Origin: Candidatus Hadarchaeum sp.
GTDB lineage: Archaea > Hadarchaeota > Hadarchaeia > Hadarchaeales > Hadarchaeaceae
Reading direction: 5' to 3'
NCBI GenBank assembly: GCA_038851515.1
Contig: JAWCKT010000002.1
Coordinates: 1 to 28,628, forward strand
DNA length: 28,628 nucleotides
Below are positions 1 to 28,628 of this stretch, one piece after another. The notes under the pieces were generated by a model. It worked only from the letters and a program-made list of their open reading frames with translations, did not search any database and had not been told where the DNA came from. The translations under genes and the position numbers were made by a program. Positions within the stretch are counted from its first letter, which is position 1. Every line of letters begins with the position of its first letter.

Positions 1-1
1 A

Positions 2-418
2 TTCGCTCGCATACTTGAGCTAGCCGAGAACTACGATAAACCAGTCATCATCCACTCCCGCTGGGCTTGGCGCGAAGCTTTTGAGATGGTAAAAAGTACT
101 GGAGCCATGAGAGCGGTTTTTCATTGGTACAGCGGCCCGTTGGATGTCCTGCGAGAAATCATCGAACAGGGATTTTATATCTCGGCAACTCCTGCTGCTG
201 AGTTCAGCAAAGCGCACCAAATGGTGATAAAAGAGGTGCCGCTCGAAAGGCTGTTGCTTGAAACAGATTCTCCGGTAAAATATCGGGGAATTGTCTCCAC
301 GCCGAGTCACATTCTCAAAACACTGAAAGCGGTAGCGCAGCTGAAGGAAATCGACGAATCTCGGCTAGCCGAAATAACGACGAAAAACGCTACTAACATT
401 TTTAGAATAAAAATTTAG
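2..418 (+). CDS. tatD: TatD-family hydrolase, C-terminal part (5' end lies outside the window)
   Basis: Frame is open from nt 2 (FARILELAENYDKPVIIHSR) and continues into the 86..418 ORF. Motifs KPVIIHSR, VFHWYSG and LLLETDSP. Ends in TAG. Confidence 0.9.
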   Translation, partial: FARILELAENYDKPVIIHSRWAWREAFEMVKSTGAMRAVFHWYSGPLDVLREIIEQGFYISATPAAEFSKAHQMVIKEVPLERLLLETDSPVKYRGIVSTPSHILKTLKAVAQLKEIDESRLAEITTKNATNIFRIKI

Positions 419-419
419 T

Positions 420-1769
420 TTAAATTATCTTTTTCACTAAATTTACTGTTTTACTTAGTATCTCCTCCGCACGCCCTGGGGTTCTTGCCTCAGCTGTTAC
501 TCGCACATACGGCTCCGTACCCGATGCTCTGACCAAAACCCAACCGTCTAAGAGATTCACGCGAAGACCATCAATTTTAAGAATCCCGATATTCTCGCTG
601 AATTCTTTCGCCAGCTTTTTAGAAGCCGAGTCGATCAACTTGGCCTTCTGTTCCTCAGGGCAAGCGATTTTTTCCCTAATCATGTAGTACTTCGGCAGGG
701 GGCCTAATAACTCAGAAATCTTTTTTCCAGAAACATCCATAAGCTCTAGAACTTTCAATGCGCCAAGCAAGCTTTCAGGAGCCATGCTGAATCGTGGGAA
801 AATCCATGCCCCACAGGGCTCGCCGCCGAACATTGCTCCGCGACGTCTGATTTCGGCTACAACGCTGACATCCCCCACTTTAGTCCTGACAACCTTGCCA
901 CCATTATTAGCCACGACTTCATCAACAACATTAGAGGCATCAACAGTGGTAACTATTACGTCTCCTTTTTTAGTGACTTGACTTGAAGCCATGATTGCCA
1001 GAACTTCATCACCAGAAGCCACTGAACCATTCTCACTTATGATGACCACCCTATCGGCGTCGCCATCATGAGCGATGCCTAAATCGGATTCGGTTGACCT
1101 CACTACACGACCAAGCTCAACTAGGTTCTCCGGGCTGGGCTCAGGCGGCCGCCCCGGGAAAAGACCATCCGGCTGGGAGTTCATCGAAATCACTTTGCAA
1201 CCAACCCTTCGGAGTAGCTCTGGAGTCGCGACGGAGGCCGCCCCGTTTCCGCAATCAACCACTACCTTATAACTCCGAGAAAGTTGAACTGCGCCGACGA
1301 GAGCGCTAATATAATCCGGCAAAATATCTAAATCTTCAACTTCACCGATTTCCTTCCAAGAAACCTGCCGCCATTTTTTTCCAAAGTAAATCCGTTCAAC
1401 TTTGCCCTCAAGCAATGGAGTATATGCCATTCCAAATGAGTCGAAGAATTTAACCCCATTGTACTCCGGCGGGTTGTGAGAGGCGGTGATCATGACGCCA
1501 GCTTTTGCCCGCAAACTTCTAACGGCGAAGCTAACCGCTGGTGTTGGCACCACGCCCAAGCGCTTGACATCACAACCCCCTGAAAGCAAACCGGAAATCA
1601 AACAGCTCTCAATCAGGTCGCTTGAGGTTCTCGGGTCCTTCCCTACGACCACAGTCCCTGAGTTACCTAGTAGAGAGGCAAGTGACCGCCCCAGATCCAT
1701 AACTAGGCTTGGTGTGATTTGTTTCCCCACCAACCCGCGCGCTCCGGAGGTTCCAAAGAGCCTTCCCAT
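420..1769 (-). CDS. glmM: Phosphohexomutase (phosphoglucosamine mutase / PMM-PGM family)
   Basis: RLFGTSGARG, phosphoserine loop ITASHNPPEYNG, metal loop DGDADR and VRASGTEP. Start at ATG 1769 (alternative ATG 1778); the track start at 1829 overlaps rps3ae. Substrate specificity cannot be determined. Confidence 0.8.
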   Translation of the reverse strand: MGRLFGTSGARGLVGKQITPSLVMDLGRSLASLLGNSGTVVVGKDPRTSSDLIESCLISGLLSGGCDVKRLGVVPTPAVSFAVRSLRAKAGVMITASHNPPEYNGVKFFDSFGMAYTPLLEGKVERIYFGKKWRQVSWKEIGEVEDLDILPDYISALVGAVQLSRSYKVVVDCGNGAASVATPELLRRVGCKVISMNSQPDGLFPGRPPEPSPENLVELGRVVRSTESDLGIAHDGDADRVVIISENGSVASGDEVLAIMASSQVTKKGDVIVTTVDASNVVDEVVANNGGKVVRTKVGDVSVVAEIRRRGAMFGGEPCGAWIFPRFSMAPESLLGALKVLELMDVSGKKISELLGPLPKYYMIREKIACPEEQKAKLIDSASKKLAKEFSENIGILKIDGLRVNLLDGWVLVRASGTEPYVRVTAEARTPGRAEEILSKTVNLVKKII

Positions 1770-1794
1770 TGGGACCATCCAAGTTAAAAATAAC

Positions 1795-2403
1795 CTACTG
1801 GCTCTTAACCTGCGCGGGACTGGGCTCACTCAGGACCTTGCTCTTGTAAACTTCCACCCGACGGATAGGACAATATTTCTTGGCTTCCTTGTAAATATCG
1901 GCCGAGAGTTTCCCCAACACCGCCTCCTGAACGAACTGGTCCAGCGTTCTCTCCGCCGCTCTAGTCTCAACCACTTTTCTCATGTCCTTGTGGATGAAAT
2001 CAAGCTTAGTGCTCTGCACCCGCCTAAGCGTAGTTACCATTGAGGTAACACGCATCTTATAGCCGTCCTTGGTGGTCACTGTCGCAATGTCGTCAACCTT
2101 GCCAGCTCTCCTCCTGACCTGACTTCGGATATAGTCGCGGGCCATCTCATGCCCGATAAACTTCGTCACTGCCTGCCTGTCCCTGACTTCCTTGACTTGG
2201 AAATACAGCTTGATGTGGGACTTGGAAAAATCCTCGATTAGGTCCCCCAGCGTGGTCTCAAATACCCGGCCCAACAGCTGCTCGGGCTCAGACGCCAGCG
2301 TCTCCCCTATCTTTTGGCTGCCAAACATCGGCGGCGCCACTACCTCAAACCACTCCTTCTCCCGCCAAGCTTTTTTCACCACTCGCTTTTTTTCCTCCGC
2401 CAT
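1795..2403 (-). CDS. rps3ae: 30S ribosomal protein S3Ae (eS1)
   Basis: WREKEWFEVVAPPMFG, FETTLGDL, FIGHEMARDYIRSQVRR and IYKEAKKYCPIRRVEVYKSKV. Its ATG overlaps the serS stop (TAATG). Confidence 0.95.
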   Translation of the reverse strand: MAEEKKRVVKKAWREKEWFEVVAPPMFGSQKIGETLASEPEQLLGRVFETTLGDLIEDFSKSHIKLYFQVKEVRDRQAVTKFIGHEMARDYIRSQVRRRAGKVDDIATVTTKDGYKMRVTSMVTTLRRVQSTKLDFIHKDMRKVVETRAAERTLDQFVQEAVLGKLSADIYKEAKKYCPIRRVEVYKSKVLSEPSPAQVKSQ

Positions 2404-3908
2404 TACTCAACCACCTTTGGAACGGGTGGTAGTGAACCGACCCGTCTTCTTATCGGATCAGGCCACCGCGAGGGGTCAAAACCATGCTGGGCGAGGAATC
2501 CTGCCACCCAGCGGCTCGTCCCGAAGCCGCAGCAGCCCGTCCAAACCTGCCGACCTTTGACCTCCTTTATTTTAAAGGTTTCCACGAACTTGGTTTTATG
2601 CACGTTGTAAGAGCCTATCTCGAGCCAACTATTATTGTATGGCAATAGAACTTCAACGTCATACGTGGCCACTTGGCTACTGTTGCTCCCGTCGCCGACA
2701 ATTCCCTCTCTCATGTAAAACGGGGTAGCTACCAAGAGTCTCCACTCCATCTCCAGCTGGTCAACTACTTCGATGCTCTGATTAACTACCGCGTCACGAA
2801 TTGAAACTACATCTTCCGGTGAACCCAGAAAGACGAATTCGATGCGGCGGAACTCCTGAGTCCTGAGCAGCCCCTCGACGCCGCCGCCTTCCCAGCGATA
2901 AGTCCAGCCACTTCGGTCGAACTGCTTCACAGGAAGATCCTCGATTCTAACGTGGCTAAAAGCAAAGGTCTCGTAGAAGGGCTCACACTGCGCTGGGGCC
3001 AGTACATAGGCCGGCTCTTTCAGTATCTTTTTGAGCTCTTCAATCGGGACTCGCTTGGTGAGCTTGAGTTTCTGTTTGAAATCCTTAAAGGCCTCTGGAT
3101 CCCTCGGTGGTGGAGAAACATAATACATGCCTTCAGGGACCCCATCCAGATAGCCCGGCATCCTCTGCATCACCTCAAGCGGTATGAGCTTGGGCAGCAT
3201 TACCTCCTCAAACTTCAAGGGGCGGGCCACTTTCTCAATAATAATGTCTTCAATCGCTTGGAGTAGTTTTGCGTAAGGTTCCTCGTAAATCCACTGGCCG
3301 CGACCAGGGAAATCCCTAATCCACCCAAGCTTCTTGGCAACATCAAAGGGGTTTTCCTTAAAAGCATGTGTACGCTTTGGTCCCTCTCTGACGACCTTAG
3401 GCTCAGCGGCTCTCGCAGACGCACGAGAGATGATCTCCTCAACCATTGAAACCAGCCTGTCAACTACTCTGCCTCTTAGATCGGCTTCGGTGAGCTCCTT
3501 TATGTGAATTTCAACCGAAGACTCACTAATGACCACCTCGTAGGGCAATTTCTTTATCTCATCCACCGCCTCCGCTGGAGCCTCCGCGATTGGTAAAATA
3601 ATCCGATAATCGCGGGCAGATATCCCCCTGAGACCCAGCTTATGCTTCTTCCCCAGCTCAGTTGCCAAAATCTTGGCGAGCCTGAGCAGCGCATCGTGTG
3701 CCCTAACATAGCGCCCCGACTCCAGCTCCAATTCAAGTTCACTTCCAACTACTTGCCATCTGATTATCCTTGCCGCCTCAGTCTCCTTACCCTTAGGCGC
3801 TCCCTTGATGAGAATAGCTTCAGCACTCTTGAAAACGGCGCCTATGTCTTCCATTACCCTGGAGAGGTCGCCACTGAACACAATTTTGCCTTTTAGTTCA
3901 AATCTCAC
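2403..3908 (-). CDS. serS: Seryl-tRNA synthetase, methanogen type (type 2, Zn-dependent)
   Basis: N-terminus MRFELKGKIVFS, GRGQWIY, LAPAQCEPFY, FDRSGWTYRWEGGG, EFRRIEFV and TGCCGFGTSRW. The Cys/Glu/Cys Zn-ligand positions of the methanogen-type enzyme are present. GTG start. Confidence 0.9.
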   Translation of the reverse strand: MRFELKGKIVFSGDLSRVMEDIGAVFKSAEAILIKGAPKGKETEAARIIRWQVVGSELELELESGRYVRAHDALLRLAKILATELGKKHKLGLRGISARDYRIILPIAEAPAEAVDEIKKLPYEVVISESSVEIHIKELTEADLRGRVVDRLVSMVEEIISRASARAAEPKVVREGPKRTHAFKENPFDVAKKLGWIRDFPGRGQWIYEEPYAKLLQAIEDIIIEKVARPLKFEEVMLPKLIPLEVMQRMPGYLDGVPEGMYYVSPPPRDPEAFKDFKQKLKLTKRVPIEELKKILKEPAYVLAPAQCEPFYETFAFSHVRIEDLPVKQFDRSGWTYRWEGGGVEGLLRTQEFRRIEFVFLGSPEDVVSIRDAVVNQSIEVVDQLEMEWRLLVATPFYMREGIVGDGSNSSQVATYDVEVLLPYNNSWLEIGSYNVHKTKFVETFKIKEVKGRQVWTGCCGFGTSRWVAGFLAQHGFDPSRWPDPIRRRVGSLPPVPKVVE

Positions 3909-3971
3909 TTAATCGCCAAAAACTTAATCATCTAACGGATATGAAAAGCTTGCCCTCGGTTTGCCACCGTC

Positions 3972-4430
3972 CTACTTTATCTTGGCTGCAACCATCCGGC
4001 CAAACTCAACTGCCTTGGTCAGCTCCTCTTCAGAAACTGGCCCCTTCATGCCCTGAACCTTTACCGAAAGCCCTGGTGCCAGCACTTTGGCGCGAGGAAT
4101 CTTTTCAATTATTCTCTTCTCCAGTTTTTTCACCGCTTTTTCAAAATCACCGCCAAGATAGGTGTCAAAGGCGACGAAAGTCTTGCCTTCCAAGCCCTGT
4201 TTTCCCAGCTCATCGACAAACTTTCTGACTCCGCGCGTTGGTCCACCGATATGGTTGGGCGAACCTATGAAGATCGCATCATACTCATGAAGATCGCCGA
4301 GATTCAACTCCTTTATTTCAGCAAGCTGTGGCCGCTCTCCCTATACTTTTTTCAACCCCTCGGCGATTTTTTCTGCCACGAGCTTGGTGTTGCCATATTT
4401 TGACTCGTAGGCGATTAATACCTTAATCAA
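3972..4430 (-). pseudogene. Flavodoxin-like protein interrupted by an in-frame TAG at codon 30 (pseudogene, readthrough or sequence error)
   Basis: TTG at 4430 after GGGTGGTG gives MIKVLIAYESKYGNTKLVAEKIAEGLKKV, then TAG (4341-4343), then GERPQLAEIKE in frame with the 3972..4307 ORF (DAIFIGSPNH, FVAFDTY). The FMN-binding loop YESKYGNT lies upstream of the stop. Confidence 0.85.
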
Positions 4431-4531
4431 AGCACCACCCTAAGTTTATTATTTTCAGATTATCCTTTCCAGTAATTCATAAAAAAACTTACAATTGAGG
4501 AAAGCTGAATCCGGGGTGAAAAATAATTCCT

Positions 4532-4765
4532 TTACAACATGCTTTCGGCAGTTAAAGTACAAGCGAGCAGGTCGTCAAGCGTGGCTAAAAGTGTTTCCAG
4601 CTTTCCATCCAGCTCGATTAAACTAACCATCTTATTCCCCTTAGATACCGTCGAAACCAGCATTCCTTTTGACAGTCCAAGATTGTCGGGTGCGAGAGCC
4701 TTGGCCACCGCCATCGCTACCTTGCTATTTTTGTACTCGCAGACAACCTTGGCTTGCATTTTCAT
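4532..4765 (-). CDS. pcc1: KEOPS complex subunit Pcc1
   Basis: 77 aa with ALAPDN and TLLATLDDLL. Sits downstream of DHH and upstream of serS/rps3ae, as in the conserved archaeal operon. ATGA overlap with the upstream DHH gene. Confidence 0.75.
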   Translation of the reverse strand: MKMQAKVVCEYKNSKVAMAVAKALAPDNLGLSKGMLVSTVSKGNKMVSLIELDGKLETLLATLDDLLACTLTAESML

Positions 4766-6117
4766 ACCATCACCAATGTGGAGGAACTCTGCTCAGCTCC
4801 GGGCAGGGCCCCTTGCTGAAAAATCTCCGCCATCGTCCAGAGAAGTTCTCTCATGACTGAATACATGGGTACCGATTCACCAGCAAAACACTCGGCTGCA
4901 TCAGCATGTCCTCCCCCTTCGATTCCAGCATGACCAGGATATAGTCGTCGCAACCGATCCGCTAGCTGAGAACAAACTCCGCTACAATCGATTATACCGC
5001 CGCCTCCGCGCATGGATATGTGAACCCCGTTTTCCTTCGGGCAAAACACGATTATCATCGTACCTCCATGGCCGAAGGCCCTTTTGAGCGGTTCTAGCTG
5101 TGTGGATGCGACATAGGGCAATATTGCCGGAAACGGGACAGACTGCATACGAGAAACTTCCCGAGCGAAAACCAAGTAAACTCCAATGTTCCTAACCTCG
5201 CCCAGAAAAATTGGGCCTCGTACCCGAGACTCTAGTTGCTCCCAATCTAAGCGAAAATGCTTCAGAACACGGGAAATGATTTTACCTGGTGGTGAAATGG
5301 TCAAAAAATCATCAAGGTTCCTAAATTCTGCGGGTCTTTTAGTTGACACTATATCATTAAGAAAGTCTAAGACCAGATCCTGACCAGAAACAGCTGCGTC
5401 CAAAATTTCTCCGTAGTAATGAGCCAAGGTCCCCACCTGAAGCGCCTCGGCAATCTGATTTATCAAAGCGGTGCGTCTCCTGTCCACTAAATCATACATT
5501 GTGGGATCACCTAGCCTAGTCTTGAACAGCTGAGGGAACATTCTCATCGAACGCTCAACAAAAGGCTGGACAAATTCTGCACATCTTCTTTCAACAGGGT
5601 CAAACGTGAAATCCGCTCTACAGCCAATCAAGGCGACAAAATCATCGAATTCATCAGTCGGGCTCAATTGAGTGGCGAGCATGTGGCACATCAATGAAGC
5701 TGAGGTGGAAACATGTTGCTCCACCGAAGGATTGAAAACAACTGCCCCTTTTGGATTGCCGTGGGTTGTGTGGTGGTCGATGATTAGAATGTTTTCTACC
5801 TTTTCGGAAAAGTCTCCGTAGGAGGCAAAGGTCCCCTTGTCAGAGATCACTAGCAAATCAAACTTTCCCTTCGAAACAAAACCCAAATCCTCCTCCAGAA
5901 GCCGGAATCGCTCAGGCATTTTTACCGTAACCTTGGCCCCTAACTGTAGAAACATTCGCCGCAGGAGGAAGGCACTAGCAACGCCATCTAAATCATGGTG
6001 GGAAAAATTGATCACTTTCAGCTCTCTCTGTCGGCTAAGCTCCTTTATCAGCTCGACTGCTTTGGCAAAACCTGAATCTCTCTCCTGCAATAACTGCAGT
6101 TGTTCACGGTAGTTCAT
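4762..6117 (-). CDS. DHH-family phosphoesterase, divergent RecJ/Cdc45-like paralogue
   Basis: Motifs FSHHDLDG, LVISDKG, IIDHH and the DHHA1 motif GGGHADAA. ATGA overlaps at both ends. Confidence 0.85.
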   Translation of the reverse strand: MNYREQLQLLQERDSGFAKAVELIKELSRQRELKVINFSHHDLDGVASAFLLRRMFLQLGAKVTVKMPERFRLLEEDLGFVSKGKFDLLVISDKGTFASYGDFSEKVENILIIDHHTTHGNPKGAVVFNPSVEQHVSTSASLMCHMLATQLSPTDEFDDFVALIGCRADFTFDPVERRCAEFVQPFVERSMRMFPQLFKTRLGDPTMYDLVDRRRTALINQIAEALQVGTLAHYYGEILDAAVSGQDLVLDFLNDIVSTKRPAEFRNLDDFLTISPPGKIISRVLKHFRLDWEQLESRVRGPIFLGEVRNIGVYLVFAREVSRMQSVPFPAILPYVASTQLEPLKRAFGHGGTMIIVFCPKENGVHISMRGGGGIIDCSGVCSQLADRLRRLYPGHAGIEGGGHADAAECFAGESVPMYSVMRELLWTMAEIFQQGALPGAEQSSSTLVMV

Positions 6118-7523
6118 GGCCCATCACTCTCCATTGCGCCGTCTAACTCTCTTACAAAATCGTCCAGACGATCTTTTGGGATGCGGGCCGCAGCTGAAAC
6201 ATCGTGCCCTCCACCATAGCCCCCCACCGCGGCCGCTGCCCTTGCGATCGTCTTTCCAAGGTTCACATCCGTTGCTACCGAGCTTGGCGCTACCCTACCG
6301 GAAATTTTAACAAACCCATCTCCTGTATCTGCCATACCAACGACTGGTTGATCTGTCGGAATCAGCGCTGACTCAATCGCCAGAGAAATCAGTTCGCCAA
6401 GAATTGCCGAGTCGATGGCATTTCCAGCATAAAGGTATCGGAAATTGGTGGCAAGCTTAAATGAAGCCAACTTATCGACCAGCCATCCCAATGCCTCGAG
6501 CATCCGTTCATGATAGCTGCTGAGTAAGCCAAGGGCATCCATTTGGTAGCTTCCGTCTCCAACCGCCAACGCAAAACCAATCTCGGGCTTCCTCATGTTC
6601 CCGCACGCATCGATGAGGGCTGCGTATTCTCCCAGTTCTTTGGGTCCGACCAAATCTTCATTGGCGGCCGTCAAAATTGTCCCCCACAGTGTCTGGCGAA
6701 ATTCCTCCTTGACGGCCTGAGCACCAACCTTGGAAAAAATAGCATCAGCAAGTCTTCTCTCCATCTCAGCTCCAAGCTCGGAGATTAAGCTAGAGTGAGA
6801 TATGCCCAAAGAATCCAATAATGAACTACACGATGAAAGATTGCCTGAGAGGCCCAAAAGATATGGCCTGATAGAAGTCCTCAAGCACTCAACCGTAGGG
6901 ACCAAACTCCGTCTGGTCATTCTTAAACCATCGCTCTCCCGAACCAACCCAAGGTCCACCGAGCGCTTCAATAAGGTGTCGTTGACCCCCGTAAACCCAG
7001 ACGGCTGCTCCTGTCTATCCCCGATGGCGCCAACTATCGCCAGACTGATTAGCGATCTGAACCGAAGGTCAAGCTGCTCCACAACTGAAAATACAGATCC
7101 GCTGGCGCTAACATCGGTGGAGCCACTAAGGCCGCAATTATGAGGATTAAGACAGGAAAGTTTTGGATGCTCTAGCAGATGTCCCGGATGGTGGTCGATT
7201 ATAATTACCTCCTTATCCCGCGCCAGCAGGTGCTTGTTGATTGCATCCAGCTGTCCGCTACCCTGGTCAAGAAAGATGTAGAGGCCATAGTTCTCCGCAC
7301 CAAGTTGAGCGATGTCATCTTCGCTCGGGGGTTTCCACAACTTGACGGTGAAGGGGACATTGTAGGAGTAAAGACACCTAGCCAGTATCGCTGCTGAGGC
7401 AATCCCATCGGCATCTGTGTGGGAAACTACCTTGACCCTTGTCTTACCATCCAGCCTCGGTCTGAGAAAAGCTGCGACCTCCTCTGACGCCCTACGAAAC
7501 CTCTTGATCTCCGCCCTTCCCAT
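6114..7523 (-). CDS. DHH-family RecJ/Cdc45-like nuclease (GAN-like, rps15-linked)
   Basis: VVSHTDADG, FLDQGSG, IIDHH, LNPH, GAIGDRQE and GGGHDVSAAARI. GGTGA RBS 6 nt upstream of the ATG. Confidence 0.9.
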   Translation of the reverse strand: MGRAEIKRFRRASEEVAAFLRPRLDGKTRVKVVSHTDADGIASAAILARCLYSYNVPFTVKLWKPPSEDDIAQLGAENYGLYIFLDQGSGQLDAINKHLLARDKEVIIIDHHPGHLLEHPKLSCLNPHNCGLSGSTDVSASGSVFSVVEQLDLRFRSLISLAIVGAIGDRQEQPSGFTGVNDTLLKRSVDLGLVRESDGLRMTRRSLVPTVECLRTSIRPYLLGLSGNLSSCSSLLDSLGISHSSLISELGAEMERRLADAIFSKVGAQAVKEEFRQTLWGTILTAANEDLVGPKELGEYAALIDACGNMRKPEIGFALAVGDGSYQMDALGLLSSYHERMLEALGWLVDKLASFKLATNFRYLYAGNAIDSAILGELISLAIESALIPTDQPVVGMADTGDGFVKISGRVAPSSVATDVNLGKTIARAAAAVGGYGGGHDVSAAARIPKDRLDDFVRELDGAMESDGP

Positions 7524-7571
7524 CCCAGATCACCGCTCTTCAGGAGCCATTTTGCCGCCACATGTAATAAC

Positions 7572-7583
7572 TTTTATTAATTT
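7572..7583. promoter_or_regulatory. Putative bidirectional TATA element between the divergent DHH and thioredoxin-like genes
   Basis: TTTTATTAATTT in an 87-nt intergenic gap, about 30 nt before ATG 7611 and about 50 nt before ATG 7523. Confidence 0.45.
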
Positions 7584-7610
7584 GATGAAAGCATTAACTT
7601 CAGGGATCTT

Positions 7611-7991
7611 ATGAAAGTTCAAATCTTATACACCATGGATTGTCCTTGGTGCCTAAAGACCAAGAAACTGGTGAGAGAAAGCCTGAACGAACTCGGTGTA
7701 AACGCTGAGCTTGAGGAAATTCTAATAGATACTGAGGAAAAGGCGAAAAAACACCGCTTTACGGGTTCGCCCACGGTTAGAATTAATGGCAAAGACGTTC
7801 AGGATGAAGCCATAAAGGATAGATGCCTGCCCTGCGAAGAACTAGCAGAACGTGTTAAGACCACCACCCAATTTGTCAAGCAAGAATGTATGTGCGGTTG
7901 TAGAATATACTTCTACCGCGGTAAACACTATCCTTATCCACCCAAAGGGATGATTAAAGCTGTCATCAAAAAATCCTTGCCCACTCAATAG
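7611..7991 (+). CDS. Cys-rich thioredoxin/glutaredoxin-fold protein (DUF2703-like)
   Basis: N-terminal CPWC, FTGSPTVRINGKD (cis-Pro loop) and CRIY. Seven Cys in 126 aa. Confidence 0.75.
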   Translation: MKVQILYTMDCPWCLKTKKLVRESLNELGVNAELEEILIDTEEKAKKHRFTGSPTVRINGKDVQDEAIKDRCLPCEELAERVKTTTQFVKQECMCGCRIYFYRGKHYPYPPKGMIKAVIKKSLPTQ

Positions 7992-8099
7992 ATCGCTAGC
8001 TTAATTAAATAAATTCAATAGGTAAATTTAATTCAGTAACCAAAATTGCAGAGTTTAATCAGGTGCGGGATTTACTCTTCCTGACCGCTAAATTTATTT

Positions 8100-8522
8100 T
8101 TAGCCTCGCACTAGCAGCGCCGCCCTCTCCCTGTCATATCTCCAGTCCGCGGGCAGAATTCCCTTGCGCTTGTAGTAAGTTGCCAGCTTGTTAACCCTAG
8201 CTTCCACTCTCTCCAGGGACCTTTTAGTCCTGAAATCCTTCGGGTTCCGGTCGAGGTGGCTAGCTATCCTCACTGCGTTCCGGATAACGTTAACCAAGTC
8301 CTCAGGTAGCTCTGCTTTAATTCCATGGGCTTCCAGTATCTCCTTCACGCTCTTTCCGGTGAGCTTTTTGACATTTGGTACCGCGTGCTGATCGCGTAAG
8401 ATCAAGCCAATTTTGCTCGGGGGAACCCCTTCCTTTCCCAGCTTAACCACTAACCCCTCCACTTCGCTGGCAGAAAGCTCCGCCCCTCTGCCCAAACTCA
8501 ACCCTGTCTTTCTCGTTGCCAT
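8100..8522 (-). CDS. rps15: 30S ribosomal protein S15 (uS15, archaeal S15P/S13e type)
   Basis: EVEGLVVKLGKEGVPPSKIGLILRDQ, ELPEDL, HLDRNPKD and YYKRKGILPADWRY. GGGTGA RBS. Confidence 0.95.
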   Translation of the reverse strand: MATRKTGLSLGRGAELSASEVEGLVVKLGKEGVPPSKIGLILRDQHAVPNVKKLTGKSVKEILEAHGIKAELPEDLVNVIRNAVRIASHLDRNPKDFRTKRSLERVEARVNKLATYYKRKGILPADWRYDRERAALLVRG

Positions 8523-8526
8523 TTTC

Positions 8527-9090
8527 TCACCCTTTCACTTCTATGAACCAATTCAAAAACTTATCTACTGCCCTAGCGCGGTGGGAAAAGAGGTTCTTTT
8601 CCGATACCGTCATCTCGGCAAATGTCCTGCCATCACCTTCGCGCGGCACAAAGATGGGATCGAAGCCAAAGCCAAGAGTTCCTCTAGCCTCCTCAGCTAT
8701 CTTACCTTCAACCCTGCCCACAAACACCATTGGTTCCTTCCCGGGCTCGCAGTACGCTACTGCCGACCTAAATTCGGCGCTACGATCGTCAAAGCCAGAT
8801 ATTAGCTTGAGGATTCCTGGATTACCGATGGTGCGAAAGATGTAGTTGGAATATGGGCCGGGAAAGCCGTTGAGGGCTTTCACGAAAAGTCCGGCATCCT
8901 CCACAAAGCAGGGTTTACTCAGCTTGATGCTGACCTCCATGACACTTGCGCGGGCTATCTCTTCAAGATCATCCGCTTGAATCTCTGGATAACGCCATTT
9001 ATAGTGAAAAACTTGAATGCCCCGCCTTCTCGCCAGCTCACTGACCTCAGCGAACTTGTGCTGATTACTAGTTACAAAGGTCAGCGCCAT
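8527..9090 (-). CDS. rdgB: Non-canonical purine NTP pyrophosphatase (RdgB/HAM1)
   Basis: FVTSNQHK, VEDAGLFVKALNGFPGPYS, GFGFDPIF and EKNLFSHRARA. Confidence 0.95.
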   Translation of the reverse strand: MALTFVTSNQHKFAEVSELARRRGIQVFHYKWRYPEIQADDLEEIARASVMEVSIKLSKPCFVEDAGLFVKALNGFPGPYSNYIFRTIGNPGILKLISGFDDRSAEFRSAVAYCEPGKEPMVFVGRVEGKIAEEARGTLGFGFDPIFVPREGDGRTFAEMTVSEKNLFSHRARAVDKFLNWFIEVKG

Positions 9091-9746
9091 GCCCTTTCCT
9101 CCTTAAGCACATATCGCCCCCGGCTTTCAATCTCTTTAGCTCTTTCGATTATCTCCTCTGCTCCTTCCCCAAACTCCTCCCGATAGCCCGAGAGAATCTC
9201 TGCATAAGCTTGGCCTGCTATTCTAAAGTGAGTACTCTGGAGTGCGCGCTTCAGCAAGTGCAAGTCAACGCCCCTCTCCTCGGTTGACGAATCATATCCT
9301 CCCAGACCGAAATCGACAAAATAGATCCTGCCATCGGGTCTGATGATCATGTTGGAAGTGGTGAGATCCCCGTGGATTATCCCAGCCCGGTGAAGCCTCG
9401 CGACATGTCTGCCTATTATGCGACATAACTCCCTTCTTTTTTCAGGCCTGAGCTTATCTAGAACCAACTTTACCTGTTTACCTTCAATAAATTCCATGAT
9501 AATCCTTGTATTCCTCCTATCCACCTCATAAACAATCGGTGCCAGTACGCCTGCACGCTTGGCATCAAAAAGTAGCTTGGCTTCTTGCGCTGTTCTCGAT
9601 TCACGAAGTCGAATGTCCAACTCACCGATTCGATAACGTTTAGGAATTCTGGTCTTCATCACGACCTTGCCTTTGCCGGCTGGATGGAGGACCTTCGTGA
9701 ACGACTCCAAGTAAAGATTGGCCTCAGCTCCTTTCTTAATCAGCAT
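9081..9746 (-). CDS. bud32: KEOPS kinase Bud32
   Basis: KKGAEA, LRESRTAQEAKLL, IIHGDLTTSN, FVDFGLG and EERGVDL. Confidence 0.95.
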   Translation of the reverse strand: MLIKKGAEANLYLESFTKVLHPAGKGKVVMKTRIPKRYRIGELDIRLRESRTAQEAKLLFDAKRAGVLAPIVYEVDRRNTRIIMEFIEGKQVKLVLDKLRPEKRRELCRIIGRHVARLHRAGIIHGDLTTSNMIIRPDGRIYFVDFGLGGYDSSTEERGVDLHLLKRALQSTHFRIAGQAYAEILSGYREEFGEGAEEIIERAKEIESRGRYVLKEERAWR

Positions 9747-10742
<996 letters not shown>

Positions 10743-10857
10743 TCAATTTCAATCCTATAATTGGTGAAAATATACGGGTTGTTGCCATGTTCGACTTGGA
10801 TAAAATTAATTGATTTTTTTTCAGTTTAGTTAATCTACAACGTTTAACCAAATAAAA

Positions 10858-10881
10858 TTTATTAAACTACTGTGTTTAATA
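10858..10881 (+). promoter_or_regulatory. Putative tupA TATA box overlapped by a palindrome (candidate operator)
   Basis: TTTATTAA at 10858-10865 after an A-rich BRE-like stretch. Inverted repeat TATTAAAC-N6-GTTTAATA at 10860-10881. Confidence 0.5.
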
Positions 10882-11835
10882 TTGCTGGGATTTGAAGTGA
10901 AATTCAACCTACTGTCGGCGGTACTAATCGCAATTGCCCTTACCCTTTCGCTCTCCCTCGGAGCCTATCGAGGCCAAGACAGATTGATTGTCTCTACGAC
11001 TACCAGCCTTTACGACGCAGGGTTATTGGACTTCATTGCGGAGCGCTATTTTGAACTTTACCACGTCAAGCTTGACTTCATCGCGTCAGGAACCGGCCAA
11101 GCTCTGGAACTGGCGAAAAACGGTGATGTCGATGTTGTCCTGACACACTCTCCTGCCTTAGAAAACAAATTTTTGAAGGATGGGGTGGTTGGGGGAAGGA
11201 AAATTATCGCCTACAATTTTTTCATCATCGTTGGTCCGCCTGACGATCCCGCCAACATCGAGGGCCTTCCTACTATTGAGGCTCTCACCAAAATAGCCGC
11301 ACTAAAGGTAACTTGGGTCTCAAGGGGGGACAACTCAGGGACCCACCTTAAGGAAAAAATACTCTGGGAAAAAGCTGGAATAGAGCCCTATGGCCAATCC
11401 TGGTATATAGAATCAGGTTCTGGAATGGGACAGACGCTGGGAATTGCTACCGAAAAAAGAGCTTACACTTTAACAGACACTGGAACCTACCTCAGATATC
11501 AGAATGAAGGAATAACGAATTTGGACATCATCATCAAGAGTGGCGAGGAGCTGCTCAACGTCTACAGCGTTATGGCTGTTAACCCAAAAAGAAATCCCGG
11601 AGTAAACTTCGACGAGGCTTTAAATCTAATAAAATTTCTGGTTTCCGACGCTGGGCAAGCGCTGATCAAAGAATTTGGGATGGAAGAGTATGGGACCTCG
11701 CTTTTCCTGCCAGCCGTGCCAATTCTCAGAAATACCTCCGACCCAATTGCTGGTTGGATACGGGACTATGCATTTATTGACAACAGCGAATGCCCACCGG
11801 AATTCAGGTTAGGGCAGGAGGAACTGTACCAATGA
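10882..11835 (+). CDS. tupA: Tungstate ABC transporter substrate-binding protein
   Basis: Hydrophobic N-terminal anchor, TTTSLYDAGLL (TupA TTTS signature), GTGQAL, SRGDNSGTH and YTLTDTGT. The true start may be GTG 10897. Confidence 0.9.
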   Translation: MLGFEVKFNLLSAVLIAIALTLSLSLGAYRGQDRLIVSTTTSLYDAGLLDFIAERYFELYHVKLDFIASGTGQALELAKNGDVDVVLTHSPALENKFLKDGVVGGRKIIAYNFFIIVGPPDDPANIEGLPTIEALTKIAALKVTWVSRGDNSGTHLKEKILWEKAGIEPYGQSWYIESGSGMGQTLGIATEKRAYTLTDTGTYLRYQNEGITNLDIIIKSGEELLNVYSVMAVNPKRNPGVNFDEALNLIKFLVSDAGQALIKEFGMEEYGTSLFLPAVPILRNTSDPIAGWIRDYAFIDNSECPPEFRLGQEELYQ

Positions 11836-12467
11836 ACCAGCAGCTTTTGGATATCGTTCTTCGGTCGATATGGATTTCAGGGACCGCCTTACTTCTCTCT
11901 CTACTGTGGAGTCTGCCGATTTCGCTGGCTCTAGGTCTTAAAAGATTCAGGGGGAGAAACTTAATCATCAGCTTCTTCAACGCCATGCTGGGTATACCAA
12001 CAGTCGCTCTTGGGCTTTTTCTTTACATGATCTTCTCGCGCCAGGGTGCTTTAGGAGCCCTTGGTCTTCTCTACACGCCAACAGCAATTATAATCGGACA
12101 AGCCGCGCTGATAACACCAATTCTGGTCAGTCTACTAACCAACGCCATCGAATCCGTGGAACCAAGAATTAGAGATTTAGCCAGAACGCTGGGCGCAACT
12201 GAACGTCAAGCTTCTCTCACCGTTTTGAGGGAAGCTAAAAAAGGCGGCGTCCTAGCCGGGGTTTCCGCTTTTAACCGAGCCATCGCTGAGCTTGGCATAG
12301 CGCTTATGCTGGGAGGAAATATCCAAGGCCTTACTAGGGTGATGACGACTCAAATCGCCTTAGGTGTGAACCGCGGTGAGATAGTTCTTTCAATTGAGGC
12401 TACCGTGGTGCTCTTGATCATCGTCTTTACACTGACACTGATCGCCAACCGCTTTAGGGGGGATTAG
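11832..12467 (+). CDS. tupB: Tungstate ABC transporter permease
   Basis: Hydrophobic protein with GIPTVALGL, ARTLGA, RAIAELG and TRVMTTQI. ATG 11832 overlaps the tupA stop (ATGA). Confidence 0.9.
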   Translation: MNQQLLDIVLRSIWISGTALLLSLLWSLPISLALGLKRFRGRNLIISFFNAMLGIPTVALGLFLYMIFSRQGALGALGLLYTPTAIIIGQAALITPILVSLLTNAIESVEPRIRDLARTLGATERQASLTVLREAKKGGVLAGVSAFNRAIAELGIALMLGGNIQGLTRVMTTQIALGVNRGEIVLSIEATVVLLIIVFTLTLIANRFRGD

Positions 12468-13187
12468 TTGAGCACCCACGTAAAACTGGAGAAGATAACT
12501 CGAAAATACGACGGCATAGCGGCGCTACGGGGCGTAAGTTTAGATGTTAAAAGCGGCGAAATTTTGACGATAATTGGTCCCAACGGCGCGGGCAAGACAA
12601 CTTTGCTGAGAATACTGGCCCTGTTAGACAAACCGTCATCGGGGAAACTCATCTACCAAGGACAATCTGTGGATAGTTCAAACACACCCTTCCTCAGGAA
12701 AAAAATAACCATGGTCTTTCAAAGACCTATACTGTTAAATGATACTGTTTTTGAAAACGTTGCTTACGGGCTGAAGCTGAGGGGCTTAACGGAGGATGAA
12801 ATTGCCGATCGGGTAGAAGCTGCCCTTGACTCGGTAATGTTAAAAAACTTCGCCCATCGAATGGCAAAAAAATTATCCGGAGGCGAACAACAGCGAGTTG
12901 TCCTAGCTAGGGCCCTAGCCTTAAACCCGGAACTGCTGCTTCTAGACGAACCAACCGCAAATCTCGATCCAACCAGCGCCACCATTGTTGAAAAAATCAT
13001 CAGACAGTTGCGCGGAAGGAGCACGGTTGTGGTCGCCACACACAACATTTTCCAAGCCAAAAGGCTTTCCGATAGGGTCGGTTGCATACTTAACGGTAAG
13101 ATTATTGATGTCGACAAACCGAAAAATATCTTCACCAAACCCCGAAACGAAATAATTAGAAAGTTCGCCCGCGGTGAGTTCTTCTAA
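12468..13187 (+). CDS. tupC: Tungstate ABC transporter ATP-binding protein
   Basis: Walker A GPNGAGKT, signature LSGGEQQR and Walker B LLLDEPTANLD. Confidence 0.9.
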   Translation: MSTHVKLEKITRKYDGIAALRGVSLDVKSGEILTIIGPNGAGKTTLLRILALLDKPSSGKLIYQGQSVDSSNTPFLRKKITMVFQRPILLNDTVFENVAYGLKLRGLTEDEIADRVEAALDSVMLKNFAHRMAKKLSGGEQQRVVLARALALNPELLLLDEPTANLDPTSATIVEKIIRQLRGRSTVVVATHNIFQAKRLSDRVGCILNGKIIDVDKPKNIFTKPRNEIIRKFARGEFF

Positions 13188-13240
13188 ATTATTCCTCATC
13201 CTTTTAACCAGAAAAATGAAAGCTAAATCAGAGGCGAAAT

Positions 13241-13468
13241 ATGCAGGCGTTGGTGTATATAAGAACCGAGCCAGGCAAGGCGCTTAAGTTGTTGGATGCC
13301 GTCAAGAAGATTCAAGGGGTCCAAGTGGCCTTCGCAACCACGGGAAGGTTCGACATCGTGGCTAGAATCGAAGCCGCAGACTTAAAGTCACTCGGTGAAA
13401 CCATCGTGGGTAAGATACAGTCACTACAGGGAGTAAAATACACTGAGACCTCACTAATAGTGGCCTAA
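13241..13468 (+). CDS. Stand-alone Lrp/AsnC ligand-binding (RAM) domain protein
   Basis: 75 aa with ALVYIRTEPGK, TTGRFDIVARIE and GVKYTETSL. No HTH domain. Confidence 0.8.
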   Translation: MQALVYIRTEPGKALKLLDAVKKIQGVQVAFATTGRFDIVARIEAADLKSLGETIVGKIQSLQGVKYTETSLIVA

Positions 13469-13547
13469 ATTAACCGGACTAGGATACCGATGCCAGCCGA
13501 TTCAGCCAAGATTAGTTTTCTTCCGACAACAAACTGGAGCAGGTAAT

Positions 13548-14399
13548 ATGGTGGCGGTTGTCTTTCTTGGTTCCGGCGGCGGAAGGTTCCAGATGGTCGG
13601 CCAGTACTTCAAAACAGGTGGATTCAGAATCCACACCGGAGTAAAGGTACATGTCGACCCCGGCCCCGGCGCACTCCTGCTCACCCATCAGTATGGACTC
13701 AACCCCTTGGACCTAGACGGTATCGTCGTCACACACTGCCACCCCGATCATTATACCGACACTGAAGTACTAATTGAAGCAATGACGAAGCATTCGACAA
13801 AGAAGAGGGGATCGCTGATCTGCAGCCGAAGCGTCATTGATGGAGTCGAAGGTTATGGCCCTGCCGTATCAAAATACCACCAAAGAAAACCGGAAAAACT
13901 GGTAATACTTAATAACGGAGATAAATTTCGGCTGAACGACCTCGAGTTAGAAGCGGTGCCTGCGAAGCACAGCGACCCCACTACTTTCGGCACCATCTTC
14001 CACACGGACGACGGGGCCATTGGTTATACCAGCGACACCCAGTATTTCGAGGGGATTTCCCGATACTACGCTGGAGTTAGGATTCTCATCGCCAACGTGA
14101 CGCGTCCACTGTCGATGAGGATACCCTGGCACTTGTGCTCTGAAGACCTCGTAAAAATTCTCACCGAAGTTAAGCCTGAGCTAGTCGTGATGATTCATAT
14201 GGGTATGATGTTTCTAAAACACGAGCCACAATCCGAGGCGGAGAAGATAAAATCTGAAACGGGAGTAAAAACCATCCCAGGACAAGTTGGTCTCCGTGTA
14301 GATATGGATGATAAAATTAAAATAACCCGGCCAACAAGACAGCCGACCTTAGAGGAATTTACTAGGCCAAAGTTGGAAAACTTTGCTGGAGTTGAATAA
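13548..14399 (+). CDS. MBL-fold metallo-hydrolase
   Basis: FLGSGGGR, VDPGPGAL, HxHxDH (THCHPDH), HSDP and YTSDT. Confidence 0.85.
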   Translation: MVAVVFLGSGGGRFQMVGQYFKTGGFRIHTGVKVHVDPGPGALLLTHQYGLNPLDLDGIVVTHCHPDHYTDTEVLIEAMTKHSTKKRGSLICSRSVIDGVEGYGPAVSKYHQRKPEKLVILNNGDKFRLNDLELEAVPAKHSDPTTFGTIFHTDDGAIGYTSDTQYFEGISRYYAGVRILIANVTRPLSMRIPWHLCSEDLVKILTEVKPELVVMIHMGMMFLKHEPQSEAEKIKSETGVKTIPGQVGLRVDMDDKIKITRPTRQPTLEEFTRPKLENFAGVE

Positions 14400-14490
14400 A
14401 AAAAGAGCAGAAAATAGGCCATTTCGAAAAAAAGTCATTAAAAGACCCAAAATCTTTTATAAACTACGCTAAAGGGGGAATGGTGAATAT

Positions 14491-15813
14491 ATGGTTGGAC
14501 TAAAACTTGAAAAATCCCGCAAACTTTGTGAAAAATCTAAAAAAATCCAAGCTGGCGGAACAGGAAGCACTCAAAGATTGAAAGTGATAACTGTTGACGG
14601 CACCACGATATATATGGATAGGGGAATGGGCTCGAAGATCTACGACGTTGATGGAAATGAATACATCGATTATTATCTGGACTATGGGCCGCTGATAAAT
14701 GGTCATGCTCATCCCGCCATAGTAGAGGCGATTAAAAAGCAGCTTGAAAAGGGCACCATGTACGGAATAAACAATGAACTTGAACTTACCCTCTGTGAAA
14801 AGCTCATAAAACATGTGCCCTGTGCGGAAATGGTCGGATTTCACAGCTCAGGCTCCGAAGCTGTCCACACGGCGATCAGACTAGCTAGGGCCTACACGGG
14901 CAAGACCAAGATTATAAAGTTTGAGGGGCATTACCATGGGTGGTTCGATGACGTCAATATTTCTGCCTTCAGCCCACCGAAGGGACCGGAAGAATCACCG
15001 GAACCAGTGCTCGCTGCGCCGCTCTGCCAGCCGAAGAGCGTCCTAGAAAACATCATCGTTCTGCCTTGGAACAACGAAGAAGTTTTGGAAAAGACGCTCA
15101 AAAAGCAGGGAAAGGAAGTTGCTGGCGTTATTATGGAACCTATTGAACTGGGCCATGGAATCCTTCCCAAAGAGGGTTACATGAAAGCTGTCAGAGAGCT
15201 GACGGAAAAATACAATGTTCTCCTGATTTTCGACGAGGTGAAGACCTTGTTCCGAGTTGGATTAGGTGGGGCTCAGGGATACCTTAAGGTGACGCCGGAT
15301 CTCTTCGTTTGTTCAAAGGCCATGGGTGGCGGCCTGCCAATCAGCGCCTACGGCGGTAAAAAAGAAGTGGTCGAGCTGATCTCTCAAGGCAAGGTTCCGG
15401 CCATGGGTACCTACAACGCCAACCCGCTGTCTCTAGCTGGGGCCATCGCAAACATCGAGGTGCTGGAAAAGGACGGCGGAAAGGCTTATAAACACATGTA
15501 CCGGGTCGGAGAAAGGCTCATGAAAGGAATTAGAGAAATATTCGAGGAACTGAATGTGAAAGCAATCGTTAAAGGACTGCCCTGCCAGTTCGTCACCTGT
15601 TTCACAGAAATGTCGGCTGATGAAATCAACAACTACCGTGCTTGGTCCAAAGCGGCGGCATCTGCTCCGGAAAGTGGAGAAAAATTCAGAGTAGAACTGC
15701 TCCACAGAGGAGTGTTCAGCAGCTATCCCGACTGGCACCTGTCCACAGTTCACAGCGATAGCGATGTGGAAAAAACTTTGAAAGCTGTGGAGGAATCTCT
15801 CAAGGCCATTTGA
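14491..15813 (+). CDS. Class III PLP aminotransferase, glutamate-1-semialdehyde aminomutase (HemL)-like
   Basis: DVDGNEYIDY, SSGSEA, KFEGHYHG, LIFDEVKT, SKAMGGGLP and GTYNANP. The substrate is uncertain. Confidence 0.8.
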   Translation: MVGLKLEKSRKLCEKSKKIQAGGTGSTQRLKVITVDGTTIYMDRGMGSKIYDVDGNEYIDYYLDYGPLINGHAHPAIVEAIKKQLEKGTMYGINNELELTLCEKLIKHVPCAEMVGFHSSGSEAVHTAIRLARAYTGKTKIIKFEGHYHGWFDDVNISAFSPPKGPEESPEPVLAAPLCQPKSVLENIIVLPWNNEEVLEKTLKKQGKEVAGVIMEPIELGHGILPKEGYMKAVRELTEKYNVLLIFDEVKTLFRVGLGGAQGYLKVTPDLFVCSKAMGGGLPISAYGGKKEVVELISQGKVPAMGTYNANPLSLAGAIANIEVLEKDGGKAYKHMYRVGERLMKGIREIFEELNVKAIVKGLPCQFVTCFTEMSADEINNYRAWSKAAASAPESGEKFRVELLHRGVFSSYPDWHLSTVHSDSDVEKTLKAVEESLKAI

Positions 15814-15849
15814 TTTAGTATAAATCAAACGCGACTATTTGGGATCACG

Positions 15850-15902
15850 GCACCGGGAATCTAATTTTAACTTCATGATTCCCGGTTGCTCGGCCATTTT
15901 TT
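15850..15902 (+). terminator. Stem-loop plus T-run downstream of the aminotransferase gene
   Basis: ACCGGGAATC (15852-15861) pairs with GATTCCCGGT (15877-15886). TTTTTT follows at 15897-15902. Confidence 0.45.
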
Positions 15903-16028
15903 CGATGCCTTGTGATTTCTGAAAATGACTTGTAAAAAACAATAGACGGGCCAGCGAACACCATTAACGGTTATTTTATATCAACAGGCTGAAAAGGTGT
16001 TGAAGGAACACCATAAGAGGAGGGTATA

Positions 16029-18719
16029 ATGGAAATACCGAAGGACTATGATCCATTGAAAGTGGAGCCAAAGTGGCAAAAATACTGGGAAAAGTTGGGC
16101 GTTCACCGCTTCAAGCGCGATGACCTCAAAGCACCAACCTATGTCATCGATACCCCGCCGCCGTATCCGAGCGGGGAGTTTCACATGGGCACGGCGCTGA
16201 ACTGGACCTACTTCGACATCGTGGCCAGATACAAGCGAATGCGGGGCTTCAACGTCCTTTTTCCACAGGGTTGGGACTGTCACGGACTGCCCACTGAAGT
16301 CCAAGTGGAGAAAAAGTATGGAATCAGAAAGGGAGACCTTCCTGCGGAGAAATTCCGAGAACTCTGTGTGAAGTTAACCACGGAAAACATTGCCCATATG
16401 AAGGAAGAGATGAATTCCTTTGGCTTTTCCATTGACTGGACCACTGAGTACCGCACCATGGATCCCAGCTACTATGGAAAGACTCAACTCTCTTTTGTCC
16501 AGCTTTACAAAAAGGGACTGATTTACAGGGGAGAGCATCCGGTCAACTGGTGCCCGCGCTGTGAGACTGCCATAGCCGACGCTGAGGTCGAATATCAGGA
16601 GAAAAAAACCACCCTCCACTACATCAGGTTCAAGTTACTCGATGAAAAAGAAACTCTGACCATTGCCACCACCAGGCCGGAATATTTGCCCGCTTGCGTG
16701 GCCGTGGCCGTTCATCCCGATGACAAAAGATACCAAAAATACGTGGGGAAAAAGCTCGAAGTCCCGCCGCTAGGAAATTTAGTGGAAATCATCGAAGACC
16801 CAGAGGTTGACCCTCACTTTGGCACCGGCGTGGTGATGATCTGTACCTTTGGAGATAAGACCGACGTGAAGTGGGTGAAGCGTTACAAACTACCAGTCAT
16901 CAAGCTGATCGACGAAACGGGCAGGATGACCGAAGCTACAGGAAAATACTTCGGAATGACAATTGAAGGGGCTCGGAGGTCGATTGTGGAGGACCTGCGA
17001 GAGGCGGGACTGATAGAAAAACAAGAAGAATTTCCCCATGCCGTTGGCGTCTGCTGGCGCTGCAAAACACCGGTTGAAATCTTAAGCAAGCCGCAGTGGT
17101 TCATGCGCGTGCTCGCCCTGAACGACCTTGCCATCGAAGAAGCGAAAAAGATCCGGTGGGTTCCGGAACATATGCTCACTCGATTCATCGACTGGGTAAA
17201 ATCAATGGACTGGGATTGGGTAATCTCAAGGCAGAGGATCTTTGCAACACCCATCCCGGCCTGGTACTGCGCTAGCTGCCGACAACCGATAGTGGCTGAG
17301 GAAAAGCAGCTGCCAGTGAACCCGATTAAAGACCCGCCGCCGGTTAACCAGTGTCCCAACTGCGGTGGTCAAAAATTTGAACCAGAACAGGACGTTCTCG
17401 ACACATGGATGGACAGTTCAATCACCATAGCTGTCCATGCCGGCTGGCCCGATCTCGACCCAAGACTTTTCCCTGCAGACCTTCAACCGAACGGTACTGA
17501 CATTATCCGAACCTGGGACTATTATCTGATGGTCCGTCATCTGGCCCTTCTCAACAAGGCACCCTACAGGACGGTGATGATCAACGGCATGGTTCTCGGC
17601 ACTGACGGCCGAGCCATGCACAAGTCGCTGGGAAATTATGTAGATAGCAGCAAGGCACGTGATAAATACGGCGCCGACGCCCTGCGGCAATGGGCGGCAA
17701 TTGGGGCATCCACGGGCGCCGACATACCTTTCAGCTGGAAAGATGTAGAGTTCAGCTACCGTTTCTTGAGAAAATTCTGGAACGCAATCAGGTTCGCCAG
17801 CCCTCACTTGAAGCCCGAAATTATTCAACAGGACAAAAAAAAGGTTAACCTGCGTCCGATCGACCGCTGGATGCTGAGCCGAGTGAATAGGCTGGTCAAG
17901 GATATCACTGGATGGCTCGAGGACTTTCAGTTCAACCGCGCTCTCGGGGAACTGCACAACTTTGTCTGGCATGAACTCTGTGATATGTACATTGAGGAGG
18001 TAAAGTACAGGCTCTATGGAAAGGATAAAACACCAGATGGGGCCGCTTTTACCCTCGGACACGTCATGATGACAACGATAAAAATGCTGGCCCCCTTCGT
18101 CCCCCATTTCGCTGAGGAAGTTTACCAGACCTTTTTTTCCGCCATGGAAAAACAGCCCAGCATCCATCTCACCAAATGGCCCGAACCGGATGAGTCCGCC
18201 ATAGATGGGTCAGCTGAGGAACTTGGAAAAATCGTCAACAAGGTGGTCAGCGCACTGAGACAGTTTAAATCAGCTAGGAAGCTAGCGCTCAACACTGAGA
18301 TACCGGAACTGATAATTTACGCCCCAGACCAGAAGTTGCGCAAACAGCTCGAGGAAATCGTTGAAGATATTGCTGGCACGATGCAGGTGAAGGAAATTAA
18401 AATACTGTCTGAAAAACCCGAACTGGAGGAACGCCTGATCTCGATTGAGCCCAACTTCGCCAAGCTGGGATCACGTCTACGCGACGATTTAAAGGCCGTT
18501 ACCGAGGCCCTGCGCAGGACTAGTCCCACAGAGGTATCAAAACAGCTGGAAAGAGGAAAGATCGCCATAGAGATACCAAACAAGGTTATCGAACTCACCC
18601 TAGACGAACTTAAGATAACTAAAGAAACGGTTAGAAAGGGCCATCGGGTGGAAGTAATTGACTTAACCGAGCCAACGCTGACGCTGCTCCTGCCACTAGG
18701 TGGGTTTGGAAAGCAATGA
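16029..18719 (+). CDS. valS: Valyl-tRNA synthetase (archaeal type)
   Basis: DTPPPYPSGEFHMG, GWDCHGLPTE, DWVISRQR, DVLDTWMDSS and KMSKS variant AMHKS. GAGGAGGGT RBS. Confidence 0.97.
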   Translation: MEIPKDYDPLKVEPKWQKYWEKLGVHRFKRDDLKAPTYVIDTPPPYPSGEFHMGTALNWTYFDIVARYKRMRGFNVLFPQGWDCHGLPTEVQVEKKYGIRKGDLPAEKFRELCVKLTTENIAHMKEEMNSFGFSIDWTTEYRTMDPSYYGKTQLSFVQLYKKGLIYRGEHPVNWCPRCETAIADAEVEYQEKKTTLHYIRFKLLDEKETLTIATTRPEYLPACVAVAVHPDDKRYQKYVGKKLEVPPLGNLVEIIEDPEVDPHFGTGVVMICTFGDKTDVKWVKRYKLPVIKLIDETGRMTEATGKYFGMTIEGARRSIVEDLREAGLIEKQEEFPHAVGVCWRCKTPVEILSKPQWFMRVLALNDLAIEEAKKIRWVPEHMLTRFIDWVKSMDWDWVISRQRIFATPIPAWYCASCRQPIVAEEKQLPVNPIKDPPPVNQCPNCGGQKFEPEQDVLDTWMDSSITIAVHAGWPDLDPRLFPADLQPNGTDIIRTWDYYLMVRHLALLNKAPYRTVMINGMVLGTDGRAMHKSLGNYVDSSKARDKYGADALRQWAAIGASTGADIPFSWKDVEFSYRFLRKFWNAIRFASPHLKPEIIQQDKKKVNLRPIDRWMLSRVNRLVKDITGWLEDFQFNRALGELHNFVWHELCDMYIEEVKYRLYGKDKTPDGAAFTLGHVMMTTIKMLAPFVPHFAEEVYQTFFSAMEKQPSIHLTKWPEPDESAIDGSAEELGKIVNKVVSALRQFKSARKLALNTEIPELIIYAPDQKLRKQLEEIVEDIAGTMQVKEIKILSEKPELEERLISIEPNFAKLGSRLRDDLKAVTEALRRTSPTEVSKQLERGKIAIEIPNKVIELTLDELKITKETVRKGHRVEVIDLTEPTLTLLLPLGGFGKQ

Positions 18720-18893
18720 ACTAACGATGATAAAGATAAAGAGGATGACGAAGATTACCAGCATTATCAATCTCGACCTTTTCATACTCTTCTGCTGTCG
18801 GTTCAATATCTCCTCGCAGGAAAGCGAACAAACCGTCTTGTCTGGATCGGTCGGTTTTCCACAGACGACACAGTGCTTGTGATCCTCTACCAC
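18696..18893 (-). CDS. DUF2116-family Zn-ribbon membrane protein
   Basis: HKHCVVCGKP followed by CSLSCEE and a C-terminal TM helix. Overlaps the pyrH end by 7 nt and the valS end by 24 nt. Confidence 0.8.
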   Translation of the reverse strand: MVEDHKHCVVCGKPTDPDKTVCSLSCEEILNRQQKSMKRSRLIMLVIFVILFIFIIVSSLLSKPT

Positions 18894-19582
18894 TTGCTCA
18901 CCTTAGCTATTACAGTTCCGGTGTGCTTGGCACCATTTAAGATTTCCGGTAAACGCGTTATTTCATGTCTGCCCAGAACGAGCGTCTTGATGTTGGACCT
19001 CTGGATGAGCTTGACCGCCACAGGATCCATAACTGACTTCATTCCTGGCTTATACTCGGCTGAACCAACCAGCTTTGCCAATTCATCCGGGGTGAGCCGG
19101 TCCAACTTCTTGGCCTTGGGATCTAACTTGGGGTCAGCCGTATAGACGCCATCGACGTTAGTAAAGAAAACTAAAATTTCTGACTTGCTGACTTGGGCAA
19201 GCATCGCTGCCACTGCGTCCGTGGTCTGTCCAGGAGTCGTCCCCCCCATTACAGGCACTTTGTTCCTGAAGATGGCTCGCACCGCCTTCTCAAAAACAGT
19301 GGCTGGCGCTGGCTCAGCAATTTCACCCAAGGCTGCGATCAAAAGCTGGGCGTTCAACCTGGTGGCCGCTATCCCAATCTGATCCTGATCAATCCCCGGA
19401 ATGCCGAGTTCCTGCGCCGCGCTTATATACGATCGGGCCAACTCCCCGCCTCCAACCACAATCAATACCTCATGATTTTGAGACCTAAGCTCACGGACCG
19501 TCTTAACGATGTCCCTGATGCAGGCTAAATCAGGTTTACCGGGAACTAAGATCGAGCCACCTAAGCAGATCGTTATCCTCAT
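18887..19582 (-). CDS. pyrH: Uridylate kinase (archaeal)
   Basis: LGGSIL, VVGGG, DQIGIAATRLNA, MGGTTPGQTTDAVAA and TNVDGVYTADPK. Confidence 0.95.
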   Translation of the reverse strand: MRITICLGGSILVPGKPDLACIRDIVKTVRELRSQNHEVLIVVGGGELARSYISAAQELGIPGIDQDQIGIAATRLNAQLLIAALGEIAEPAPATVFEKAVRAIFRNKVPVMGGTTPGQTTDAVAAMLAQVSKSEILVFFTNVDGVYTADPKLDPKAKKLDRLTPDELAKLVGSAEYKPGMKSVMDPVAVKLIQRSNIKTLVLGRHEITRLPEILNGAKHTGTVIAKVSKW

Positions 19583-19649
19583 CGAACCATCACTCTTTTT
19601 TACCTCATACTATTAATGCTCGCGGTTAAAAATTATCCAGGCGAGCCAA

Positions 19650-20906
19650 ATGCCGGCAGACAGTAAATCCCTATACCAGTTTAAGAGGATGCTGGAAGAA
19701 CTGGAGGGCAAGCGGGGGCGAGGCACGGAGCTGATCTCCGTCTACATCACCCCAGACACAGACCTAGCCAAGGTCATGCAGCAGCTGAGGGACGAGCAGG
19801 GCACCGCTTCAAACATCAAGTCCAAAACCACGCGCAAAAACGTGCTGGCGGCTCTGGAGAGAATCATCCAGTTTCTTCGAACCTATATGGAAAACAACAA
19901 AAAACCGCCACCACACGGGATGGCAATCTTCTGCGGCAATGTCGCGGGCAGGGATGATGTTGCCGATATCCAGCTCTACTGGATAGAACCTCCTGAGCCC
20001 GTGACTGTTAGGATGTACCGGTGCGACCAAGAGTTTGTACTGGATCCGCTCAAGGAGATGCTGCAAATCAAGGAAACAATTGGGCTTTTCGTCATGGATA
20101 GAAGGGAAACCACCTTCGCCACCCTTCGGGGCAAACATGTGGAGATACTGAGGAAGCTGACCTCGGCTGTCCCGGGTAAGCACAGCAAGGGAGGACAGTC
20201 GTCAAGGCGCTTTGAACGGCTAATAGAGATCGCGGCACATGAATACGCTAAGAGGGTCGCGGAAGCCGCCAACGAGATCTTTTCCCAAATTCCTGACCTG
20301 CGTGCAATTATAGTTGGTGGACCGGGGCCGACCAAGGAAGACTTCCTCAACAGCGGACTTCTCCATGAATCCGTACAAAAGAAAATCGCCGGTGTTTTGG
20401 ACACGGGCTACACCGATGAACAGGGAATCAAGGAACTGGTGAACAAAGCAGGTGAAATTTTGGCCGACTTAGAGATATTGAAGGAAAAATCACTGATGCA
20501 GAAGTTCATGGAAGAACTGGTCGCCGGAAAGGGTCTCGCTACCTATGGGGAAAGTGAAATAAGGCGCGCGCTCGAGCAAGGTGCCGTGGAACTGTTGCTG
20601 ATCTCTGAGGGACTGAGAAAGCTCCGAGTGACGATAAAATGTCAAGCCTGTGGGGAAACCTTTCACGAAATCATCGATAATCTGGACCATTATCAAAAAC
20701 AGCTGCCTGAAAAAAGCTGCCCTAAGTGCGGGGAAAAGAAACTCACCGTGGTTGAAAGCCGAGACGTGGTCCAAGAGCTGATGGAGCTAGCTGAAAAATT
20801 CAACACTAAAATTGAATTCATCTCCACTGAAACAGATGAGGGTAAACAACTTCTAACTGCGTTTAAGGGCCTAGCAGCGATACTAAGGTTCAAATCAACC
20901 CAGTAG
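19650..20906 (+). CDS. prf1: Peptide chain release factor aRF1
   Basis: GTELISVYI, NIKS, YRCDQEF (YxCxxxF), GKHSKGGQS and a C-terminal CQAC/CPKC Zn ribbon. Confidence 0.97.
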   Translation: MPADSKSLYQFKRMLEELEGKRGRGTELISVYITPDTDLAKVMQQLRDEQGTASNIKSKTTRKNVLAALERIIQFLRTYMENNKKPPPHGMAIFCGNVAGRDDVADIQLYWIEPPEPVTVRMYRCDQEFVLDPLKEMLQIKETIGLFVMDRRETTFATLRGKHVEILRKLTSAVPGKHSKGGQSSRRFERLIEIAAHEYAKRVAEAANEIFSQIPDLRAIIVGGPGPTKEDFLNSGLLHESVQKKIAGVLDTGYTDEQGIKELVNKAGEILADLEILKEKSLMQKFMEELVAGKGLATYGESEIRRALEQGAVELLLISEGLRKLRVTIKCQACGETFHEIIDNLDHYQKQLPEKSCPKCGEKKLTVVESRDVVQELMELAEKFNTKIEFISTETDEGKQLLTAFKGLAAILRFKSTQ

Positions 20907-20931
20907 AAAAAATCCACTTAAATTCGTAACA

Positions 20932-22191
20932 TTAGGTTCCAAGTGTCCATGAAGCGGCATAGTCGACCTGTTCTTTGGTCCGCTTCTCCAGTTTTATCCC
21001 CATTGAGCGCAACTTTAACTCAGCGACCCTCCGGTCGATTTCAGAAGGTACCTCATAAACCCTCGGGGCAAGCCCTCTGCCAGATCGGGCCAAATAAACC
21101 ACGCTTAAAGCTTGGAGGGCAAAGCTCATGTCCATAATCTCCATCGGATGACCGAGCGAGCGCCTACCGGCAAGATTGACCAAACGTCCCTCGGCTAGTA
21201 AATATATCCTGCGCCCGTTCTTCAGCTTGAACTCCCGAACATCTTCGATCACTTCTCTGTTGCTAACGGCTAACCTTCTGAGACCATCCAAGTCTATCTC
21301 AACATTGAAATGTCCCGAGTTGCATAGAATCGCGCCGTCTCTCATCATTTTCATGTGCTCCATACGAATAACCTTGAAACCTCCCGTTGCGGTAATGAAA
21401 AGTTCTCCCCACTTCGCCGCCTCATCCATCGAAGTAACACAGAACCCATCCATCGCTGCCTCCAGCGCCTTTACCGGGTCGGTTTCAACAACCGTGACTA
21501 GGGCACCCAGTCCTTTGGCCCGGGAGGCAATTCCTCTGCCAACAAACCCGTAGCCAACAACGACCACACGCTTTCCTGCAATAAGGGTGTTGGTCATACC
21601 GGTTATGGCCTGAAAGGTTGACTCTGCGGTGCCGAACCTGTTATCAAAAAATCTCTTGGAAGGGCTGTCATTGACCGCTATCACTGGGAATTTCAATGCC
21701 CCTGCCTCCGCCATAATCCTCAGGCGGTTAACTCCGGTGGTGGTCTCCTCCGAAGCACCGATCACTCTTTCAAGAAGCTCCATGCGGCGAGTGTGCACCA
21801 TCGTGATCAGATCCGCGCCATCGTCGATCAGGATTTGTGGTCTTACATCGAGCACCGCGTTCAGATTAGCATAATAATCCTTGGTGCTCTCACCTCGCCA
21901 AGCATAAACGTTGACACCTTCTTTTGCCAACGCTGCTGCCACCTCATCCTTGGTAGAAAGGGGGTTACAGCTCGCTACCGCCACCTTGGCCCCACCGGAC
22001 AATAAGGTTCTAACAAGCACTCCCGTCTTAGCCTCGGTATGCAAGGCTGCAGCAATGGTAATTCCCCTGAGCGGCTTGGTCTTCGAAAACTCCCGGCGAA
22101 TTTCGGTTAGGACGGGCATGTGGTTTTCAGCCCACTCCATCATTCGCCGGCCCTCTGCAGCGAGGTGTATGTCCTTGACCTTGTAACTCAA
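20932..22191 (-). CDS. ahcY: Adenosylhomocysteinase (possibly S-inosylhomocysteine hydrolase)
   Basis: MPVL, LHTEAKT, SCNPLST, DDGADL, EETTTGV, NRFGT, GHFNVEID and GRLVNL/GHP. The TTG start overlaps the upstream stop. Confidence 0.95.
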   Translation of the reverse strand: MSYKVKDIHLAAEGRRMMEWAENHMPVLTEIRREFSKTKPLRGITIAAALHTEAKTGVLVRTLLSGGAKVAVASCNPLSTKDEVAAALAKEGVNVYAWRGESTKDYYANLNAVLDVRPQILIDDGADLITMVHTRRMELLERVIGASEETTTGVNRLRIMAEAGALKFPVIAVNDSPSKRFFDNRFGTAESTFQAITGMTNTLIAGKRVVVVGYGFVGRGIASRAKGLGALVTVVETDPVKALEAAMDGFCVTSMDEAAKWGELFITATGGFKVIRMEHMKMMRDGAILCNSGHFNVEIDLDGLRRLAVSNREVIEDVREFKLKNGRRIYLLAEGRLVNLAGRRSLGHPMEIMDMSFALQALSVVYLARSGRGLAPRVYEVPSEIDRRVAELKLRSMGIKLEKRTKEQVDYAASWTLGT

Positions 22192-23498
22192 TTATCCCCA
22201 CCCAACCTTGAAACCAAATCATCAGAAGTTCTCTGCGCTAGCTCTAAAACCTTCTCTTCATCAAGCGTGACCACTTCGCCTTTCTCCATCAATATCCTTC
22301 CATCTACGATAACCGTGTCAACGTCACCGCCACCCGCGCTGTAGACGAGGTGAGAGATGACATCGTGTATTGGAGAAAGATGTGGCTTTTTCAGGTTAAC
22401 AGTGATTAGATCGGCTTTTTTACCGGCCTCCAGCGACCCCAACTCTGTCTGTAGACCCAGTGCCGCAGCCCCGTTTATGGTCGCCATTTCCAAGGCTTTC
22501 ATCGCGGGTAACGCTGTGGGATCAAGCCTGCGTACCTTGGCCAGCAGCGACGCTAGTTTCATCTCCTTAAACATGTCGAGGGAGTTGTTAGAAGCGGCAC
22601 CATCAGTTCCAAGAGCCACCGGTATGCCTAAGGCAAGCATTTCTGAGACCGGGGCAATTCCTGAGCCCATCTTCATATTGCTAGTGGGATTATGAACTGG
22701 CTTGATGCCCTTATTCCTAAGCACCTCAATTTCCTTATCTGTAACCCAGACACAATGAGCAGCCAGAACCTCAGGGCCCAAAAATCCGATTGAGTTCAAG
22801 TATTCCACCGGACGTTTGCCGTACTTCTCCATCGTCTGTTTCACTTCCTCACTGCTCTCAGCTAGGTGAATGTGAATGCCGACCCCGAACTCATTTGCCA
22901 GCTCCTTAACCTTCCGCAGACACTCGGTGGAGCAGGTGTAAGGTGCATGCGGGCCAAACATCGCCAATATCCGGCCCCGAGCTTTTCTGTGGAATGCTCT
23001 TACAAAGCTACGGCCGATTTTTATCTCCTCCTTCATCTTCTGCTGATCGTCACGGTCAATCATACCATAAGACAGGGCCCCTCTAAGACCCGCCTTCATC
23101 ACGGCCCTAGCAACCTGATCCATATGGAAATAGTTGTCGGCAAAACAGGTGGTGCCAGATTTTATCATCTCGAGCGAGCCGAGCAGTGCTCCAACGTAGC
23201 AGTCGCGCGGCCCCATCTTCTTTTCCATCGGCCAAATCTTATCGGAGAGCCATTTATCCAAAGGCATGTCGTCAGCAAAACCACGGAGCAACGTCATGGC
23301 CAAGTGGGTGTGCCCATTTATCAATCCAGGCAGAACTGCCTTTCCCCGCGCATCGATCACCTGATCCGCCTTCTCCTTAATTTCTTTTCCGACTGCGACA
23401 ATCCTGCTGCCCTCGATGGCAACTGACCCTTGTTTGATGATCTGGCGATTGGAGTTCATCGTGACCAAAAGGCCGCCCCTGACCAAGATATCGACCAA
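22188..23498 (-). CDS. dadD: 5'-deoxyadenosine / MTA / SAH deaminase (amidohydrolase)
   Basis: PGLINGHTH, GPHAPYT, HIHLAE, AAHCV, HNPTSNMK and LGTDGAASNN. Confidence 0.85.
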   Translation of the reverse strand: MVDILVRGGLLVTMNSNRQIIKQGSVAIEGSRIVAVGKEIKEKADQVIDARGKAVLPGLINGHTHLAMTLLRGFADDMPLDKWLSDKIWPMEKKMGPRDCYVGALLGSLEMIKSGTTCFADNYFHMDQVARAVMKAGLRGALSYGMIDRDDQQKMKEEIKIGRSFVRAFHRKARGRILAMFGPHAPYTCSTECLRKVKELANEFGVGIHIHLAESSEEVKQTMEKYGKRPVEYLNSIGFLGPEVLAAHCVWVTDKEIEVLRNKGIKPVHNPTSNMKMGSGIAPVSEMLALGIPVALGTDGAASNNSLDMFKEMKLASLLAKVRRLDPTALPAMKALEMATINGAAALGLQTELGSLEAGKKADLITVNLKKPHLSPIHDVISHLVYSAGGGDVDTVIVDGRILMEKGEVVTLDEEKVLELAQRTSDDLVSRLGGDN

Positions 23499-23506
23499 TA
23501 TTTCAC

Positions 23507-24034
23507 CTAACCCCTGAGCGCTTTTGCGATGGCCCGACCAAACTCACGAGCCGCACTTGGACCATTCGCCGTAATCACGTTACCGTCAATCACCACTGCC
23601 TTTTCTTGATAGATTGCCCCACCACTCACTATTTTCTGCACATACTCGCCCGGAAAAACCGTGGCCCGTTTGCCCTTAAGCACGCCGGCGTTGGCGAGGA
23701 CCACTGGGGCGATACAAATTGCACCCACCTTTTTGTCCTTTTTGAAAGCCTCGCCAGCTATTGAGATAGCCTTCTTATCCTTAAAGTAAACCGCAGACCC
23801 TGACCCACCAACAAAGACGATTCCGTCATAGTCATCAACCCTCACCTGATCAAGCGTTATCTCTGGAGTCACCGTGGCTCCAAGCATCCCTCGCACCTCA
23901 CCTCGCTTGGAACTGGCCACCACCGTTGCCACACCAGCACGCTCAAGCTCCTCCTTTGTGTGAAGAAGTTCCTCATCTCTAAAGTTCTCAGGGGCTATTA
24001 TCAGCAGCACCTTTTTCGCCAGAGAAATCACCAA
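23507..24034 (-). CDS. DJ-1/PfpI (ThiJ) family protein
   Basis: FRDEE, FVGGSG, nucleophile elbow GAICIAP and VITANGP. Confidence 0.9.
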   Translation of the reverse strand: MVISLAKKVLLIIAPENFRDEELLHTKEELERAGVATVVASSKRGEVRGMLGATVTPEITLDQVRVDDYDGIVFVGGSGSAVYFKDKKAISIAGEAFKKDKKVGAICIAPVVLANAGVLKGKRATVFPGEYVQKIVSGGAIYQEKAVVIDGNVITANGPSAAREFGRAIAKALRG

Positions 24035-24237
24035 GATAAGTTGTTCTAGATGTTAAAAATAGCTGACTACTAAGCGCCCATCTCTTAAAAGACAAAATCA
24101 TGGCCGAGATCACCAACAAACACTGGCGATTCTGGTGACAATAATGAGTATAAATAGACGAAAAAGTTGTTGAAAAGTTTGTTAAACAAAAAGTCTAAAA
24201 TTTAAATTAAACAAAAACAAGTGAAAAGGGTGAGAAA

Positions 24238-26052
24238 ATAGCCAAGTTCTACATCACCACACCGATCTACTATATCAACTCGGTGCCTCATATCGGCCAT
24301 GCCTACACTACTGTGGTAGCTGACACCCTAGCCCGTTGGCACCGCCTGCGCGGGGATGACGTCTTCTTCCTGACGGGCTTAGATGAGAACTCCGCGAAGA
24401 CTCTAGAGGCAGCACGGGAGAAAGGATTCAAGGACATACAGTCATATGCCGACTCTATGGCGAACCTTTGGAAGGGAACCTGGAAGATGCTGGATATCAC
24501 CAACGATGATTTCATTCGGACCACTCAAGAAAGGCACCGTAAAAACGTCATCGATCTCTTCGAACGAATTAGATCCCGCGGAGACATTTACAAAGGGAGC
24601 TATGAGGGACTCTATTGTGAGGGTTGCGAGGCCTATTACACGGAGGCCGACCTTGTCGATGGAAAGTGCCCATTACATCTAACCAAACCAAAGTGGCTTC
24701 GAGAGGAGAACTACTTCTTCCGATTGTCCAAGTACGCCGATGTCCTACTGAAACACATCGAAGAAAATCCTGAGTTTATCCAGCCTGAGGCGCGTCGGAA
24801 TGAGGTCATCAACTTCATAAAACAGGGTTTGAAAGACGTGAGTGTCACGAGGCAAAACCAGCAGTGGGGAATAGATGTGCCCGGTGAACCCGGGCAGAAG
24901 ATTTGGGTTTGGTTTGATGCCCTAACCAACTATTTACTACCGAAGCGGTACTGGCCAGCTGATGTCCATGTCATCGCCAAAGACATCATCAGGTTCCACT
25001 GCGTCATTTGGCCGAGCATGCTGCTCTCCGCCGGACTTGAACTCCCTAAGAAGATCTTCGCCCATGGGTTTCTCACCGTCGAGGGACAGAAGATCAGCAA
25101 ATCCCTAGGCAACGTCATCGACCCCGCTTACTTGGTGGAAAAGTACTCAGCCGATGTCGTCAGATACTTCCTAATTCGGGAGATCTCCTTTGGACAGGAC
25201 GGGAACTTCTCCGAGGCCAGCCTTGAAGCCAGGCTGAACGACGAGTTGGCCGATATCCTCGGCAACTTTGTCCACCGCGTACTAACCTTTATCCGTGATC
25301 GCTACAACTCCAAATTACCTGACGGAAAAGTCGACGAAAAGTTTGAGGAGGAAGTCAAAAAACGCGTGGCCAAAATAGAACAGCTAATGCTGGATCTTAA
25401 AATTTCTCAGGCGCTCGAAGAGATCATGGCGATAGCTCGGCGGGGCAATGAGTATTTCCAAGCTTGTAAACCTTGGGAAACCCTGAAGAGAGATAAGGAA
25501 AAGGCTGCTGGTTGTATTCTCACCTGCGCCAACCTAGTGAAAATTTTGTGCGTGGCCCTAACTCCGTTCATGCCATCAACGGCAACTAAGCTTGCCCGCC
25601 AACTGGCCATCGAGGTAACGAGCTGGGATCAGGCAAAGTCTTTTGACCTCAGCCTTGGCCATCAGATTGGTGAGCCGATGGCGCTCTTTACGAAGGTAAA
25701 GTCAAACAACGCAGAAAAACACGAAAGCAAACTAATCTCCATTGATGAATTCGGCAAACTCGACATCAGGATTGGTCGCATCGTTGGCGCTGAAATTATC
25801 CCGAAATCAAAAAGATTGCTCAAGCTGGATGTGGACCTCGGAAAGGATAGGCGGACGATCGTTGCCGGCATAGCGGAAAAATACTCACCCGAATCCCTAG
25901 TGGGGAAAAACATCGCCGTGGTGGTAAACCTCGAGCCCGCAAAGTTGATGGGTGTAACCTCTGAGGGGATGCTTCTGGCCGCCGAGGATGAAAATGGTGT
26001 TTCCATTCTCGTGACCGACCGGCCAGTGCAACCGGGCTCGAAGGTGAGATAG
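24238..26052 (+). CDS. metG: Methionyl-tRNA synthetase, bacterial-type short-CP form with C-terminal tRNA-binding OB domain; apparent ATA start
   Basis: (M)AKFYITTPIYYINSVPHIGHAYTT, YCEGCEAYY/CPLH, VWFDALTNY, KDIIRFH, KISKS and C-terminal DIRIGRI/SEGMLL. There is no ATG/GTG/TTG in frame between TAA 24208-24210 and GTG 24283. Confidence 0.95.
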   Translation: MAKFYITTPIYYINSVPHIGHAYTTVVADTLARWHRLRGDDVFFLTGLDENSAKTLEAAREKGFKDIQSYADSMANLWKGTWKMLDITNDDFIRTTQERHRKNVIDLFERIRSRGDIYKGSYEGLYCEGCEAYYTEADLVDGKCPLHLTKPKWLREENYFFRLSKYADVLLKHIEENPEFIQPEARRNEVINFIKQGLKDVSVTRQNQQWGIDVPGEPGQKIWVWFDALTNYLLPKRYWPADVHVIAKDIIRFHCVIWPSMLLSAGLELPKKIFAHGFLTVEGQKISKSLGNVIDPAYLVEKYSADVVRYFLIREISFGQDGNFSEASLEARLNDELADILGNFVHRVLTFIRDRYNSKLPDGKVDEKFEEEVKKRVAKIEQLMLDLKISQALEEIMAIARRGNEYFQACKPWETLKRDKEKAAGCILTCANLVKILCVALTPFMPSTATKLARQLAIEVTSWDQAKSFDLSLGHQIGEPMALFTKVKSNNAEKHESKLISIDEFGKLDIRIGRIVGAEIIPKSKRLLKLDVDLGKDRRTIVAGIAEKYSPESLVGKNIAVVVNLEPAKLMGVTSEGMLLAAEDENGVSILVTDRPVQPGSKVR

Positions 26053-26697
26053 TTGCTGCAGCTCGACCTCCACGTGCATACAAAATATTCATACGATGGC
26101 ACCTGCTCGGTCGAGGAAGCTGTCGAAGTCGCCAAGGCAAAGGGACTGAACGGCATAGCGATAACGGACCACGACAACATCTCCGGGCATGTGGAAGCTA
26201 AAAAAATAAGCAAGGACGGTTTCCTCGTCATCCCCGGTGTTGAGATATCCAGCGCTCACGGACATATCGTGGGATTGGGAATTAATGAACTGATACCGAA
26301 AGGCTTGTCAGCGGTAGAAACCGTCGAGCTAATCCGGGCGCAGGGGGGAATCGCCATTGCTGCTCATCCCTTTGCCCCAGGCAGACATCCGGAACTCGTC
26401 TACAGGGCCAAATTTGATGCGATCGAGTGCCTTAACTCCCGAGCCATTCTCCTCAGCAACCCGCTGGCACAGAAATTTGCTCGGAAAAATGGGTTAACGA
26501 TGGTGGCCGGATCCGATGCTCACCGCTGCGATGACGTCGGGATGGCCTACACATTGGTGGATTGTGATTTGAATCTTGAAACAATATTGGAAAAAATAAG
26601 GCGGGGAGGGACATCCATCGAGGGGCGGACCCTCCCTTTGCCAAGCTTCATGTGGAGGGTTCTCCAGAAGGCCCTCCAGCGAAGACATGAGCGCTAG
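26053..26697 (+). CDS. PHP domain metal-dependent phosphoesterase
   Basis: DLHVHT, AITDHD, PGVEIS, GHI, AHPF and AGSDAH. The TTG start directly follows the metG stop, with a GGTGA RBS. Confidence 0.9.
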   Translation: MLQLDLHVHTKYSYDGTCSVEEAVEVAKAKGLNGIAITDHDNISGHVEAKKISKDGFLVIPGVEISSAHGHIVGLGINELIPKGLSAVETVELIRAQGGIAIAAHPFAPGRHPELVYRAKFDAIECLNSRAILLSNPLAQKFARKNGLTMVAGSDAHRCDDVGMAYTLVDCDLNLETILEKIRRGGTSIEGRTLPLPSFMWRVLQKALQRRHER

Positions 26698-26732
26698 GCG
26701 GGAGGACTTTTTAGGGGAGGTGCCTCCCGCCT
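26696..26732. terminator. GC-rich hairpin between the convergent PHP and RHH genes
   Basis: AGGCGGGAGG (26696-26705) pairs perfectly with CCTCCCGCCT (26723-26732). Confidence 0.4.
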
Positions 26733-26777
26733 TCACCCTTTTGGAGGCTGGACCGAGGAGGTAGGGTGACCGCGATT

Positions 26778-26963
26778 TCATCTCTCTTTGGCATACTCCA
26801 TGAGACTCTTCGCCTTTTCGAGGTAGGTCATGGTCCAATCGTGGACCATCTTGCGGATTACCTCGCTGCGATTCGTCCCATAACCTGACTTGATCAGGTC
26901 ATCGATGATCTTGAGGTAGATGCCGTCGACGAAGACACGCACCTCGCCTTTTTTATCGACCAT
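26778..26963 (-). CDS. Ribbon-helix-helix (CopG/Arc/MetJ-like) DNA-binding protein
   Basis: VRVFVD strand followed by IIDDLIKSGYGTNRSEVIRKMV. GGAGGT RBS 7 nt upstream of ATG 26963. Confidence 0.75.
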   Translation of the reverse strand: MVDKKGEVRVFVDGIYLKIIDDLIKSGYGTNRSEVIRKMVHDWTMTYLEKAKSLMEYAKER

Positions 26964-26965
26964 GA

Positions 26966-27070
26966 TCAGTACCTCCACACAGGATGGCTAAGCCTGAATG
27001 TTCTGCCTTCAAACGGGGCCTTTATCCCATCATCTGACCCTACGATACTTCCAGCCCCATTTTTCCACAT
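26966..27070 (-). CDS. Possible 34-aa small protein (MWKNGAGSIVGSDDGIKAPFEGRTFRLSHPVWRY)
   Basis: Not in the ORF track. GGAGG lies 7 nt before the ATG and the stop falls 2 nt before the RHH ATG. I recognise no family. Confidence 0.3.
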   Translation of the reverse strand: MWKNGAGSIVGSDDGIKAPFEGRTFRLSHPVWRY

Positions 27071-27310
27071 TCACCTGCCTCCCATTCACCATCCAGCTAC
27101 AATCCAGTTATATGACAGTTAGTATTTAAAGGTTGTGGAAAGATCGGCTTTGCCTACAAAACCACGGATTTAATTTTGTTAGACTTTGGGAACTGAATTT
27201 GCTCTCGAGCTTTCTTAGCACATACTTAAAAAAGAATAACGTGACTGTCTGCATTGGAATAAACAAACGTGAAAAAATAACAGATAAAGAAGACTCAGGA
27301 GGTTCCCTGA

Positions 27311-27886
27311 ATGATTAAGATATTAGGAATAGTCGGAAGCCCTAGGTCCGGTGGCAACACGGAAATTTTAGTTAACGAAACATTGAAGGCTGCCGCAAAG
27401 GAGGGTGCCAACACTGAGCTGTTGCGGCTCTGTGACAAGGAGATAAAGCCCTGCGATGGCTGCCGCGCCTGTAGGAAGACCAAAGAATGCTGGATCAAAG
27501 ACGACTTTAGTCCCATATTCGATAAAATGGTTGAGTCTGACGGCATCGTCATCGCCTCCCCAGTCTACTTCAGCTCAGCGACACCACAAGTAAAAGCCCT
27601 CATCGACCGCGCCGGCTACCTCTCCATCGCTAGGGGCAGGGTCTTCGAAAACAAGGTTGGCGGACCGCTAGTAGTGGCGAGGAGGGCCGGCCAGAATTTC
27701 ACCCTTGCCGAGCTGCTCTTCTTCTTCCTGCACCAAGGCATGATTGTCCCTGGCTCCAGCTATTGGAACGTGGCCTTCGGAAGGGAGCCGGGAGAGGTGC
27801 TGAAGGACGAGGAAGGGCTAGAAACTGCAAGAAATTTCGGCAAGAAGATGGTCTGGATTATCAAGAAGATAAAAGGGGCAGACTGA
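27311..27886 (+). CDS. Iron-sulfur flavoprotein (Isf) / NADPH-dependent FMN reductase family
   Basis: GSPRSGGNTE, CX2CX2CX5C (CDGCRACRKTKEC), ASPVYF and KALIDR. GGAGG RBS. Confidence 0.85.
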   Translation: MIKILGIVGSPRSGGNTEILVNETLKAAAKEGANTELLRLCDKEIKPCDGCRACRKTKECWIKDDFSPIFDKMVESDGIVIASPVYFSSATPQVKALIDRAGYLSIARGRVFENKVGGPLVVARRAGQNFTLAELLFFFLHQGMIVPGSSYWNVAFGREPGEVLKDEEGLETARNFGKKMVWIIKKIKGAD

Positions 27887-27902
27887 ACCAAACAATTTTT
27901 GC

Positions 27903-28628
27903 CTAATCGATTTTAACCGGAATTATTTTTCTGCTCTTGACGTCCACAAGACCTTTGTCAGTCAAACCGAGTTCAGGAACGGTGGGCAGTGAAATAAATG
28001 AAAGTGTCATGAAGGGCGCGTTAAGCTTGCAACCTAACTCTCTAGCGGCACGATTCAACCTGTCGAGTTTTCCGGTCACGATGTCTGGTGAAAGCGTGCT
28101 CATTAAACCGGCTACAGGCAGCTCAAGCTTTTCTAAAACCTTATTCCCTCTTACCGCCACCAAACCGCCTCGCATTCGCTGGATCTCGTTAACGGCCTTA
28201 GCCATGTCGACCTCGCTGGCACCAACCACGACGATGTTGTGGTGATCATGAGCCACTGAAGAAGCGATGGCTCCCTCCTCTAGCTCAAAGCCTTTTACGA
28301 ACGCCACCGCTACGTTTCCGGTCCTCTTATGTCTTTCAACGCAGGCTATTTTCAAAATATCATTACCTGTATCGGCGAGGATCTTGCCATCTCTGACCAT
28401 TAGCTCTGCCCTGATTTCTTTGTTTATTATCTGGCCCTCAATTATCTGGATTACCCTAACTACTTGGACCTCTTTATCACTACTTATCTCGAAGTCTGCT
28501 GGCGCTAATTTCCTCCTTATTTTGACCGTGTCGGTGCTCCATCCGGGCCATCTGTGCTCTTTCAATCTAACAAGCAATTTTCCATTCTTCGCCACTACTT
28601 TTCCGTTTGCAATCACGATCTCGGGCTT
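27903..28628 (-). CDS. ade: Adenine deaminase, C-terminal part (5' end lies outside the window)
   Basis: IACVERHKRTGN, AIASSVAHDHHNIVVVG, LELPVAGLMS, PFMTLSFISLPTVPELGLTDKGLVDV. The frame is open to the window edge. Confidence 0.92.
   Translation of the reverse strand, partial: KPEIVIANGKVVAKNGKLLVRLKEHRWPGWSTDTVKIRRKLAPADFEISSDKEVQVVRVIQIIEGQIINKEIRAELMVRDGKILADTGNDILKIACVERHKRTGNVAVAFVKGFELEEGAIASSVAHDHHNIVVVGASEVDMAKAVNEIQRMRGGLVAVRGNKVLEKLELPVAGLMSTLSPDIVTGKLDRLNRAARELGCKLNAPFMTLSFISLPTVPELGLTDKGLVDVKSRKIIPVKID

Follow-up and report, generated by a model that had tools for sequence, protein, structure and literature searches.

Where does translation begin in metG, the methionyl-tRNA synthetase (MetRS) gene of this archaeal genome, given that the conserved N-terminus of the enzyme lies upstream of the first canonical start codon of the frame? 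The DNA analysed here (the window, 28,628 nucleotides) is contig 2 of a 1.03-Mb metagenome-assembled genome (MAG; G000 below) that is 72% complete. The organism is an uncultured archaeon; the assembly carries an archaeal-type S15 and an archaeal 16S rRNA, and its nearest public genomes are Candidatus Hadarchaeum MAGs. A sequence-only reading of the window had proposed that metG is initiated at an ATA codon, and that such a start on the enzyme that charges the initiator tRNA could create a feedback loop. Judging from the comparison of sequences, we consider it highly probable that metG starts at ATA 24238-24240 and is an intact, functional gene.

Start region and gene product

The features of the gene and of its start region are the following.

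24208..24210, plus strand: in-frame TAA, upstream closure of the metG frame
24238..24240, plus strand: ATA, putative metG initiation codon, without canonical alternative and found at the same column in relatives
24283..24285, plus strand: GTG, first canonical in-frame start and Val of VPHIGH, rejected as the real start
24238..26052, plus strand: metG (methionyl-tRNA synthetase), 604 codons and a TAG stop, identified by Pfam, PDB and motif coordinates
24289-24300, plus strand: HIGH motif of metG, residues 18-21
25090-25104, plus strand: KISKS motif of metG, residues 285-289
25765-26043, plus strand: C-terminal tRNA_bind domain of metG (PF01588)
26053..26697, plus strand: PHP-domain gene, with a TTG start on the base directly after the metG stop, a conserved downstream partner

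As the earlier reading had stated, the nine in-frame codons that follow the TAA (ACA AAA ACA AGT GAA AAG GGT GAG AAA) include no ATG, GTG or TTG. Directly after ATA, AKFYITTPIYYINS occupies positions 24241-24282 up to VPHIGH, and the first Rossmann strand, AKFYITTPIYY, lies at 24241-24273. Canonical codons are likewise absent between the in-frame stop and the conserved N-terminus in the metG sequences L114-L118 and L013. Read from ATA, the 604-codon frame is unbroken and the protein has the complete architecture of MetRS, a class Ia aminoacyl-tRNA synthetase. Indeed, Pfam PF09334 matches the product (E 7e-98), the catalytic domain is of the MetRS class I type with the HIGH and KMSKS signature motifs (KISKS here), the MetRS anticodon-binding domain (PF19303) covers residues 363-499 and the optional Trbp111/EMAP-like tRNA_bind domain (PF01588) covers residues 510-602. 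Residues 2-486 align with the MetRS of Aquifex aeolicus (2csx, E 1e-135), residue 2 pairing with residue 5 of that structure. Since this alignment runs from residue 2, the 15 codons before GTG 24283 belong to the catalytic fold, which bears out the claim that a core strand of the enzyme is encoded upstream of the first canonical start. No second metG was seen in G000 (72% complete) or in the relatives G001 and G006. In L115-L117 and L241-L242, metG is likewise followed by this PHP gene.

The mechanical listing of open reading frames in the window contains only a 589-aa form starting at GTG 24283, as gene callers predict, and the enzyme would then lack its first beta strand. This codon is the first canonical start of the frame, and five database proteins are called at the equivalent GTG. 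However, no Shine-Dalgarno (SD) sequence stands in front of it, at this codon all homologues have the conserved Val or Ala that precedes HIGH, and the 15 codons upstream of it are under purifying selection and align to solved MetRS structures. A start at GTG 24283 is therefore very improbable, and ATA is the only sensible candidate for the initiation point of metG. The predicted N-terminal peptide after initiation at ATA would be (M)AKFYITTPIYYINSVPHIGH.

Conservation of ATA in close relatives

The metG 5' ends of related species-level genomes, all 40 of which contain the gene, were aligned. ATA stands at the same column in two of them: G001, a RefSeq-accessioned Candidatus Hadarchaeum sp. MAG (isolate DRTY-6_201901_bins_47, 97% amino acid identity), and G006 (isolate KM4338-48, 88% amino acid identity). 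Their isolate names may point to different projects. The other relatives have a canonical codon at this column, ATG in G002, G003, G005, G007, G014 and others and GTG in G004, and they keep the same layout of TATA element and SD around it. Over codons 1-40, there are nine synonymous and no non-synonymous changes relative to G001, and 13 synonymous and one non-synonymous relative to G006; within codons 2-15, every change in either comparison is synonymous. This synonymous bias in the N-terminal codons indicates that the region is translated. Moreover, the NCBI entry for the G006 protein has 604 aa and begins MAKFY, so that the ATA start is already used in one public annotation. A metagenome scan with the leader and a start codon with any third base returned no further ATA contigs; it matched two Candidatus Hadarchaeum yellowstonense-like contigs, both with ATG.

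The aligned 5' ends of the relatives, with ATA in G001 and G006, exclude a private mutation or an assembly error, the two outcomes that would have undone the earlier proposal. An A at 24240 produced by sequencing or assembly, a mutation private to this genome or a decayed metG pseudogene is scarcely conceivable: the MAG is 72% complete and one base separates ATA from ATG, but the same ATA occurs in two other species-level assemblies, the frame of 604 codons is unbroken and encodes HIGH and KISKS, and changes in codons 2-15 are synonymous only, with no second metG in the three ATA genomes.

Ribosome-binding site and promoter

Two further elements of the plus strand lie upstream of ATA.

24228..24233, plus strand: SD-like GGGTGA, with GGTGA at -9..-5, supported by 16S complementarity, optimal position and conservation
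24201..24208, plus strand: TATA-box-like TTTAAATT, probable metG promoter, with a BRE-like, A-rich stretch in front

The 3' end of the 16S rRNA of the assembly is GATCACCTCCT, which is complementary to GGGTGA. Among 605 genes with unambiguous starts, G-G-G-G-T-G-A is enriched at -11..-5 with a GGTGA peak at -9..-5, and ATA lies 4 nt downstream of GGTGA, which is the modal and optimal SD spacing of this genome. The element is conserved as GGTG(A/G) in metG of relatives. The position of ATA at this optimum, together with its presence at the same column in two more species-level genomes, upholds the proposal that ATA 24238-24240 is the start.

ATA is thus found at a functional distance from a ribosome-binding site, which may nevertheless lie outside the mRNA given the position of the promoter. 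The first T of the TTTAAAT element is at -37 from the start column. In about 20 relatives, this element is found at -38..-36, also in those that have diverged between the element and the start, and TATA-like words peak around -37 across the genome as well. With canonical archaeal spacing, the leader would be short, about 6-10 nt, and the SD may therefore sit at the extreme 5' end of the transcript, or partly or wholly outside it. With the TATA element at -37 and a transcription start near -10 to -6, initiation would proceed as on a very short leader, where a non-AUG codon is expected to work poorly.

The earlier reading had likened the metG leader to that of a ribosomal protein gene in the same window.

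8523..8540, minus strand: ribosome-binding region AAGTGAAAGGGTGAGAAA of rpsO (archaeal S15), before ATG 8522-8520

The near-identity is real: the 19 nt before ATA (24219-24237) differ from the 18 nt before the rpsO ATG (8540-8523, minus strand) by one extra A, and the spacing from GGGTGA to the start is the same in both genes. It consists mostly, however, of a common SD plus an A-rich spacer. In the 1.03-Mb assembly, the exact 10-mer followed by AT(A/G) precedes a long open frame at metG and rpsO only; a third copy on C30 stands before ATC and opens a 7-codon frame only. The rpsO motif overlaps the stop of the upstream gene at 8527-9090 (TGA within GGTGA), and since it lies inside the 3' end of that gene, it is within an mRNA and acts as an SD. 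We rejected a common regulatory element of the two leaders, as the likeness extends 8 nt beyond SD and spacer, is coding at rpsO and is mostly coincidence.

No Rfam family was detected in the 5' region of metG at E <= 1, and folding around the start was no better than that of shuffled sequence (z = -0.26). A predicted pairing of the SD with AUCACC (codons 6-7) was discarded as a structure at the start, since relatives do not conserve it. The upstream NTG at -17, though itself conserved, was likewise discarded as the start of an upstream open reading frame, as its frame and its stop differ between ATA and ATG genomes.

A recoding event might also bring ribosomes into the frame. Translation could begin at the out-of-frame GTG 24230 (or 24221) and pass into metG either through slippage by -1 on A-AAA, ahead of TAG 24239-24241, or through termination and reinitiation; alternatively, base editing could turn the AUA into an AUG-like codon. 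In the three ATA genomes, ATA and the next G do form a TAG that closes a mini-frame of 4 to 7 codons from those GTGs. However, G001 has AGA-AGA-TAG, which is not slippery, GTG 24230 lies within the SD, the ACG and CTG lineages described below have no such arrangement, and the results from Rfam and folding provide no signal for it. Such recoding is hardly credible, and direct initiation at ATA is retained.

Recurrence at metG in other Hadarchaeales

Six close database homologues of metG are called from a canonical codon downstream of their true N-terminus: five of them start at the VPHIGH GTG and are 589 aa long, and the sixth, P0082, starts deeper in the protein, at MADIIARW, and has 574 aa. 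The DNA of the short-called homologues has non-canonical codons at the start column. ACG occupies the column in four contigs from four assemblies (L114-L117), behind AAAGGTG(G/A)G and with an in-frame stop upstream. CTG is found in two distinct genomes (2-3 counted; G008/L240 and L239), and in G008 no canonical start occurs between the upstream stop and the CTG at the column. ATA is found again in a distant contig of 57% identity (L118), behind GGAGG, with no canonical codon among the 41 codons that follow the upstream stop. Most Hadarchaeales metG genes start with ATG, and the near-cognates are confined to few clades. In a tree of 137 sequences, the Hadarchaeum ATA, the CTG, the ACG and the second ATA fall into separate well-supported clades among canonical-start sequences, which implies at least four independent origins of near-cognate metG starts. 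The ACG contigs have a single type of upstream region, which L243, a sister contig with ATG, has as well. In L114, one of the ACG contigs, this upstream region precedes a coding region that hardly differs from that of ATG contigs having another upstream region, and L114 may be a recombinant or a chimeric assembly. Given this pattern of L114 and L243, ACG was counted as a single origin.

Control genes and start usage in the genome

As controls, the N-termini of ValRS, aRF1, S-adenosylhomocysteinase (SAHH) and Kae1 were searched in the same 41 genomes. ATG, GTG or TTG was found at the start column or at most two codons from it in 30 of 30 loci for each gene (120/120 in total). Among the 91 database homologues of ValRS, none with an intact N-terminus lacked a start. 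Two short ValRS calls were checked as possible hidden non-canonical starts and dismissed, one having an upstream ATG and the other a frame break.

Near-cognate starts are also rare in G000 as a whole, with about 3 of ~960 ORFs in an SD-guided scan, and genome-wide scans of G000 found no enrichment of near-cognates over other codons after SD-like words. The three strong cases are the ATA of metG and two CTG codons, C71:1212 and C74:1613, both behind perfect SDs; the C71 case is supported by its orthologues, which have TTG at that column. A lineage-wide laxity of start selection was rejected, since there is no general near-cognate excess in G000. Taken together, these comparisons are suggestive of a concentration of near-cognate starts at metG, with at least four events set against four control genes in related genomes that are not independent of each other.

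Host initiation machinery

The host being archaeal, start-codon fidelity rests on aIF1/aIF2 and not on IF3. The bacterial IF3 case, which the earlier reading had cited as a precedent, thus applies only loosely, as an analogy. SUI1/aIF1 was found in 25/25 genomes searched (the G000 copy is on C40), which ruled out the loss of this fidelity factor as an explanation. ARAGORN did not find tRNA-Met among the 19 tRNAs of the incomplete G000 MAG, and a pattern search of relatives for the initiator anticodon arm returned no tRNA. An altered initiator tRNA is implausible, as ATG, GTG or TTG starts account for at least 99% of genes.

Interpretation of the weak start

In the mechanism that we favor, pairing of GGGTGA with the 16S 3' end would place the 30S subunit, and initiator Met-tRNA (anticodon CAU) would read AUA despite a single mismatch, located at its third base. 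The product would begin Met-Ala-Lys-Phe-Tyr, with far lower initiation efficiency than an AUG would give. A weak, non-zero start is plausible, since AUA reaches about 1-2% of the AUG level in reporter assays in E. coli (bioRxiv 10.1101/063800). Archaea accept GUG and UUG starts, and other codons have been little studied (PMC4705826). The ATA was probably derived from ATG by one transition and then kept through speciation in one Hadarchaeum sub-clade. Since the weak codon survived speciation and equivalents arose repeatedly, these sequences suggest either that MetRS synthesis can be reduced a great deal or that it is buffered elsewhere. The weak start may be tolerated, or mildly favored as a crude setting of low expression; both selection and tolerance are compatible with the data.

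A more ambitious reading is that of adaptive feedback, in which the near-cognate start ties MetRS synthesis to the supply of Met-tRNAi or to the stringency of initiation (aIF1/aIF2), in a loop of the infC type. The occurrence of near-cognates at metG in at least four lineages versus none in four control genes favors it, as does the persistence of ATA across species. The sign of the loop is a difficulty. When initiator tRNA runs short, a near-cognate start is expected to react more sharply than AUG, so that, with decoding by the initiator tRNA, scarcity of Met-tRNAi would lower AUA initiation and the simple loop would be wrong-signed. In bacteria, depletion of initiator tRNA lets elongator tRNAs initiate at non-AUG codons. 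Initiation by an elongator tRNA under initiator-tRNA scarcity would give the correct sign, which is speculative here. Moreover, most relatives have ATG, so control through the start codon is not conserved across metG genes. MetRS itself does not belong to the factors that enforce start-codon fidelity, and it is not known to have a role in start-codon stringency. Finally, AUA, ACG and CUG are all single-step mutants of AUG, and tolerated decay is expected to yield the same set. Adaptive feedback thus appears unlikely. If true, it would have no described precedent in Archaea as a homeostatic loop based on a start codon, nor any among aminoacyl-tRNA synthetases.

The ATA start has practical consequences. 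In at least eight assemblies, the present one among them, gene callers restricted to ATG, GTG and TTG remove 15 or more residues from MetRS, and with them a core beta strand. An essential enzyme then looks defective in its gene model, and homology-aware start calling is needed. To our knowledge, there are few documented archaeal examples of an essential gene whose sole natural start is AUA, ACG or CUG. The locus also provides a natural test case for the stringency of archaeal start-codon selection and for whether the level of a synthetase can be set or sensed through its start codon. If the weak start is only tolerated decay, MetRS supply would be far from limiting, or buffered, in these small-genome thermophiles.

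Comparison with known systems

NCBI table 11 permits ATA, ATC, ATT and CTG as rare initiators. In E. coli, infC, the gene for IF3, starts with AUU, a broadly conserved feature, and its product discriminates against AUU, which results in negative feedback. Like metG here, infC is an essential translation gene in which a normal SD precedes a near-cognate start that departs from AUG at the third position, and this weak codon has been retained in evolution. Unlike infC, metG encodes an aminoacyl-tRNA synthetase, its host is an archaeon with aIF1/aIF2 and no IF3, and most of its relatives have ATG; the near-cognate start is not family-wide in Hadarchaeales metG.

Closer in gene function are yeast synthetase genes with non-AUG starts, ALA1 at ACG and GRS1 at UUG. 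They share with metG the use of near-cognate initiation by a synthetase gene, ACG included. In these yeast genes, the non-AUG start lies upstream of an AUG and produces a mitochondrial isoform through leaky scanning, whereas metG has a single isoform, with the near-cognate as its sole start and an SD to position it.

As to strength, the measurements of all 64 codons in E. coli place AUA and CUG in a near-cognate class at about 1-2% of AUG (bioRxiv 10.1101/063800). These figures are bacterial and come from artificial reporters, whereas metG is a natural, essential archaeal gene.

Archaeal initiation factors resemble eukaryotic ones. Eukaryotic eIF1 and eIF5 autoregulate through poor start context (PMC3326321), a loop that ties the expression of an initiation component to the stringency of start selection, and aIF1 is the archaeal homologue of eIF1. 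Unlike MetRS, the proteins controlled in that loop are the fidelity factors themselves. Set beside these systems, metG of Candidatus Hadarchaeum is a new archaeal case of a known class, that of genes with non-canonical start codons, and was implicit in one NCBI annotation. What it adds to this class is a recurrent and apparently gene-specific pattern at metG.

Start codons, leaders and gene coupling

Across the window's own genome (G000), TATA-like words are most frequent about 35-38 nt 5' of start codons, and this peak is common to genes with and without a recognisable Shine-Dalgarno (SD) sequence. By implication, the typical 5' leader in this archaeon would be very short, roughly 6-10 nt. 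Besides metG, two further genes of G000, on contigs C71 and C74, have a CTG codon as their likely near-cognate start:

C71:1212-2450 (L247:313), gene for a DUF1116-like protein, CTG 4 nt 3' of AGGAGGTGA
C74:1613-1957 (L248), gene for a zinc-ribbon membrane protein, CTG preceded by GGGGAGGTGA

In the orthologues of the C71 gene in two related genomes (G009 and G013), TTG stands in place of CTG; the C74 protein would lose both of its zinc ribbons if begun at the first canonical start.

Downstream of metG lies a PHP-domain gene whose TTG start directly abuts the metG stop codon (window 26043-26055; TAG at 26050-26052). As this TTG has a GGTGA 5 nt upstream, located within metG, and as the gene pair is also kept in the distant relatives L115-L117, L241 and L242, the arrangement suggests that metG and the PHP gene form a translationally coupled operon. 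On the minus strand (window 8523-8529), the SD motif GGTGA of rpsO, 4 nt upstream of the rpsO ATG, contains the TGA stop of the preceding gene (8527-9090); the two genes show compact stop-in-SD coupling.

Variation among relatives

The coding region of contig L114 is nearly identical to that of the ATG-type contigs L241/L242, and its promoter, leader and ACG start agree with L115-L117, not with L241/L242. L114 either carries a breakpoint of recombination in the conserved metG 5' end or is a contig of chimeric metagenome origin.

Two short insertions, one after TPPPY and the other between FPQG and WDCHGLPTE, leave the initial ~150 codons of valS in three frame pieces in several relatives, and gene callers then shorten the ValRS protein:

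L269 (JGI Ga0592794_0002160), about 268-771, split valS
G004, contig C61:33891-34546, split valS
G021, contig C82:1712-2368, split valS
G022, contig C50:3334-3980, split valS

Small introns, programmed frameshifts, assembly errors or decay could account for the split. The valS of the window (16029-18719) is unbroken.

The MetRS observations cover the window's own gene and loci L017-L030. A variant with the N-terminal motif FFITTAIDYP is present in several genomes belonging to the same order, and in G009 and G011 the N-terminal and main parts of MetRS were matched separately. Replacement or transfer may have occurred during the evolution of metG in this order. The window MetRS (24238-26052) is itself of the bacterial-like type, ~45% identical to many Bacillota enzymes, with Aquifex 2csx as its best match among solved structures.
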